From NCBI GenBank assembly GCA_965203465.1, contig CBDBCR010000001.1, positions 128,001 to 192,000 of the forward strand: 64,000 nt of DNA. Reading direction: 5' to 3'. A program made the translations under genes and the position numbers. Under the pieces are notes generated by a model. That model did no database searches, was not told the origin of the DNA, and saw only the letters and a list, made by a program, of their open reading frames with translations. Shown here one piece after another: positions 1-64,000 of this stretch. This stretch comes from Nitrosopumilaceae archaeon. Lineage in GTDB: Archaea; Thermoproteota; Nitrososphaeria; Nitrososphaerales; Nitrosopumilaceae. Position 1 is the stretch's first letter, and every line of letters begins with the position of its first letter.

Positions 1-1226
1 TCCTAAAGAGGATAGCAAAGACCTCGATGCAGACCAAACTGGTCCGCAGGGATTCGGACATGCTCGCCGACATGGTGGTAAAGGCGGTCACCACGGTGGC
101 CGGCAAGGAGGGCGAGGCGTACTCTATCGACACCGACGACATAAAGGTGGAGAAAAAGGCCGGCGCGTCGATCTCGGATTCTGCGATGATAAAGGGCGTG
201 GTGCTGGACAAGGAGATCGTGCGCGCCGACATGCAAAAGCGCGTCTCGGGCGCCCGCATAGCGCTGGTCAGCGCGGCGCTGGAGATAAACAAGACCGAGA
301 CGGACGCAAAGATCAACATCCAGAACCCGCAGCAGATGAAGAGCTTTCTGGACGAGGAGAACCGCATGCTCAAGAACATGGTAGACAAGGTCATAGGCTC
401 GGGCGCCAACGTGGTGCTCTGCCAAAAGGGCATTGACGACATGGCCCAGCACTACCTGGCAAAGGCCGGCGTGGTGGCCGTGCGCCGCGTCAAGGAGAGC
501 GATCTTACAAAACTGGCAAAGGCGACGGGCGCGCGCATCGTGAACAACCTGGACGATCTGTTCGAAAAGGACTTGGGCGCGGCCGAGACCGTCGAGGAGC
601 GCAAGATAGAGGAGGACCGCTGGGTCTTCGTCGAAGGGTGCAGGCACCCGCGCGCCGTGACGGTGCTGCTGCGCGGCGGCTCGCAGAGGGTCGTAGACGA
701 GGTGGAGCGCTCCATCAACGACGCCGTAATGGTGGTAAAGGACGTGATGGAGGATCCGTCCATCGTGGCCGGCGGCGGGGCCCCCGAGACGTACGCGGCC
801 ACAAAGCTGCGCGGCTGGGCAAAGTCGCTAGAGGGCCGCGAGCAGCTGGCCGTCGAAAAGTTCGCCGACGCGCTCGAATCCATCCCACTGGCCCTAGCCG
901 AGAACGCCGGCATGGATCCGATAGACACGCTTGCCGCGCTGCGCTCGCGCCAGATGCGCGACGAAAAGTGGACCGGCATCGACGTGATGCGCGCGCGCGT
1001 CTCCAACATGAAGTCGGGCGACATTGTCGAGCCGCTGGCCGTAAAGCAGCAGGTGGTCTCCGCCGCCACCGAGGCCGCCTGCATGGTGCTGCGCATCGAC
1101 GATGTGGTGGTTACCGCAAAGTCTCCGTCCCCGCCTCCGGGCGGCGAGGGAGGCGGAATGGGCGGCGGCATGGGAGGCATGCCCGGTATGGGCGGCGGGA
1201 TGCCCGACATGGGCGGCATGATGTGA
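1..1226 (+). CDS. ths: Thermosome (group II chaperonin) subunit, 5'-truncated by the window edge
   Basis: Motifs GVVLDKE, GGGAPE and ENAGMDPID, plus a C-terminal GGM-repeat tail; the frame is open from position 3. Confidence 0.97.
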   Translation, partial: LKRIAKTSMQTKLVRRDSDMLADMVVKAVTTVAGKEGEAYSIDTDDIKVEKKAGASISDSAMIKGVVLDKEIVRADMQKRVSGARIALVSAALEINKTETDAKINIQNPQQMKSFLDEENRMLKNMVDKVIGSGANVVLCQKGIDDMAQHYLAKAGVVAVRRVKESDLTKLAKATGARIVNNLDDLFEKDLGAAETVEERKIEEDRWVFVEGCRHPRAVTVLLRGGSQRVVDEVERSINDAVMVVKDVMEDPSIVAGGGAPETYAATKLRGWAKSLEGREQLAVEKFADALESIPLALAENAGMDPIDTLAALRSRQMRDEKWTGIDVMRARVSNMKSGDIVEPLAVKQQVVSAATEAACMVLRIDDVVVTAKSPSPPPGGEGGGMGGGMGGMPGMGGGMPDMGGMM

Positions 1227-1510
1227 TCCCGCCCGGACTGGTCACGAAGCGGCGCGTTTTGGCGTCGGCGTACATAGCGGCGATGGTCGTGATGCTCTCC
1301 GGGACTTTCGCGCCGGCCGCGCGCGACACGCCCTGGGGTCCGGCCCTCGCCGGCGTGGGCATTCTGGCGCTGGCGGCCGCGGGCATGGCGGTCGTGTTTT
1401 TTGGGTTGCGAAGCGGCCGCCTTTGGGTCTCGGTAGTGTCGGCGGCCGCGGGCGTGGCGCTGGTCGCCAGGGCGGCGTGGCTCGTGTTGTACTTTGGGTA
1501 TCTATCCTAG
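1223..1510 (+). CDS. Small three-TM membrane protein, hypothetical
   Basis: GTG start overlaps the thermosome stop (GTGA); three hydrophobic segments. Confidence 0.6.
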   Translation: MIPPGLVTKRRVLASAYIAAMVVMLSGTFAPAARDTPWGPALAGVGILALAAAGMAVVFFGLRSGRLWVSVVSAAAGVALVARAAWLVLYFGYLS

Positions 1511-2964
1511 ACGTCAAAGTACAGGTAGAACTCGTGCGGGTGCGGCCTGACGGCTATCTCGCGGTGCTCTTTCCTTTCTATGGATATGAGCGTGTCTATC
1601 ACGTCGTCCGTGAATATGGGCAGCAGGAACTTGCGGTCGCTTTCCAGCTCGTCGAGCGCCTCGCCTAGGTTGGCCGGCAGCACCCCGATGCCGCGCTTTT
1701 TACGCTCGGCCTTTGTCATCTTGAAAATGTCCTCCTTTACCTGGTCGCCCGGGTCGGTCTTTTTCTTGACGCCGTCCAGGCCGGCGGCGAGCACCGCCGA
1801 GAACACCAGGTACGGGTTGGCGGACGGGTCCGGGGCGCGGAACTCTAGCCTCTTGAGGTGCGCGTAGCCGGCCCCCTTGAAGTGCTTGGGGACGCGCACG
1901 ATGGCGGACCTGTTGCTCGCGCTCCAGGCGATGTACACGGGCGCCTCGTAGCCGGGCACCAGCCTGTGGTACGAATTCGTGGTGGGGTTGGATATGGCAG
2001 AGAGCGCCCTCGCGTGGGATATTATCCCGCCGCAAAAGTACCTGCCCGTCTGGCTCAGCTCGTCCTCGGCGTCGGCGTCGTAGAACGCGTTCTCCTTGTT
2101 CTTCCAGAGGCTCACGTTGGTGTGCATCCCCGAGCCCGAATCCATCGATATGGGCTTTGGCATCATGGTCGCTATCTTGCCGTACTTTTGGGCTATGTTG
2201 CGTATGACGAACTTGTACGACTGCGTAGAGTCGGCCGAGTTGGTGAGCTTGTCGTACATGATGTCTATCTCGCACTGCCCGGCGGTGGCCACCTCGTGGT
2301 GGTGGTTGTCGCACAGTATCCCAAAGTCCTCCGTCAGCACGTTGACGCACTCGTTGCGGAACGGCGTGAGCGTGTCCGACGGCGTGCTCGGATAGTACCC
2401 CTCCTGCAGGCCCATGGGGTACCCGCGCCCCTCGTCGCTCCACGGGGCCTCCGCGGACTTTATGCTGTACGACTGCCCCTTGTACGGGGTCAGCACGTCC
2501 CAGTGGACCTCGTCAAAGACGAAAAACTCCACCTCGGGCCCCCAGTTGCTGTCGAAGCCCTGCGTCTTTAGGTACTTTTCGGCCTTTTGCGAGATGCCGC
2601 GCGGATCCCGGCCGAGCCTCCCCCTGCCCTGGCCCCAGTGCACGTCGCAGATGAGCCGCGCCGTCTTGTTGTCCTCGTACCAGGGTATCTTTGCGTACGT
2701 GTTGGGGTCCGGCTTTAGTATCAGGTCCGAATCGTCTATGCTGGTAAAGCCGACTATGGACGAGCCGTCGAGTTTGGGCAGGCCGTCGGCCATCTGCCCG
2801 CGGGTGAACGTGGCGGCCTGGATGGTGGTGTGGTGGTACCTCCCGGTCAGGCTGGTGAACTGCAGGTCTACGAACTTTATCCCGTCGTGCTGGATCATGG
2901 AAAAGACCTCGTCGGGCGAGTACGTTATGGCCTTTGGCTTGCCGTGGCTTATCTTGTATGGCAA
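1507..2964 (-). CDS. glnA: Glutamine synthetase type I (copy 1)
   Basis: Motifs DGSSI, GPEVEFFVFD, HHEVATAGQCEI, MPKP, RLVPGYEAP, NRSA and EFRAPD; TTG start (LPYKISHG) with a TTTAA-type TATA element upstream. Confidence 0.96.
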   Translation of the reverse strand: MPYKISHGKPKAITYSPDEVFSMIQHDGIKFVDLQFTSLTGRYHHTTIQAATFTRGQMADGLPKLDGSSIVGFTSIDDSDLILKPDPNTYAKIPWYEDNKTARLICDVHWGQGRGRLGRDPRGISQKAEKYLKTQGFDSNWGPEVEFFVFDEVHWDVLTPYKGQSYSIKSAEAPWSDEGRGYPMGLQEGYYPSTPSDTLTPFRNECVNVLTEDFGILCDNHHHEVATAGQCEIDIMYDKLTNSADSTQSYKFVIRNIAQKYGKIATMMPKPISMDSGSGMHTNVSLWKNKENAFYDADAEDELSQTGRYFCGGIISHARALSAISNPTTNSYHRLVPGYEAPVYIAWSASNRSAIVRVPKHFKGAGYAHLKRLEFRAPDPSANPYLVFSAVLAAGLDGVKKKTDPGDQVKEDIFKMTKAERKKRGIGVLPANLGEALDELESDRKFLLPIFTDDVIDTLISIERKEHREIAVRPHPHEFYLYFDV

Positions 2965-3028
2965 ATTCGGCCTGCCGCGGCGCGGCCGGCATTTAAGGAT
3001 TATTAGCGGGTGCGCCCAGCAGTACCCC

Positions 3029-3574
3029 GTGTCGGAGCAGGACGTGACCCTGGCCTCGCTGCACCACATGGCGCAGCGCGAGATAGAGGAGGACGGCATA
3101 CGGGAGCTGGAGCCGGGCACCCTGGGCCGGATAGCCGGGTTCATCGAGGGGGTGCGCTCGGCCGAGTACGGCCAGGCGGGCAACGGGGTGCGAGATTCGA
3201 TGGCGGCCATGGCCGCCGACCTCGCCGACCTGCTGGTCAACACGCGCATATCCAAGGCCCGCTCGGGCGCGCCGCGCGCCAACCTGACCGACGAGGAGCG
3301 CTACGTCTTCGAGATGTCCGAATCCTCGCAGGAGCGCCTCGACGAGGTGCTCTCGGCGGTCGCCCAGGGGCGGCCCGGCCTGCTCGATTCGCTGGCCGAG
3401 CGGCACCGGGCCAGGATCGTCACGGTGCGGTTTCTGTCCGACGTCGACGAGTTCGTCGGCTCGGACGCGGGCGCCTACGGGCCGTTCAAGGCCGAGGACG
3501 TGGCCACGGTCCCGTACAACAACGCCGAGGCGCTCGTCGCCAGCGGGTCGGCCGCGCGCGTGCGGGCTAGGTAA
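3029..3574 (+). CDS. GINS complex subunit (Gins51/Gins15-like)
   Basis: NLTDEER helix and C-terminal VRFLSDVDEFVG...YGPFKAEDVATVPYNNAEALV B-domain. Confidence 0.8.
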   Translation: MSEQDVTLASLHHMAQREIEEDGIRELEPGTLGRIAGFIEGVRSAEYGQAGNGVRDSMAAMAADLADLLVNTRISKARSGAPRANLTDEERYVFEMSESSQERLDEVLSAVAQGRPGLLDSLAERHRARIVTVRFLSDVDEFVGSDAGAYGPFKAEDVATVPYNNAEALVASGSAARVRAR

Positions 3575-3600
3575 AAATTATCCGCCGCCCGGGCGCGGCC

Positions 3601-3882
3601 GTGTCCCACACGGGCGTCGAGGTGTTCGACTTTCTGCTGCTCACCGTGTACCCGGTGGCCGGGCTGCTCGCGGTGGAGCTTGCGTGCAGGGGAGTGCGCG
3701 CGCCAAAGTGGGCAAAGCTGTGGGCGCAGGCGGCAGTCTCGGTCGGCTTTGCCGTCGCGTACCTTACGTTTCCCGGGGATCAGAGCCTGCCGCTGACCGC
3801 CGCGGTCCTGCTGGCGCTCGCGGTCGCGCTCGCGTACCAGGGGCGGCGCGCGCGCGTATCGCCGGAAAAGTCGCCCTACTAG
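3601..3882 (+). CDS. Small three-TM membrane protein, hypothetical
   Basis: Hydrophobic 93-aa ORF with host-like codon usage. Confidence 0.7.
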   Translation: MSHTGVEVFDFLLLTVYPVAGLLAVELACRGVRAPKWAKLWAQAAVSVGFAVAYLTFPGDQSLPLTAAVLLALAVALAYQGRRARVSPEKSPY

Positions 3883-4103
3883 CCGAACCTGCCGAAGATG
3901 CGGCGCAGGAAGTTGGGCCTGTCCCTGCCGCCGTCGCGTATTATCTTGGTCTCCCCGAACCTTCTTGCCCTGATCTGGGTGAGCTTTACGCACCGGTGCT
4001 CCTCGGGCAGCCTGTGCTCGGGGCAGAAACTGTCCCTGCAGTAGTTGCAGTGGAACGGCATGTCGGTCTCGTCGCCGCAGTACGCGCACTCTTCGAGCTT
4101 CAC
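3879..4103 (-). CDS. AN1-type zinc finger protein
   Basis: CxxC...CxxC...FCPEHRLPEEHxC pattern. Confidence 0.9.
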   Translation of the reverse strand: MKLEECAYCGDETDMPFHCNYCRDSFCPEHRLPEEHRCVKLTQIRARRFGETKIIRDGGRDRPNFLRRIFGRFG

Positions 4104-4152
4104 GGCCGGCCCTCGCGCCGCCGGGTTTTAAAAAGTTAGGCCCAGCCCCGGT

Positions 4153-5865
4153 TCAGAACAGCTTGTACAGGCGGCCCATGGGCACGCTTTTGGCCGGCTC
4201 CGCCGTGGCCGCCTTGCCGTCCACCCTCACCTCGTAGGTCTCGGGGTTTACTGTTATCCGGGGGGCGAGGTCGTTGTGGAGCATGTCCTTTTTTCCCACC
4301 GACCGGCACCCCTCGACGGGGACCAGCTCCTTGTGCGTGTCCAGCTTTGAGGCCAGCCCCGACTCCAGGGCCAGTTTCGAGGTGAACGTGACCGAGACGG
4401 ACTGCTTGGCCCGGCCCAGGGCCCCGAACATGGGCCTGTGGTAGACGGGCTCGACGGTCGGTATCGAGGCGTTGGGATCCCCCATGAGCGCGTAGGCTAT
4501 CATGCCGCCCTTTATGACCAGCTTTGGGCGCACGCCGAAAAACTGCGGCGTCCAGACCACGATGTCGGCGAGCTTGCCCGGCTCGAGCGACCCCACGTGG
4601 GCGGAGATCCCGTGGGTTATGGCGGGGTTGATTGTTATCTTTGCCAGGTACCTCTTGGCGCGCAGGTTGTCGCTGCCGGGCCGCTCGCCGGCAAGCGGGC
4701 CCGCGGACCTTTTCATCTTGTCGGCAGTCTGCCAGTTGCGGACCGTCACCTCGCCCACGCGCCCCATGGCCTGGCTGTCCGAGGACATCATGCTCAATAC
4801 CCCCATGTCGTGGAGAACGTCTTCGGCTGCGATCGTCTCGCCGCGTATCCGGGATTCTGCGAATTCGACGTCCTCGGGGACCGAGGGGTTGAGGTGGTGG
4901 CAGACCATCATCATGTCCAGGTGCTCCGAGAGCGTGTTCGCGGTGTACGGCCTGGTAGGGTTGGTCGAGGAGGGCAGCACGTTGGGCTCGCCGGCTATGC
5001 GCATGATGTCGGGCGCGTGGCCGCCGCCGGCGCCCTCGGTGTGGTAGGTGTGTATGGTGCGGCCGGCGATTGCCGCTATGGTGTCGTCTACGAAACCGCA
5101 CTCGTTGAGCGTGTCGGTGTGGATGGCCACCTGCGTGTCGGTCCTGTCGGCCACGCGCAGCGCCGCGTCTATGGTGGCCGGCGTGGTGCCCCAGTCCTCG
5201 TGCAGTTTCAGGCCGCAGGCGCCGGCTGCCACCTGCTCCATCAGGGGCTCCTCGCGCGCGTCGTTGCCCTTGCACAGAAACCCCATGTTGAGCGGGAACT
5301 CTTCGGCGGCCTCGATCATCCTGCGGATGTTCCACTCGCCGGGCGTGCAGGTGGTCGCGCGCGTCCCGTCGGCCGGGCCGGTGCCGCCGCCTATCATGGT
5401 GGTAGTGCCGCCGCAGACGGCCTCGAACGCCTGCTGCGGAGATATGAAGTGCACGTGCGAATCGACCGCGCCGGGCGTGCATATGGCGTGCTCGCCCGAG
5501 ATCACCTCCGTGCTCGACGATACGGTCATGTCCACGCCGTCCATGATGTCGGGGTTGCCCGCGTGCCCCACGCCGGCTATCCTGCCGTCGCGTATGCCGA
5601 TGTCGGCCTTTAGTATGCCGAGGACCGGATCCATCACTATCGCGTTGGTGATGACCGCGTCGAGCGAGCCGGCGCGGGGCGCGCCGGAGGCCTGCGCCAT
5701 GCCGTCCCTGACGCTCTTGCCCCCGCCAAAGACCGCCTCGTCGCCGTACCTGCCCAGGTCCTTTTCGATCTCTATGAAGAGCTCCGTGTCGGCCAGGCGC
5801 ACCCTGTCGCCCGTGGTGGGCCCGAACAGGCTCGCGTACCTTTCGCGCGGTATCGACAGGGTCAC
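4153..5865 (-). CDS. ureC: Urease subunit alpha
   Basis: Motifs [43 protein letters not shown] and [11 protein letters not shown]. Confidence 0.99.
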
Positions 5866-6224
5866 GCAAAGCCCCCCTCTTTGGCGCGCCGCAGGGCCTC
5901 TTCCTCGTTTCCGTCCAGCGGGCCGTTGACCAGCCCGCTGAACCCGTACACGGCCCGCCTGCCCGCGTAGTCTACCAGCTCCACCTCCTTGGTGTCGCCC
6001 GGCTCGAACCGCACGGAAGTGCCCGCCGGTATGTTTAGGTGGCGCCCGTACGCCTCTTTCCTGTCGAAGGAAAGCCCCTTGTTGACCTCGAAAAAGTGCG
6101 TGTGCGATCCCACTTGGACGGGCCTGTCGCCCTTGTTGGAGACGCGCACCGACGCGGTGTTTCTTCCGGCGTTGGCCTTGATGTCGCCGTCCGCCAAAAG
6201 ATACTCGCCCGGCTTCAACGTCAC
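5862..6224 (-). CDS. ureB: Urease subunit beta
   Basis: Motifs [21 protein letters not shown] and [13 protein letters not shown]; GTGA overlap with the ureA stop. Confidence 0.97.
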
Positions 6225-6520
6225 ACCACCGGGTCGTGGACGGTGACCAGCTTCGTGCCGTCCTCGAACGTCGCCTCTACCTGTATCGACCGTATCAGGT
6301 CTGCCACCCCGGGCAGCACGTCCTCCTTGGATACCACGCCCCTGCCCGAGCTCATCAGCTCCGATACGGACCTGCCGTCGCGCGCCCCCTCCATTATGTG
6401 GTCGGCTATCAGGGCCGAGGCCTCCGGGTGGTTGAGTTTCAGCCCGCGCTCTTTCCTGCGCCGCGCGAGCTGGGCCGCCACGAACACGTTCAGCTTGTCC
6501 GCATCGCCGGGGGCAAACAC
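6221..6520 (-). CDS. ureA: Urease subunit gamma
   Basis: Motifs [16 protein letters not shown] and [18 protein letters not shown]; GTG start about 25 nt below a TTATATA box. Confidence 0.96.
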
Positions 6521-6541
6521 GGGGGTGCTTGGGCGCTGCCG

Positions 6542-6555
6542 TATATAACAAATTC
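6542..6555 (-). promoter_or_regulatory. Archaeal TATA-box promoter for ureABC
   Basis: Minus-strand AATTTGTTATATA lies 22-35 nt upstream of the ureA GTG. Confidence 0.6.
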
Positions 6556-6781
6556 TGGAGATGCGGGCTTTGCGAATCTGGGCGCGGCGTTTGCCTGCGT
6601 CGGGGCCGCGCCCCTGCCTGACGGACGCCTTTTGTTTCGATGCTCGGCGGAAGGGGTGGATCTTGTGCCCCCGTCTTGCTGGCAGCCCGAACGCGTACTC
6701 CCGCATCGGTTATGTCCAAAATATAGTATCGGAGGTTGATTTTCGGTAAAGATCTAAATAATGGCACGCTGGCGGGGTGCC

Positions 6782-7243
6782 GTGGCGAAGGAGTTCCTCC
6801 CCAACGTGAGCATAACCCGCCTGCGCAACATGCAAAAGAAAGAAAAGGATCCAAAGGCCTCGAGCAGACTGCTGGTGTGCATACACAGGAAGCAGGGAAA
6901 GACGATCATGGAGATAGCAGACACCCTGAACATCCCGCGCAGCACGGTGACCGACTGGATAAAGAACATCGGGAAGGGCGGTCTGGGCAAGAGATACGAC
7001 GTAAAGAACAAGGGGGCCGCGTGCAAGCTAAGCAAGCGCCAGCTCGAGGCGCTCGAGCGGGATCTGGAAGCCGGCCCCGCGGCGGTCGGGCTCGGAGAGG
7101 ACGCTTGGACGATACCGCTTGTTAGGGCGCACATCAAGAAAAAGTTCCGCGTAGAGTACCATGTCAGATCCGTCTGGGATCTGGTGAGGAGGCTGGGCTT
7201 CGTGTACGAGTCCGGCGCTCCCACTTTGCGATTTACCTTCTGA
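6782..7243 (+). mobile_element. IS630-family transposase N-terminal HTH region only (no DDE domain)
   Basis: [35 protein letters not shown] followed by WTIPLVRAHIKKKFRVEYHVRSVWDLVRRLGF winged HTH; the ORF stops where the DDE domain normally begins. Alternative start at 6761. Confidence 0.85.
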
Positions 7244-7315
7244 CCGGGGCAAGACGCTAGCGGATATGGGTTTTCGTGTACGAGCCCGGCGCCCCCGCTT
7301 TACGATAGTCTTCTG
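7195..7315 (+). repeat. Imperfect ~48-bp direct repeat (7195-7242 and 7268-7315)
   Basis: gggcttcgtgtacgagtccggcgctcccactttgcgat versus gggttttcgtgtacgagcccggcgcccccgctttacgat. Confidence 0.85.
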
Positions 7316-7476
7316 CCTCGCGGTTCTGCCGATCCCCGCCCGATCTGTTTGCGTTTGGGACGGCAGGGCCGGATCCGGCCCGGGGCGGGCCCCGTCACGC
7401 GGCCGTCCGGATGCCGCATTCTTGTAGTGCTCCCTTGAAAGCCAAGACATAATTTACGCGCCCGCCGCCCGCGCGC

Positions 7477-7953
7477 GTGCTTTACGCCACATCGGTCTCG
7501 GGCAACGTCCTGCGGGGGGACGCGCCGGGCCCGGCCGAATCGATGGACCGCGTCCGGCTCTCCAGGCAAGAGCTGCAAAAGGCGCGCATCCGCAGGCGCA
7601 CCGAGCGCGGCGCCGACCTGGGCGTGGCCCTGGAGCGGGGCTCCCGGCTGCGCCACGGCGATGTGCTGACCGACGGCAGCAGTTTCGTGGTGGTAGAACA
7701 GGCCCCCGAAAAGGTGCTCGTGGCAAGGTGGCCCGAGGGCGCGCCGCCCGAGACGGCGGCCCTGCTCGGCCACGCGGTCGGCAACCTGCACAGGCCGCTG
7801 TCCGTTGAGGGGGGCGCGGCCGCGTTTCCCATCCAGGCCGACTCGGAAATCGAGATGTTCGGAAAGATGCTTTCGGGGCTCGGGGTGGAGCTGTCAGTGC
7901 AGGAGCGGGTCTTTTGCCCGCACGAGGGGGCCGACGTGCATGGACACGACTGA
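7477..7953 (+). CDS. ureE: Urease accessory protein UreE
   Basis: Motifs LRHGDVL and GHAVGNLHRP; short His-containing tail. Confidence 0.92.
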   Translation: MLYATSVSGNVLRGDAPGPAESMDRVRLSRQELQKARIRRRTERGADLGVALERGSRLRHGDVLTDGSSFVVVEQAPEKVLVARWPEGAPPETAALLGHAVGNLHRPLSVEGGAAAFPIQADSEIEMFGKMLSGLGVELSVQERVFCPHEGADVHGHD

Positions 7954-8635
7954 GCTTCCCCCGGACGTATCCATGATGCAGCTGGCAGACTCGCTCTTTC
8001 CGTCGGGCATGTTTTCTGTATCCAACGGTATAGAGTCGCTCTTCCAGGACGGCCGGGTGGGCTCTGCGCGCGAGCTGTCCTGCGTCGTGAGGGTCTCGAT
8101 AGAGCAGCAGGCCGGCCCGTGCGACGCGGTAGCGCTCGGTTGCGCCCACAGGGCCGCGGAGGCGGGCGACCTGGACGCGTTGCTCCGGACGGACGCGCGG
8201 TACCTCTCGTTCAGGACGGTGCGCGAGGCGCGCGAGGCGGCCGTGCGCTCCGGCGCGCAGCTTGCAAGGTGCGTGGCGCAGTTTTCCGGCGACCGGACGC
8301 TAAAGAGATACCTCGAAGAGGTGTCCGCCGGCCGCGCGTCGGGCATATACCCCGTCTCGCTGGGGGCAAGCTGCTGCGCGTTGGGCGTCGAAAGAAAGGC
8401 CGCCGCGCGCGTGCTCTTGTACGGGTTCGCCGCCTCGTGCGTGGGCGCCGCGCTGCGCCTCGGCGTCATACAGCACTTTGAGGGGCAGCAGGTGCTCCAC
8501 GGCCTGCGGGGTACGATAGCGCGGGCCGCGGGCGGCGCCGACCTGGACGCGTCGGAGATGTGGCAGTTTGCCCCGCAGCTGGAGATAAACCAAATGGCGC
8601 ACGAGGGGCGCGATTCAAACATGTTCGCGACATGA
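7940..8635 (+). CDS. ureF: Urease accessory protein UreF
   Basis: Motifs QLADSLFPSGMFSVSNGIES, GAALRLG and a C-terminal MAHE...MFAT. Confidence 0.93.
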   Translation: MDTTELPPDVSMMQLADSLFPSGMFSVSNGIESLFQDGRVGSARELSCVVRVSIEQQAGPCDAVALGCAHRAAEAGDLDALLRTDARYLSFRTVREAREAAVRSGAQLARCVAQFSGDRTLKRYLEEVSAGRASGIYPVSLGASCCALGVERKAAARVLLYGFAASCVGAALRLGVIQHFEGQQVLHGLRGTIARAAGGADLDASEMWQFAPQLEINQMAHEGRDSNMFAT

Positions 8636-9291
8636 GAGGTATGGCGGGCAGGATTCCACGGATGGGTATAGGCGGGCCGGTGGGCTCGGGCAAGAGCATG
8701 CTGATAGAGAGGCTCGTGCCGCTGCTGGCCGGCCGCGGGTACAGCACCAGCATAATATCAAACGACGTCATATCAAAAGAGGACGCTGACAGAATGAGGG
8801 CAAACCTTGCCACCGAGCGCGGCCTGCTGCCGGAAAACCTGGTCGTGGGCCTCGCCACCGGCGGCTGCCCGCACACGGCCGTCCGCGAGGATCCGTCCAT
8901 GAACATGTCCGTAGTCGAAGAGATGGAGCGCGACCACCCCGAGCTGGATCTGATCATAATAGAGAGCGGCGGCGACAACATCACCACCACGTTCAGCCCG
9001 CTCCTCGTCGACTACTTCGTGTACGTGATAGACGTGGCCGGCGGCGACAAATACCCCCGCAAGGGCGGCCTGGGGATACAGAGCTGCGACCTGCTAGTGA
9101 TAAACAAGACCGACCTTGCCCCGCACGTGGGCGCCGACCTGGACGTGATGCGGAGGGACGCCGAAAAGCTCCGGGGGCAGAAGCCGCTCGCCTTTGTCAA
9201 CTGCAGGGCAGGCCGGGGCGTGGAAAGAGTGGCCGAGCTGGTGGTGCGTGACCTGCTGCTCGGCGCGAGCCCAAAGGGCGGTCGGGCTTGA
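8632..9291 (+). CDS. ureG: Urease accessory GTPase UreG
   Basis: Motifs GGPVGSGKS, TGGCPHTAVRED, ESGGDN and NKTD. Confidence 0.97.
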   Translation: MRGMAGRIPRMGIGGPVGSGKSMLIERLVPLLAGRGYSTSIISNDVISKEDADRMRANLATERGLLPENLVVGLATGGCPHTAVREDPSMNMSVVEEMERDHPELDLIIIESGGDNITTTFSPLLVDYFVYVIDVAGGDKYPRKGGLGIQSCDLLVINKTDLAPHVGADLDVMRRDAEKLRGQKPLAFVNCRAGRGVERVAELVVRDLLLGASPKGGRA

Positions 9292-10073
9292 AAGCGGCAG
9301 CGCACGCCGGCACGCGCGGCCGGCTGAGGCTGGCCTTCGGCCTGGACGGGCGGAGGACCGTCCTGCGGGAGCAGTTTTCCGAGGCGCCGCTCCACTCGCA
9401 GAGGGCGCTGTACTTGGGGCCGGGGGGCATGGCGCACGTGTACGTCATGTCGAGCTCGGGCGGCATACTGCGCGGGGACAGCCACCGGATCGACGTGGAG
9501 GTCGGAGCCGGGGCGGCCGCGCGCCTGGCCACGCAGGGGGCCACGCGCATATACGGCATGGACGGCGGCTCGGCCGAGCAGTCGATCCGGATTGAAGTCT
9601 TCGAGGGTGGGTACCTGGAACTGGTCCCCGATCCGGTCATACCGTACGGGGGCTCTAGGTTCAGCCAATACACGGAGCTCGTGATGCACGGGGGCGCCGC
9701 GGCAGTCTGCACCGAGGTGGTGTCTCCGGGGCGCGTGGCCATGGGGGAATCCCTAGGGTACGACCTGCTGCGCCTGGACACGCGGGCAGTCTCGGGGGAC
9801 GGCGCGCCGCTGGTGACCGACTCTGCGGTTCTGCGGCCCGGCAGTCTGGAGCAGTTCGGCGTGCTCGGCGGGCGCCGCGCGTTCGGCACCGCCTACGTGC
9901 TCTGCCCCGGCTCGGCCGAGCTGCTGCCCCGCGTATCCGAGCTGGTCTCTGGCTGCGGCGGGGCAAGCGAGCTGCCCCGCGGCGCCGGGCTGCTGGTGCG
10001 CGTGATAGGCGACGAGTCGGCAGAAAAGGTAAGGCGGGTGGCCTCCCTGGTCAGGGCTTTCCGGCTGGGCTGA
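9288..10073 (+). CDS. ureD: Urease accessory protein UreD
   Basis: Motifs SSGGILRGD, TQGATRIY, PDPVIPY and PGRVAMGE. Confidence 0.92.
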   Translation: MKAAAHAGTRGRLRLAFGLDGRRTVLREQFSEAPLHSQRALYLGPGGMAHVYVMSSSGGILRGDSHRIDVEVGAGAAARLATQGATRIYGMDGGSAEQSIRIEVFEGGYLELVPDPVIPYGGSRFSQYTELVMHGGAAAVCTEVVSPGRVAMGESLGYDLLRLDTRAVSGDGAPLVTDSAVLRPGSLEQFGVLGGRRAFGTAYVLCPGSAELLPRVSELVSGCGGASELPRGAGLLVRVIGDESAEKVRRVASLVRAFRLG

Positions 10074-10254
10074 CCGGGCGCCCGCCCATTAGCAGGCTGC
10101 GCGAGCGCAGGGTCTTGCGCAGCAGCACGAACCCCAAAGCGGCGGTGGCCGCGCCGAACAGTATGTTGACCACGTTGGCGTCGCTGCCCGTAGAGAGCAT
10201 CGTGAACGCGAGCCTGAGCACCATCATGGTGCCCCCCAGCCCAAAGATCATCAT
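10051..10254 (-). CDS. Possible small two-TM membrane protein
   Basis: The hydrophobic ORF MMIFGLGG...LGFVLLRK fills the gap between ureD and the SDR gene. Confidence 0.4.
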   Translation of the reverse strand: MMIFGLGGTMMVLRLAFTMLSTGSDANVVNILFGAATAALGFVLLRKTLRSRSLLMGGRPVSPAGKP

Positions 10255-10336
10255 CGCCAGCGGCAGGCTCTTGGGCTGCGCGGGCCTCTTCCGGATCTGC
10301 CCAAGACATATTACCGCCGCCCCGCGCGCGCCGGCC

Positions 10337-11068
10337 GTGAAGACTGCCATCGTCACCGGCGCGAGCAGCGGCATCGGCAGGGCCACCGCGCTGGCCTTGG
10401 CCAAGGCAGGCTTTTGCGTGGCCGCCGGCGCGCGCAGGACCGACCGACTCGAAGAGCTGGAGCGCGAGGTCTCGGCCGCGGGCGGCCGCATCGTGTGCCG
10501 CAGGCTGGACGTCTCGGACCGCGGCTCGTGCGAAGAGTTCGTCGCGGCCGTCTTGGAAGAGTGCGGTTCCATAGACGTGCTGGTCAACAACGCCGGCCTC
10601 ATGCCGCTCAGCTTTGTCAAGAAACTAAAGGTCGACGAGTGGGACCGCATGATCGACGTGAACATAAAGGGCGTGCTGTACTGCACGGCCGCGGTGATGC
10701 CGCACATGACCGGCAAAAAGTCCGGCCACATCGTCAACGTCTCGTCGGTGGCCGGCCGCATCGTCTTTCCGGCCGGCAGCGTGTACTGCGCGACAAAGCA
10801 CGCCGTCACCGCGTTCAGCGAGGGGCTCCGGCAGGAGCTGAGCGCGCGCTCCGGGATACGGGTGACCTGCATCGAGCCGGGCGTCGTGGCGACGGAGCTC
10901 ACCGACACCATAACCGACGAGTCGCTGCAGCAGTTCGTCGAAAACTCCAAAAAGATGGAGTCCCTAGCGGCGGGCGACATCGCCTCCGCCGTAATGTACG
11001 CGGTCGGGGCGCCGCCGCACGCCAACGTCAACGAGATCCTCATCAGGCCCGTCTCGCAGGAGCGCTGA
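10337..11068 (+). CDS. SDR-family NAD(P)-dependent oxidoreductase
   Basis: Motifs TGASSGIG, NNAG and YCATK. Confidence 0.95.
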   Translation: MKTAIVTGASSGIGRATALALAKAGFCVAAGARRTDRLEELEREVSAAGGRIVCRRLDVSDRGSCEEFVAAVLEECGSIDVLVNNAGLMPLSFVKKLKVDEWDRMIDVNIKGVLYCTAAVMPHMTGKKSGHIVNVSSVAGRIVFPAGSVYCATKHAVTAFSEGLRQELSARSGIRVTCIEPGVVATELTDTITDESLQQFVENSKKMESLAAGDIASAVMYAVGAPPHANVNEILIRPVSQER

Positions 11069-11272
11069 CTAGTCCTTCTTGGACATGCGGTCCATCAGCG
11101 CCTTGATCTCGGGGGCCACGTCGGCCCCCGCAAGCTCCGCCGCCTCGGCTGCCCGACGGCGCTCGTCCTCGGCGCCGGCCCTGATCTTTTCCTCGCAGTC
11201 GAGGTGATCGCCGCCCGCCGAGACCCCGCCGCATATGGAGCACGCCACGGGTGCCGCCCGGCGATCCCACAA
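11069..11272 (-). CDS. Small Cys/His-containing hypothetical protein
   Basis: CxxC...HxxC followed by a helix; divergent from the tRNA across a shared AT-rich promoter. The start may be slightly downstream. Confidence 0.65.
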   Translation of the reverse strand: MWDRRAAPVACSICGGVSAGGDHLDCEEKIRAGAEDERRRAAEAAELAGADVAPEIKALMDRMSKKD

Positions 11273-11304
11273 TTTAATAATTTCAACCGCCGGGCCCCCG
11301 CCAC

Positions 11305-11379
11305 GGGATTGTCGTCTAGCTTGGCAATGATACTAGTCTGGGGGGCTAGTGGTCGCAGGTTCAAATCCTGCCAATCCCA
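11305..11379 (+). tRNA. tRNA-Pro (GGG)
   Basis: Acceptor stem GGGATTG/CAATCCC, anticodon arm CTAGT-CTGGGGG-GCTAG, T-loop GGTTCAAATCC; no intron; CCA not encoded. Confidence 0.95.
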
Positions 11380-11454
11380 CTACTGATCTTCCTTTGCCGA
11401 ATCCCGCACGCTCTTCATTATGCAGAACCTTTTGAGCTTGTCCTTCATGCCCAT
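11380..11454 (-). CDS. Possible 24-aa small protein (MGMKDKLKRFCIMKSVRDSAKEDQ)
   Basis: An ATG-to-TAG ORF exactly fills the gap between the kinase and the tRNA, with a TAAATA element about 25 nt upstream. Confidence 0.4.
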   Translation of the reverse strand: MGMKDKLKRFCIMKSVRDSAKEDQ

Positions 11455-11479
11455 GGGTCGGCGACTCCGGAGGGGGTAT

Positions 11480-12211
11480 TTAGAGCCTTAGCACCGAGAG
11501 GAGCGCGCCGAAAGAGGCCCTCCCAGGCGCGGCCTTGTACGCGCGCAGGGCCCCTATGATCTCTGCGCGCGGCGCCGGCATCCGGCCGGCCATGTCGGTC
11601 CCCACAAAGAGGGACTGGCCCGCCGATGTCACGTTGGCCGCGCGCCTGCCCGCGCTCGCGCTCTCAAAGTCGAGCAGGACCGCCTCTGTCCCCACCATGA
11701 CGTGCCTCGATATGCGGTGAAGCTCGCCGTGGTCGAGTCCGGCCGCGTCGAGCCTGTAGCAGTCCTCGAGCACCTTCCTGAACACCTTTTTTTTGCCGCG
11801 CGCCCCGGCCGCGCGGGCCCACTCCCCTATGGGGGAGCCTTCCAGCCGCTCCATGACCAGGAAGTTTTTGCTGAATTTGACCATGCGGGGGCCGACGCCG
11901 GCCTCGTTGGCAGCGGACAGCAGCCGGGCCTCGCGCGCCATGCCGGGCCTGCTCGAATCGGTCCTGCGCGCCTTGACCGCGACCCTTTGGCCGCCGGCGG
12001 TCCCCGAGATCACCACGCCGGCGTGCCCCTTGCCGAGCACCCGCGCGCGGCCCAGCAGCGTGGGTCCCCCGAGCTCGAGGCTCTCGACGCCCAGCTTTTC
12101 CAGCTGGCGGGCCCTCGCGCGCAGCGCCTGGCGCGAGGCGCCGGGAAACCCGAGCACGCGCCCCTCGGGCGCGCGCGCAAGCTCAGCGGGCGTCAAAGAG
12201 CCTGCCGTCAA
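11480..12211 (-). CDS. RIO/Bud32-like Ser/Thr protein kinase
   Basis: Motifs LGKGHAGVV, VAVK, DHGEL and LLDFESAS. Confidence 0.85.
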   Translation of the reverse strand: MTAGSLTPAELARAPEGRVLGFPGASRQALRARARQLEKLGVESLELGGPTLLGRARVLGKGHAGVVISGTAGGQRVAVKARRTDSSRPGMAREARLLSAANEAGVGPRMVKFSKNFLVMERLEGSPIGEWARAAGARGKKKVFRKVLEDCYRLDAAGLDHGELHRISRHVMVGTEAVLLDFESASAGRRAANVTSAGQSLFVGTDMAGRMPAPRAEIIGALRAYKAAPGRASFGALLSVLRL

Positions 12212-13499
12212 CGGGCGCGAACAACTCCGCCAGCGCGCTCCGGGCGCTTTCCGGGATGCGCTCGCCGGCCCACACTTCAAATCCGGCCGCCACGTCGCCG
12301 GCCAGCCCCGCCGGTATCCCCGAGCCCTCGCGGCCCATCAGGCCGGCCAGGAAATCCACGGCCTCGCGCACCTCCCTCTTTTCCATCGCGTAGAGGCGGC
12401 CGTCCCTGCCCACCCACATGATCTCGGCCCCCGGCATGCGCTCCCTGACGAATTTTTCGCAGTCCGCCCTGCAGAAGGCGTCGGGCCCCTCCCTGGTGCG
12501 CATGGGCGGCAGCTGCTGCGACTCCAGCATGAACGCGAGCACCACGCGCTCGCCGTACACGGCGGCGGCGTGGCGGGCAACCGAAAAGCCCGCCTCGGAC
12601 ATCTGCCGCGCCACCTGCGAGGCGGCCCGCTTCGCCTGCCCCCATACGGTCTCGGGGCTGCGGCTACTGTACCCGAACCCGACGGCTGCCACCTGCCCGA
12701 GCGCGCGCGGCCTGACGGGGCCCGCGTCTTGGAAGAACTCCCCGGACGGGCCCTCTAGGTAGGCGCGCGCGGCCATGACGAACCTGGCCATGTTCTCTTC
12801 GGATATGGCCGCCGCCAGGTTCCTGCCCCCGTCGACGGGATCGGCTATGGAGACGGGCGTCTCGAACTTTTTTTCGGACCGGCCGATGGCCTCGCCGCGC
12901 CCGATGCCGGCGAACCTCTCGAGCACGCCCTCAAAGCTGCCCATCTCCATGACCAGCACCTCGGCCACGTACCCGCTGAACCCCTGCCTCGCGATCTCGG
13001 CGCCGTAGACCCCGTTGGCCTTTAGGAACTTTTTGAGCACCCGCGCGTCCGCGCGCCTCCCCTCGTCGAGGCCCTCCTTCATGTACGCGGTGTGGAACCG
13101 GGAGCGGTCCGCCGCGCTCTTCCACATGCCGGCCGGCACGTCGTAGCAGGGGACCACGTTGACCTTGACGCCGTCCACCACGGCTTCCACGAAGGGGTGC
13201 TCGGCGTAGCGCGTGTAGGGGCCGTGCCCCTCGAGCGCGGCGAACCCGAGCGCCTTGGCCTTTTCGCGCAGCTGCTCCTTGGAGACATCGGCCTTGAACA
13301 GCACGAACACGTCGATGTCGGCGCCCTCCGCCAGCCACGTGTCCTTGGCGAAGGATCCGCCTAGCGAGACCTCTAGCGCGCCGTGCTCTTTTGCCGCTTT
13401 CTCGACGGCTTCGGTGACGGCGCGCGCCACCCGCTCCATCTTTGCGCGCTGCTCCGCGGACGGCGCGGTGTGCGCCCTGGCCTCGTCGGCCGGGCTCAT
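12183..13499 (-). CDS. cca: CCA-adding enzyme
   Basis: Motifs GGSFAKDTWL, DIDVF, YAEHPF, SAADRSRFHT, GFSGY and DPVD. Confidence 0.96.
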   Translation of the reverse strand: MSPADEARAHTAPSAEQRAKMERVARAVTEAVEKAAKEHGALEVSLGGSFAKDTWLAEGADIDVFVLFKADVSKEQLREKAKALGFAALEGHGPYTRYAEHPFVEAVVDGVKVNVVPCYDVPAGMWKSAADRSRFHTAYMKEGLDEGRRADARVLKKFLKANGVYGAEIARQGFSGYVAEVLVMEMGSFEGVLERFAGIGRGEAIGRSEKKFETPVSIADPVDGGRNLAAAISEENMARFVMAARAYLEGPSGEFFQDAGPVRPRALGQVAAVGFGYSSRSPETVWGQAKRAASQVARQMSEAGFSVARHAAAVYGERVVLAFMLESQQLPPMRTREGPDAFCRADCEKFVRERMPGAEIMWVGRDGRLYAMEKREVREAVDFLAGLMGREGSGIPAGLAGDVAAGFEVWAGERIPESARSALAELFAPVDGRLFDAR

Positions 13500-14026
13500 G
13501 CGCGCGCCTCCCCGATGTCCCAGTACGCAGAGCCGGACGGGCCCGGCGCGCTCGACTTTAGCTTTACGCCAGAGACCTCCATGGAACCGAACTCGCGGTC
13601 TGCAAACGCGGCCAACTCTGCGCCGAGGCCGCGCGCCCCGCTTTTAACTCTAGAGACGGTCAGGTGCGGCCTGAACCTGCCGGCCGGCGCGGCGGCGAAC
13701 CGGTCCAGCGCGGAGCCGACCGACGCGGCCAGCTCGCGCAGCTTTTCCCCGTCGCGCACGCCTGCCCAGATCACCTTAGGCCTGGCCGGGCTCGGGAACG
13801 CGCCCATGCCGCGCACCCGCACGTCGAACCTGGAGAACCGCACCCTCGAGAGCGCCTCGGCGGCCCCAGAGGCTGCCTCCTCGGGTATCTCGCCTAGGAA
13901 CCGCAGCGTAAAGTGGAGCAGCTCGGGCCTCACGGGCCGCGCCTGCACGCGCAGCGATTCCTGCACGCGCGCGATCGCCTCCAGTATCCCGGGGTCGTCT
14001 ACGTCGACAGCCGCAAAGACGCGCAC
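13496..14026 (-). CDS. thpR: RNA 2',3'-cyclic phosphodiesterase (2H family)
   Basis: Two HxT motifs (HFTLRFLG and PHLTV). Confidence 0.94.
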   Translation of the reverse strand: MRVFAAVDVDDPGILEAIARVQESLRVQARPVRPELLHFTLRFLGEIPEEAASGAAEALSRVRFSRFDVRVRGMGAFPSPARPKVIWAGVRDGEKLRELAASVGSALDRFAAAPAGRFRPHLTVSRVKSGARGLGAELAAFADREFGSMEVSGVKLKSSAPGPSGSAYWDIGEARA

Positions 14027-14095
14027 GCCGGCAGCTTTGGCCCGCCTTTATGGGTTTTTCCGAAGCTTGATAGCACGGCGCGCGGGCGCCCGCCC

Positions 14096-14644
14096 ATGCC
14101 GAGGCTCATAGTCTGCCTGACCGGCATGCCCGGCGCGGGCAAGTCCACCATCGCCCGGGGGCTGGCAGAGGCCGGCTACCCCACGGTCAACATGGGCGAC
14201 GCGGTGCGCGCAGAGGCCTCGAGGCGGGGCCTGGAGCCGACCGGCCCCAACCTGGGCGAACTGATGCTGGAGCTGCGCCGGAAAGGCGGGCCCGGCGCGG
14301 TCGCGCAGCTGGTGGTGCCCCGGATCCGCTCGTCTGCCTCCGAGGCAGTGATAGTCGACGGGATACGGTCCGACGCCGAGATCGGCGTGTTGCGCGGCGT
14401 CTCGGCCGTCAAACTACTGCTCGTGCACGCCTCGACGGACACCCGGTTCGGGTTCCTGTCCTGCCGGGGGAGGCCCGACGATCCCGACTCGCGCGAATCG
14501 TTCGAGGCGCGCGACGCGCGCGAGATGGGCGTCGGCATATCGGAGCCCATCGCCCTGGCGGACGAATCGATATCCAACAACGAGCTCACGCGCGAGCAGC
14601 TGGTCGAAGAGGCGCGCAGGATAGTGCGGGCGTGGCTGGCGTGA
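14096..14644 (+). CDS. Archaeal dephospho-CoA-kinase-like P-loop NTPase (UPF0200)
   Basis: Motifs LTGMPGAGKS, MGDAVR, VDGIRS and RGRPDD. Confidence 0.88.
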   Translation: MPRLIVCLTGMPGAGKSTIARGLAEAGYPTVNMGDAVRAEASRRGLEPTGPNLGELMLELRRKGGPGAVAQLVVPRIRSSASEAVIVDGIRSDAEIGVLRGVSAVKLLLVHASTDTRFGFLSCRGRPDDPDSRESFEARDAREMGVGISEPIALADESISNNELTREQLVEEARRIVRAWLA

Positions 14645-14982
14645 GCGTCTCGGTAGAGTGCCCCCTGTACCCCAGCGAGGACCCCTCCAAGGTGGGCACC
14701 GCGCTGTCCAACATGTTCCCCGGCCTGGAGTTTTCCGGATCCGGGACGCTGCGCGCAAGCTCGGACATGTCGTGCCTCGAGGAGCTGCGCGGCAAGCTGT
14801 TGCGCCGGCGCATGCAGGCCAGCGTGGCGCGGCAGATGCGCAGGAACGAGCGCGGCGGCAGGACGTGGTTCTACCTCAACAAGCAGGCCGCGTTCGTGGG
14901 GACCGCGGCCGTCTGCGAGCACGCCGCCGAGTCGCCCCTCGGCCCCATACGGGTCTCGCTGCCGGCAGGCCCCTGGCCCTAG
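14632..14982 (+). CDS. DUF54/UPF0201 putative RNA-binding protein
   Basis: Motifs PSEDPSKV, FYLNKQAA and ESPLGPI; the usual neighbour of UPF0200. Confidence 0.85.
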   Translation: MAGVSVSVECPLYPSEDPSKVGTALSNMFPGLEFSGSGTLRASSDMSCLEELRGKLLRRRMQASVARQMRRNERGGRTWFYLNKQAAFVGTAAVCEHAAESPLGPIRVSLPAGPWP

Positions 14983-15683
14983 AGGAGCCGCAGCAGCTCC
15001 GGAAGGGCCGAAGAGGCGCTCTCCCGCACCGACATGTCCATGATATCGGACATGGCCGTCCTTTCGGGGTTGACCTCGACGAGCATGGCGCCGCAGGACC
15101 TTGCGTGGGCGGGCAGCGTGTTCGCGGGGGATACTGCCAGCGACGTGCCGACCACTATCACCAGGTCGGAGGCGCGTGCGGCCCGCACCGCCTCCTCCCA
15201 GACGCCGGCGGGCAGCTGCTCGCCGAACCAGACCACGTCGGGCCTCTGTATCCCGCCGCACGCGCACCGCGGCGGCAGGCCCTCCGCACGCCCGGCGAAC
15301 TTTCCGCACGCCGAGCACCTGGTTTTCACGATGCTGCCGTGCAGTTCCAGCACGCCGGCGCTGCCTGCCCGCTGGTGCAGGCCGTCTATGTTCTGGGTGG
15401 CCACCGACACGCATCGCAGCTCGGCCATCCGGGCCACGGCCCTGTGCCCCGCGTTTGGCTCTGCCGCGGCGATGTTGGCCCTGCGCTCGTCGTACCACTG
15501 CCAGACCAGCGCCGGATCCTCCTCGAAGGCAGATATGGTGGCCAGCTTCATGGGGTCGTAGGAGCGCCACAGGCCGCCGTCGCCGCGGAACGTGGGTATG
15601 CCGCTCTCCTGCGATATGCCGGCGCCGGTCACCACCGTTATCCTTTCAGCGTTTTTGATGCGTTTTTCCTGCTCAGGAGTCGT
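14979..15683 (-). CDS. cobB: Sir2-family NAD-dependent protein deacylase
   Basis: Motifs TGAGISQESGIPTFRG, TQNIDGLH, ELHG, RPDVVWFGE and GTS. Start is uncertain: ACG at 15683 or GTG at 15635. Confidence 0.93.
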   Translation of the reverse strand, partial: TTPEQEKRIKNAERITVVTGAGISQESGIPTFRGDGGLWRSYDPMKLATISAFEEDPALVWQWYDERRANIAAAEPNAGHRAVARMAELRCVSVATQNIDGLHQRAGSAGVLELHGSIVKTRCSACGKFAGRAEGLPPRCACGGIQRPDVVWFGEQLPAGVWEEAVRAARASDLVIVVGTSLAVSPANTLPAHARSCGAMLVEVNPERTAMSDIMDMSVRESASSALPELLRLL

Positions 15684-16581
15684 GGCGCAGCTCCACCTCC
15701 ATGCCGTCCTCGGCGGCCGTCACGTCGCCGTGGAACTTGGCCGCCTCGTCGCGCAAAATCTGCACGTCGGGGTAGCGCGCGGAAAAGTGCGTCAGTATCA
15801 GGCGCCCCGCGCCGGCCGCGCCGGCCAGCTTTGCGGCCCCCGAGGCCGTGCTGTGGCGCGTCTCGGCGGCCCGCTCCTTCCTGTCGTCGCCGAACGTGGC
15901 CTCGAAGACGAGCGCGTCGCACCCTTTGAAGAAATCCTGCAGCTGCGCCGTGGGACGCGTGTCGCCGGACACCCCGACGCTCAGGCCGGGCCTCCGCGGG
16001 TCTGCCACGTCGGGGGGGGAAAACTCCCTGCCCCCGTGCGAGACCTTCTGCCCCCGCTGCAGCCTTCCCCACAGCGGGCCCTCCGGTATACCGAGGGCCT
16101 CGGCCCTGTAGCGGTGGAACCGGCCGGGCCTCGAGTCCTGGTCGAGCCTGTACGAGAGCGATTCTATCCCGTGGTCTGCTGCGCACGCGGACACCGAATA
16201 CCCGCGGCCGCGCACGCGCCCGCCTGCCCGTAGCCTCTTTACCGACATCTCGAACGGAGGCCTGAAGTTGAGCAGCCTCATGTTGATGTCCACGAATTCC
16301 TCTATGCCGCGCGGCCCGAATATCTCCAGCGGCCTGGTGCGCCCCTTCATGGCCATGGTCTGCACGAGGCCGATCACGCCTAGGCAGTGGTCGCCGTGCA
16401 TGTGCGTGACGAATATCCTCGTGTCCTTGTTCCAGCCCAGGCCGGCCCGCGCGTAGGCGGTCTGCGCCCCCTCGCCGGCGTCGAAGACGGTTATCTCGCC
16501 GCCGTGCACGAGGCACAGGCACGACATGGATCGCGAGGCGGTCGGCTGCGCCGCGGACGTGCCCAGAAAGACCAGCTTCAC
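15673..16581 (-). CDS. rnz: Ribonuclease Z
   Basis: Motifs FLGTSAAQPT, DAGEG, THMHGDH, SGDT, HST and LTHFSARY. Confidence 0.96.
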   Translation of the reverse strand: MKLVFLGTSAAQPTASRSMSCLCLVHGGEITVFDAGEGAQTAYARAGLGWNKDTRIFVTHMHGDHCLGVIGLVQTMAMKGRTRPLEIFGPRGIEEFVDINMRLLNFRPPFEMSVKRLRAGGRVRGRGYSVSACAADHGIESLSYRLDQDSRPGRFHRYRAEALGIPEGPLWGRLQRGQKVSHGGREFSPPDVADPRRPGLSVGVSGDTRPTAQLQDFFKGCDALVFEATFGDDRKERAAETRHSTASGAAKLAGAAGAGRLILTHFSARYPDVQILRDEAAKFHGDVTAAEDGMEVELRHDS

Positions 16582-16654
16582 GGCCGGCCCGCGCGCGGGA
16601 TCTCTTATCGGTGTTTGCGCATGGTAAATAGCCGGCAGGCCCCCGCCCACGCGC

Positions 16655-17317
16655 GTGGACTTGGACGGACTGGCCCGCGCCGTGGCGCGGTGCAAAAAGT
16701 GCCCGCGGCTGTACGGGTACACGCGCGAGGTGGCGCGCGCCCGCGTGCGCCGGCACGCGCACGAAAAGTACTGGGGCCGGCCGGTGCCCGGGTTCGGGGA
16801 TCCGCGCGCCCGGCTGCTGGTAGTCGGCCTCGCGCCCGCGGCGCACGGGGCCAACAGGACGGGGCGCATGTTCACCGGCGACGGCTCTGGGGACTGGCTG
16901 GCGCGCGCCCTGCACGGGGCCGGCTTTGCCTCCCTGCCTACAAGCACCCACGCCGGCGACGGCCTGGAGCTGCGCGGCGCGTACGTGACGGCCGCGGTGC
17001 GCTGCGCCCCGCCGCAGAACCGGCCGTCGCCCTCCGAATTCGCCGCCTGCCTCCCGTACCTAGAGGCCGAGCTGGGCCTGCTCGCCAAAGTGAACACCAT
17101 AGTCTGCTTGGGCCACGCCGCCCACGCGGCGGTCTGCAAGATCCTCAAAACAAAGAGGCGCGACATGCCGTTCTCGCACGGGGCCGTCCACCGCGCCGGC
17201 CCCTATCGCGTAGTCTGTTCGTACCATCCGAGCAGGCAGAACACGCAGACCGGCAAGCTCACCTGGGGGCAGTGGGAGCGGGTCTTTGCGCGCGCCAAAA
17301 AACTGTCGGCGCGCTAG
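16655..17317 (+). CDS. Uracil-DNA glycosylase (family 5-like, Fe-S)
   Basis: Motifs CxxC, VGLAPAAHGANRTGRMFTGD and YHPSRQNTQTG. Confidence 0.93.
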   Translation: MDLDGLARAVARCKKCPRLYGYTREVARARVRRHAHEKYWGRPVPGFGDPRARLLVVGLAPAAHGANRTGRMFTGDGSGDWLARALHGAGFASLPTSTHAGDGLELRGAYVTAAVRCAPPQNRPSPSEFAACLPYLEAELGLLAKVNTIVCLGHAAHAAVCKILKTKRRDMPFSHGAVHRAGPYRVVCSYHPSRQNTQTGKLTWGQWERVFARAKKLSAR

Positions 17318-18165
17318 GCCAGCAGGGCCTCTGCTATGGGCCCCGAGACGTCGACTGTCCCCGAGACGGTATTGGACGATATTATATCGGATACGCCCGC
17401 GCGCCTTAGCCTCTGGGCCGCGCCGCCTACGAGCAGCGCGTGTGTGCAGGCTGCCACCATGCGGCCGGCCCCCTGCTTTTTGAGCAGGCGCGCGGCGCCC
17501 TCTATGCTGCCGCCCGTGCCGATGATGTCGTCGACGATGACTACGTCCCTGCCGGACACCCCCGCGTCGCGCCCCGACGTCGTCGTCCTGCCAGTCCTTC
17601 TGTCGCGCTTTTTTTCCAGCGCCGCGCAGTCGGCGCCCATCAGCCTCGCCAGCGCGCCTGCCCTGCCTGCCCCGCCCGCGTCGGGCGATACGACCACCGG
17701 CCTTTCCAGCTTTGTTCTGCGCAGCCGGGCGGCCAAGGCGGGCGCGGCAGAGACATCGGTCGCGCGCCTGCCCAGGTGCCGCAGGGCCTCCCTGCTGTGT
17801 ATGTCGACGGTCACTATCCTGGAGGCGCCCAGCGCCGAGAGCGCCTTGGAGACGGCCCCGATCGTGACAGCCTCGCCTGGCAAAAACTCCCTGTCCTGCC
17901 TCGCGTACCCCGCGTAGGGTATGACCGCCGTCACCGGGCCCCGGCCGCGCGCGGCGTGCACCGTGGCGAATATCTCCATCCAGTTCGAATCGACCGGCGG
18001 CGAGGCCGACTTTACCACCGCCGAGGGGCCCTTCCAGTCTGGCAGCGTCACCTTGCGCTCGCCGTCGGAAAACACCCGCACGCGCGAGGCCGCGCAGCGC
18101 GCGCCCAGCCGCCCGGCTATCCTCCTTGCCAGCGGCCCGGCCCCGCTGCCCGAGACTACGATCAT
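17314..18165 (-). CDS. prs: Ribose-phosphate pyrophosphokinase
   Basis: Motifs FSDGE, PYAGYARQDR, VSPDAGG and IVDDIIGTGGS. Confidence 0.95.
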   Translation of the reverse strand: MIVVSGSGAGPLARRIAGRLGARCAASRVRVFSDGERKVTLPDWKGPSAVVKSASPPVDSNWMEIFATVHAARGRGPVTAVIPYAGYARQDREFLPGEAVTIGAVSKALSALGASRIVTVDIHSREALRHLGRRATDVSAAPALAARLRRTKLERPVVVSPDAGGAGRAGALARLMGADCAALEKKRDRRTGRTTTSGRDAGVSGRDVVIVDDIIGTGGSIEGAARLLKKQGAGRMVAACTHALLVGGAAQRLRRAGVSDIISSNTVSGTVDVSGPIAEALLA

Positions 18166-19919
18166 TCGTCGTCGCCGCCCCGCACGATGTCGCCCACCCC
18201 GTACTCTTTGACTATGGATCTGCGCCGCGCGTCCAGCGACGCTATCTCCTCGGCCTCCCTCTTTTCGTCGCCGTCGTACACGGTCCGTATGGGCCAGGGT
18301 ATCCTGATGTCGTTCTTTTTGAACTCTTCGTGTATGAACATCATCATGTCCGTCTTTGTCTTGTACTGCGAGCCGTAGTCGCGCACGTACACCCAGAGCA
18401 TAAAGTCGAGCGAGGAATCGTTGAACTTCGTGAACCGGACCACGGGCTGCTCTATCTCGCTCACGTGCACGTCCTTGTCGCAGCCGCAGCTGGGCCTGTT
18501 CTGCTTCCTGTACGGGCAGGTCATGTGCCTGACCAGGTGCCCGCCGGAGGGGTCGACGACCTCCTCCATGGCCCTCTTGCCCACCTTGATCAGTATGGCG
18601 GCCACCTGCCGCGGGTCGTTGAGGTACGAGACGCCCACCTCGACGACGGCCGGCACCATCCTGATCTCCTTGGAATAGTTTATGATCTGCGCGTTTATCA
18701 GCTGCCGGGTGGGTATGATGGCGACCGACTCGTTGAGCGCGTGGCGCAGGTACGTGACCCTCGAGGTGATCTTGTGCACGTACCCGTTGTAGCCGGTGTC
18801 CAGCTTTACGCGGTCGCCCTCGACGTATATCTTGTCCTTGCGCACCAGTATGTACGCGAAATAGTTCTGCAGCGTCTCCTGCAGGGCGAACCCCACGCCT
18901 ATGCCCAGGCCGCCGACTGCCGTGGCCAGCACGAACAGATCCACGCCCCACCAGCCCACCACGCCGAGCAGCACGGCGGCGAACATGCCGACGGGCAGTA
19001 TGCTCGTGAACGACTTGGGGAGGTTCTTGCGCTTGCGCCTGGCGTTGCCAGGCGGGCGCGCGCCCGGCTCTATGCGGCCAAAGCCGCCCATCCTCTTTTC
19101 TTCCCTCCAGATGTCTATTGGGTATATCTCCTCGGGGTCGCGCGCCGTGCGCAGCACCCTGCCTGCCCCGTTGTTGCCCGAGACGCACGACTCGAAATAC
19201 GAGCGGTACTTTGACCTCTCGCTCTCTTTCCACTCCTCGAACGGGCGCTTTGATATGTCCTCATAGCTGCCCACGGAGGCCCCGTTGCGCGTCCTGTACG
19301 ATTCGAGGCGCCTCCTTCCCCCCTCCGTCCCCACCAGCTCCTTGAACTCGGCTTCGTCCATCCCGTCGGGGGGGCCGGCAGGCGGCACCCACCTGAAGAG
19401 CTTGTGGAACATGTCGCCCTCGTCGTCCTCAAAGCCCATCATGGAGCGCCACTGCTCGTAGTCCTGCTTTTCCAGCTCGGACTTTTCGCGTTTTGTCAGT
19501 ATTATGGGCACCAAGCGGGCCACCGTGTACCCTATGACCAGCACGTCCATGGTGTTGAGCAGCTTTACGAACGTCTCCTGCGCCGTGAGCTGTCCGCCCA
19601 TCTCGGCGAGCCTCTCTGCCTCCTCGTCGAAGAGCTCGAAGGTCTGTATGTACGCGTTGACCGACGATATGAGCGCGACGCCGAAGACGGGCAGCACCGC
19701 GACTTGGACGAACTTTGACAGGTGCGGCCTGTGGTAGTAGAACTTTTTGCCGCGTATCCAGCCGGAGAGCTTGCGGTAGCCCATGGCTATGCCAACTATG
19801 CCGACCACCAGCACCACCATGGCCGCCTGCAGCGACTGCGACGAGGCGAGCAGCTGCGAGAGCGTGTCAAAGTGGCCCGCGTTTCCGGCTACCGCGCTTG
19901 CCACGTCGTGCCCGGACAT
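18162..19919 (-). CDS. Large MscS-family mechanosensitive channel
   Basis: Motifs GIGVGFALQETLQNYFA, EGDRV, IPTRQL, INYS and IPWP, with extra N-terminal TM segments and a soluble insert. Confidence 0.92.
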   Translation of the reverse strand: MSGHDVASAVAGNAGHFDTLSQLLASSQSLQAAMVVLVVGIVGIAMGYRKLSGWIRGKKFYYHRPHLSKFVQVAVLPVFGVALISSVNAYIQTFELFDEEAERLAEMGGQLTAQETFVKLLNTMDVLVIGYTVARLVPIILTKREKSELEKQDYEQWRSMMGFEDDEGDMFHKLFRWVPPAGPPDGMDEAEFKELVGTEGGRRRLESYRTRNGASVGSYEDISKRPFEEWKESERSKYRSYFESCVSGNNGAGRVLRTARDPEEIYPIDIWREEKRMGGFGRIEPGARPPGNARRKRKNLPKSFTSILPVGMFAAVLLGVVGWWGVDLFVLATAVGGLGIGVGFALQETLQNYFAYILVRKDKIYVEGDRVKLDTGYNGYVHKITSRVTYLRHALNESVAIIPTRQLINAQIINYSKEIRMVPAVVEVGVSYLNDPRQVAAILIKVGKRAMEEVVDPSGGHLVRHMTCPYRKQNRPSCGCDKDVHVSEIEQPVVRFTKFNDSSLDFMLWVYVRDYGSQYKTKTDMMMFIHEEFKKNDIRIPWPIRTVYDGDEKREAEEIASLDARRRSIVKEYGVGDIVRGGDDE

Positions 19920-19984
19920 TTCCGGCCCCCGCCCCCGCACCCTTTAATAAGAGTAGAACCCGATCCGGCGCGTTGGCCCAGGAG

Positions 19985-21328
19985 ATGGCGTGGAAGGAGC
20001 CGCGCATATCGTCGTACACGCTGGCAAACTACCGCAAGCTGCCCCAGATCTCGCAGATGAGCGAGGAGCGCCAGTTCGAGATGGAGGTGGTCGGCAACGT
20101 GCTGCCCTTCAAGGCCAACAACTACGTGGTGGAGCAGCTGATAGACTGGTCAAAGGTGCCCGACGATCCCATCTACGTGCTCACCTTCCCGCAGCGCGGC
20201 ATGCTCGTGCCCCGCCACTACCAGGAGATGGAGGAGGCCCTCAAGAGGGGCGCGGACCGCAAGGAGATAGCCGAGGTGGCCAACCGGATACGGCTGCAGC
20301 TCAACCCGCACCCGGCCGGCCAGATGGAGATGAACGTGCCGTCCCTTTCGGACGGCACGAAACTGTACGGCATGCAGCACAAGTACAAGGAGACGTGCCT
20401 GTTCTTCCCCAGCCAGAGCCAGACGTGCCACGCGTACTGCAGCTTTTGCTTCCGCTGGCCGCAGTTCGTCGGCATGGACGAGATGAAGTTCGCCATGAAA
20501 GAGAGCGAGTCGCTGGTAAGGTACGTGCGCGAGCACCCCGAGATAAGCGACGTGCTGTTCACCGGCGGCGACCCGATGGTAATGAAGGCGCGCATGTTCG
20601 GCACGTACGTAGACGCGCTGCTCGACGCCGACATACCGCACCTGCGCACCATCCGAATAGGCACCAAGGCCCTGGCGTACTGGCCGTACAAGTTTCTGAC
20701 GGACGACGACGCGCAGGAGATGCTCGACATCTTCGCGCGCGTGGCAGCAAAGGGCAAGCACCTTGCCATCATGGCGCATTTCAACCACTTGGTGGAGCTT
20801 TCGACCGGGGCGGTCCGCGAGGCCATGGCCAAGATAAGGATGACCGGCGCGCAGATACGCACCCAGTCGCCGCTGCTGGCGCACATCAACGACGATGCGG
20901 ACATGTGGGCCGAGATGTGGCGCGAGCAGGTCCGGCTCGGCTGCATACCCTACTACATGTTCGCCGTGCGGGACACCGGCGCGCAGCACTACTTCGGCGT
21001 GCCCTTGGCGCGGGCCTACGACATTTTCCGGCGGGCCTACCGGCAGACCAGCGGCCTGTCGAGGACGGTGCGGGGCCCGAGCATGTCGGCTGCCCCCGGC
21101 AAGGTGCTGGTGGACGGGACCCCGACCATATCGGGCAAGAAGGTGCTGTCGCTGAGGTTCCTGCAGGGGCGCAACCCCGAGTGGGTCAACAAGCCCTTTT
21201 ACGCCGAATACGACGAGAACGCGGTCTGGCTGGACGAGCTGAGGCCGGCGTTCGGGGAAAAATTCTTCTTTCAGGACGAGATGGAGAGCAGGTACGGGCA
21301 GGCAGGCACGCTGCGGACGAAAAATTGA
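19985..21328 (+). CDS. KamA-family radical SAM aminomutase (lysine/glutamate 2,3-aminomutase-like)
   Basis: Motifs CHAYCSFCFR, LFTGGDPM, IRIGTK, HFNH, PYYMF and PGKV (putative PLP lysine). Confidence 0.92.
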   Translation: MAWKEPRISSYTLANYRKLPQISQMSEERQFEMEVVGNVLPFKANNYVVEQLIDWSKVPDDPIYVLTFPQRGMLVPRHYQEMEEALKRGADRKEIAEVANRIRLQLNPHPAGQMEMNVPSLSDGTKLYGMQHKYKETCLFFPSQSQTCHAYCSFCFRWPQFVGMDEMKFAMKESESLVRYVREHPEISDVLFTGGDPMVMKARMFGTYVDALLDADIPHLRTIRIGTKALAYWPYKFLTDDDAQEMLDIFARVAAKGKHLAIMAHFNHLVELSTGAVREAMAKIRMTGAQIRTQSPLLAHINDDADMWAEMWREQVRLGCIPYYMFAVRDTGAQHYFGVPLARAYDIFRRAYRQTSGLSRTVRGPSMSAAPGKVLVDGTPTISGKKVLSLRFLQGRNPEWVNKPFYAEYDENAVWLDELRPAFGEKFFFQDEMESRYGQAGTLRTKN

Positions 21329-21370
21329 CAAAAGCGCAAATACAGCTGACAAGCGGGGTTTAGTAGTGCT

Positions 21371-22831
21371 ATGCCGAATACGGGCATGGACGCCGGCGCG
21401 GTGCTAAAGGCCATAGAGGATCAGGGGATCACGTTTCTGGACTTTTGGTTCGTCGACGTGTTCGGCGAGCTCCACCGCATGGGCATGCCCAGCTACGCCG
21501 TGGACGAGGGCAGCTTTGAGAACGGGCTGGAAAAGCTGGACGGCTCGTCCATCACCGGCTTCAAGTCGGTCAACAAGTCGGACATGATACTAAAGCCGGA
21601 CCCGGACACGTTCCGGCGGCTGCCCTCCGACTACGACGACGGGCGGCGCGCCAACGCCCGCATAATATGCGACCTGTACGAGGGCAACACGACGGAAAAG
21701 TCGCGCTACAACCGGGATTCGCGCGGCATCGCGCACAAGGCCGCGCGCAAGCTAGACGATCTGGGGTTCACGAAGACCAACTGGGGCCCCGAGATCGAGT
21801 TCTTCGTCTTTGACAACATCAACGTGTACCCGTCGCCGTACGCGGCCACGCACTCGGGCGGCGGCTCCGGGTACTCGATAGAATCCACGGAATCGCCGTG
21901 GGCGCAGGGCAACATCAGCACAGCCATAAACTTCAAGCAGGGGTACTATCCGTCGCAGCCAAAGGACACGCTCGAGACTTTCCGCAAGGACATATGCGAC
22001 GACCTGTACACGTACTTTGGCATAAAGATAGAGGCCGAGCACCACGAGGTGGCCACCTCGGGGCAGTGCGAGATCAACCTGGTGTACGACGAGATGCTGT
22101 CGATGGCCGACAACGTGGTGACCGTCAAGAACATGGTAAAGGTCAAGGCCAAGCGGCGCAGCAAGGTGGCCACGTTCATGCCAAAGCCCATCTTCGGCGA
22201 CAACGCCTCGGCCATGCACGTGCACCAGAGCCTGTGGAAGGACGGGGCCAACGCCATGTACGATCCGGGCGACGACGTGGCTCAGCTGAGCCAGGACGGG
22301 CGGTACTACGTGGGCGGGATACTCGACCACGCATCGGCGCTGTGCGCCATATCCAACCCGACGACCAACTCGTACAAGCGGCTGGTGCCCGGCTTCGAGG
22401 CGCCGGTCAACATGTGCTGGGGCATCGGCAACAGGTCCGCGGCGGTGCGCGTGCCCATGTACTACCGCAACCAGGAAAAGAGCAAGCGGATAGAGTACAG
22501 GGTGCCCGACCCGACGGCCAACATCTATTTGCTCGAGGCGGCCCTGCTGCTGGCAGGCCTGGACGGGATACGGCGCAAGCTGGATCCGGGAGATCCGGTC
22601 GAGGAGAACATATACCAGCTCTCCGACGCCAAAAAGCGCGAGTACAACATCGGCTCGCTACCCGTCTCGCTAAAGGGCTCGCTCGACGCGCTGGGAAGCG
22701 ACAACTCGTTCCTATCGGACGTGTTCACGTCCGACTTTCTGGACACGTACGTCTCGCTAAAGCTGAAGGAATACGTGGCCTTTGCGCAGACCCCCACCGC
22801 CTGGGAGGTCTCGATGTACACCGACTCGTGA
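21371..22831 (+). CDS. glnA: Glutamine synthetase type I (copy 2)
   Basis: Motifs DGSSI, GPEIEFF, HHEVATSGQCEI, FMPKP, NSYKRLVPGFEAP and RIEYRVPD. Confidence 0.95.
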   Translation: MPNTGMDAGAVLKAIEDQGITFLDFWFVDVFGELHRMGMPSYAVDEGSFENGLEKLDGSSITGFKSVNKSDMILKPDPDTFRRLPSDYDDGRRANARIICDLYEGNTTEKSRYNRDSRGIAHKAARKLDDLGFTKTNWGPEIEFFVFDNINVYPSPYAATHSGGGSGYSIESTESPWAQGNISTAINFKQGYYPSQPKDTLETFRKDICDDLYTYFGIKIEAEHHEVATSGQCEINLVYDEMLSMADNVVTVKNMVKVKAKRRSKVATFMPKPIFGDNASAMHVHQSLWKDGANAMYDPGDDVAQLSQDGRYYVGGILDHASALCAISNPTTNSYKRLVPGFEAPVNMCWGIGNRSAAVRVPMYYRNQEKSKRIEYRVPDPTANIYLLEAALLLAGLDGIRRKLDPGDPVEENIYQLSDAKKREYNIGSLPVSLKGSLDALGSDNSFLSDVFTSDFLDTYVSLKLKEYVAFAQTPTAWEVSMYTDS

Positions 22832-22860
22832 GCCCTGCCCAACACGATCGCAACGGCATT

Positions 22861-23435
22861 ATGCAGATCACGACTGAGCCGTCCTGCGATGATTGCAAGG
22901 CCAAACTGTTCGCATCTCTGATTGCCGCTGCAGTGCTCGTATTCGCCGCGATGGCCTTTGTGGCGACGGGAGACCGAAATCCAAAAGACAAAACGCTGGA
23001 AAAAGCTCAAGAAAAGCAAGAGCGCGATCTGGTTTCGCAAAAGATGACGCAGCTTGTAGTCGAAGCGCAGGAATTGACGGAAAGGCTCCAGTCTGAAAAC
23101 AGCCAAAGTGAGAAACAGAGAATCGGCGCAAGGCTAGACGAGATACGGGGCGAGCTGGACAAAATCGAGAGCGACAACCGCGTAAAAGACGTACCGCAAG
23201 CGCAGCTCGACGAGCTACTCGGCAACAGGTGGCTTTTGGGGAAAGATTGATGCAGTCCGACGCCGTGAAATTTGTCGTGGCCATAGGAATAGATCTCTCC
23301 GGCAGGGAAATCCAAGTTGTGCTGAACGAGAGTCTCGTAGGCTCGCACAACATTGATTCAATAATCAACGATCTGCAAAAAATGATGCCTGCCAATGCAA
23401 ACTGGCACGTTGTCTTGTCCGGCGGCCCTCCGTAA
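22861..23435 (+). pseudogene. Frameshifted secreted or membrane-anchored protein (signal anchor plus coiled coil), lower GC
   Basis: The 22861-23250 frame continues sensibly into the 23229-23435 frame if one C is added near 23220 (ELL-RQQVAFGERL). Confidence 0.55.
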
Positions 23436-23514
23436 GCACACACAGTTCCAGAGATCAGATTCGCGCGGGGCCGGCCGACCAAGGTTTTTAACGTCGGCGC
23501 CGCGAGCGCGCCCC

Positions 23515-24135
23515 ATGCTGCTTGCGGCACTCGCTGCGGTTCTGCTGATGCTGCCCGCGGTTGCGCTGGCCCACCAGCTCGACACGGTCGGCGAGTACCG
23601 CGTCCAGATAGGCTGGCAGTACGAGCCGGCCATATCGGGCGAGCCCAACGCCATACAGCTGTGGGTCAGCCCGTTCGACCCGTCGACGCCCGTAGAAGAG
23701 CAGCCGTTCCGGGACGGGATCACGGGGCTGCGCAAGGATCTAAAGATAGAGCTGGTGCTGGGCGAGCAAAAGGTCACCCTGCCTATTTCGGTGGACCACG
23801 ACGTTCCCGGAAAATACTACGCGCTGGTCAGCCCGACCGAGCCGGGCTACTACCAGGTCAACATACTGGGCAAGGTCGGCGAGACCGTCTTCAACAAGGC
23901 GCTGCACGCCCCAAAGGTGGAAAACAGCGAGTTCATCCGGTTCCCCGCACCCGGGGATCCGGCCGGTGCCCAGCTGGACCGCCTGGGCGCGGACTTGGCG
24001 CGGCTGGAGGCCTCCGTCTCCGGCCTGGAACAGCGGGTCTCGGCGGCGCCCGGCCCAGAGACCGGATACGCGGCGCTGGGCCTGGCCGCGGCCGCCGCGG
24101 CGGTTTCGGGCGTGGCGCTGGCGCGGCGCCGCTAG
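23515..24135 (+). CDS. Secreted protein with C-terminal membrane anchor
   Basis: Signal peptide (ALA-H), GWQYEPA and PTEPGYY beta-sandwich-like motifs, C-terminal TM followed by RRR. Confidence 0.85.
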   Translation: MLLAALAAVLLMLPAVALAHQLDTVGEYRVQIGWQYEPAISGEPNAIQLWVSPFDPSTPVEEQPFRDGITGLRKDLKIELVLGEQKVTLPISVDHDVPGKYYALVSPTEPGYYQVNILGKVGETVFNKALHAPKVENSEFIRFPAPGDPAGAQLDRLGADLARLEASVSGLEQRVSAAPGPETGYAALGLAAAAAAVSGVALARRR

Positions 24136-24166
24136 TTTTATACCACAACGCGGCGGGGCGCGCCGC

Positions 24167-25042
24167 GTGGATTTGGTCTGCGTGCCCGCCTTTAACGAGG
24201 AGGGGACCGTCGGGCGAGTGGTAAAGGAATCGCTAAAGTTCGCCGACAGGGTGGCCGTCTGCGACGACGGCTCGACCGACGGCACGGCCGCCGAGGCGCG
24301 CGCGGCCGGCGCGCACGTCATAGAGCACGGCTCCAACAGGGGCTACGGCGCGGCGCTCTCGACCCTCTTCGAGTTCGCCCGCTCCTCGGGCGCCGAGACC
24401 ATGGCGACCATCGACGCGGACGGGCAGCATTCCCCCGCACAGATACGGGACCTTGCCGCCGCGCTGGAGCGGCACAGCGTCGACGTGGTGATAGGCTCGC
24501 GGTTCCTGAGCGGGGGCAGCACGCCGGCCTACAGGAAGGCGGGCATCCGGGTGATCACGTCGGCGTCAAACTACGGCACGGGCCTGCGCGTATCGGACGC
24601 GCAGTCGGGGTTCCGGGCGTACTCGCGCGCCGCGGTAGATCTCATCCGGCCGTCCGAATCAGGCATGTCCGCCTCCACGCAGATACTAAAGCAGGTCTCG
24701 GACAACGGGCTCTCGCTGGCCGAGGTGCCCGTCGAGGTCTCGTACGACGTGCCGCACGCCTCGGGGCAGCCGGCCGTCACGCACGGCGTCTCGGTCCTGG
24801 TCTCGGCGCTGAAACTGGTCTCCATCAGGCACCCGCTAAAGTCGTACGGCGCGGCGGGCCTCGCGTTCCTGGTGGCCGGCCTCTCGCTGGGCGCGGTGTT
24901 TTTCGACGCGTACATCAACGAGCAGTCCGTCTTTTACGGCTCGCTAGTGGCCGCCATCGTGCTGTTCCTGCTGGGCACCATACTGCTGGTCACGTCCATA
25001 CTGCTGTTCACCATGGCCAACCTGATCAGGGACCGGCCCTAG
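24167..25042 (+). CDS. Glycosyltransferase family 2 (DPM1-like, two C-terminal TMs)
   Basis: Motifs PAFNEE, DDGSTD, NRGYG, DADGQH and DAQSGFRAY. Confidence 0.94.
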   Translation: MDLVCVPAFNEEGTVGRVVKESLKFADRVAVCDDGSTDGTAAEARAAGAHVIEHGSNRGYGAALSTLFEFARSSGAETMATIDADGQHSPAQIRDLAAALERHSVDVVIGSRFLSGGSTPAYRKAGIRVITSASNYGTGLRVSDAQSGFRAYSRAAVDLIRPSESGMSASTQILKQVSDNGLSLAEVPVEVSYDVPHASGQPAVTHGVSVLVSALKLVSIRHPLKSYGAAGLAFLVAGLSLGAVFFDAYINEQSVFYGSLVAAIVLFLLGTILLVTSILLFTMANLIRDRP

Positions 25043-25852
25043 CATCCCGCGCACGCCCTCGCGCAGCCCGATCCCGGCGACAAAGCCGGCCTCCGCCAGC
25101 CTCGCGGCCGAGGCCCCGCTCGCGCGCACGTCCCCGGGCCCCGCCGGTGCGCGCTCGGGCTCGCCGATGCCCGATCCCGCAAAGTACCCAAGCAGCTGGC
25201 CCACCGACGTCGAGACTCCGGTGGCCAGGTTGTACGTGCCGCCCGGCCCAGATCCGGCCATGTAGGCCATGCAGGCGGCCACATCGCGCACGTGCACAAA
25301 GTCGCGCGTCTGCGAGCCGTCGCCGCGCAGCAGGGGCCGGCCCTTCGAGGCGGCAGCTTGGGCGAACTTGGACACGACGCCGCGCCCGCCCGGCCCGTAC
25401 GCGTTGAATATGCGCAGCACCACTTTTTTGGGCACCGCCGAGCGCAGCACCAGCCGCTCGCCCTCGGCCTTTGTCCTGCCGTACGCCGAGACGGGGCGCA
25501 GGGCGTCGTCCTCCGACGCGCTTGCCGTCTCGCCGTACACCGCCGCCGAGGAGGCGAATACCAGCGCGCCGACCCCTGCCGACTCGCAGGCGCGCACCAC
25601 GTTGGCCGTGCCGTCCACGTTGGTCCTGCGCGCCCCCCCCGGATCCGCCTCTGCCGTAGAGACGTCGCTGACCGCGGCCAGGTGCACCACCGCGTCCCGC
25701 CCCGCCACCGCCGCCGGGAGGCTTTTTTCGTCCAGTATGTCGCCGCCCGGCCCCGCTATGTCGTACACAGTAACTTTGCAGCCGCCGAGCGCCGCGCAAA
25801 GATGCGAGCCGATAAAGCCGGCCCCGCCGGTCACGGTTATCCTCGCAGGCAC
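24944..25852 (-). CDS. NAD-dependent sugar epimerase/dehydratase
   Basis: Motifs TGGAGFIG, SSAAVYG, YGRTK and QTRDFVHV; the 3' end overlaps the GT2 gene. Confidence 0.92.
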   Translation of the reverse strand: MPARITVTGGAGFIGSHLCAALGGCKVTVYDIAGPGGDILDEKSLPAAVAGRDAVVHLAAVSDVSTAEADPGGARRTNVDGTANVVRACESAGVGALVFASSAAVYGETASASEDDALRPVSAYGRTKAEGERLVLRSAVPKKVVLRIFNAYGPGGRGVVSKFAQAAASKGRPLLRGDGSQTRDFVHVRDVAACMAYMAGSGPGGTYNLATGVSTSVGQLLGYFAGSGIGEPERAPAGPGDVRASGASAARLAEAGFVAGIGLREGVRGMLGPVPDQVGHGEQQYGRDQQYGAQQEQHDGGH

Positions 25853-25891
25853 GGCCCCGCCCCCGCGCCGGGCGGTATAACGTCTTTCGGC

Positions 25892-26077
25892 TCACGCGCC
25901 GCGCCTGTTCCTGTACAGAAAAATTACCACTATCGCCGCGGCCGCGATTAGTATAATAGACAAGGCGGCGACGGAGAACTGGGGCGGGTACGGTGCAGGT
26001 TCCTCCCAGCCTTTCGCAGTCCCGCTCCAGCCCCCGCTCTGCAAAAGCAGGCCCTGCAGCAACACCGCGAAATCCAC
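25892..26077 (-). CDS. Possible small single-TM protein
   Basis: C-terminal hydrophobic helix plus basic tail (LSIILIAAAAIVVIFLYRNRR). Confidence 0.45.
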   Translation of the reverse strand: MDFAVLLQGLLLQSGGWSGTAKGWEEPAPYPPQFSVAALSIILIAAAAIVVIFLYRNRRGA

Positions 26078-26229
26078 GCCCGCCCCCGCCCCCGCCCTGG
26101 AAAAAACTCTTCGTACTCGTCCTGAAACCGCCCCGCTTTCCGGAAGGGCCGCGCGCACGGCAACCCGCCGCTTGCAAGGTATAATTGCGGGGCCGCCCCG
26201 CGCGCGGCGTTGCTTGGGGGCGTCGAGGG

Positions 26230-26610
26230 GTGAAGTGCCTGTCGATAGCGCAGCCGTTCGCGCACCTCGTCGTTACCGGCAGGAAAAAGATAGAGCTGCG
26301 CACTTGGAACACCCGCTTCCGCGGACCGTTCCTGGTGCACGCGCCGCTAAAGGTGCGCGCAGCCGACATGAGGCGCCTCGGGGTGCCCGAGCAGCCGACC
26401 GGCGCCATAGTGGGACGGGCCGAGATATCGGACGTAAGGACGTACGAGACGGCCTCCGCGCTGCGCAGGGACAGGCGCCTGCACCTGTCGAACCGCAAGC
26501 TGGAGGGCACCGTGTACGGGTTCGTAGTGCGCCGCCCCAGAAAGTTCCGCACCCCCGTGCCGCGCAAGGGCATGCTCGGGTTCTTCAACGTGGACGGCCT
26601 TGACCGGTAG
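26230..26610 (+). CDS. ASCH-domain protein
   Basis: Motifs LSIAQPFAHLVVTGRKKIELRTW, GAIVG and KGMLGFF. Confidence 0.92.
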   Translation: MKCLSIAQPFAHLVVTGRKKIELRTWNTRFRGPFLVHAPLKVRAADMRRLGVPEQPTGAIVGRAEISDVRTYETASALRRDRRLHLSNRKLEGTVYGFVVRRPRKFRTPVPRKGMLGFFNVDGLDR

Positions 26611-27526
26611 CGGCGCGCCGGTCGGCGCCGGCGCCATAGTCTGCGCCGACGCGCGAGAGGCGATGGGCCGCATACGCGCCGGCAGCGTGGACCTGAGCTT
26701 TTGGTCGCCGCCGTACTTTGTGGGGAAATCGTACGAAAAGCACCTAGACTTTGCTGGGTGGCAGGAGCTGGTAGCCGGCGCGGTGCGAGCCCACTCGCGC
26801 GTGCTCAAGCCGGGCGGGTTCATGGCCGTCAACATAGGCGACATACTCTCGTTCGAGGATCCGGCCATGCCCCGCATACAGGCCGACATGGTGTCGGGCA
26901 AGCGCTCGCCTGTCACCAAAAAGCGGGTGCTGGCCGCCAAGAAAAAAATGCCGGGGGCGGACAGGCGCGAGCTGGCAGCGGCCCTCGGATGCAGCGAGCA
27001 GACGGTGCAGCGGCGGCTGGAGCACAACAACGTGCGCGGCGGCAAGCACGCGTGCGGCACCCGGGTGGTCATGACCGGCGCGATGGTGGCAGGCTGGGCC
27101 GAAGACGCCGGCCTGTACCTGTACGACAGGAGGGTATGGCACAAGGATCCGGCCTGGGCCAACAGCAGGTGGCACTCGGGCTCGTACAGGTCGGTGGACG
27201 AGCACGAGAACGTGCTGGTGTTCTGGAAGCCGGGCATCACCGTATACGACAGGCGGCGGCTGACCGACGGCGAGTGGGGCAGCTGGGGCTCGCGGGGCGT
27301 CTGGAAGATACCGTCGGTCCGGCGCAACGGCCGCCACGAGGCCGAGTTCCCCGAAGAGCTCGCGAGGCGGGTGATCAGACTCTTTTCGCCGCGCGGGGGG
27401 CTGGTGCTGGATCCGTTCGTGGGGACCGGTACGACCGCCGCGGTGGCAAAGGCCGAGGGGCGCAGGTGGATAGGGATAGACTCCGACCCGCGGTGCGCGC
27501 GCATGGCGAGGCGCAGGGTGGCCTAG
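26600..27526 (+). CDS. Orphan DNA amino-methyltransferase (beta class, N4C/N6A) with internal HTH insert
   Basis: Motif IV SPPY at the N-terminus, HEAEFP, and motif I DPFVGTGTT at the C-terminus; insert RRELAAALGCSEQTVQRRL. Confidence 0.9.
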   Translation: MTGSGAPVGAGAIVCADAREAMGRIRAGSVDLSFWSPPYFVGKSYEKHLDFAGWQELVAGAVRAHSRVLKPGGFMAVNIGDILSFEDPAMPRIQADMVSGKRSPVTKKRVLAAKKKMPGADRRELAAALGCSEQTVQRRLEHNNVRGGKHACGTRVVMTGAMVAGWAEDAGLYLYDRRVWHKDPAWANSRWHSGSYRSVDEHENVLVFWKPGITVYDRRRLTDGEWGSWGSRGVWKIPSVRRNGRHEAEFPEELARRVIRLFSPRGGLVLDPFVGTGTTAAVAKAEGRRWIGIDSDPRCARMARRRVA

Positions 27527-27852
27527 TACCCCTGCTCCTGCCTGCGCACGTTGATCTCGTTCTTTCTCCTGTACTCTTTTAGCACGGCCTCGGGCTCCAT
27601 GCCCAGCTCTATGGACGCCTGCACCACAAAGTGCCAGATGTCTATCAGCTCTTCGCGCGCGGCGCCCTCGTCGAAGCCGGACGGCGACTTCCACCACTTC
27701 CAGTTGGTCAGGCGCTGCAGTTCCACTGCCTCGTGGACTATGGCCGTGCACAGCGCAGAGACGCGCGCCTCTGTCTCTTGGGGGTACCTGCCCAGGTCGG
27801 ACTTTACGACGAACCCGCGCTGCATCTCGAATATTTCTTCCATGCTGTCCAC
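27523..27852 (-). CDS. All-alpha (dimeric) dUTPase/MazG-like protein
   Basis: Motifs HEAVEL, NWKWWK, EELIDIWHF and KNEINVRRQ. Start at 27852 or 27843. Confidence 0.88.
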   Translation of the reverse strand: MDSMEEIFEMQRGFVVKSDLGRYPQETEARVSALCTAIVHEAVELQRLTNWKWWKSPSGFDEGAAREELIDIWHFVVQASIELGMEPEAVLKEYRRKNEINVRRQEQGY

Positions 27853-27984
27853 GCGCGCACCGCGCCCCGCCCCGCATTTAGATCTTGCCCCCGGCCGCCG
27901 CCCGGTGCCCGGAAACCCGAGCGCGCGGCCCGTCCGGCGAAAACACAAACATGGTTTTTATACAAACCGGCGGCCGCGCCGCCG

Positions 27985-28539
27985 ATGGAGCGCCACCTCC
28001 AAGAGTCGGACCGCAACTACAGGGTGTTCCTGTACGTCTTTTACCTGTGCGGGTTCCTGATGCTGTCCATATTCGCCTACGGCCTGTACGCGATGCTCTC
28101 GGAGTGGGCCGAGACGGGCACGTACGTGATGGGCGAGGTGCTCGTCACCACGCACGTGCCGTTCGACGGGTTCGCGAAACTGACCACCTGGCTGTTCTTC
28201 GCCGGCGTCATCGGCTGGTACTGCTGCAGCCGCATAGGCTGGAAGCGGACCACCTCGAGGCAGCTTGGCGGCGCCCGGCTGGCGCTGCTGCAGCTCATGC
28301 TGCTCGGGTTCGCGATCATATGCGGCTACGAGGTGCTGTGGAACTTTACCGTGCTGTACTCCCAGATAGAGGCGGGCACCGTGGGCGGCGCGGTGCCCGA
28401 CATCGACACGCTCTCGGTGGGCTATCCGGATCCGGACAGGCCGTGGAACCTGATATTCGCCACCAAAATATTTCTGATGGGCGCCATCATAAGCGCGCAC
28501 GCGTTCTACCTGAGCACGAGGCCGCGCAAGACGATCTGA
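27985..28539 (+). CDS. Four-TM membrane protein, hypothetical
   Basis: Hydrophobic segments with YEVLWNF and PWNLIFATK; TTTATA upstream. Confidence 0.8.
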   Translation: MERHLQESDRNYRVFLYVFYLCGFLMLSIFAYGLYAMLSEWAETGTYVMGEVLVTTHVPFDGFAKLTTWLFFAGVIGWYCCSRIGWKRTTSRQLGGARLALLQLMLLGFAIICGYEVLWNFTVLYSQIEAGTVGGAVPDIDTLSVGYPDPDRPWNLIFATKIFLMGAIISAHAFYLSTRPRKTI

Positions 28540-28575
28540 AGGCTTTATAGTGGAACCGCGGCGCCCCGGCGCGTC

Positions 28576-29598
28576 TTGGACGCGCAGGAAAAGGCCGAGC
28601 TGGTCGCCCGCGCGCCCACCGAGGAGATAGTCACGCGCGACGAGCTGCTCGCCCTGTTCGAGACGGACGACTCGCCGCGCCACTACATCGGGCTGGAGGT
28701 CTCCGGGCTGCTGCACTTGGGCAGCCTGATGACGGCTGGCTTCAAGATAAACGACTTTGCGCGCGCGGGCGTACAGTGCACCGTGTTTCTGGCAGACTGG
28801 CACACCGTCATAAACGACAAGCTGGGCGGCGACTGGGACGCGGCCAGGCGCGTCTCGCGCTACTACGAGGCCGCGTTCGGGGCCGTCTGCCCGGGCGTGC
28901 GGATAAGGACCGGCTCGGAGCTGTGCGCCTCTAGCGAGTACTGGGCCGACGTGGTGCGCTTTTCCAAACACATGTCGATGGCAAGGACCATGCGCTCGCT
29001 GACCATCATGGGCAGGTCCGAGGCCGACAAGACCGACCTTGCAAAGCTGCTCTACCCCCCGATGCAGGCCGTCGACATCCACCACCTGGGGGCCCGGATA
29101 GCGCACGCGGGGATGGACCAGCGCAAGATCCACATGCTGGCCCGCGAGATCTTCCCCAAGCTGGGCCTGGAGCCGCCCGTCGCGGTGCACCACCGCCTGC
29201 TGCCCGGGCTGGGCAGGCCAGAGGCCGAGGGCCGGCCCGCCAAGATGAGCAAGTCCGATCCGGACTCGGGCATATCCATACACGACACGGACGAGCAGAT
29301 CGCCGCAAAGATAAAAAAATCCTGGTGCGAGCAGGGCCGCGTCGAGAACAACCCGCTGCTGGCCATAGCGCGCGACGTGATACTCCACGAGCTCGACGAG
29401 CTGAACGTGGAGCGCCCGCAAAAGTTCGGCGGCGACCGCGCGTACGCCTCGTACGCAGAGCTGGAGTCGGACTTTGCGGCCGGCGGAGTGCATCCGGCCG
29501 ACCTCAAGGGGGCCGTCTCGCGCTGCCTCGCCAAGATACTGGCGCCGGTCCGCTCGAAGGTGAAGCTGGACGAGCAGACGCGCGAGCTGCTCAGATGA
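28576..29598 (+). CDS. tyrS: Tyrosine--tRNA ligase
   Basis: Motifs YIGLEVSGLLHLG, ADWH, YPPMQAVD, GMDQRKIH and KMSKS. Confidence 0.97.
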   Translation: MDAQEKAELVARAPTEEIVTRDELLALFETDDSPRHYIGLEVSGLLHLGSLMTAGFKINDFARAGVQCTVFLADWHTVINDKLGGDWDAARRVSRYYEAAFGAVCPGVRIRTGSELCASSEYWADVVRFSKHMSMARTMRSLTIMGRSEADKTDLAKLLYPPMQAVDIHHLGARIAHAGMDQRKIHMLAREIFPKLGLEPPVAVHHRLLPGLGRPEAEGRPAKMSKSDPDSGISIHDTDEQIAAKIKKSWCEQGRVENNPLLAIARDVILHELDELNVERPQKFGGDRAYASYAELESDFAAGGVHPADLKGAVSRCLAKILAPVRSKVKLDEQTRELLR

Positions 29599-29983
29599 CG
29601 AGCAGCTTTACGTCGTCCATCTTGCGGCTGGTCTGGAACCCGCGCGTGACATCGTTTATCCGATCGCCGTCGCCGCCGAGCACGAATATCTCTACGCACC
29701 TGCTGCCGTCTATCTTGTTGTGCAGGTGCGTGGTGATCAGATCCTCGTAGTCGTGCTTTATCCCGGCCACCTCCGCGTCGAACTCGTCGGCGTGGACCAC
29801 CAAGAGTATGGCGCTGGCCGAGCCGGAAATCTCGCGCTTTTGCTTCTCTTCCTGCACGAACGCGCGTATCCCGGCCCTGATCATCTCGGAGCGCCCGGTA
29901 AACCCCATCTCTTTCTGGAGGCTCTCCAGCTCGTCGAACATGTCGCTGCTGAGCGAGATCGAGACTATCTTGATGCCTGCCAT
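29591..29983 (-). CDS. NikR/CopG-family ribbon-helix-helix metalloregulator
   Basis: N-terminal IVSISL...GRSEMIR RHH, and C-terminal H...HLH...C metal site. Confidence 0.9.
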   Translation of the reverse strand: MAGIKIVSISLSSDMFDELESLQKEMGFTGRSEMIRAGIRAFVQEEKQKREISGSASAILLVVHADEFDAEVAGIKHDYEDLITTHLHNKIDGSRCVEIFVLGGDGDRINDVTRGFQTSRKMDDVKLLVI

Positions 29984-30005
29984 TATTCGCCGCCCCGCGT
30001 CCGTC

Positions 30006-30044
30006 TTAATAAATTATAGTTGGGGGCTGTTATTTGGTTATTAA
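30006..30044. promoter_or_regulatory. Candidate operator in the divergent regulator/ABC transporter promoter
   Basis: TTAATAA-N25-TTATTAA inverted repeat in an AT-rich intergenic region. Confidence 0.4.
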
Positions 30045-30105
30045 CTTCCTGCCCAAAGTCATCATTTCCTATTAACTTAAATAATCCCCCTGATAACCCC
30101 CGCCC

Positions 30106-31311
30106 ATGGTTAGAACTTGGCTTGCGGCAGTCGCGGGCGTAGCGGCAGTAGCCGCGGTGGTAGCGGCCGTGGCTGCGATGTCGGTGACGACGCAGCCTGA
30201 ACCAAGCGAGCAGATCACCGTCTATGCCTCGTTCTTTCCATACTATGAATTTGCGAGGGGCGTGGCGGGCGAGGACGCGCAGGTGACGCAGCTGACGCCG
30301 GGCGGCGCCGACGCGCACGACTGGGAGCCGAGCCCGGGGCAGGTGCGCAACTTGGCCGCGGCCGACGTGTTCGTGTACAACGGGCTGGGTCTGGAGCCGT
30401 ACACGGAGCAGATGGAGCGCTCGCAAGAGTTTGCCGATGTGGAGTTTGTGCCGGCCGGAAGATCCGTCTCTCTCATCTACGGCTACGACGAATCGTTCAT
30501 GCATGCGGGGCACGACGATCATGACGATCACGGCGACGAGCACGCGGACGAAGAGGATCATGCAGACGAGGAGGACCATGGTGACGAACACACCGACGAG
30601 GAGGACCACGCGGACGAAGAGGATCACGGAGACGAGCACGCGGACGAAGAGATGCACGCCGACGAGGAGGACCACGCGGACGAAGAGGATCACGGAGACG
30701 ACCACGCCGACGAAGAGATGCACGCCGACGAGGAGGACCACGCGGACGACGACCACGGCGACGAAGAGATGCACGCCGACGAAGAGGATCACGGCGACGA
30801 GCACGCCGACGACGCAGACCCGCACGTGTGGCTGGATCCGGCAAGGGCCAAGGTGCAGGTCGACGCCATAGCCGAGGCGCTCTCGCGCGCCGATCCGGCC
30901 CGCGCCGACGCGTACCGCGGCAACGCGGCTGCGTACAAGGCGGAGCTGGACGCGCTGCACGACTACATGTCCGCGACGCTGCAGGACTGCAGCGGCCGCG
31001 CGTTCGTCACACTGCATCCGGCGTTCGAGTACCTTGCAGACAGGTACGGCTTGGAGCAGGTCAACATCGGCCGCGCGTCGGCCGAGCTGTCGGCAGCCGA
31101 GATATCGGAAGCCATCGAGACGCTGGAGGGGGCGCAGACATCGGTAATATTCGGAGAAACGGCAAAGGAACCACGGTTCGCCGAGGTTCTTGCAGCAGAG
31201 GCCGGCGCCGATGTCATGGTGCTGGACACGCTAGAGTCGCCCTCGGAGTCCTACTTGGAGGCGATGCGGTACAACGCCGACACGCTGGCCGAGGGTCTGG
31301 ATTGCCGCTGA
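30106..31311 (+). CDS. Zn/Mn-type (ZnuA-like) metal ABC substrate-binding protein with long His/Asp/Glu loop
   Basis: Motifs DAHDWEP, YNGLGLE, DPHVW and TLHPAFEYL. Confidence 0.93.
   Translation: MVRTWLAAVAGVAAVAAVVAAVAAMSVTTQPEPSEQITVYASFFPYYEFARGVAGEDAQVTQLTPGGADAHDWEPSPGQVRNLAAADVFVYNGLGLEPYTEQMERSQEFADVEFVPAGRSVSLIYGYDESFMHAGHDDHDDHGDEHADEEDHADEEDHGDEHTDEEDHADEEDHGDEHADEEMHADEEDHADEEDHGDDHADEEMHADEEDHADDDHGDEEMHADEEDHGDEHADDADPHVWLDPARAKVQVDAIAEALSRADPARADAYRGNAAAYKAELDALHDYMSATLQDCSGRAFVTLHPAFEYLADRYGLEQVNIGRASAELSAAEISEAIETLEGAQTSVIFGETAKEPRFAEVLAAEAGADVMVLDTLESPSESYLEAMRYNADTLAEGLDCR
30511..30815 (+). repeat. Coding tandem repeats (DEEDHA/DEEDHG/DEHA/DEEMHA)
   Basis: Repeated gacgaggaggaccacgcg-type units encoding about 100 aa of low-complexity His/acidic sequence. 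Confidence 0.95.
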
Positions 31312-32096
31312 ACGTCCTAGAGGCGCGTAGCATCTCGGCCGGGTACCCTGGCAGGCCGGCCGTGCAGGCTGTCACGTTCTCGGTGCCCGAAGGGGAGCTG
31401 CTCGGCATAATCGGGCCCAACGGGGCGGGCAAGACGACCCTCTTCCGGGCCATACTGGGCCTGCACCCGTACACGGGAATGGTGCGGCTGTTCGGGCAGC
31501 CGGGCGCGAGCATGGTGCCGCTCGTCGGGTACGTGCCCCAGCGCGTCTCGTTCGAGCCCAACTTTCCGGCCACGGTGCGCGAAATCGTGTCCATGGGGCT
31601 GATCTCGGAGAGGCGCGACAGGGCCGCCCAGAAGGTGCTGCAGGCTGCCGGATACGGGCGCAACCGGACGCCGGGCGGCACGTCCGAAAAGATAGAGGGG
31701 GCGCTGCGCACCGCCGGCGTGGAGGATCTCGCCGGGCGCCGCATAGGCGAGCTGAGCGGCGGCGAGCAGCAGCGCGTCTTCATAGCAAAGGCGCTCGCCA
31801 AGGATCCGGCCCTGCTGATACTCGACGAGCCGGTCACCGGCGTGGACGCGGACACGCAGGCGCGGTTCTACGCGGCCGTCCAGAAGGCCAACCGCGAGAG
31901 GGGCATCGCGACGGTGTGGTCCTCGCACGACCTAGACGCGATACAAAAGTACGCCAGCCGGGTCGCGTGCATGGACAAGAACCTGTTCTTCCACGGCTCC
32001 AAGGACGAGTTCTTCTCCGACGCCGAGGCGCTCCGCACGTACGCCGAATCCTCGATGCAGGCGCACATGCACGGCCACGCCGGGTGTTCGCGGTGA
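31302..32096 (+). CDS. Metal ABC transporter ATPase (ZnuC-like)
   Basis: Motifs GPNGAGKT, LSGGEQQR, LDEP and SHD. Confidence 0.95.
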   Translation: MPLNVLEARSISAGYPGRPAVQAVTFSVPEGELLGIIGPNGAGKTTLFRAILGLHPYTGMVRLFGQPGASMVPLVGYVPQRVSFEPNFPATVREIVSMGLISERRDRAAQKVLQAAGYGRNRTPGGTSEKIEGALRTAGVEDLAGRRIGELSGGEQQRVFIAKALAKDPALLILDEPVTGVDADTQARFYAAVQKANRERGIATVWSSHDLDAIQKYASRVACMDKNLFFHGSKDEFFSDAEALRTYAESSMQAHMHGHAGCSR

Positions 32097-32893
32097 TCGA
32101 GGCGCTCGAGCACGGGTTCGTCCAGAGGGCGCTGATAGTCGGGATGCTGGCCGGCGCGGCCTGCGCCATGATGGGCTCGTTCCTGGTGCTCCGACGGCAG
32201 GCGCTCTTCAGCGACGGCATCGCGCACGTGGCCTTCGGCGGCATCGCCGTCGGGCTCTTTGCCGGCACGTTCCCGTTCTGGACGGCCATGGCCGCGGCCG
32301 TCGCCGGCGGGCTGGGCCTGCAGAAGCTCCGCTCGGGGAGCGGCGTCCCGGGCGACGCGGCCGTCGCCGTGGTGCTGGTCTCGGGCCTGGCCGCCGGGAT
32401 ACTACTGATCAGCGCCAGCGGCGGGTTCTCGACGGACCTGTTCGGAGTGCTGTTCGGGAGCATACTGCTGATCAGCACGGAGGACGCCCTGACGGTCTCA
32501 TTCGCGAGCGCGGCCGTCATCGGGGCGCTGCTGGCGCTGCGCGGCCCGCTGCTGCATGTCGCTTTCAGCGAGGAGCAGGCGCGCGCTTCGGGCATGCGGG
32601 TGACCCTGCTCAACTACGTCTTCGTGGCCATGGCGGCGGTCATGGTGGTCGCCTCGATGAGGCTGGTGGGAATACTGCTGATAACGGCCCTGGTGGTGGT
32701 GCCCAACGTGGCGGCCATGGCGCTGGGCATGGGCTTTGCGAGGACGCTGGCGGCCTCGGCGGCCATTGCTGCCGCCTCGGTGGCCTCGGGGGTGCTGCTC
32801 TCGTACTATCTGGATCTTGCACCGTCCGGCGCCATGGTGGCCGCGGCCCTCCTGATCATGGCGTGCGCGCTGGGCTGGCGCCGGCTCCGCTAG
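32093..32893 (+). CDS. Metal ABC transporter permease (ZnuB-like)
   Basis: Motifs SDGIAHVAFGG, LFGSIL and VGILL. Confidence 0.94.
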   Translation: MIEALEHGFVQRALIVGMLAGAACAMMGSFLVLRRQALFSDGIAHVAFGGIAVGLFAGTFPFWTAMAAAVAGGLGLQKLRSGSGVPGDAAVAVVLVSGLAAGILLISASGGFSTDLFGVLFGSILLISTEDALTVSFASAAVIGALLALRGPLLHVAFSEEQARASGMRVTLLNYVFVAMAAVMVVASMRLVGILLITALVVVPNVAAMALGMGFARTLAASAAIAAASVASGVLLSYYLDLAPSGAMVAAALLIMACALGWRRLR

Positions 32894-33671
32894 CGCCGGC
32901 TCCGCTAGCGCCCAGGCTGTACTTTGACTTGTAGCCGCGCGGGTTTATCATCAGATCCCCGTAGGTGAAAGTCGACGAGTTTCCCACGATCACGGTGCTT
33001 ATCATGCCCAGCTTTTCGGCGTGGTCCTCTATGTGTCCCAGGTCCGTGAGCACAACCGATTCGGAGTCGCGGAAGGCGCCCTTTACTATCGCCACCGGCG
33101 TCTCGGGCTTCCTGTGCCGCAGCATTATGGCGCGCGCGTCGCGGAGCTGGCGCACCCTGCGCTTGCTGGCCGGGTTGTATATGACGATCACAAAGTCGCC
33201 GCGCGCGGCCGCCTCGACGCGCTTCTCGATGACCTCCCAGGGAACCAGCAGGTCGCTCATGCTCAGCACCGCAAAGTCGGTCATCAGCGGCGAGCCTACT
33301 ATCGAGGCGCACGAGTTGAGCGCCGAGACGCCGGGGATCACCTCGACCTGCGGGTCGGCGCGGTCCCACCCCGAATCGGCCAGCGTCTCGTATATGAGGC
33401 CGGCCATGCCGTATATGCCCGGATCGCCGCTCGAGACGAGCGAGACGGTCCTTCCCGACGAGGCCAGATCTATGCACTGCTGCGCGCGCTCCACCTCCTG
33501 CGTCATGGCGTACCTGTGCGTCTCCTTGCCGGCTATCAGGTCGGCGACCAGATTCACGTACGTCTCGTAGCCGACTATGGTGTCGCTCTCGCCTATGGCC
33601 TCGCGCGCCCTGAACGTCATGTGCTCGTGGCCGCCCGGGCCCACCCCGACTATGTACAGCTTGCCCGGCAC
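32856..33671 (-). CDS. cobJ: Precorrin-3B C17-methyltransferase
   Basis: Motifs VGVGPG, SSGDPGIYGMAG, SMSDLLVPW, YNPAS and INPRGY. Confidence 0.95.
   Translation of the reverse strand: MPGKLYIVGVGPGGHEHMTFRAREAIGESDTIVGYETYVNLVADLIAGKETHRYAMTQEVERAQQCIDLASSGRTVSLVSSGDPGIYGMAGLIYETLADSGWDRADPQVEVIPGVSALNSCASIVGSPLMTDFAVLSMSDLLVPWEVIEKRVEAAARGDFVIVIYNPASKRRVRQLRDARAIMLRHRKPETPVAIVKGAFRDSESVVLTDLGHIEDHAEKLGMISTVIVGNSSTFTYGDLMINPRGYKSKYSLGASGAGASGAGASPARTP
32878..32912. repeat. 15-bp tandem duplication at the convergent permease/cobJ junction
   Basis: gcgccggctccgcta twice, followed by gcgcc. Confidence 0.9.
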
Positions 33672-33678
33672 GCGCGCG

Positions 33679-35067
33679 CTATTCTCCGTCGGAATAAGTG
33701 TCTTGCCCGGACGGATCGACTATCGGCGCGTTGATCACGTGGTCCTCGCCCAGCGGGCGCGCCAGCATAACCGACACCTGCCCGCCCGACTCGGCAGACT
33801 CTATGTCGCGCACAGTCTGCAGCAGGACGGCCTCTTGGTTCCATTCGGCGACGGACACCGAGCGCACCGGGCTGTACCCCTCGTCGCCCGGCACCGAATC
33901 GAGCACGTCGGGCTGGAAGCCCAGCGTCCCGGGGCCGGCGAGGCCGTCGCGGAACTGGTACAGGCCCGCCGAGCTTTCGTAGTCGAGGCCCGGCGAGTGG
34001 GGCACGCCCATCAATTCGGCGGGCCGGGCCGGCGCGGCGCCTGTCAGTATGTAGTATACGGTCCTGCCGTCGCTGCCCCACGCGCGGTGCGCCACGAACA
34101 CCGCCGCCTCCTCGCCTATCTCGGATACCTGCTCGCCCTCCATGCTGCCGCCGGGCCACGACACCTGCGGCGCGTTGAGCACGACGCCGGTCCTTTCCAC
34201 CTCCACGCGGCCCCCGTCCTCGGCCTCGAGCACCTCCTTTTCGGAGAGCAGGGTGGAGGCGCGCTGCCCCGGCTTCCACGAGACCTTGGCCAGCTCTGCC
34301 AGCTGCGTGTACCCCGGCTCGTCCGGGCTGGTGGTGAGCACGTCGGGCTGGAACCCGTACATGCCGTCCCCGTCGATGCCGTCGGTGAACGCGTACAGGG
34401 CCGCCCCGCCCGCTTCCGAAAGGGGAGGGGCGTGCAGCACGGGCCAGTCCGCGCCCGGCGCCTCCTTGGCGAACTCTTCGTCGCCCGAATCCGTGATGAT
34501 GTACGAGGCCGGCTCCTCTTCGTACACGGCGGCCCGCAAAGGTATGGACACCTCGGCGCGCTCCTCGTACAGCCGCAGGGCCGGAGGATCCACGTCGACG
34601 TCGAACGAGTACTTTTCCGCGTCGAACTGCCCGTCGCGCAGCCACGCGTCGACGCTGGCCGTCGCCGTGAACGTGGAGCTGCTGTGCAGCGCGACGGCCG
34701 CGCCGGTAAACTCCGCCTGGCCGGACGGCCCCCCGTACATGCGCGTCAGCGCGTAAAAGCTCTTGCCGTCCACCGTCCAGATCGGCTGGCCTCGCGCCTC
34801 GTCGGGCTCTATCTCGTGGAGCACCTCCACCCAGACGGGCAGGCTGGCCGCGAACGTCACGGAGCCGTCGAAGACGGCGCCCTTTTCGGGCCGCAGCACC
34901 ATGGCAAGCTGCCCCGTCTCGCCGGCGCCCGGATCCGGCGCCGAATCGAGCGTGACGGTAAAATGCACCTTTGAGTTTGATTCCGCCTCCGAAAGATCCT
35001 GCATCATCTGCGGCGCGCCGGCCGCCGCGGCGGCGGCCGCCAGGACGAGCGCCCACCCGGGGCTCAT
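33679..35067 (-). CDS. Secreted protein with two internal repeat domains (YIIT...LYxFxDG...GFQPDV...GY)
   Basis: Signal peptide, acidic composition and a duplicated domain ending in V(L/I)NAP. Confidence 0.85.
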   Translation of the reverse strand: MSPGWALVLAAAAAAAGAPQMMQDLSEAESNSKVHFTVTLDSAPDPGAGETGQLAMVLRPEKGAVFDGSVTFAASLPVWVEVLHEIEPDEARGQPIWTVDGKSFYALTRMYGGPSGQAEFTGAAVALHSSSTFTATASVDAWLRDGQFDAEKYSFDVDVDPPALRLYEERAEVSIPLRAAVYEEEPASYIITDSGDEEFAKEAPGADWPVLHAPPLSEAGGAALYAFTDGIDGDGMYGFQPDVLTTSPDEPGYTQLAELAKVSWKPGQRASTLLSEKEVLEAEDGGRVEVERTGVVLNAPQVSWPGGSMEGEQVSEIGEEAAVFVAHRAWGSDGRTVYYILTGAAPARPAELMGVPHSPGLDYESSAGLYQFRDGLAGPGTLGFQPDVLDSVPGDEGYSPVRSVSVAEWNQEAVLLQTVRDIESAESGGQVSVMLARPLGEDHVINAPIVDPSGQDTYSDGE

Positions 35068-36443
35068 TTCCCCAGCCCGAACTCGGCGTGGACCGCGCGC
35101 ACCGCCGCCGCCGCGTCGGCGTCGCGCACGGCGAACGCCAGGTTGAGCTCGGAGGAGCCCTGCGTTATCATCACCACGTTGACGCCCTTCCTTCCCACCG
35201 CGCCAAAGACGCGCGAGGCCACCCCGGCCGTGCCGCGCATACCCGAGCCTATCAGGGCCACGATGGACACGTCTGCGCTAACCTCCAGGCCCTTTATGCC
35301 GGCGCCCAGCAGGCTCGACTCCAGGGCGTGCACGGCCCCGTCAAGGTCGGCCTTTTTCACCACCACGGTTATGCTCGATTCCGACGGGCTCTGCGATATC
35401 ATCATCACGTTTATCCCCGCGCGCGCAAGCGCCTCGAAGATCTTGGCTGCGGTCCCGCGCGAGCCGGCCATGCCGCCGCGCACGTCTATGAGGCCGTTGC
35501 GGCTAACGGAGCTGACGCACTTTACTGTGCCGTCGGACCGGGAGGACACCAGGGTGCCTTCCCCCGACGGCCCCATTATGCGGGCCACCGTGCCCGATTC
35601 CAGCAGGGGCTCGAAGGTGCGCGGATGCACGTGCGCCGACCCGAAGAGGGTCATCTCGAGCGCCTCTGCGAACGAGACCTCTGGCAGCACCTTGGTTCCC
35701 TTGACCAGGCCCGGGTCGGCCGTGAGCAGCCCCCCGGCCTCGCCCACGAGCCAGACCTCGTCGGCGCCCAGGCACGCCCCCACGATGGCGGCAGTATAGT
35801 CCGAGCCGCCCCTGCCCAGGGTGGTTATTCTGCCGTGCTGGTCGGCGCCGGAAAACCCAGCGATGACGGGCAGCGCGCCCCGCTCCAGCGCGCCGCCGAC
35901 CGACTTTAGCACCCGCAGGCGCGTGGTGTCCATGAGGGGGCGCGCGTCGCCAAAGTTGGAATCGGTCAGTATGCCCGCCTCCTGGCCGGTCAGCACCTCG
36001 GTCTTTTTCCCCGCGTCCGAGAGGGCGGCGGCCACCAGCCTGGCAGACGCGCGCTCGCCGAACGAGAGCAGATAATCCATCGAGCGCGGGGTGACCTCGC
36101 CGAGCACCGAGGCGCCCTCCAGCAGGGCCCGCAGCCGCGCAAAGTCGGCCCCGAGGGCGCGCAGCACGCTCTTGCGCACGCGCTCCTTCTTGACTGCCGC
36201 GCGGGCAAGCTCGGCGTGCCTCTTTTCGACGCGGCCGGCTATCTTTAGGGCCCCGGCGCCGCCCCCGCGCGCAGCGCCGGCCGCCGATATGAGCTCGTCA
36301 GTAGTGGAGCCGGCGGCCGCGCACACGACGGCCACCCTGTCCCCCCCGGACGACAGATCCCGCACGAGCCGCGCCGACTCGCAGACAAGCCGGGGCGAGG
36401 CCAAGCGCCCGCCCCCTATCTTTACCACTAGGCTGCGGCCCAA
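35064..36443 (-). CDS. lysC: Aspartate kinase
   Basis: Motifs VVKIGG, SFGER, TLGRGGSDYTA and TADP, plus two ACT domains. Confidence 0.95.
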   Translation of the reverse strand: MGRSLVVKIGGGRLASPRLVCESARLVRDLSSGGDRVAVVCAAAGSTTDELISAAGAARGGGAGALKIAGRVEKRHAELARAAVKKERVRKSVLRALGADFARLRALLEGASVLGEVTPRSMDYLLSFGERASARLVAAALSDAGKKTEVLTGQEAGILTDSNFGDARPLMDTTRLRVLKSVGGALERGALPVIAGFSGADQHGRITTLGRGGSDYTAAIVGACLGADEVWLVGEAGGLLTADPGLVKGTKVLPEVSFAEALEMTLFGSAHVHPRTFEPLLESGTVARIMGPSGEGTLVSSRSDGTVKCVSSVSRNGLIDVRGGMAGSRGTAAKIFEALARAGINVMMISQSPSESSITVVVKKADLDGAVHALESSLLGAGIKGLEVSADVSIVALIGSGMRGTAGVASRVFGAVGRKGVNVVMITQGSSELNLAFAVRDADAAAAVRAVHAEFGLGK

Positions 36444-36448
36444 CGGGC

Positions 36449-37189
36449 CTATCCCTCGATCCTCGGGGCCAGGTAGAAATGTATGCGGCCCACGTTGGCC
36501 ACCTGGAACTCTATCCTCAGCGGCTTGGACGTCGAAAACTCGCACGTTATCGCCTCGGCCGTCCCCCCGACCGCCTTTACCACGGGGTTGAGGTACTCCA
36601 GGCTGTAGGTGCCGGTGCTCTCCTTGCCGGACATCTCCTTTACGGTCTCCATGGACTTGTCCACCTCTATGGCGACCTCGCCGCTGTCGCCGCTGCCGGA
36701 AAACTCGGCGCGCTCGGGGGTCACCTTCATCGTAAGGTATTCGGATACGACCTGCACGTCGCCGAGCACCTTGTCAAAGTGGGCCGAGGCCAGCGTCAGC
36801 TTGGAATCGTACGGGGTCGACGGCAGCGGCGTGTCGGTCGCCGAGCTCTCTATGAGGCGCATCTTGTACTTTTTGCTGCGGCCCATGTTGACCAGCAGCA
36901 TGTTCTCCTCTATGCTTATCTCGATGGGATCCTTTTTGTCCGCCCTCTTTACCAGCTTTGAAAACTCGTCTATGCGCACGCCGAACTTTACGTCGCTGTC
37001 GCACTCGTACCTCTCGAAGGCCGAGTTGGGCCACGATATGTCGATGAGGGCCACGTGGGACGGATCCATGCCGCGGAACGTGATGCCCTCGACGTTGGCC
37101 ACGAACGTGGCCTCGTCGACCAGGGTGGAGATGGCCGAGATTATGGCCTTTAGGTCGTCCGAGCCGCTGGTTCTGGCAGCGAAAGTCAA
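36449..37189 (-). CDS. pcn: PCNA sliding clamp
   Basis: Motifs MDPSHVAL, YSLEYL and FYLAPR. Confidence 0.97.
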   Translation of the reverse strand: MTFAARTSGSDDLKAIISAISTLVDEATFVANVEGITFRGMDPSHVALIDISWPNSAFERYECDSDVKFGVRIDEFSKLVKRADKKDPIEISIEENMLLVNMGRSKKYKMRLIESSATDTPLPSTPYDSKLTLASAHFDKVLGDVQVVSEYLTMKVTPERAEFSGSGDSGEVAIEVDKSMETVKEMSGKESTGTYSLEYLNPVVKAVGGTAEAITCEFSTSKPLRIEFQVANVGRIHFYLAPRIEG

Positions 37190-37220
37190 CGGCGCGGCCT
37201 CCCGGGGGTTGGAATAAAAA

Positions 37221-37523
37221 TCAATCGTAATTTCTCCACGTGTGGCCGCACTTTGTGCAGCGGTAAAACTGGGTGGTGGCCTCGTCGGCGCTGCGCGTCT
37301 GCAGCATCCACCAGACCGCCTCGCCGTTGCCGCACTTTTCGCAGTGGGCCGCTATGGTGGGCAGATCCTGGCCGCCCTCTTCTTCCAGCACGTTGAGCGC
37401 GCTCTCGGCGGGCCGCTCGGCGGATCCGCCGGCCGGGGCGCCCTCCGCGTGGCCGCACTTTGGGCACACCAGCTCGGGGCCCGACTTTCTGAGCCTGGCG
37501 CTGCAGGACGGGCAGAACCTCAT
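37221..37523 (-). CDS. tfs: Transcription factor S / RpoM
   Basis: Motifs MRFCPSC and QTRSADE..TQFYRCTKC. Confidence 0.95.
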   Translation of the reverse strand: MRFCPSCSARLRKSGPELVCPKCGHAEGAPAGGSAERPAESALNVLEEEGGQDLPTIAAHCEKCGNGEAVWWMLQTRSADEATTQFYRCTKCGHTWRNYD

Positions 37524-37792
37524 GCCTTCGTCTTGGCAAAGGCCTCTTTTATCGACGCGACCTCTTTTATGGCCGTCTCGGCCGCCTTTGCAAACTCCCT
37601 GGCCGGGTCGCCCTTTGTGCTCACGCGCATCCAGCACTCGTTGGTGAGCGGGTGCTTTACAATCACGCCGGCGAACTTTGTGGACGGCGCCTTTAGCAGC
37701 TCGTGCTGCACGATGTACAGCGTGGCGATGTCCGATTCTTTCACCGAAAAGCTCATCTCGCTCTTTGACGAGGAGAGCACCTTGGCCTCCAT
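37520..37792 (-). CDS. rpoL: RNA polymerase subunit Rpo11 (L)
   Basis: FAGVIVKHPL motif, appropriate size and position next to TFS. Confidence 0.85.
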   Translation of the reverse strand: MEAKVLSSSKSEMSFSVKESDIATLYIVQHELLKAPSTKFAGVIVKHPLTNECWMRVSTKGDPAREFAKAAETAIKEVASIKEAFAKTKA

Positions 37793-37868
37793 CCGCGGCC
37801 GGCCCCCGGGGCGCCGATATAAACCATGGCGGATGGCATTTTATTGAGGCGCCGGGCGGCCGGCCGCG

Positions 37869-38399
37869 TTGGCTGGGATAGAGCGGCTCGAGGTGTCGCC
37901 TTCCAAGGAGGAGTACGGTTCGGACGAGACGGTTCGGGTGCGGGTGCGCTTTTCGGTCTCGGGGGGCGTGCGCGAGGCGTTCACGGAGGAGAACTGGACG
38001 GCCGCCTACGAGGCCAACGACAACCTCTTCAAGCTAAAGTACGGCGTGCGGCTCGTCTCGCAGGGGCTGGTCAAGCGCGGAGTCGGGGATCCGGTGGAGA
38101 GCTACCGCAAGGCCTCCATATTCTGGACGCGCAACCCGAAACTGGTGAATCCGATGGTGGACAGGCGGATATGGGTGCAGGTGGCCAAGAACTTCGTGCC
38201 CTACGTGCGGCTGACCGAGGAGGAGGTCAGATCGGAGCTGTTCGACTTTGACGAGCAGGTGTCGGTGCCCGCCTCCAAGCTGGGGACGGGCAGCCACGGC
38301 CTGGGCGCCGAGGCGTGGGCCTCGTGGAAGAAGCACCACTACGTCGAAGCCGGCGAGGCCTCGGGGTCTGCCGGCGGCGCCTCGATAACCGTGCTTTAG
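37869..38399 (+). CDS. Hypothetical protein
   Basis: 176-aa ORF with host-like codon usage, divergent from rpoL. Confidence 0.75.
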   Translation: MAGIERLEVSPSKEEYGSDETVRVRVRFSVSGGVREAFTEENWTAAYEANDNLFKLKYGVRLVSQGLVKRGVGDPVESYRKASIFWTRNPKLVNPMVDRRIWVQVAKNFVPYVRLTEEEVRSELFDFDEQVSVPASKLGTGSHGLGAEAWASWKKHHYVEAGEASGSAGGASITVL

Positions 38400-38433
38400 T
38401 TTGGGATATAAGAGGGAGGGGCCGCGCGCCCCC

Positions 38434-38586
38434 GTGGCAAAGTACGACGGGCTGCTGGGGCAGCCGGTGCTGGAAGTCGAAGAGCCCGACAAGGAGGGCG
38501 GCATCACCATCATATTCAAGGACAACAGGTTCATGTTCATAAAGGCCGTAGACGGCAAGGTAGAGACCGTCTCGATACCGGAGTGA
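38434..38586 (+). CDS. Small hypothetical protein (50 aa)
   Basis: GTG start about 25 nt after GATATAA; MAKYDGLLGQPVLEVEE... Confidence 0.75.
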   Translation: MAKYDGLLGQPVLEVEEPDKEGGITIIFKDNRFMFIKAVDGKVETVSIPE

Positions 38587-38588
38587 CC

Positions 38589-38735
38589 ATGGCCGACAAG
38601 TTCGACCCGATCAGGATGGCAGAGCTGCTCTCCGTAAAGGAGGAGGGCGGGCAGCTGGTGCTCTCTTTCGAGGGCTCCAAGCAGATGAGGGTGCGCGTAG
38701 AGCAGGACAAGCTGGTCTGCGAGGTCAGCTCTTAG
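38589..38735 (+). CDS. Small hypothetical protein (48 aa), apparent paralog of the preceding gene
   Basis: MADKFDPIRMAELLSVKEEGGQLVLSFEGSKQMRVRVEQDKLVCEVSS, starting 2 nt after the previous stop. Confidence 0.65.
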   Translation: MADKFDPIRMAELLSVKEEGGQLVLSFEGSKQMRVRVEQDKLVCEVSS

Positions 38736-39207
38736 CCCACAGGCGGACGGCGTCGCGCTGCTCTTCTACCTCTATGGATCCGGGCCTCTTTTCGCGCACC
38801 CTGGCTATGGCCTCGTCGGCCGGGATCCGTTCGCTGCTGACCAGGTAGCAGGCGAGGATGGTGCCGGCCCTGCCCCTGCCGGCAGCGCAGTGGACCATGA
38901 CGCGCCCGCCGCCCGATATCCGCGAGCGGGCGAACTGGACGGCCCTGCGTATGTCTTCCTGGCTGGGCGGGGTCAGGTCCTCGGTGGGCAGGTGGAGGTA
39001 TTCTATACCGGAGGTCCACCCGGCCGGCAGCGGGTCTTCGGTCATCGATATTACGGAATCTACGCCCTGCTTTAGCGCCCAGTCGAACTCGGCGCGGCTC
39101 GTGGGCCTGCCCGAGCCGGCCAGGCCGTCTGCCAGCCACGAAAAGTTCGTGGGCCTGCCGGTTATGCGGCCGTGCACGCTGCGCCACGCGTTGCCCGGCG
39201 CGCTCAT
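38725..39207 (-). CDS. Dual-specificity protein phosphatase
   Basis: HCAAGRGR P-loop, with NFSW and RPGSIE. Confidence 0.92.
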   Translation of the reverse strand: MSAPGNAWRSVHGRITGRPTNFSWLADGLAGSGRPTSRAEFDWALKQGVDSVISMTEDPLPAGWTSGIEYLHLPTEDLTPPSQEDIRRAVQFARSRISGGGRVMVHCAAGRGRAGTILACYLVSSERIPADEAIARVREKRPGSIEVEEQRDAVRLWAKS

Positions 39208-39260
39208 GCCCCCTCCAACCCCCCGCCCCGGCGCGCACGGTGATATAAGACTGGCGCGCG

Positions 39261-40751
39261 TCAGACCATCAGCAGGAACATGGACGCGGGGATCATCGCG
39301 CATTCCCTGTGCTCCGAGAGGCGATCCCGCGTCACCATCAGCGCCCTGCGCCCGCGCGCGGCCCTCTTGAAGTTTATCAGCCCGTCCAGATCCCTGTTGT
39401 TTATGCTGCGCTGGAACTTTACTTCGATAGGCACCTCGATACCCGCACCGTCGTTGTACACCAAGTCCACCTCGGAGCCGCGGCTGTGCCAGTAATGTAC
39501 ATGGTTGGAGCTGACGAACGTCCGTTTTTTCCGGCTGCGCAGGAACGCCAGCCTGATCAGGTGGTTTGCCACGACGCCCTCTACCAGCCTGCTCTGGTTG
39601 TGCGGCTGTTCCACGAACCCCCTCCAAGCCTCGAATGAAGGCGTGCCCGAGATCCACCCGTTGAGCACGCTGAAATAAAACGGATCCTGAAAGTGGATCT
39701 TTTTCTTTTTTCGGCCAATGGCCCTTTTGCGCGCTGGGTCGTACTGGTAGAGCACGGACACGACGAACATGTCTTCGAGGGTGCCCACGTACCGCGAGGC
39801 CGTGTACTCTGTCCGCACGTCCGTGCCTTTTCTGAGCGACCCCCACGACGTCGTCATGCCGGCAGCCCCGCACAGCCTTTCTGCCACCTGCCTCAGCGCG
39901 CCTTCCCTCCTGTAGAACGCCCCAAAGTCTTCCTGGATCGCCCCGAGATGATCCGCGTACGTGGATTCGGCCACCGCCTTGCCCTCCCTGTACTCGCCGG
40001 CCGCCCTTGGCACCCCGCCGGTCAGCATGTAGTCCTCCAGGTGCCTGTCGAGGGCCGGCGCGCGGGCGAGTATGTCGTGCAGCACGGGGGGCACCCTGTT
40101 GTTAAAGACGTACCGCTCAAAGATCTCTTTTCTCTGCGCGGGGCGCCGGAAGTTCTTTTCGACGATCCGGGCGATCTCTTGATCCATCACGGAGGCAAAC
40201 TCGGAAAACTTCATCGGCAGCATGGCCTTGTCCACGTCGGCCAGCTCGCCCCTGCGCCCCGGAAGCCTCTCGGCGGACCGCCTCGGATCGGCGAAGGATC
40301 CGATTACGATCACGGTGCAGTTGTCCAGCCTCTTTTGATCCCACAGGCGCTTGACGCCTTTCTGCCAGTCCCGGACAGACGAGATCTCGTCAAGAAATAG
40401 GTAGCACCTGCCTCTCCCCCTGTTGTCGGCGGTGTTGTCCAGATAGCCCTTGACCAGCGAGACCAACTCCTTCGGGCCGTCTTTCGCGCAGAACGAACGG
40501 TACATGACGTTCCACGGCGAGGCGCCCCCGCGCACGAGCTCCCGTATGAGCGCCTTTACCGCGGTGGTCTTGCCTATCCGTCTCGGGCCGCGCAGCGAAT
40601 ACACGGAATCCCCGCCGAAATCAAACTCGCGCATGATCTCGGGCTCCCATTTTGCGGACGAGCCGGACCGTCGGACGAGCAGGGGATCGGAATCAACCTT
40701 TGAGGGGTCGCCCCACCACGGATTGTCTTCGACGAGTTCCTTGGGGAGCAC
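39261..40751 (-). CDS. AAA_14/DUF4143-type ATP-binding protein
   Basis: Motifs NPWW, GPRRIGKT, FLDEI, PMKFSEF, YMLTGGVP, KKIHFQDP and EVDLV...IEVK. Confidence 0.92.
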   Translation of the reverse strand: MLPKELVEDNPWWGDPSKVDSDPLLVRRSGSSAKWEPEIMREFDFGGDSVYSLRGPRRIGKTTAVKALIRELVRGGASPWNVMYRSFCAKDGPKELVSLVKGYLDNTADNRGRGRCYLFLDEISSVRDWQKGVKRLWDQKRLDNCTVIVIGSFADPRRSAERLPGRRGELADVDKAMLPMKFSEFASVMDQEIARIVEKNFRRPAQRKEIFERYVFNNRVPPVLHDILARAPALDRHLEDYMLTGGVPRAAGEYREGKAVAESTYADHLGAIQEDFGAFYRREGALRQVAERLCGAAGMTTSWGSLRKGTDVRTEYTASRYVGTLEDMFVVSVLYQYDPARKRAIGRKKKKIHFQDPFYFSVLNGWISGTPSFEAWRGFVEQPHNQSRLVEGVVANHLIRLAFLRSRKKRTFVSSNHVHYWHSRGSEVDLVYNDGAGIEVPIEVKFQRSINNRDLDGLINFKRAARGRRALMVTRDRLSEHRECAMIPASMFLLMV

Positions 40752-40954
40752 CGCGGCCGCCCCGGGACGCGCTCATATATCTTGTAAAATTCTGCTGTTG
40801 GGTTGTTTAAATACTCGGGGAAAGCTCGTTGCGGGGTCTTTTTTATGGATCGGGCCTGCGATGCCGAAACCGTTTCGCTTGCCGGCGGGCCGGCCAAATG
40901 CATGCCTGCGCTACCCGGCATCTGGATTGGCGGGACGCTGCCGGCCGGCCTTGG

Positions 40955-41968
40955 CTACGCGAGGCCCTCGTCCGCCCGGTATTCGGAGCCGTGGGTCAGC
41001 ATGTGCCAGACTATCTTGGTCAGGCTGTGCGCTACGGAAACCATGGCTTTCTTTTCGTGCATCTTTTTTGAAAGCCTCTCGTATTTGGCGGACATGCGGG
41101 CGTCATGGCGCGCCGCGCCGGCGGCGGCCTCCATCATGGCGTGCCTGAGCCACGCGGTCCCCCTTTTTGCCGAGCCGCCGGCCTCGGCCCTTCTGTCCGG
41201 GCGGGACGGCAAAAGGCCCGCGTACGAGACCAGTTTTTCCACGGTGCCGAACCTCTTTACGTCGGCGATCTCTGCCACTATGGCCAGCGCGGGTACGTAC
41301 CCGATCCCCGCTATCGTCGTGATGCGCCTTGCCCCCTCGTCGTCCGCGTACTCGGCGACGATCTTGCGCTCCAGGTTCTCCGTGTGCTCCTGCAGCGTCT
41401 CCAGCACGTCGAGGCACGAGTCGAGCGCCATTCTGTTCACGGGCGAGACGCTCGCGGCACGCATCCGCCCCATGTCCGCCTTTGAAAAGTCCTCCGCCGG
41501 CAGCCCGTGATCGTACTCTTCCAGAATGGCCGTTATCCTGTTCTTCTGGTGCGCGGCCGCGCGGACTATGTCGAGCCGGGTCCTGGTCAGGACGCGCAGG
41601 TTCCTGTAGCGCTCGTCGGGCACGAACGATTCGCGCACCAGGCCGATGCAGAGCAGATCCGCGAGCACCTCAGAGTCCGACCTGCCGCCTCTCACGTTCG
41701 CCTGGTCTACGGTCTCGATGTTGGATCCGTACGCCAAGACGGTGTCTATGCCGCACTCTTCCAGCGTGTCGTGCAGCGTCGCCCAGTAGCTGCCGTCCGA
41801 CGAGCAGGCGGCCTTGGCGTCCCCGTGCGTCTTTTTCACGCGCTCTGCGAACGCCTCAATGTCCTTTTTGTCGTTCCTGAATTCGGCGCGCTCTATCGTG
41901 CCGCCGGAATCGGACTTTACCGTGGCCTCGCACGTCTTTCTGTGCACGTATATCCCGATGTTGATCAA
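40955..41968 (-). mobile_element. IS110-family recombinase/transposase, full length but catalytically degenerate
   Basis: IS110 architecture (LRVLTRTR, ITTIAGIG, AEIADVKRF, SYAGL, KRG.WLR), but GID is GIY, CES is CSS, KxD is RGG and the Ser-Gly loop is missing. Confidence 0.9.
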
Positions 41969-42289
41969 CGCGCCGCCCCCGGAACGGCCGGATTTGTAGA
42001 TTTGCCCGACCGGGCGCAAGGAACACGTCCGCTTGGCCGGCGCCACGCTCGTCTGTTGCCGGTTCCCGTGCCCATCTAGGAACGCCCTGCCTATCCCCAC
42101 AGATAAGTTTGAGGGAGGCACGATTCAGGCCTACGCCATGCATCCGGGGCGCCGGGCCGACGCTTCTGACAAACCGATATGCCGGCTTACGTGTACTGCT
42201 TGTGCCTTTGTAGATTGCATTGCGGCTCGGCCGGCGTGGGTGCGGGGCCGGGGGTGGCACTATTATAGCCTGATAGATGGGGGACGAAG

Positions 42290-44101
42290 ATGTTTGGCGT
42301 TGCGAGGTTCGGGGAAACCGGCCTGTGGGCGGTTCCGGCGGTCATGCTGGTGGCCTGTGGGCTGTTTTTGGCCGTGCCGGATGACGATGGCTTGCCCAGC
42401 TCTGCGGTGCCGTATACCGAGACTAAGTTGGTACCAGAGGTCTCACATGTGTTCAGCTCGTCGGATACGGTAGAATCACGACTAGAGTCCGCCGAGTATG
42501 CCCAACAGGGGATCGTAACATCAAACGACGCAAAGACCACCGCAGCTCAAAACGTGGTAGTTTATCCGGCAGCATTCGCAAACATGCACGATGTTATGTA
42601 CACTAGGTATCTTCTGCCGTACGGCGACATCTGCGTGTTTGACGACGAGGGGAACTTGTATGGTGGCTCTGAAAACTACGTGTTCCGGGCAGACGTATCG
42701 GAAGGGGCTGTGACAAAATGGATAATACCGCATGATTCTACTTTTTACGGATGTGAGGATACGGATTCGGCCGGACGGTTTTATTTCACTACCGGTGCCA
42801 ATAACCTTATCACTGATTTCAATACACTATTGCGTCTCAATCCTGCCAATAATTCGTTTACAAACTACGGTCTTGCAACACGTTCTGCCATTGTCGATTC
42901 TGGCGATGATGTGTATATGCACCAGCTTGGATACACGTATGTATTGGAAGGAAGCAGAGACACAAAAGTGTTCGTTAGTCATCTTGGCATATCGGTAGAC
43001 TACGATCCAGATGATGAATGGCATCAATGCAATGTTAGATGTTTCGACGTACAAGATACGTGTGACAATGCTTGTGAAGACGCACAACGATCGTGCGAAC
43101 AAGCATGCGATAACTCACAACAATGCCTTGATGCATGTAATACTACTGAGTCTCAATGCGAAGATGCTTGTGCAGATGAGCGCTTTGGGTGTGAAGATGC
43201 GTGCTATGCAGGACCTGGCAGAATCGACGAGAACGATTCGGTGTATAATGTAGTACAATTTCTAGGCTCTGGTGTGTCCGGGCCGGCTACCGTGTCCGTC
43301 TTGTCTTCTGACAGCTCCGTTCTGGGAACCGCTTCGGTGCTTCCTGACCGCCGCGGAATCGTTTTCGCAGAAGTCAGAGTCCCGGTAGATGTCACATCTG
43401 GAACCTTCGACAGAGAATCTCATACTTGGGACATACCGCCAGGCCCGTACAGCACCACCGGGCGCCACACTCTAGTACTGGAAGATTTGTCGCAGACTGC
43501 CAGCACGGAGTTCGAATTGGATCCCAACAGGATAATCACGCCTGCACCGTCCCCTCTTGAACAACATTCTGGAGGAACATATTTTCACCGTGCATTGGTA
43601 GCAAAATTAGACACCGACACCAATAGGCTCACTACGTTTTATGGCAACATTTCAGACTCGGGATACAGCGTGATTGCACTAGATCCATCAGGCCGTTTGT
43701 ATTTGGAAGGAGACAACTATATCGCAAGATTCGATCCAGTTTCCAACGAATTGAAAGAGTGGTACGTTGGTTCAGCCGATGCCATAACACAATACGGCGC
43801 ATACGACAAAAAAGTATACTATGTCGAGAGCCTACAGCACAGGACGATGCTAGCAGAACTGGACATGGAAGAAAACACGCTGCGCAAGTGGACTATGCCG
43901 CACCACCGGTCGCCAAGTTCCATAGCTGTAGACGGTCAAGGCGATGTGTTCTTGGCGTTTTATTTCAGTTCTTGGCTGAAATTCGTACCGTCGACTGGCA
44001 CGTTCACTGAGTTTGGCGATCCCGACCCATATCATTTTGAGATCGGCCCGCAGGATGTGCTCTATTGGGCACAAACTGACCGTGGTGGGATTATAAGATA
44101 G
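42290..44101 (+). CDS. Secreted beta-propeller protein (Vgb/NHL-like blades) with Cys-rich insert
   Basis: Signal anchor; repeated DxxGxxY...D(P)xxxxxTxW blades; 14-Cys CxxxC repeat segment; lower GC. Confidence 0.8.
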   Translation: MFGVARFGETGLWAVPAVMLVACGLFLAVPDDDGLPSSAVPYTETKLVPEVSHVFSSSDTVESRLESAEYAQQGIVTSNDAKTTAAQNVVVYPAAFANMHDVMYTRYLLPYGDICVFDDEGNLYGGSENYVFRADVSEGAVTKWIIPHDSTFYGCEDTDSAGRFYFTTGANNLITDFNTLLRLNPANNSFTNYGLATRSAIVDSGDDVYMHQLGYTYVLEGSRDTKVFVSHLGISVDYDPDDEWHQCNVRCFDVQDTCDNACEDAQRSCEQACDNSQQCLDACNTTESQCEDACADERFGCEDACYAGPGRIDENDSVYNVVQFLGSGVSGPATVSVLSSDSSVLGTASVLPDRRGIVFAEVRVPVDVTSGTFDRESHTWDIPPGPYSTTGRHTLVLEDLSQTASTEFELDPNRIITPAPSPLEQHSGGTYFHRALVAKLDTDTNRLTTFYGNISDSGYSVIALDPSGRLYLEGDNYIARFDPVSNELKEWYVGSADAITQYGAYDKKVYYVESLQHRTMLAELDMEENTLRKWTMPHHRSPSSIAVDGQGDVFLAFYFSSWLKFVPSTGTFTEFGDPDPYHFEIGPQDVLYWAQTDRGGIIR

Positions 44102-44103
44102 TC

Positions 44104-46338
44104 TTGGCACGCCACGCTGTAGTGATGTTGGCTGTCCTGCTGACAGCTGTCGTCTCTGTATCGTACGCCGTGTCTGGAATCGAGCTGTTCCCGTGGACAT
44201 CAGAGACCTCTTCATCCAACCGTCTTATATACAGCCAAGACACGCAAACAACGCTGTCGTCGCTGACCGACCAGTACTCTGTCCACCCTTCGTCCGCCAC
44301 GTCGTCGTATTCAAGCCGCTCGGTGTATCCGTCCACATCCACCACCACCGTGCCGGAGCTCACATCGTCGCATTCTGTATGGTACCATTCGTCCACATCT
44401 TCCAGCTACGGCAGCCAGACGTACACCACAGACACGACAAAGGCGTTCGTAAAGACGGTCTTTTCGTCCGAGACCGGCGCCGTCGAGGGTACCGTTCTGG
44501 CAGTCAAGCCTCTTGAAACCGTGGTGACGGCGAACTTTTCGTCGGAAACAAGCACGGTAGAGGGAAACGTCGTGCCGGTGGCACTCCCGGAGACCGCCGC
44601 CACCGATTCGTTCACGTCCGAGCAGGGCCGAGTCGAGGGCAGGGTGCTGCCTAGGGCAGAACAGCGGACGGTCTCGGATCTGGAGCCAGAGGCGACGTTC
44701 AGTGCCGGACAGCAAGAACTCATAATAGACAGCCACCGGACGATCCTTTCCAAGATATCTGTGACCGAGACAACAAACGATCCACGGCTCAGCCTCTTGA
44801 ACCTGCTCGGCACAGGACGGGACGACAGAAAAACCGCCACGTACCCCAATGATCTGGACATAGATGTCTCGTCGGGGAACCTAGAGGCAACCATGTCGAT
44901 GGCAAGAGACACCACCGTGACCGGCTCGCCGAGCTGGGACGGCGTGATGGACTTGCCGCGGTTCGTGGATCATTCCAGCCCGTTTGGAGACGTGCATTCG
45001 GCCATACACGTCGGGCTGGACGGAGAGAGGCTGGAATTCGACAAGCCGGTAAGGATAGTCTTTCGCGACAGGGCGGGGCAAGCAGCGGCGTTCGAGATGG
45101 ACGGCCGGCACACCATGATCGACGCGCTGTGCAGGGCAGACGATGCTGGCATCGTGGACGCGCAGCTGGAGGGCACCGGCGAGTGCAGGATTGAGGCTGG
45201 CCCGGACTTGGCGGTGTGGACGTACCACCTGACCCGGTTCTACACGTTCGTGCTGTCGCCTCTGGCGGAGCCGTTGGAGCCTGCCGCAGAGCCGCCCGCA
45301 CAGATCCGCCGCGGTGGAGGCGGTGGAGGCGGAGGCGGCAGCATCACGGGCGCCGGCGCGGAGGGTCGATCCGCCCAAGTCTACATCCGATCCGTGTCGT
45401 GGGACTGCCAGGCCGGAACGGTGGCAGTAGAGGCTGGCCCGGACGACCAAAGTCTGGCAGTGTCCATTCTCAGCAAGACGCTGGGGCTTAGCATGGCAGA
45501 GGCTTCGGACGCTCTGTCACAGTCGGGATACCGAACGTTCGTGGCCCCCATGGACGCAGAGGACGACTTCATACAGGTCAAAGCTTTATCGGTAGGCGGG
45601 CGCGACTTTACGCAGGCCGTCGAACTGCTGGATCTGGACTCGTGCACGGGCACCAGAACTTTCCAGACTTCGCCAGAACGGGTTGCCGGACAGCCCCCCT
45701 CGACTCCCATGCCCGCGCAGGCCGGCGCGCCGGAACAGGTGACCGTCCCGAACCCTGCCCCCGAGCAGACACGCACGCCGGATCCCACACCGGAACAAGC
45801 TGCCAAAGAGATTGCCCGAGAGCCTGCGATCCCAGTACAGACGACAGAGCCGACGCAACCGGCTCAACCTGTCGACATCTGCGGCCCGGGCACGGTAATG
45901 GACTCAGACGGAACGTGCCAGCTGGCGCGCGAAGGGGGCGGGTGCCTGATAGCCACGGCCGCGCACGGCACCGAGCTTGCAGTACAGGTGCAGCGCCTCC
46001 GGGAAGTCCGCCAGACGGTCCTGTCCTCCGAATCGGGCGCCGAATTTATGGGCGCGTTCAACCGCGTCTACTATTCGTTCTCGCCCGCCGTGGCCGACAT
46101 GGAGCGGCAGAACCCCGTCCTGCGCGAGGCCGTCCGCATCGCGCTCGCACCCATGATGGCCACCCTGCAGATGATGGAATTTGCGGACACCGAGGCGCGC
46201 GCTGTAGCGCTCGGAATCCTGGCAATATCCCTGAACGTCGCAATGTACGGCTCGCCAGCGGCTCTGGCGATCCTGGCGCGCCGCCGTCGGAACGCCCGCG
46301 TCCGTCCGAAACCTTTAGGTCGGGCGGCCCGCCAATAG
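44104..46338 (+). CDS. Cell-surface protein with Ser/Thr-rich N-terminus, 25-aa repeats, poly-Gly, Pro-rich stalk and CFI-box-type C-terminal anchor domain
   Basis: Signal peptide; GGGCLIATAAHGTELAVQVQRLREVR...FNRVYYSFSP followed by a TM and RRRR. Confidence 0.88.
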   Translation: MARHAVVMLAVLLTAVVSVSYAVSGIELFPWTSETSSSNRLIYSQDTQTTLSSLTDQYSVHPSSATSSYSSRSVYPSTSTTTVPELTSSHSVWYHSSTSSSYGSQTYTTDTTKAFVKTVFSSETGAVEGTVLAVKPLETVVTANFSSETSTVEGNVVPVALPETAATDSFTSEQGRVEGRVLPRAEQRTVSDLEPEATFSAGQQELIIDSHRTILSKISVTETTNDPRLSLLNLLGTGRDDRKTATYPNDLDIDVSSGNLEATMSMARDTTVTGSPSWDGVMDLPRFVDHSSPFGDVHSAIHVGLDGERLEFDKPVRIVFRDRAGQAAAFEMDGRHTMIDALCRADDAGIVDAQLEGTGECRIEAGPDLAVWTYHLTRFYTFVLSPLAEPLEPAAEPPAQIRRGGGGGGGGGSITGAGAEGRSAQVYIRSVSWDCQAGTVAVEAGPDDQSLAVSILSKTLGLSMAEASDALSQSGYRTFVAPMDAEDDFIQVKALSVGGRDFTQAVELLDLDSCTGTRTFQTSPERVAGQPPSTPMPAQAGAPEQVTVPNPAPEQTRTPDPTPEQAAKEIAREPAIPVQTTEPTQPAQPVDICGPGTVMDSDGTCQLAREGGGCLIATAAHGTELAVQVQRLREVRQTVLSSESGAEFMGAFNRVYYSFSPAVADMERQNPVLREAVRIALAPMMATLQMMEFADTEARAVALGILAISLNVAMYGSPAALAILARRRRNARVRPKPLGRAARQ

Positions 46339-46344
46339 ACGCAG

Positions 46345-46668
46345 ATGTCCAGGCGCCGCAAAGATCGCAAGACCCGGCAGGCGCGAGGGCGGCCAAAAGC
46401 CGACGGCCCGCAAGCCCGGCTCATAGACGCGTCCATGCTTGAACGCAGGCATGTACTGCTCCTGTACCTGCACCACCTGCATACCGGCAAGTCGGTGGAT
46501 GAAATAGCCGCCTCTTTCGGGATAGACCCGGACGGCCTGCGCGAGCGCTTTGAGTTCGCCGAACACGTGGTGGACAAGATCCTGCCTGCCGGAAAAACCA
46601 TATCCGAACGGATCCAAAAACGCTTGGCCGCGCGCGGCCAAGAGGCCGCCGGCGAGGGCCCCGCGTGA
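46345..46668 (+). mobile_element. IS5/Harbinger-like transposase HTH fragment (no DDE domain)
   Basis: RHVLLLYL...DEIAASFGID...VVDKILP resembles the HTH_Tnp_4 region. Confidence 0.5.
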
Positions 46669-46672
46669 ACGC

Positions 46673-47311
46673 TCATCCCTCCTCGGAGAGCGCCGCAAGG
46701 ACAGACATCACCGCGGCCCTGCCCGACTTTGGCATCCTCTCAAAGCCGGACAGCATGCCGCGGTACTCGTCGAGCGCCCCCCCCTGCGCCCCGCGCAGCT
46801 TGGCGGCGGTCACCGGCACCAGCTCCTCCATCTTCCCGTCGCAGTACCGCCGCACGTACCTCTCAAAGACCCCGGTCACCAGGCCGGGGGCCACGCGGTT
46901 CAGTACCGCCAGCCCGGCCAGCTCCGGGCCCGGCTCGGCGAAGAACCTGCGCGCGGCGGCCTCGCGCGCCCCCGAGCCGAACGAAAGGGCCGCCACGGCG
47001 CCGGCCTCGGTGAGCCTGTAATAGGGCATGCCCTCCTTTTGGAGCGACTTGGGGCCGCGCTTGATGGGCAGGCGGCCCTCCTCGGCGGCCAGGCCGCGGG
47101 GCACGAGCACGTCCTCAAAGTCCTTGAAGACCCCCGAATAGACGTTCTTCCACGGCGCGCTCCCCGATATCTTCTGCGCTATGGCCGTCCGCGTCCTGTC
47201 GCGCGCGGCCGAGCCCGAAGCCAGGGCCGCTATCACGCCGCGCTGCCTCTTTGCCTCGCCGGTCAGCTGATCCCTCCCCCGGAACGTCCTGAATATGGCA
47301 AGCTCGGCCAT
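46673..47311 (-). CDS. Winged-helix-like hypothetical protein divergent from amt
   Basis: Motifs TRTAIAQKI, WKNVYSGVFKD and YYRLTEAG (wing-like). Confidence 0.8.
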   Translation of the reverse strand: MAELAIFRTFRGRDQLTGEAKRQRGVIAALASGSAARDRTRTAIAQKISGSAPWKNVYSGVFKDFEDVLVPRGLAAEEGRLPIKRGPKSLQKEGMPYYRLTEAGAVAALSFGSGAREAAARRFFAEPGPELAGLAVLNRVAPGLVTGVFERYVRRYCDGKMEELVPVTAAKLRGAQGGALDEYRGMLSGFERMPKSGRAAVMSVLAALSEEG

Positions 47312-47331
47312 GCGCGCCTGCCGCGCGTGAC

Positions 47332-47344
47332 ACGTATTATACGT
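47332..47344. promoter_or_regulatory. Palindrome ACGTAT-T-ATACGT in the amt/regulator divergent promoter
   Basis: Perfect 6-1-6 inverted repeat overlapping the minus-strand TATA-like element. Confidence 0.5.
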
Positions 47345-47416
47345 TTTGTGATACTAACACCGGACGGCGTTTCAAAATCTTTAGGCTTAAATAATTTCCG
47401 CCGCGGCGGGGTGCCA

Positions 47417-48985
47417 ATGAAATCTAGGAACAACAAGTACGCTCTACTACTAGTTACCGCAGTCGCAGTCGCGTCTGCCGGCGCGATGTCTCAGGCATTC
47501 GCCCAGCAGGTGACCGACGGCATGGACGGGTACGTAAAGGGAACAAGCGGGATCTACACGGGCAACCCCAACGAGTGCTGGTACGACGACGGCGACGGCG
47601 GAATGCTGCCGTGCCGCATCGACACCGGCGACACCGCGTTCATGCTGACCGCCTCGTCCTTGGTGCTGTTCATGACCCCCGGCGTGGCATTCTTCTACGG
47701 CGGGCTGGCACGCTCCAAGAACGCCGTCAACGTGATCGGGATGACCTTCATCATCATGGGCCTCATGGCCGTGCAGTGGGTCGTCTTTGGATACTCGCTG
47801 GCGTTCGGGCCCATACCCGAAGGCAGCGACGCCAACATGTTCATGGGCAGCCTCGACTACGCCGGCCTCAACCAGGTCTCGGCATACGCGCCTCTGGGCT
47901 CGCCGGGTCCGTGCACCGACACATGGTCGGCCGCATACCAGATGCAGGTATTCCCAGAAGACGAGATCTGTAGCCAAGACTGGCCGGGAACGGTTCCGCA
48001 CCAGCTCTTCATGGCCTTCCAGGGCACGTTCGCCATCATCACGCCGGCCCTAATAGTCGGCGGCCTGATAGGCAGGATGAAGTTCAGCGCCCTGGTGATA
48101 TTCGTGCTCCTCTGGGGGACGTTCGTCTACGATCCGATAGCCCACTGGGTGTGGGGTGGCGGATACATAGGCGGCGGCGCCCTCGATCTGGATCCGGATC
48201 TGTCGCCTTCGTTCGCGCTTGACTTCGCGGGCGGTACCGTAGTACACATCTCTTCCGGCTTCTCTGCACTGGCCGCGGCCCTGATACTGGGACGCAGGCT
48301 GGGCTACGGCAAGATACCCATGGAGCCTCACAACGTACCGATGGTTGTGCTGGGCGCGTCCATACTCTGGTTTGGATGGTTCGGCTTCAACGCGGGCAGC
48401 GAGGTCATGGTGGACGGGATCACCGTCAGCGCCTGGGTGGTGACAAACATCGCCACGGGCATGGCTGCGGTGACCTGGCTGCTGATGAGCTGGGCGCACA
48501 CGGGCAAGCCTAGCATAGTGGGCGCCGCAACCGGCGCCGTCGCTGGCTTGGTCACGATCACGCCGGCATCCGGCTGGGTCGGCCCGATGGCCGCCATCAT
48601 CATGGGCATCGCCGCAGGCACCGTCTGTTACGGCTGCGTCGCGTTCAAGAACGCGCGCAAGTGGGACGACGCGCTAGACGTCTGGGGCGTCCACGGGATG
48701 GGCGGCCTGGTCGGCGCCATACTGACCGGCACGCTGGCAAGTCCCCACATCTGGGACACCGGCGACGGCATCGGCGCGTGGACCGGCACCCCGGAAGGCT
48801 ACGAACAGCAGGCGATAAGCATCATCGGCGCGGCCATATCCATAGGCTACGCGTTCGGTGTCACGGTAGTGATACTGAAGGTGATGGACGCCGTCTGGCC
48901 CGGCGGGATCCGAGTCACTCCCAAAGAGGAGGAACTCGGCCTCGACCTTGCGCAGCACGGCGAAAGGGCGTACGTCAACGAGTAG
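47417..48985 (+). CDS. amt: Ammonium transporter
   Basis: Motifs FMTPG.FFYGG, FQGTFAIIT, DFAGGTVVH, WFGWFGFNAGS, DDALDVWGVHG and GLDLAQHGE. Confidence 0.98.
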   Translation: MKSRNNKYALLLVTAVAVASAGAMSQAFAQQVTDGMDGYVKGTSGIYTGNPNECWYDDGDGGMLPCRIDTGDTAFMLTASSLVLFMTPGVAFFYGGLARSKNAVNVIGMTFIIMGLMAVQWVVFGYSLAFGPIPEGSDANMFMGSLDYAGLNQVSAYAPLGSPGPCTDTWSAAYQMQVFPEDEICSQDWPGTVPHQLFMAFQGTFAIITPALIVGGLIGRMKFSALVIFVLLWGTFVYDPIAHWVWGGGYIGGGALDLDPDLSPSFALDFAGGTVVHISSGFSALAAALILGRRLGYGKIPMEPHNVPMVVLGASILWFGWFGFNAGSEVMVDGITVSAWVVTNIATGMAAVTWLLMSWAHTGKPSIVGAATGAVAGLVTITPASGWVGPMAAIIMGIAAGTVCYGCVAFKNARKWDDALDVWGVHGMGGLVGAILTGTLASPHIWDTGDGIGAWTGTPEGYEQQAISIIGAAISIGYAFGVTVVILKVMDAVWPGGIRVTPKEEELGLDLAQHGERAYVNE

Positions 48986-49133
48986 GATTTCACTCTTCTT
49001 CTTTTTCACGTGCCATGGCGGGCCGGGGTGCGCGCGGCCGCCCGAATCCCATGACCGATCCGTCTTGAGGCCCGGATCCGGCGCGACTGCCGGAGCCCAA
49101 CACTAAAATCCGCGGCCGGGCGGCCGCACGGCG

Positions 49134-49337
49134 ATGGCTAGCGAAAAGCCCGCGCAGCCCGGAAACGGCGCGGATCCGCACGCCAAGCCGCGCATCTCCA
49201 ACCGGTACCCGAGGCCGCTCAACGCGGAGGACTGGGAGAGGCTCTTGGAGAACCTCAAACGCGGCCCGACTCCCGCCCAGCGCAAGGCGGTGGACGATGC
49301 CCTGCAACTCGCCAAGCGCGTGAAACTGGCCGAATAG
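49134..49337 (+). CDS. Small putative antitoxin (resembles the DUF1778/TacA C-terminal region)
   Basis: LNAEDWERLLENLKRGPTPAQRKA, immediately upstream of a GNAT toxin-like gene. Confidence 0.6.
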   Translation: MASEKPAQPGNGADPHAKPRISNRYPRPLNAEDWERLLENLKRGPTPAQRKAVDDALQLAKRVKLAE

Positions 49338-49399
49338 GCGGGTGCCCGACGGAATCGTACATATGGGGCCCCGGGGCGCGGCCGCACCAGACGAGAATC

Positions 49400-49888
49400 A
49401 TGGACGATCCCCCATACGACGGCATCGTGGTCAAGAAAATGTCCGGCACGGACGTGGCGGACGGCTTCGAATGCGCAAAACCCGAGTTTGCCGAGCATCT
49501 GCGCGCGGCGGCCCCTCACCACCAGCGGGAACTAATCGGCCAGCCGTATCTTTTCACGCGCGGGGGCGAAATACTGGGGTACGTCGTATTGGCGGCCTCG
49601 CGCTTGGGCGCAAAAGACCGACAGAGCGCCGGCGCGCACGGGATCGTCCCGGCCGTTTTGATCACCTACATGGCCACGCACAAGCGCCACGAGCGGCGGG
49701 GCATAGGAAGGCTGATGGTGTCGTGGTCCGTCTCGCAGGCAAAAGCCATATCACGGGGCATGGGTTGCAGACTCGTCACGGTCAACTCGGAACCGGACGT
49801 ATCCGAGTTTTACGCAAAGCTCGGCTTCGTCCGGGCGTCCGAGCAGGAAGACGGCTGCGTGGCGATGTACCTCGACATAGCGGACTGA
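49400..49888 (+). CDS. GNAT acetyltransferase, TacT/AtaT-toxin-like
   Basis: Motifs FECAKPEFAEHL, ILGYVVL, VPAVLITYMA, RRGIGR, GCRLVTV and FYAKLGF. Confidence 0.85.
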   Translation: MDDPPYDGIVVKKMSGTDVADGFECAKPEFAEHLRAAAPHHQRELIGQPYLFTRGGEILGYVVLAASRLGAKDRQSAGAHGIVPAVLITYMATHKRHERRGIGRLMVSWSVSQAKAISRGMGCRLVTVNSEPDVSEFYAKLGFVRASEQEDGCVAMYLDIAD

Positions 49889-50002
49889 CCCGGCCCGTCC
49901 GGGGATCCTCGGCCGCCGCGCAAACCCGCAAGCGGCTACGGGCCACCCGCGGCGCGGCTGGCCGGGGTGCGCACAAATAGGGGAGGGCCGGCAAGTATCC
50001 CG

Positions 50003-50761
50003 TTGCTCGTATCGGCCGCCCAGCTTGAAGCCGTGGACGGGCACGTCATACTGGACTGCCGCGGCTTTGCGGACTACAAAAAGTCCCACATACCCGGCGC
50101 CGTCAACCTCGACGTCTTTGCGTTCCACTGGTACGACACGAGCCCTGCCGGGCTCGACGGCTTCGTCTCGCAGGCGAGGCGGCTCGCCTCGCACGCCGGC
50201 GTCTGCCCGCAGCGCCGGGCCGTCTTTTACGACGACCGATCCGGCATGCTGGCCGCGCGCGGCCTGTGGATGGCAAAGCTGCTGGGGCACCCGGACGCGG
50301 CCATGCTCGACGGGGGCCTCGCGGCGTGGTCCGCCGGCGGCCGGCCGCTCGAGGAGGGCACGCGCGCCTTTAGCCCGTGCGGCGAGCCGCCCGGCACCGA
50401 CCGCTCGGTGCTGATAGGTAGGGACGAGCTGGCATCCGGCCTGGAGAGCCTGCGCGTCATCGACGCGCGCTCCGAGGCCGAGTATCGCGGGCGCGACGTG
50501 AGGGCCGCGCGCGGCGGCCACGTGCCCGGCGCGGACAACATCGACTGGGCCGAGAACCTGAACCCGGACGGCTCGTTCAAGAGCCCCGAGCGGCTGCGCG
50601 CCTTGTACGGGCCCGACCGCCCCACGGCGGTGTACTGCCACGGCGCGTACCGGGCGGCAAACACGTTCGTGGCGATGCGCCTTGCCGGCTATTCGGACGT
50701 GCGCGTGTACCTGGGATCGTGGGGCGAGTGGGGCAACCTGGATCTGCCCGCCGAAAGCTAG
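50003..50761 (+). CDS. Two-domain rhodanese/thiosulfate sulfurtransferase
   Basis: Motifs HIPGA, LDGG, DARSEAEY, GHVPGA, YCHGAYRA and YLGSWGEW. Confidence 0.93.
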   Translation: MLVSAAQLEAVDGHVILDCRGFADYKKSHIPGAVNLDVFAFHWYDTSPAGLDGFVSQARRLASHAGVCPQRRAVFYDDRSGMLAARGLWMAKLLGHPDAAMLDGGLAAWSAGGRPLEEGTRAFSPCGEPPGTDRSVLIGRDELASGLESLRVIDARSEAEYRGRDVRAARGGHVPGADNIDWAENLNPDGSFKSPERLRALYGPDRPTAVYCHGAYRAANTFVAMRLAGYSDVRVYLGSWGEWGNLDLPAES

Positions 50762-52848
50762 GCCCTGCGGGCGCGCCAGACGAACTTGTTGTATATGGCC
50801 TCGGGGCTGACCTGCCTGAACGGGGCGGCGCCGCCAGAGTACCACTTTGTGAAAAACTCGTACAGGTGCAGCCTGAGCGCCTGTATGTACACTATCAGGC
50901 CCTCTATCATCATTATGCCGAGGTTGCCGCCGACTATCATGGCGATGGCCCCCGCCGACGAGGCGCCGCCAAGCTGCACGTACGCGTTGTTGACGGTCAG
51001 CAGCAGCGCCGCGTGAACGAGCAGCATGATCCCGAGGCGCGCGTAGCTTATGGTATGCGCCAGCGATTCTATGGTCTTTGCCAGCAGCACCTCCATGAGC
51101 ACGCTTGCCGGATCGCCGTCCTCGGGGTGCTTTCTGGTGTGGAGTATGCCGCCTATGATCATGGTCACCATCGAGGCCAGGACCGTCACGACCGCTATGC
51201 GGGTGACTATCCAGACCTGCGCCCACTCGCCAAGGAATATCGTCACCCACGGCACCGGCTCGGCGTGCGCGCGCGAGTACATGTTCATCACGTCGTACTG
51301 GGCGCCGATGGCGCACATCATTATCACCACGATGCCGCCGTACAGGGTCAGGTTGGGCAGGGCCTCCGTGTACACGGCCAGCTTTTGGCCCCTTTTGTAC
51401 ATGGTCCGTATGCGCAGCACCATGGCCCAGACCAGGTGTATGATGCCCAAGAACAGCGAGACCTTGAGTATGTCTATGACCTGGTCAAAGCTCAGCTCTG
51501 CCACGCTCAGCACCCCGACTATCCAGGACGCCGCGTACAGCGCGCCGCCCTCCTCGAAGAGGCCCTCAAAGGGCCCCAGGTGGTCGAGGTGGTACCCGAA
51601 GACCTCGCCCGTACCCACGCCGGCTATGGCCGACGCTGCCCCCGATATGGCGATGAGCATGCCCCACCGCGAGAGCGTCCCCTGCCCCTTTGCCTTGAAG
51701 AGCAGGCCCATGCCCATCAGCAGCAGGCCGTGGCCCAGGTCGGCGAACATTATCCCGTAGAATATGGGCCACATGAGCGCTATCATCGGGGTGGGGTCGG
51801 CCTCGCCCCTCTTGGGTATCCCCTGGCTCTGCGTGATCACCTCGAAGGTCCGCACGAACCTCTTGTTCTGTATCAGGGTGGGGGCGTCCTGCCCCTTTGG
51901 CACGTCCTCGACGACGGCCGTCCAGCCCTCGGCGGCCTTTACGAACTTTGATTCCATGCGCTCGGGTATGTACCCGCGTATTACAGCAAAGTTGCGCGTG
52001 CCGCCCGGCTTCCTGAGCGTCTCGAGCACCTCCTTCGCCGTCCGCGCGGCCTCGTGCATCGCCAGCAGGTCCCTCCTGCCCGACTTTGCGGCCGACGATA
52101 TCTCCTTGCCGAGCGACTTTAGGCGGGCCGACAGCTCGGTCGCCTTTGCGTCGGCGGCCGCCCAGGCCCGGCTGGGCACCTGCGGCATGCCCTCCGGTAT
52201 GGAAAACTGCGAGGCGTTGAAGGCGCGCATCGTCTTTGATATTTTTTCGGCGTCGCGCGCGTCGGCCACCACCAGCAGCGCCGAGCCGTCCTTCGATTCT
52301 AGCGGAAAGCGGTAGGACGCGCAGTCGAGCGACTTTTCGGCCTCGGGCACGTCCCGCGAGGCCAGCGTGAACAGGCCCGCGTAAAAGTGCCTGCTGGTGC
52401 CGACGCCGGCAAGATCCACGCCGAGCTTTCTGGCCGCGGCCAGCGTGTCCCTGAGCGACGAGTACTCTTCGAGCGAGCGCTTGGCCGAGGCGCGCTCCTC
52501 GAGCAGGGCGGCGGCCTTTTCGACGGCCTTTGGCACGCGCGCCTCCAGATCCGCCACCATCCCCTGTATCTGCTCTATCTCGAACTCTTTCTTCTTGATC
52601 ACCGTCCCCTTGAAGAGTATCTCCAGTATCCCGACGGTCGGCGGCAGGCCCAGGCCCTTTACCACGCCGTCCACTGCCTGGTAGGCCTGCTGCGCCCTGA
52701 GCAGCAGGTCGTCTATCTGGGGCGTGACTATGTCGGCGTCGGAGTCTATCTTGTGGAACCAGTCGAACTCGGCCAGCCTCGAGACCGCCTTTTGCGACTC
52801 GTCGCGGGGCAGTATCACGCTGCCGATCTTGAGGTCAGCTACTGCCAA
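50758..52848 (-). CDS. atpI: A-type ATP synthase subunit I
   Basis: Motifs DPTP, FYGIMFADLGHG, HTISYARL and QALRLHLYEFF. Confidence 0.96.
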   Translation of the reverse strand: MAVADLKIGSVILPRDESQKAVSRLAEFDWFHKIDSDADIVTPQIDDLLLRAQQAYQAVDGVVKGLGLPPTVGILEILFKGTVIKKKEFEIEQIQGMVADLEARVPKAVEKAAALLEERASAKRSLEEYSSLRDTLAAARKLGVDLAGVGTSRHFYAGLFTLASRDVPEAEKSLDCASYRFPLESKDGSALLVVADARDAEKISKTMRAFNASQFSIPEGMPQVPSRAWAAADAKATELSARLKSLGKEISSAAKSGRRDLLAMHEAARTAKEVLETLRKPGGTRNFAVIRGYIPERMESKFVKAAEGWTAVVEDVPKGQDAPTLIQNKRFVRTFEVITQSQGIPKRGEADPTPMIALMWPIFYGIMFADLGHGLLLMGMGLLFKAKGQGTLSRWGMLIAISGAASAIAGVGTGEVFGYHLDHLGPFEGLFEEGGALYAASWIVGVLSVAELSFDQVIDILKVSLFLGIIHLVWAMVLRIRTMYKRGQKLAVYTEALPNLTLYGGIVVIMMCAIGAQYDVMNMYSRAHAEPVPWVTIFLGEWAQVWIVTRIAVVTVLASMVTMIIGGILHTRKHPEDGDPASVLMEVLLAKTIESLAHTISYARLGIMLLVHAALLLTVNNAYVQLGGASSAGAIAMIVGGNLGIMMIEGLIVYIQALRLHLYEFFTKWYSGGAAPFRQVSPEAIYNKFVWRARRA

Positions 52849-52942
52849 GCCGGGCACGCGCCCCGCGTTCGGGTTTAATACCTTTCCAGCGCCGGATCCG
52901 GCCCGACAAACATTAAAAGCCGCACCCCCGGGGCCCCGCCCG

Positions 52943-53539
52943 TTGGCAGATTCTGCACTGCAACAGACCATAGACAAGGTGCTGGGCCGCACCGAATCGG
53001 AGATCTCCGAAAAGATAGAGGCGGCCGCCTCGGCCGCGAGGTCCTCCTTGGACGAGGAGGCCTCGGCGCTGGAGGCCGAATACGACCGGATCGTGGCCGC
53101 CGGCGCAAAAGAGGCCGAAAAGGCCGAAAAGCAGATAGTCGGCGGCGCCGACCTAGAGGCGCGCAACAAGAGGCTCGTGGCCGTCGAGGAATCGATAGGG
53201 CGAGTATTCGACGAGGCCGTCTCGCGCATACGCTCGGCCGAGCGCGACGACGCGTACGCCGCCCTGCTAGGCTCGCTATTCGACGAGGCCGCCGGCGTGC
53301 TCGGGACCTCCGAGATTACGGTATACGCCAACGGCAGGGACCGCGCCCTGGTGGAGCGGATGCTCCCCAAATACCCCGGCTCGCAGCTCTCGGCCGAGCA
53401 GCTGGACTGCATGGGGGGCCTGCGGGCCGTCTCGCGCGACGGCACGATGAGCTTTGACAATACCTTGGACGCCCGGCTCGAGCGCTTGAAGCCTTTAATA
53501 AGGAAGGAAATCGCGGCGAGCTTCGGATTGGGTGATTGA
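52943..53539 (+). CDS. atpE: A-type ATP synthase subunit E
   Basis: Helical N-terminus and MGG...FDNTLDARL; first gene of the operon. Confidence 0.9.
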
Positions 53540-55313
53540 TGTGGCGGCGCAGGGAAGGATAGTCTGGGTCAGCGGGCCGGCCGTAAAGGCCGACGGCATG
53601 TCCGAGGCCAAAATGTACGAGACCGTCGTGGTCGGGGATTCGAAGCTGGTCGGCGAGGTCATCAGGCTGACCGGCGACGTGGCCTTCATACAGGTGTACG
53701 AATCGACTAGCGGCCTAAAGCCGGGCGAGCCCGTGACCGGGACGGGCAGCCCCCTGAGCGTCATGCTCGGGCCGGGCATCATCGGGCAGCTGTACGACGG
53801 CATACAGAGGCCGCTTCGCGAGCTGTCAAAGGCATCCGGCTCGTTCATCGGGAGGGGCATCACGACCGACCCAGTCGACATGTCCAAAAAGTACCGCTTC
53901 GTCCCCTCCGTATCCGAGGGCGCGGAGGTCTCGCCGGGCGACATCATCGGGACCGTGCAGGAGACCGACCTGATAACCGACCACGGGATAATGGTTCCGC
54001 CCGACCACCCCGGCGGCAAGGTGACTAGCATCGTGCAGGAGGGCGAGTACGACTTGGAGACGGAGCTCGCATCGGTCGAGAACGCGCCCCCGCTGAAAAT
54101 GTACCACCGCTGGCCCGTCCGCAAGCCGCGCCCGTACAAGGCGCGCTACGACGCGACCATACCGCTGCTCACCGGCCAGCGCATAATCGACACGTTCTTC
54201 CCCATCGCAAAGGGGGGCACCGGGTCCATACCGGGCGCGTTCGGGACGGGCAAGACCGTCACGCTCCACCAGATAGCAAAGTGGGCCGATTCACAGGTCG
54301 TGGTCTACATCGGCTGCGGCGAGCGCGGCAACGAGATGACCGAGGTGCTCGTAGAGTTCCCCGAACTGAAAGATCCGCGCAGCGGCAAGCCGCTCATGGA
54401 CCGCACCGTCCTGGTGGCCAACACCAGCAACATGCCCGTGGCGGCCCGCGAGGCCAGCATCTACACGGGCGTGACCATAGCAGAGTACTACCGCGACATG
54501 GGCAAGGACGTCGTGCTGGTCGCCGATTCGACGAGCCGCTGGGCCGAGGCGCTGCGCGAGATGAGCGGCAGGCTCGAGGAGATGCCCGCAGAAGAGGGGT
54601 ACCCGTCGTATTTGGCCTCGAGGCTGGCAGAGTTTTACGAGCGCGCCGGGCGCGTGCGCGCATCGGGCGGCCCCGACCGCGACGGCTCGGTGACCCTCGT
54701 GGGCGCGGTCTCGCCGTCGGGCGGCGACTTTACCGAGCCGGTCACCACGCATACCATGAGGTTCATCAAGACGTTCTGGGCGCTCGACGCAAAGCTCGCG
54801 TATTCCAGGCACTACCCGTCCATAAACTGGATGAACAGCTATTCGGGGTACTTGGGCGACATCGCAAAGTGGTGGAGCGACAACGTCAGCGACGAGTGGT
54901 TTTCGATGCGTAGCGAGGCGTACAGGATACTGCAGCAGGAGGACAAGCTGCGCGAGATTGTGCAGCTGCTCGGCCCCGAGGCGCTGCCCGAGGAGGAAAA
55001 GCTGACCCTCGAGGTGGCCCGCATGATAAAGATCGGGCTGCTGCAGCAGAACTCGTTCGACGAGGTGGACACGTACTGCAGCACCGAAAAGCAGATGCGC
55101 CTGCTAAAGCTCATGGTGCAGTTTTACCGGCGCGGCGGGCAGGCCATCAAGGAGGGCGCGGCCGTCTCGGACATACGCGCCATGCCGGTAGTGCCGGCGC
55201 TGCTAAAGGCGCGCATGGAGGTGCCCGACGAAAAGCTGGCAGAGCTCGAGGGGCTGGCCTCCCAGATGGAGGAGCAGTTCCGCCAGGCCGCGGGGGTGAA
55301 GGTGGCGAATTGA
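53532..55313 (+). CDS. atpA: A-type ATP synthase subunit A
   Basis: Motifs [30 protein letters not shown] and EEGYPSYL; no intein. Confidence 0.99.
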
Positions 55314-56689
55314 GCTCCGGGGGCGTGCAGTACAGCAAGATAGCCGAGATCAAGGGGCCGCTGGTCATAGTAGACGATGTGGAGAGCGCAGCGTTCGACG
55401 AGCTGGTCGAGGTCGAGACTTCGGACGGCGCGCACCGCCTGGGCAAGGTGCTCGAGGTGGGCAACGGCAAGGCCATCGTCCAGGTCTTCGAGGGGACCAC
55501 GGGCCTGTCGGTGGCCGGCACCAAGGCAAAGTTCGTCGGCAAGGTCATGGAGATGCCCGTCTCGCGCGAGGTGCTCGGGCGCGTCTTCGACGGCTTGGGC
55601 CGCCCCAAGGATGGCCTGCCCGACCCGATAGCCGACAAGTTCGTCGACATCAACGGCGAGCCGATGAACCCCGAGCAGCGCGAGTACCCCAAGGACTTCA
55701 TCCAGACGGGCGTCTCTGTCATAGACGGCATGATCACGCTGGTCCGGGGCCAGAAACTGCCCATCTTTTCGGGATCGGGCATGTCGCACAACCTGCTGGC
55801 AGCCCAGATAGCGCGGCAGGCCACGGTGCTCGGCTCCGGCGAGGACTTTGCCGTGGTGTTCGCGGCCATCGGCGTGCAGTACAGCGAATCCGAATACTTT
55901 AGGCGCAGCCTCGAAGAGTCGGGAGCGCTCAAGCGCAGCGTCCTGTTCCTGAACCTGGCCGACGATCCGGCCATAGAGAGGATAATCACCCCGCGCGTGG
56001 CGCTGACCGTCGCCGAGTACCTCGCCTTCGACCTGGGCATGCACGTGCTGGTCATACTGACGGACATGACGAATTACGCCGAGGCGCTGCGCGAGATCAG
56101 CGCGGCGCGCGAGGAGGTGCCCGGCCGCAAGGGGTACCCCGGGTACCTGTACACCGACCTGTCCACCATATACGAGAGGGCCGGCAAGCTCATCGGCCGC
56201 AAGGGCAGCGTCACGCAGGTGCCCATACTGTCCATGCCGTCCGACGACATCACGCACCCCATACCAGACCTTACCGGATACATAACGGAGGGGCAGGTGG
56301 TGCTCGGCCGCGACCTGTTCAGGCAGGGCGTGTACCCGCCGGTCAACATACTGATGAGCCTCAGCCGCCTAATGAAGGACGGCATCGGCGAGGGGCGCAC
56401 GCGCGAGGACCACGGCGAGATCTCCAACCAAAACTACGACGCGTACTCGCGCGCCCAGGAGGTCCGGGCGCTGGCGGACATCGTGGGCAGGCCCGGCCTG
56501 ACCGAGATCGACCTCAAATACATGGACGTGGGCGACGCGTTCGAGGGCCAGTTCCTCACGCAGGCCACCGACGAGAACCGCACGATAGAAGAGACGCTCG
56601 GGCTGCTCTGGAAGATAGTCTCGAAACTGCCGCGCAACGAGCTGACAAAGGTCAAGGACAAGTACGTCGACCGCCACTACGGGGGATAG
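55310..56689 (+). CDS. atpB: A-type ATP synthase subunit B
   Basis: Motifs [22 protein letters not shown] and [14 protein letters not shown]. Confidence 0.99.
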
Positions 56690-56691
56690 GG

Positions 56692-57324
56692 TTGTCGTTC
56701 GGGCAGAACGTGGCCACCACCAAGATAGAGCTGCTAAAGTACAAGCGCTCCGGGCAGGTGGCCGGCATGGTCCAAAAGATACTCGACGACAAGCGCAAGG
56801 TGATACTGAAAAACATCGAAGAAATGATAGACGAGGCCTCGAAGGCGCGCGGCGGCATCTGGGATCCGCTGCAGGACATCTACAAGTCCGTAGACGAGGC
56901 GTACCTTGCGCTGGGCACCGGCACGGTGGATTCGGTCGCCGAATCGACGCCGCCCGTAATGGAGGTGGAATCGAGCGTGCGCCGCGTCGTGGACGTAAAG
57001 ATAACCTCGCTTTCGGTCACCGAAAAGGAGGCCGGCTCCATGCCGTACGGCTTTGCCGACACCAACTCGTCGGTGGACCGCGCAGCCAAGCAGATAAAGG
57101 AGCTGCTGCCGCAGATCTGCAAGGCCGCCGAGTACGAAAATTCCATATTCAGCCTGGCAAAGGCGCTCGAAAAGACGCAAAAGCTGCTCAACGCCCTAGA
57201 GAACGTCATAATACCGCGGTACCGGCACCGGATCAAGTTCATACTGGCCACGCTCGAGGAGCGCGAGCGCGAAGAGTTCGCAAAGCTGAAAAAAGTAAAG
57301 GCGGCCATGGAGAAGAGAAAGTGA
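56692..57324 (+). CDS. atpD: A-type ATP synthase subunit D
   Basis: Motifs TKIEL, NALENVIIP and LEEREREEF. Confidence 0.96.
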   Translation: MSFGQNVATTKIELLKYKRSGQVAGMVQKILDDKRKVILKNIEEMIDEASKARGGIWDPLQDIYKSVDEAYLALGTGTVDSVAESTPPVMEVESSVRRVVDVKITSLSVTEKEAGSMPYGFADTNSSVDRAAKQIKELLPQICKAAEYENSIFSLAKALEKTQKLLNALENVIIPRYRHRIKFILATLEEREREEFAKLKKVKAAMEKRK

Positions 57325-57455
57325 TGGCCCGCGAACAGGTGAGGCGCATGGTCGAAGACGCAAAGGCTGCCGTGCAAAAGGAAGCCCAGGAGGCGGCCGG
57401 CCGCGTGCGCGAAGAGATAGGCGCCATGAAAAAAGAGACGCTCGACAAGGTATAG
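57324..57455 (+). CDS. 43-aa charged helical protein coupled to atpD
   Basis: TGATG overlap; MAREQVRRMVEDAKAAVQKEAQEAAGRVREEIGAMKKETLDKV. Confidence 0.65.
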   Translation: MAREQVRRMVEDAKAAVQKEAQEAAGRVREEIGAMKKETLDKV

Positions 57456-57456
57456 C

Positions 57457-58104
57457 ATGCTGGACTTGACGCTGCCGCTGGGCGAGGACACGCCGCAGTT
57501 TCCAGGCTCGCCGCGGCCGCACATGGTGCGGTGGGCCGAGCAGGCCAGGGACGGGTATTCCATGGAGGTGATGGCGGCGAGCACGCACGCGGGCACGCAC
57601 ATCGACGCGCCCTCGCACTTTGCGCGCGGAGGGGCCAGCGTCGACCGCATCCCGCTCTCGAGGCTGGTGCGCCGGCCCGCCGTCCTGGTCTGCGCCCGGC
57701 GCGGCCCCGGCGGCAGCGTGGGGGCCGGCGACATCGAGTCTTTCGAGGCCGAAAGCGGCCGCATAGGGCGGGGCGCGGCCGTCGTGCTGTTCACCGGGTG
57801 GCAGTCGCACCTGCGCCGGGCCGACTTTTTCACGCGCAACCCCGGCCTGACGCGCGCGGCGGCCCGCCTGCTGGCCTCGCGCCGGCCGTGCCTCGTGGGC
57901 ACCGACGCGCCGAGCATAGACCGCGGCGGCGACGCGGGCTTTCCGGCGCACCGCGAGCTGCTCGGCCGCGGCGTGCCGGTGGTGGAGAACCTGGCCAACC
58001 TGGAGCGGCTGAAGTGCGGCAGTTTTGAGATCACGGTCATGCCCGCGAGGCTAAAGGGGGCCTCGGGGGCGCCGGTGCGCGCGGCGGCGGAGTGCGACGC
58101 TTGA
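57457..58104 (+). CDS. Cyclase-family metal-dependent hydrolase (KynB-like)
   Basis: Motifs THAGTHIDAPSH, VGTDAPSID, VENL and GAPVRA. Confidence 0.92.
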   Translation: MLDLTLPLGEDTPQFPGSPRPHMVRWAEQARDGYSMEVMAASTHAGTHIDAPSHFARGGASVDRIPLSRLVRRPAVLVCARRGPGGSVGAGDIESFEAESGRIGRGAAVVLFTGWQSHLRRADFFTRNPGLTRAAARLLASRRPCLVGTDAPSIDRGGDAGFPAHRELLGRGVPVVENLANLERLKCGSFEITVMPARLKGASGAPVRAAAECDA

Positions 58105-58279
58105 GCCCGGGCCCGGCCGAAGCGGCCCGCGCGCTGCCGTCAAACCTGCCCACGCCCCGATCGCGCCAATACTATGACACCACTCAGATGTATTTCCCTT
58201 CACACCAGCATGCGTCCGAAGTACGAGGAAAATTGCTTCGGCGTGGTGTTATATATACAGCGAAGCGGCCGGAAGGGCA

Positions 58280-58735
58280 ATGTCCGGAACGGCGATCTTG
58301 GTCGCGCCGTTGCTCGCACTCGCGCTGCTCGTCCCGCCCACAACTCTCAACGCATGGCACGTGCCAGAATCTGAGCCGGCACAAGCGGGCGGAGACGGAC
58401 AGACGGGCGGCATCGTCCTTTACGATCAGCTGTTTCCGGAAACGGACGTTTCGGACGCAACGAAGCAAAAAGTCGCCGACAACCTCCTGAATTCGCAACC
58501 GATCGCGATGCCGCTTCCGGACGGGCAAGAAGAGCTCGGCCGGCAGGCTGTGGAACTGATACGCACCATCAACACGACAACCGACGAAGCTCTCAAAGAA
58601 CAGAAACAAAGAGAACTGGATCGGATGACGGTGCCCCTGCTCGAAGCCGGGATCGTGATTGCGGAAAAGTACCACGACGATCCGGAAGCATGGAAAGCGT
58701 TGCTGGAGGAGCTTGAAGACGACGGCGCCGGTTGA
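58280..58735 (+). CDS. Secreted hypothetical protein (atypical codon usage)
   Basis: Signal peptide, own TTATATATA promoter, lower GC. Confidence 0.7.
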   Translation: MSGTAILVAPLLALALLVPPTTLNAWHVPESEPAQAGGDGQTGGIVLYDQLFPETDVSDATKQKVADNLLNSQPIAMPLPDGQEELGRQAVELIRTINTTTDEALKEQKQRELDRMTVPLLEAGIVIAEKYHDDPEAWKALLEELEDDGAG

Positions 58736-58896
58736 CCGCATGCGCCGGAATTCGATCCCGGCGGCCGGCGTGACGGAGGCCCGCCCGGACGGAGAACGGA
58801 TTGCGGCAGGAATCGGCCGGGCCGTTGGGCTCCAGGTTGCCGCAAAGCGGGGCCCTCCTGCAAAGATTAAAAACGGCACGCGCGCGCCCCCCGCGC

Positions 58897-59925
58897 ATGG
58901 CAAAGAACGTCTATGCCTCCGTAAAGGCGTACGGCAAGCGCGGCAAGCTGCTATCCGCGTCTGACCTGCGCACCCTGGCCGAGTCGCGCGACTTGGACGA
59001 GCTGGTCACGCGCATAAAAAACACCACCTACGAAGAGGCAGTCTCGGAGCTAAAGGCGCCCTTTACGGCGCGCGCCATCGAGAGCGCCCTGCGCGGGCAC
59101 CTTGCCGGCATCCACTATTCGATAGCAAAGACTGTCGGCGCGTCCGACGTGCTCGACGCGTATTACACGCGCTTCATCGTGACCAACCTAAAGATGGTGC
59201 TAAAGGGCAAGGCGCTGGGCAAGCCGCAGGAGGAGATAGAGCCGCAGGTCAACCTGCGCGCCGAAGAGCTGGTCCGCATGCGCGACGTGGTGGTAAAGGC
59301 CATGGTGGCGCGCGACATGGAGGAGGCGGTCGCGACCCTCTCGCAGTCGAGCATGGGCGAAGAGGCAGCAAAGGCGGCGGCCCTGTACTCGGAAAAGGGC
59401 CACCTGCAGGCGTTCGACGCGTTCTTCGACAGGATAACCTATTCGCACTTGGGCAGGGCGCGCAAGCGCGCGGCCGACTCCGAGGCCGAGCGGCTGGTGG
59501 GCCTGGACATCGACTTTTACAACATCATGTCGGCGCTGCGCGCAAAGTTCTGGGGGCTCGACGAGGCGCAGGCCGAAGAGCTCGCAGTCTCGTACACGCC
59601 GTCTGCCCCCCGCGAGCTCGTCTCGAGGATCAGGGCCGCGGCCACGCTGCGCGACGCGTTCGGCGAGCTAAACTCTACGCGCTACAAGGCGCTGGTGCCC
59701 TCGTCCGAAAAAGAGCTGGACGCGCTGGCAGAGTTCGAGCGCTCGTTCGAATCGGAGATGTACAGGGCCGCCAACAGGGCCTTTACGAAGATGTTCAGCC
59801 TCGGCACGGTGGTCGCGATCACGAAACTGACCGCCTTCGAGGTGCGCAACATGGCCGCCATCGCGTTCGCCGTAGAGCAGGGCATACCGGCAGAGACCGT
59901 GATGCCCAAACTGATCGCGGCCTAG
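58897..59925 (+). CDS. atpC: A-type ATP synthase subunit C
   Basis: Motifs YASVK, NLKMVLKGK, DIDFYNI and EVRNM. Confidence 0.92.
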   Translation: MAKNVYASVKAYGKRGKLLSASDLRTLAESRDLDELVTRIKNTTYEEAVSELKAPFTARAIESALRGHLAGIHYSIAKTVGASDVLDAYYTRFIVTNLKMVLKGKALGKPQEEIEPQVNLRAEELVRMRDVVVKAMVARDMEEAVATLSQSSMGEEAAKAAALYSEKGHLQAFDAFFDRITYSHLGRARKRAADSEAERLVGLDIDFYNIMSALRAKFWGLDEAQAEELAVSYTPSAPRELVSRIRAAATLRDAFGELNSTRYKALVPSSEKELDALAEFERSFESEMYRAANRAFTKMFSLGTVVAITKLTAFEVRNMAAIAFAVEQGIPAETVMPKLIAA

Positions 59926-59926
59926 G

Positions 59927-60172
59927 GTGGCCGGCACGATAAAGTTCCCGAAAAAAAGGGGCGGCGTGCCGCCCGACGCGCTCTACCGCATGATCTGGGT
60001 GAGCACCTTCCTCGCCCTCATATTCACCCTGCCGGCCCTCGGCGTCTTTCTCGCCGTGCACCACTACGCGGGAAACTTGGCGGTAGCGGCCGTGGCCGGG
60101 TTCGGCCTGCACTTCGTGGCCCTGGCGTTCTCCGGCCGCCTTTCGCGCTTTCTGACCCGGCTGGTCGGCTAG
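59927..60172 (+). CDS. Small two-TM membrane protein
   Basis: Starts 1 nt after the atpC stop; hydrophobic. Confidence 0.7.
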   Translation: MAGTIKFPKKRGGVPPDALYRMIWVSTFLALIFTLPALGVFLAVHHYAGNLAVAAVAGFGLHFVALAFSGRLSRFLTRLVG

Positions 60173-61155
60173 CGGTACTCGGCGCCGCAGTCCCCTATGA
60201 GGCCGAGCAGGTTGCGGGCCCTACCCGTCACGGAGGCGATGCGGGCGCGGTCGTCCGAATCGAGCGAGAACTCAAAGACGCGCAGGTTCTCCTCCACGTG
60301 CTCCGAGACGCCGAGCCTCGCGCCCACGATGGCCGCGCAGACCGCCGGCATGTCGAGCACGGCGCGCACCGCCACGTTGGCCACGCTGACAGAGTGCTTT
60401 CGGGCGACCGAGCCCATCTCGGAGAGCAGCTCTTGGAACAGCCCCCACCCTCCCCACGCGTCCACCATGTTCTTGTATTTCTGGAGGCTGGCGGTGTACA
60501 GATCCGCGCCCGACGGCTCGGGCGCGCCAAGGTACCTTTCGGAGAGCAGCCCGCCTAGCAGCGACCCGTAGGCCAGTATCTTGACGTTGTGCCCGGCGCA
60601 AAACTCGGCCATCCCGGCGGCGGATCTCTGGTCTAGCACCGAGCACTGCACCTGGTTGGAGACGGGGCGCAGGCCGCGCCCGGCCATCTCGCGCAGGCGC
60701 TCGGTGTCGAAGTTGGTCAGGCCCACGTGGCGCACCCGGCCGTCCGAGCGCAGCGCCTCCAGGGATTCGAGGGCGTCGAGATACCTCCTGTCCGCATAGT
60801 CCCACCAGTGGAACTGCACCAGGTCTATGGCATCCACGCCCATCCGGGAAGCCGAGCCGGCCACGGCCCGCTCCACCCTGCCAAAGTCCATCGGGCCCGG
60901 ATCGGGCACGAACTTTGTGAGCGCGGTCGCCTCTTCTTTTCCGCGCGGGCCCAGCTGCTCCCGGAACCTGCCGAAAAAAACCTCGGCGGGCCCGTATATG
61001 TCGGCCATGTCCCAGCAGGCCAGGCCCGCTTCGTGGTACCTGTGCATCTGGCGCACCGCCGCGCCCGGATCGACGGGCCCGTGCGCGCCGGCCACCTGCC
61101 ACATGCCGTTGATTATGCGCGCCGCCTCGAGGCCCGGGGCTATCTCGGCCTTCAC
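60169..61155 (-). CDS. Aldo/keto reductase
   Basis: Motifs GMWQ, DMADIYG, TKF, QFHWW, GLTNF and SNQVQ. Confidence 0.93.
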   Translation of the reverse strand: MKAEIAPGLEAARIINGMWQVAGAHGPVDPGAAVRQMHRYHEAGLACWDMADIYGPAEVFFGRFREQLGPRGKEEATALTKFVPDPGPMDFGRVERAVAGSASRMGVDAIDLVQFHWWDYADRRYLDALESLEALRSDGRVRHVGLTNFDTERLREMAGRGLRPVSNQVQCSVLDQRSAAGMAEFCAGHNVKILAYGSLLGGLLSERYLGAPEPSGADLYTASLQKYKNMVDAWGGWGLFQELLSEMGSVARKHSVSVANVAVRAVLDMPAVCAAIVGARLGVSEHVEENLRVFEFSLDSDDRARIASVTGRARNLLGLIGDCGAEYR

Positions 61156-61231
61156 GGTTTTCGGAGCGCCCGCCCGCAATAAAACTACACTGCACAAGCC
61201 ACAAATACGGCGCCCGCCGGGCCCCGCCGCC

Positions 61232-61876
61232 ATGATGGGGGACCGGGACTTTAGGGGGCTGATAAAGAACGCCATAGAATCCATAGGGCGCGAGCTGGAC
61301 GCCAAAGTGGACGCGGCCGACACGCGGACCGTCCACCTCCACGAGGTGACTAGGTGCATGCGCCGCTCGTACTACGACCGCACCGACCCGCTCGACCCGG
61401 AGCGGGGCGGGTTCAATGAGCTGCTCGGCGGGCTGCTCCAAAAGCTGGGCTACGGCACCGAGCCGGCCCAGTACGATCTGGGCCAGACGTCCCTGCGCGC
61501 AAGGGCCGACATGATAGCCGACGACGCGGTGGTGCTGTTCCGCTCGGCAGAAGAGATGCCCGACAACCCCCGGGCCGAGGACATGCTGTACCTAAACGCG
61601 TGCCTGTGGATCTACGACAAGTTCGACGGGGTGGTAGTGTACATCGCCGGCAACCGGCGCGAGGCCTCGTTTTCTGCCACCCGCAACAAAAAGGTCTTCG
61701 AGGAGACGGCCCGGCGCGTCAGGGTCTATGCCGACCTGCTCGCCGGCTCCAAAACCCCGATACTCGAGCCGTCGGCCGAGTGCGCGGGCTGCCAGTATTA
61801 CCAGCGCTGCTACATGAAAGAGCGCGTGGGCAGGGCCGTCACGCTCAAAGAGCTGGTCGGAATGGGAGAAAAATAG
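61232..61876 (+). CDS. Solo Cas4-like Fe-S protein, probably nuclease-inactive
   Basis: N-terminal C(MRRSYY) plus C-terminal CxxCxxxxxC; RADM is present but the ExK motif is replaced (VLFRS). Confidence 0.75.
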   Translation: MMGDRDFRGLIKNAIESIGRELDAKVDAADTRTVHLHEVTRCMRRSYYDRTDPLDPERGGFNELLGGLLQKLGYGTEPAQYDLGQTSLRARADMIADDAVVLFRSAEEMPDNPRAEDMLYLNACLWIYDKFDGVVVYIAGNRREASFSATRNKKVFEETARRVRVYADLLAGSKTPILEPSAECAGCQYYQRCYMKERVGRAVTLKELVGMGEK

Positions 61877-61885
61877 AAAGGGAGG

Positions 61886-61996
61886 TTATTCTAGCGGTTC
61901 GGGGTGGCCCTTGCCGCGGAGCGCAAAGCAGACCACGGCCAGCGCTATGGAAACCCCTATCGCCGAACCGAATGCTGCCATCGATGCCTCTGCCAT
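61886..61996 (-). CDS. 36-aa single-TM small protein (MAEASMAAFGSAIGVSIALAVVCFALRGKGHPEPLE)
   Basis: ATG about 27 nt below TTATATAT; one TM helix; T-rich tract after the stop. Confidence 0.7.
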   Translation of the reverse strand: MAEASMAAFGSAIGVSIALAVVCFALRGKGHPEPLE

Positions 61997-62079
61997 TCTG
62001 GCTCCGGGGCGGGGTCAGCCCATATATAATTATGTCCAGTTTTTTAGGCGCTCCAAAAAACAATCTTGAAACGCGGATT

Positions 62080-62619
62080 TTATGATACGGGGCCTTCCAG
62101 GGCGAACGTGACGCTGTTCTCGCCACCGGCGGTCATGGAACTGAGGTTGTAGAACGCCTCGCCGGTCACGCTCCAGGACGGGCTGCCCGAGCTTAGCGCC
62201 TCCCAGAGGCCGGGGTTTTGGCCCTCGTCGCGCAACACGAACGTGTCCGAGAGAACCGTGTGCGAGCCGGCAAGGACCGTGTAAAAGTTGGATCCCTCCA
62301 CGAACCCCTCGAACTGGCTGCCTATCTGGCCCGAGTGGACGCGCCGGTCGTCCTCGAAGACGCTGTACGTTATGTACTGGAGTATCACAGAGCGCTCGTT
62401 GGGGTTGGAGACGCGCACCGAAATGTCCACGGGGGCCCTGCCGTCCTGCACGTCCGCCTCGAGCTTTTCGAGCGAGACCTCGAGGGGGAGCACGCCGGGC
62501 ACCGACCCCGAGTACGAAAGCGAATCCTCCGAGACGGGGCCCGTGGCCGTCAGGGCGACGGCCGCGACCACCACGGCGACCGCGGCCACCGCGCCGCCCA
62601 CGAATATCCTGGGGTTCAC
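62080..62619 (-). CDS. Membrane-anchored LEA-2-like beta-sandwich protein
   Basis: N-terminal TM and VSNPN..SVIL..I.Y motif. Confidence 0.75.
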   Translation of the reverse strand: MNPRIFVGGAVAAVAVVVAAVALTATGPVSEDSLSYSGSVPGVLPLEVSLEKLEADVQDGRAPVDISVRVSNPNERSVILQYITYSVFEDDRRVHSGQIGSQFEGFVEGSNFYTVLAGSHTVLSDTFVLRDEGQNPGLWEALSSGSPSWSVTGEAFYNLSSMTAGGENSVTFALEGPVS

Positions 62620-62694
62620 CGCCCGGGGCGCGGCCGCTTCGGTCTTTAAATCTTGGCGCAAGCCATCTTATAGCGGCCGCCGCGCCCGCGGCGC

Positions 62695-63039
62695 GTGCAG
62701 TACTTTGAGGCGATGCGGGTGGGCAAGCAGCGCTCCTCCAGGGCCCAGATGCGGCTGTTCGAGGCGGCCGGCTTTGCGATGCTCACGCTGACCACCAAAA
62801 AGCGCGCCGGCGTCTTCGAGCCGGTCGGCGAGGAGGACAGGGCCGCGGTGATACGGATCCCGGACGGGTACGTCGCGCTCATCGCCGACGGGGACGGCTG
62901 CACAAAGGCGCAGACCAAGGCGCTCGAAAAGGCAGAGGCCGAGCGCATACACGCAGAGCTGGTAAGGTCGGGCATGCCCGCCTTCGACGGCGAGGCCGTC
63001 GAGATCTGGACCGAGCGGTACCCCGCCGTAAAGCTATAG
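62695..63039 (+). CDS. Hypothetical protein
   Basis: 114-aa ORF with host codon usage and TTATA upstream. Confidence 0.7.
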
Positions 63040-63705
63040 TATCAGGGTGCCCGGGGAGCCCGAGCCGCGCGCCGCCTTTTCGAGTGTCTTGGCGTCGGCC
63101 CTCAGTATGCGGGTCTTTATCTTGGAGCGCTCTATGACTTTGAGGGCTACCAGATCCATCAGGTCGTGGCCGCCGGCGACCGACTCTTCGCGGGCCATCA
63201 TGGCGCGCAGATCTTCCAGCTTTATGCGCTTGATCAGCTTTGCGCCCTTGTGCGCGTTGGGATCCCTGTCGTAGACGCCGTCCACGTCGGTCGCGTTGAG
63301 CAGCTGCTCGGCGCCGAGCCGCTCGGCGATCAGGGCGGCGGTCCCGTTGGTGCTCTGCCCGGGGTACAGGCCGCCTGCGACCACGGCCAGGCCGCTGCCG
63401 GCCGCCTGCACCGCCTCGTCGAGCGTCTCGGGCGGGCGCGGCCAGGCCCTGCGGCCCAGCTTGTGTATGAGGAGCCGGGCGTTGAGCCTCGAGACCTGTA
63501 TGCCCATCTCGTCGAGCGAGGATTCGTCTGCGCCGGCCTTGCGCGCCAGCGATATGTAGCGGCGCGCGACGGGCCCGCCGCCGGCCACGGCCACCGGCTG
63601 GCAGACGCGCGAGATCTTGGAGATGGCCTCGGCCGCCTCGGCTATGGCAGAGCCGCTCTCGTCGGCAAAGACGCGCCCGGACAGTTTTATGACTATCGTT
63701 TTCAG
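63034..63705 (-). CDS. pyrH: UMP kinase
   Basis: Motifs [30 protein letters not shown] and GT; apparent CTG start. Confidence 0.95.
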
Positions 63706-64000
63706 GATCCCAGTGCCTTGCCGGCCGCAATTTCAACCTTTTTTCTGAGCCGCGCCGGCGCGTACACCCGCAGTATGTCCAGCTCGCCGGAGAGCGCGGC
63801 CACGGTGCGGATGCCCGAGAGGGGCACCTCCTCGGACCGGGCCCCGCCGGCGAGCATTATCGTGTCGCCGGCCCCGCGGGCGGGCCAGTGCGGCGTGGAC
63901 GTGGTGCGCGAGCTGTCCACGAATACGTCCCGCTGCCCGAGGCCGGCCTCTGCGGCGATTTCTGCGCGCATCCCCTCCAGGCGCGCCGGCGGCACCGCCT
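63702..64000 (-). CDS. C-terminal part of a probable HD-domain phosphohydrolase (runs off the window)
   Basis: EIA..AG....VFVD and ILRVY...RKKVE resemble archaeal HD-protein C-termini. Confidence 0.55.

What the first reader, a model, noticed from the sequence alone, without database searches (positions are those of the whole stretch)
40752..42289. Intact but catalytically dead IS110 recombinase: candidate domesticated RNA-guided DNA/RNA-binding factor
Seen: a 337-aa uninterrupted ORF with host-like codons, its own TATA-like element about 25 nt upstream and the full IS110 domain order. Three of the four DEDD positions appear replaced (GID to GIY, CES to CSS, KxD to RGG; the last D is kept), and the catalytic Ser-Gly loop of the C-terminal domain is absent (GLLPSRPDRRAEAGGSAKRG). 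Structural residues are retained. Non-coding flanks of about 200 bp (40752-40954) and 300 bp (41969-42289) contain short hairpins (cgaaac-cg-tttcg; gcccg-ac-cgggc). Known: IS110 enzymes use bridge/seek RNAs encoded in their non-coding ends and share an RNA-binding fold with Nop5/Prp31, and nuclease-dead TnpB has been domesticated as RNA-guided repressors. Inference: targeted loss of catalysis without stops or frameshifts fits exaptation as an RNA-guided regulator better than neutral decay.
Basis: partly seen in the sequence, partly recalled or inferred. Interest (0 to 1): 0.8.

Follow-up and report, generated by a model that had tools for sequence, protein, structure and literature searches.

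The report
Conserved catalytically dead IS110 recombinase gene

Summary
Window 40955-41968 (-) is an intact 337-codon IS110-family gene (Pfam PF01548 + PF02371). D7Y, E56S, D95G and S259R replace four of the five residues that are essential in IS621; D98 is kept.

The same genome carries catalytically intact paralogs at 58% identity. Three database proteins (99, 89 and 79% identical) carry every one of the replacements, the 2-residue loop deletion and the short C-terminus. The inactivation is therefore old and shared.

Selection still acts on the frame:
- 12 synonymous against 6 non-synonymous changes among the 18 variants shown.
- Only in-frame indels in the ORF, but six frame-breaking ones just upstream.
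- Substitutions avoid family-conserved columns (p = 4e-4).

The predicted fold is that of IS621 (TM 0.71-0.79).

Active relatives encode a conserved bridge-RNA-like left end (73-164 bits with my model), while the dead copy scores 0.6 bits. Both ends have decayed faster than third codon positions, and the hairpins are at chance level.

Best reading (0.55): an immobilised, exapted, non-catalytic recombinase. It most likely modulates or poisons the resident active IS110 by co-assembling with it. Slow decay remains a real rival (0.27). Expression and orthologue DNA could not be obtained.

The parts
40955..41968 (-). Intact gene for a catalytically dead IS110-family (bridge-recombinase-like) protein: 337 codons plus TAG, TTG start
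   Evidence: The fold model has pLDDT 88.4, and Foldseek gives TM 0.71-0.79 to IS621/ISCro4.
41948..41950 (-). Codon 7, TAC (Tyr), in place of the first DEDD Asp (IS621 D11)
   Evidence: The column is D in 51 of 52 homologs and Y in 4 of 4 dead-clade proteins.
41801..41803 (-). Codon 56, TCG (Ser), in place of the DEDD Glu (IS621 E60)
   Evidence: The column is E in 52 of 53 homologs and S in 4 of 4.
41684..41686 (-). Codon 95, GGC (Gly), in place of the third DEDD residue (IS621 D102)
   Evidence: The column is D in 52 of 53 homologs and G in 4 of 4.
41675..41677 (-). Codon 98, GAC (Asp): the fourth DEDD residue (IS621 D105), retained
   Evidence: The column is D in 53 of 53 homologs and D in 4 of 4.
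41189..41194 (-). Codons 259-260 (Arg-Arg) where active relatives have the nucleophile Ser-Gly. There is a 2-residue deletion in this loop, and the loop (257-268) is disordered in the model.
   Evidence: The column is S in 52 of 53 homologs and R in 4 of 4.
41969..42133 (-). Degenerate remnant of the IS left end. It is homologous to the bridge-RNA-like region of the active paralog, but with large deletions and loss of the conserved motifs and of the GGAGGTGA ribosome-binding motif.
40752..40954 (-). 3' flank, the former right end, now unrecognisable (52% identity to the active right end). It also serves as the intergenic/promoter region of the downstream ATPase gene.
39261..40751 (-). Downstream same-strand neighbour: an AAA_14 + DUF4143 ATPase (context only). 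Linkage to the dead gene is kept in the ~97% identical strain of run X6.
   Evidence: record 15, bridges 40071-41005.

Best explanation
This is an immobilised, single-copy derivative of an IS110-family insertion sequence in a sponge-associated ammonia-oxidising archaeon (family Nitrosopumilaceae by the names on related proteins).

Shown:
- The recombinase lost its RuvC-type metal site (D7Y, E56S, D95G) and its serine nucleophile (S259R plus a loop deletion) in an ancestor of at least four to five diverged lineages.
- Its transposon ends and its cis-encoded bridge RNA have decayed.
- The reading frame, the fold, the coiled-coil dimer surface and most non-catalytic family-invariant residues are kept under relaxed but real purifying selection.

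Inferred: the protein is retained for a non-catalytic job. The mechanism I think most likely is trans-acting modulation of the resident active IS110, a 58% paralog with two intact and two disrupted copies in the same genome. The dead subunit would co-assemble through the coiled coil and/or bind that element's bridge RNA. IS110 active sites are composite, with RuvC from one subunit and Ser from another, so a dead subunit would poison the tetramer and damp transposition.

Rough odds: selection-maintained function of some kind about 0.6-0.65; this particular dominant-negative mechanism about 0.3.
For: Catalysis is gone.
- Each of D11, E60, D102, D105 and S241 is essential in IS621 (PMC11208158, passages).

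The loss is old and shared.
- P0002, P0003 and P0004 (99, 89 and 79% identity; 337, 336 and 337 aa) carry all the replacements, the deletion and the short C-terminus.
- The next hit is the active paralog at 57%.

Selection acts on the frame.
- Of the 18 ORF variants shown (40 of 288 rows were shown), 12 are synonymous and 6 are not. P(>=12 of 18) is 2e-4 to 1e-3 under neutral spectra. The neighbouring ATPase gene gives 8:5.
- In run X6 there are no indels in the ORF and in-frame +3/-3 indels in the ATPase gene. Six non-multiple-of-3 indels lie at 42114-42229. Run X15 has a single 3-letter gap in the ORF.
- The 1641-nt X15 contig is 93% identical over 40956-42018, and its two listed non-synonymous changes match P0003. 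Its flanks fall below the 80% threshold.
- If that contig is P0003, 37 aa differences from about 64-72 substitutions are fewer than neutral expectation (P = 0.013 to 0.0003). This gives a rough omega of about 0.45.
- Within the dead clade, 10 of 85 most-conserved columns vary, against 26 of 84 in each of the two most variable quartiles (Mann-Whitney p = 4e-4).
- 36 of 52 columns that are >=90% conserved are kept in all four proteins.

The fold is kept: pLDDT 88.4, pTM 0.82; IS621 and ISCro4 at TM 0.71-0.79, E about 1e-14.

The gene is immobile and resident.
- It is a single copy in the genome, and its GC3 has ameliorated to 0.85.
- The left and right ends have decayed, and no bridge RNA is detectable.

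A partner is available.
- Intact paralogs and four full bridge-RNA copies are in the same genome.
- The complex model of the active paralog with the dead protein scores 0.72 against a best control of 0.01. The mark was reached by 58 of 80 solved complexes and 2 of 110 mismatched pairs. My own alignments were used, so these counts hold only roughly.
- The three runs agree in >=88% of contacts, the partner's pLDDT is >=82, and the interface lies on the coiled coil at residues ~120-205.
- IS621 oligomers are solved, so this pass may reflect likeness only.
Against: - Pairwise dN/dS between the window copy and the active paralog is 0.52, against 0.115 between the two active copies. Splitting the branches equally gives an omega near 0.9 for the dead lineage as a whole. 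Much of its history could therefore have been near-neutral or adaptive; the two cannot be told apart.
- Survival of an open frame by chance is not negligible for stop codons alone (P about 0.15 at 70 substitutions and 0.07 at 100).
- The Q1/rest substitution ratio in the dead clade (0.33-0.58) lies at the relaxed end of the range for active pairs, which is mostly 0.07-0.43.
- The conserved GGAGGTGA motif before the start is degraded to GGGGGCGG.
- The gene was not found in the other 4 genomes of the genus or in 100 family genomes. Only three ortholog clusters exist, although the neighbouring phosphatase has about eight clusters at 77-97% identity. The gene is thus dispensable or patchy.
- The variant table was truncated, and orthologue DNA, synteny for P0003/P0004 and any expression data were unobtainable.
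- Nothing tests the dominant-negative mechanism directly.
Confidence: 0.55

Rival explanations
1. Ordinary relic. The IS copy was killed by a catalytic mutation and is decaying slowly. The open frame has survived by chance and through a short time span, and the protein does nothing.
For: - The ends and bridge RNA have decayed, and the ribosome-binding motif is degraded.
- Lineage-wide omega is high (0.52 pairwise, about 0.9 by equal-branch split).
- P(no stop) is 0.07-0.17 in neutral simulations.
- Distribution is patchy.
Against: - 12 synonymous against 6 non-synonymous changes among the listed variants (P <= 1e-3).
- Indels are confined to multiples of three in the ORF, while six frame-breaking ones lie within 116 nt just upstream.
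- Substitutions avoid conserved columns.
- The frame is intact in proteins down to 79% identity.
- The ORF is 93% conserved where its flanks drop below 80%.
- The predicted fold is confident.
Confidence: 0.27
2. One reading: an RNA-guided DNA- or RNA-binding regulator (TldR-like) that uses a guide encoded in its own non-coding flanks.
For: - The dead but conserved protein keeps the IS621 fold, including the RNA-binding architecture.
- About 165 nt of left-end-derived sequence remains upstream.
- The first ~50-80 nt upstream stay alignable in the 93% ortholog contig (aligned to 42018 and a loose end at 42018).
Against: - The bridge-RNA model gives 0.6 bits at best on the locus, against 73-164 bits on active copies.
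- The guide-bearing loop and the GCGGA/UCCGC-closed loop are deleted or broken.
- The left end evolves faster than third codon positions.
- The flanks fold like shuffles, and Rfam finds nothing.
- There is no orphan bridge RNA elsewhere in the genome.
Confidence: 0.08
3. A non-catalytic DNA- or RNA-binding factor with a host function unrelated to the resident IS. Examples would be a structural RNP scaffold in the manner of Nop5, or a regulator of the adjacent AAA_14/DUF4143 ATPase gene.
For: - The selection evidence is the same as for the best explanation.
- Same-strand linkage to the ATPase gene is kept in run X6.
- Foldseek also lists archaeal Nop5 chains, though weakly (3nmu, E 1e-4, TM 0.28).
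Against: - No partner, target or RNA was identified.
- ATPase orthologs do not track the dead gene (best 93% and 72%, no shared contig lengths).
- The likeness to Nop5 is far weaker than that to IS621.
Confidence: 0.1

Closest known systems
IS621 / ISCro4 bridge recombinases (IS110 family; PDB 8wt6, 8wt9, 9t56)
   Same: The domain order is the same: a RuvC-like domain, a coiled coil and a Tnp domain. Pfam finds PF01548 + PF02371, and the predicted fold has TM 0.71-0.79. The fourth DEDD Asp and most structural or basic invariant residues are kept.
   Different: Three of the four DEDD residues and the Ser nucleophile are replaced, and the Ser loop is shortened. There is no cis bridge RNA and there are no recognisable ends. 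The gene is single-copy, with codon usage ameliorated to the host.
The active IS110 paralog of the same genome (L002/L003, protein P0005)
   Same: It is 57-58% identical in protein and 74% in the ORF DNA. Left-end homology is still traceable.
   Different: The paralog has the intact D/E/D/D/S set, a 124.9-bit bridge-RNA-like left end whose guide matches its left flank, a GGAGGTGA motif, several copies and omega 0.115.
TldR: nuclease-dead TnpB domesticated as RNA-guided repressors (bioRxiv 10.1101/2023.11.30.569447; search listing and start of abstract only)
   Same: Both are transposon-encoded RNA-guided enzymes that lost catalysis and were kept by the host.
   Different: TldR keeps a cognate guide RNA next to the gene. 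Here the cognate RNA is lost, and no target is known.
Nop5/Nop56/58, proposed ancient exaptation of an IS110-like recombinase (Vaysset et al., PMC11213020; passages read)
   Same: Both are IS110-type architectures with an inactivated RuvC-like domain, and both occur in an archaeon.
   Different: Nop5 is ancient and universal in archaea and eukaryotes, and it works with fibrillarin, L7Ae and C/D RNAs. This gene is young (58% identical to a live IS) and restricted to a narrow clade. It is much closer in fold to IS621 than to Nop5.
Piv/MooV invertases and transposase-derived transposition inhibitors such as Tn5 Inh (recalled from memory, not checked in any call)
   Same: Piv is a host-recruited IS110-type recombinase. 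Inh-type proteins are non-catalytic transposase derivatives that poison the active enzyme by co-assembly.
   Different: Piv keeps catalysis. Inh-type inhibitors are made from the same gene as the transposase, not from a separate diverged paralog.

Membership tests
IS110-family recombinase (protein family) | DEDD_Tnp_IS110 (PF01548) followed by Transposase_20 (PF02371) | tested here: met
   75.8 bits (cut-off 29) and 56.4 bits (cut-off 21.3).
IS110-family recombinase (protein family) | RuvC-like / coiled-coil / Tnp fold as in IS621 | tested here: met
   pLDDT 88.4; TM 0.71-0.79 to 8wt6, 8wt9 and 9t56.
Active IS110 bridge recombinase / insertion sequence | Complete DEDD motif | tested here: not met
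   Y7, S56 and G95 replace D, E and D; only D98 is kept.
Active IS110 bridge recombinase / insertion sequence | Conserved Ser nucleophile (Ser-Gly) in the Tnp domain | tested here: not met
   R259-R260 with a 2-residue deletion.
Active IS110 bridge recombinase / insertion sequence | Cis-encoded bridge (or seek) RNA in a non-coding end | tested here: not met
   model R1 scores 73-164 bits on active copies and at most 0.6 bits at this locus. Rfam finds nothing.
Active IS110 bridge recombinase / insertion sequence | Several near-identical copies / evidence of mobility | tested here: not met
   one copy of this type in the 2.26-Mb genome; the other matches are <=58% (full-length) to 61% (a split copy) identical.
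Domesticated catalytically dead RNA-guided protein (TldR-like) | Loss of catalytic residues with retention of the frame under purifying selection across orthologs | tested here: met
   The caveats are the truncated variant list and the lack of a full codon alignment.
Domesticated catalytically dead RNA-guided protein (TldR-like) | Adjacent conserved guide RNA | tested here: not met
Domesticated catalytically dead RNA-guided protein (TldR-like) | Guide complementarity to a regulated target | not tested
   No guide could be defined.
Trans-dominant transposition inhibitor | Non-catalytic transposase derivative co-resident with an active element of the same family | tested here: met
   two intact and two disrupted active copies and four full bridge-RNA regions in the same genome.
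Trans-dominant transposition inhibitor | Physical co-assembly with the active enzyme, and inhibition of it | not testable with these tools
   There is only a model: score 0.72 against a best control of 0.01. It may reflect likeness to the solved IS621 oligomers.
Nop5/Nop56/58 | Fold match to Nop5 and association with fibrillarin, L7Ae and C/D RNA | tested here: inconclusive
   3nmu_A at E 1.1e-4 but TM 0.28, far weaker than IS621. Partners were not examined.

The most novel reading that the evidence does not exclude
A recent, independent archaeal exaptation of a bridge recombinase into a non-catalytic protein. It would be a living small-scale analogue of the proposed IS110-to-Nop5 transition. 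The dead subunit would either act as a host-kept 'poison subunit' that tames the resident RNA-guided IS110, or borrow that element's bridge RNAs in trans to bind DNA without cutting it.
Probability: 0.35. Interest if true: 0.8.

Novelty: new variant of a known kind. Interest (0 to 1): 0.6.

Why it matters
IS110 bridge recombinases are the newest class of RNA-guided genome-rearranging enzymes, and they have been proposed as the ancestors of Nop5/Prp31. In five full-text searches I found no report of a natural IS110 copy that is catalytically dead yet maintained by selection.

If the protein is functional, three things follow:
- It would give a tractable early stage of transposase exaptation in archaea.
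- It would be a possible natural inhibitor of bridge recombination, which is of practical interest for controlling these editors.
- It would offer a test of how the composite RuvC-Ser active site tolerates dead subunits.

If it is only a relic, it is an ordinary decaying IS.

Tried and rejected
- Orthologue DNA. The search for related loci found no relative of the dead clade in genome contigs (the second gave one irrelevant 30% hit, L035) or in metagenome contigs. Six-frame searches of 100 family genomes and all 5 genus genomes found nothing closer than 44% outside the own genome. No full codon alignment, formal dN/dS or synteny check for P0003/P0004 was therefore possible.
- Contig-length matching. 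I tried to link neighbours to the P0003/P0004 contigs (28,073 and 55,142 nt) using the ATPase and the phosphatase. There were no matching lengths, so this is uninformative. The phosphatase ladder (97, 89, 86, 82, 79, 79, 79 and 77%) only shows that several related lineages exist.
- Expression. The look-up of sequencing runs listed 15 holders in 7 studies (sponge and marine metagenomes, and coded organisms), but no RNA holder was listed. This is no evidence either way.
- Read laying showed 40 of 288 variant rows and 12 of 18 indel rows. X14 gave only four 151-nt pieces. Parts without cover are not interpreted. A joint skipping 39776-40563 in X15 has a side of only 20 letters and was ignored.
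- Rfam found nothing at gathering threshold in the window except a tRNA at 11305-11379. It found nothing at E <= 1 in L001-L003.
- Thermodynamic folding of the active left end is also indistinguishable from shuffles (z -0.67). Single-sequence folding is therefore uninformative here, and I relied on the alignment and the covariance model instead.
- Still active through other residues: rejected, because four of five individually essential residues are replaced.
- Selection on an antisense gene: rejected, because the excess of changes lies at third positions of the minus-strand frame and GC3 is 0.85 in that frame.
- The upstream extension to GTG 42121 as coding: rejected, because of the +1 insertion at 42114 in X6.
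- Supplementary tables of Vaysset et al. (their list of 662 archaeal IS110 homologs) and of the bridge-RNA papers could mention such dead copies. Supplements were closed and were not seen.
Full report
WHAT IS THERE.
- Window 40955-41968 on the minus strand is an uninterrupted gene of 337 codons with a TTG start and a TAG stop.
- Pfam finds DEDD_Tnp_IS110 (residues 55-203 of the longer open frame, E 4.3e-21) followed by Transposase_20 (E 4.1e-15).
- The open frame continues upstream to a GTG at 42121. A ~97% identical strain has a +1 insertion at 42114, and gene callers start the orthologs at MINIGIY. The 337-codon gene is therefore the unit.
- The flanks 40752-40954 and 41969-42289 are the gaps to an AAA_14/DUF4143 ATPase gene (39261-40751, same strand) and to a divergent low-GC gene (42290-44101).

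THE CATALYTIC RESIDUES ARE GONE.
- The window's genome (2.26 Mb, 4 contigs) holds two intact paralogs at 58% identity (L002, L003), two copies interrupted by another transposase gene (L004, L005/L006) and a distant IS110 (L007, 28%).
- Aligned to these and to 53 database homologs, the five catalytic columns read D (51 of 52), E (52 of 53), D (52 of 53), D (53 of 53) and S (52 of 53). The window protein has Y7, S56, G95, D98 and R259.
- It also has a 2-residue deletion in the Ser loop and a C-terminus about 16-20 residues shorter.
- phmmer against IS621 places the nucleophile Ser opposite R259.
- In IS621, mutation of any one of D11, E60, D102, D105 or S241 abolishes recombination (PMC11208158, passages read).
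- Other near-invariant residues around the active site are also changed (N60S, A88D, K93R). 36 of 52 columns that are >=90% conserved are kept in all four dead-clade proteins.

THE LOSS IS SHARED AND OLD.
- The 5.8-billion-protein search returned three proteins of 337, 336 and 337 residues at 99, 89 and 79% identity. Each carries every one of these replacements, the loop deletion and the short C-terminus. The next hit (57%) is the active paralog.
- Contigs of public runs add a further lineage (X6, ~97% DNA identity) with its own amino-acid changes. They also give a 1641-nt contig (X15) whose two listed non-synonymous changes match P0003.
- Holders are sponge and marine metagenomes (15 runs, 7 studies).
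- Names attached to related proteins (Cenarchaeum, Nitrosotalea, Nitrosopumilaceae) and an ammonium transporter nearby point to a sponge-associated ammonia-oxidising archaeon.

IS THE FRAME UNDER SELECTION? Evidence for:
- Of the 18 variants within the ORF that displayed (40 of 288 rows were shown), 12 are synonymous and 6 are not. The adjacent ATPase gene gives 8:5.
- With 24-29% of random changes expected to be synonymous, P(>=12 of 18) is 2e-4 to 1e-3.
- In X6 there is no indel in the ORF. There are two in-frame indels (+3, -3) in the ATPase gene and six non-multiple-of-three indels within 42114-42229. X15 has one 3-letter gap, matching the one-codon deletion of P0003.
- The X15 contig is 93% identical across 40956-42018 (74 differences), while its flanks fall below the 80% threshold.
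- If it encodes P0003 (37 amino-acid differences, at least 42 nucleotide changes), neutral simulations with 64-72 substitutions give 45-51 amino-acid differences and P(<=37) = 0.013 to 0.0003. This gives a rough omega of about 0.45.
- Within the dead clade, variable columns avoid columns conserved in the active family: 10 of 85 in the most conserved quartile against 26 of 84 in each of the two most variable quartiles (Mann-Whitney p = 4e-4).

Evidence against, or weakening:
- Pairwise dN/dS between the window copy and L002 is 0.52, against 0.115 between L002 and L003. Over its whole history the dead lineage has therefore evolved fast at the protein level.
- Stop-codon-free survival alone is not rare (0.07-0.17).
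- Constraint on conserved columns is at the relaxed end of what active pairs show.
- The gene is absent from the other 4 genomes of the genus and from 100 family genomes sampled.
- I read this as relaxed but real purifying selection after inactivation.

THE ELEMENT IS IMMOBILE AND HAS LOST ITS RNA.
- Nine active relatives from this family of archaea share a left end with conserved motifs.
- They have an invariant GCGGA/UCCGC stem enclosing a hairpin with compensatory changes.
- An internal 11-nt segment matches the sequence just left of each element: own mean 8.4 of 11, cross-element mean 5.3. This is the signature of a bridge-RNA guide.
- A covariance model built from them scores 124-164 bits on its training copies. 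It scores 73-146 bits on copies not used to build it (L026, L033, L019, L014, and also L004, L006, L023).
- In the window it finds nothing at the locus, and 0.6 bits at best with all filters off over 40500-42600.
- The genome has four full copies and one partial copy of this RNA region, all at the active elements.
- Alignment to L002 shows the dead copy's left end at 57% identity, with 54 of 213 gap columns. Its right end is at 52%, against 74% for the ORF and 69% for third codon positions.
- The guide-bearing loop and the conserved GAATGGGAG..TTCCGC motif are deleted or broken. The GGAGGTGA motif before the start is degraded.
- GC3 of the dead gene (0.85) has moved from the IS value (0.77) to that of host genes. 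This fits long residence.

FOLD AND ASSEMBLY.
- AlphaFold2 with a 44-row alignment gives pLDDT 88.4 and pTM 0.82. Only the former Ser loop (257-268) and the last four residues are disordered.
- Foldseek returns the IS621 and ISCro4 synaptic-complex chains first (E about 1e-14, TM 0.71-0.79). TIGR-TasR follows, and archaeal Nop5 is much weaker.
- A complex model of the active paralog with the dead protein scored 0.72 against a best control of 0.01.
- The mark was reached by 58 of 80 solved complexes and 2 of 110 mismatched pairs. My own alignments were used, so the counts hold only roughly.
- The runs agree in >=88% of contacts, and the partner's pLDDT is >=82. The interface runs along the coiled coil.
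- IS621 oligomers are solved, so this shows that the dimer surface still looks like the family's. It does not show that the two proteins bind.

INTERPRETATION.
- Shown: a single-copy, immobile, catalytically dead IS110 derivative. Its inactivating changes are shared across diverged lineages, and its frame and fold are conserved while its ends and RNA decay.
- Inferred: it is kept for a non-catalytic function.
- I commit to trans-modulation of the resident active IS110 as the most likely mechanism. The partner enzyme and its RNAs are present in the same cell, and the dimerisation surface is retained. IS110 active sites are composite between subunits (PMC11208158), so a subunit lacking both halves should poison mixed assemblies. 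This step is untested.
- A relic in slow decay remains a serious rival (0.27).
- A self-guided TldR-like regulator is unlikely (0.08).
- An unrelated host function is possible (0.1).

COMPARISON AND NOVELTY.
- By sequence and fold the protein belongs to the IS110 protein family. It fails every test for an active IS110 element: DEDD, Ser, cis RNA and copy number.
- It works, at most, like a domesticated dead transposase. TldR is the closest analogue in logic but keeps its guide. Nop5 is the proposed ancient analogue (PMC11213020, passages read).
- Five full-text searches found no report of a conserved catalytically dead IS110 copy. Supplements were closed.
- I rate it a new variant of a known kind, with moderate to high interest that depends on expression and full codon-level tests I could not run.

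Noticed in passing
L002:1297-1456, L008, L009, L010, L011, L012, L021, L022, L031 (left ends of active IS110 copies in this archaeal family): There is a conserved bridge-RNA-like left end, with an invariant GCGGA/UCCGC stem and compensatory pairs in the enclosed hairpin. An internal 11-nt segment matches each element's own left flank (mean 8.4 of 11, against 5.3 across elements). Rfam 15 has no match to it. This looks like an undescribed archaeal bridge-RNA subfamily.
   Followed up: partly
L003:~1200-1300 (G000:C3:936997-937064): One active copy is preceded by a tandem partial duplicate of the first ~100 nt of its own left end, joined exactly at the internal guide-like CCGGCAGAC. It looks as if the IS had inserted into the guide-encoded copy of its own target in another left end. 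The partial copy scores 28.9 bits with model R1.
   Followed up: partly
L004:386-1480 and L005/L006 (G000:C3:~728900-730000; C1:~501200-502300): Two copies of the active IS110 are interrupted after about codon 24 by another transposase gene. The fused 514-aa product (P0041) carries HTH and DDE_3 domains. The same arrangement appears at both loci, so the composite may itself have been copied.
   Followed up: no
window 42290-46338 (+): Two large genes (603 and 744 aa) have no Pfam match, at 49-55% GC in a ~65% GC genome. The first has a signal-like N-terminus and Cys-rich repeats. This is probably a horizontally acquired insert directly beside the dead IS110 gene.
   Followed up: no
window 46550-48985 (+): The ammonium transporter domain (PF00909, residues 363-808) sits in an 811-codon open frame, which suggests a ~360-residue N-terminal extension or a mis-set start.
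   Followed up: no
L009 and L021 (genome G014): At the conserved start position, 5 nt after GGAGGTGA, these IS110 copies have ATC instead of ATG/TTG, and L019 has ATA. This could mean unusual initiation or inactive copies.
   Followed up: no
window 42255-42275: A TATA-like CACTATTATAGCC lies about 25 nt before the ATG of the 603-aa gene, in the divergent intergenic region. If it acts in both directions it could also drive a long leader through the left-end remnant into the dead gene. This is untested.
   Followed up: no
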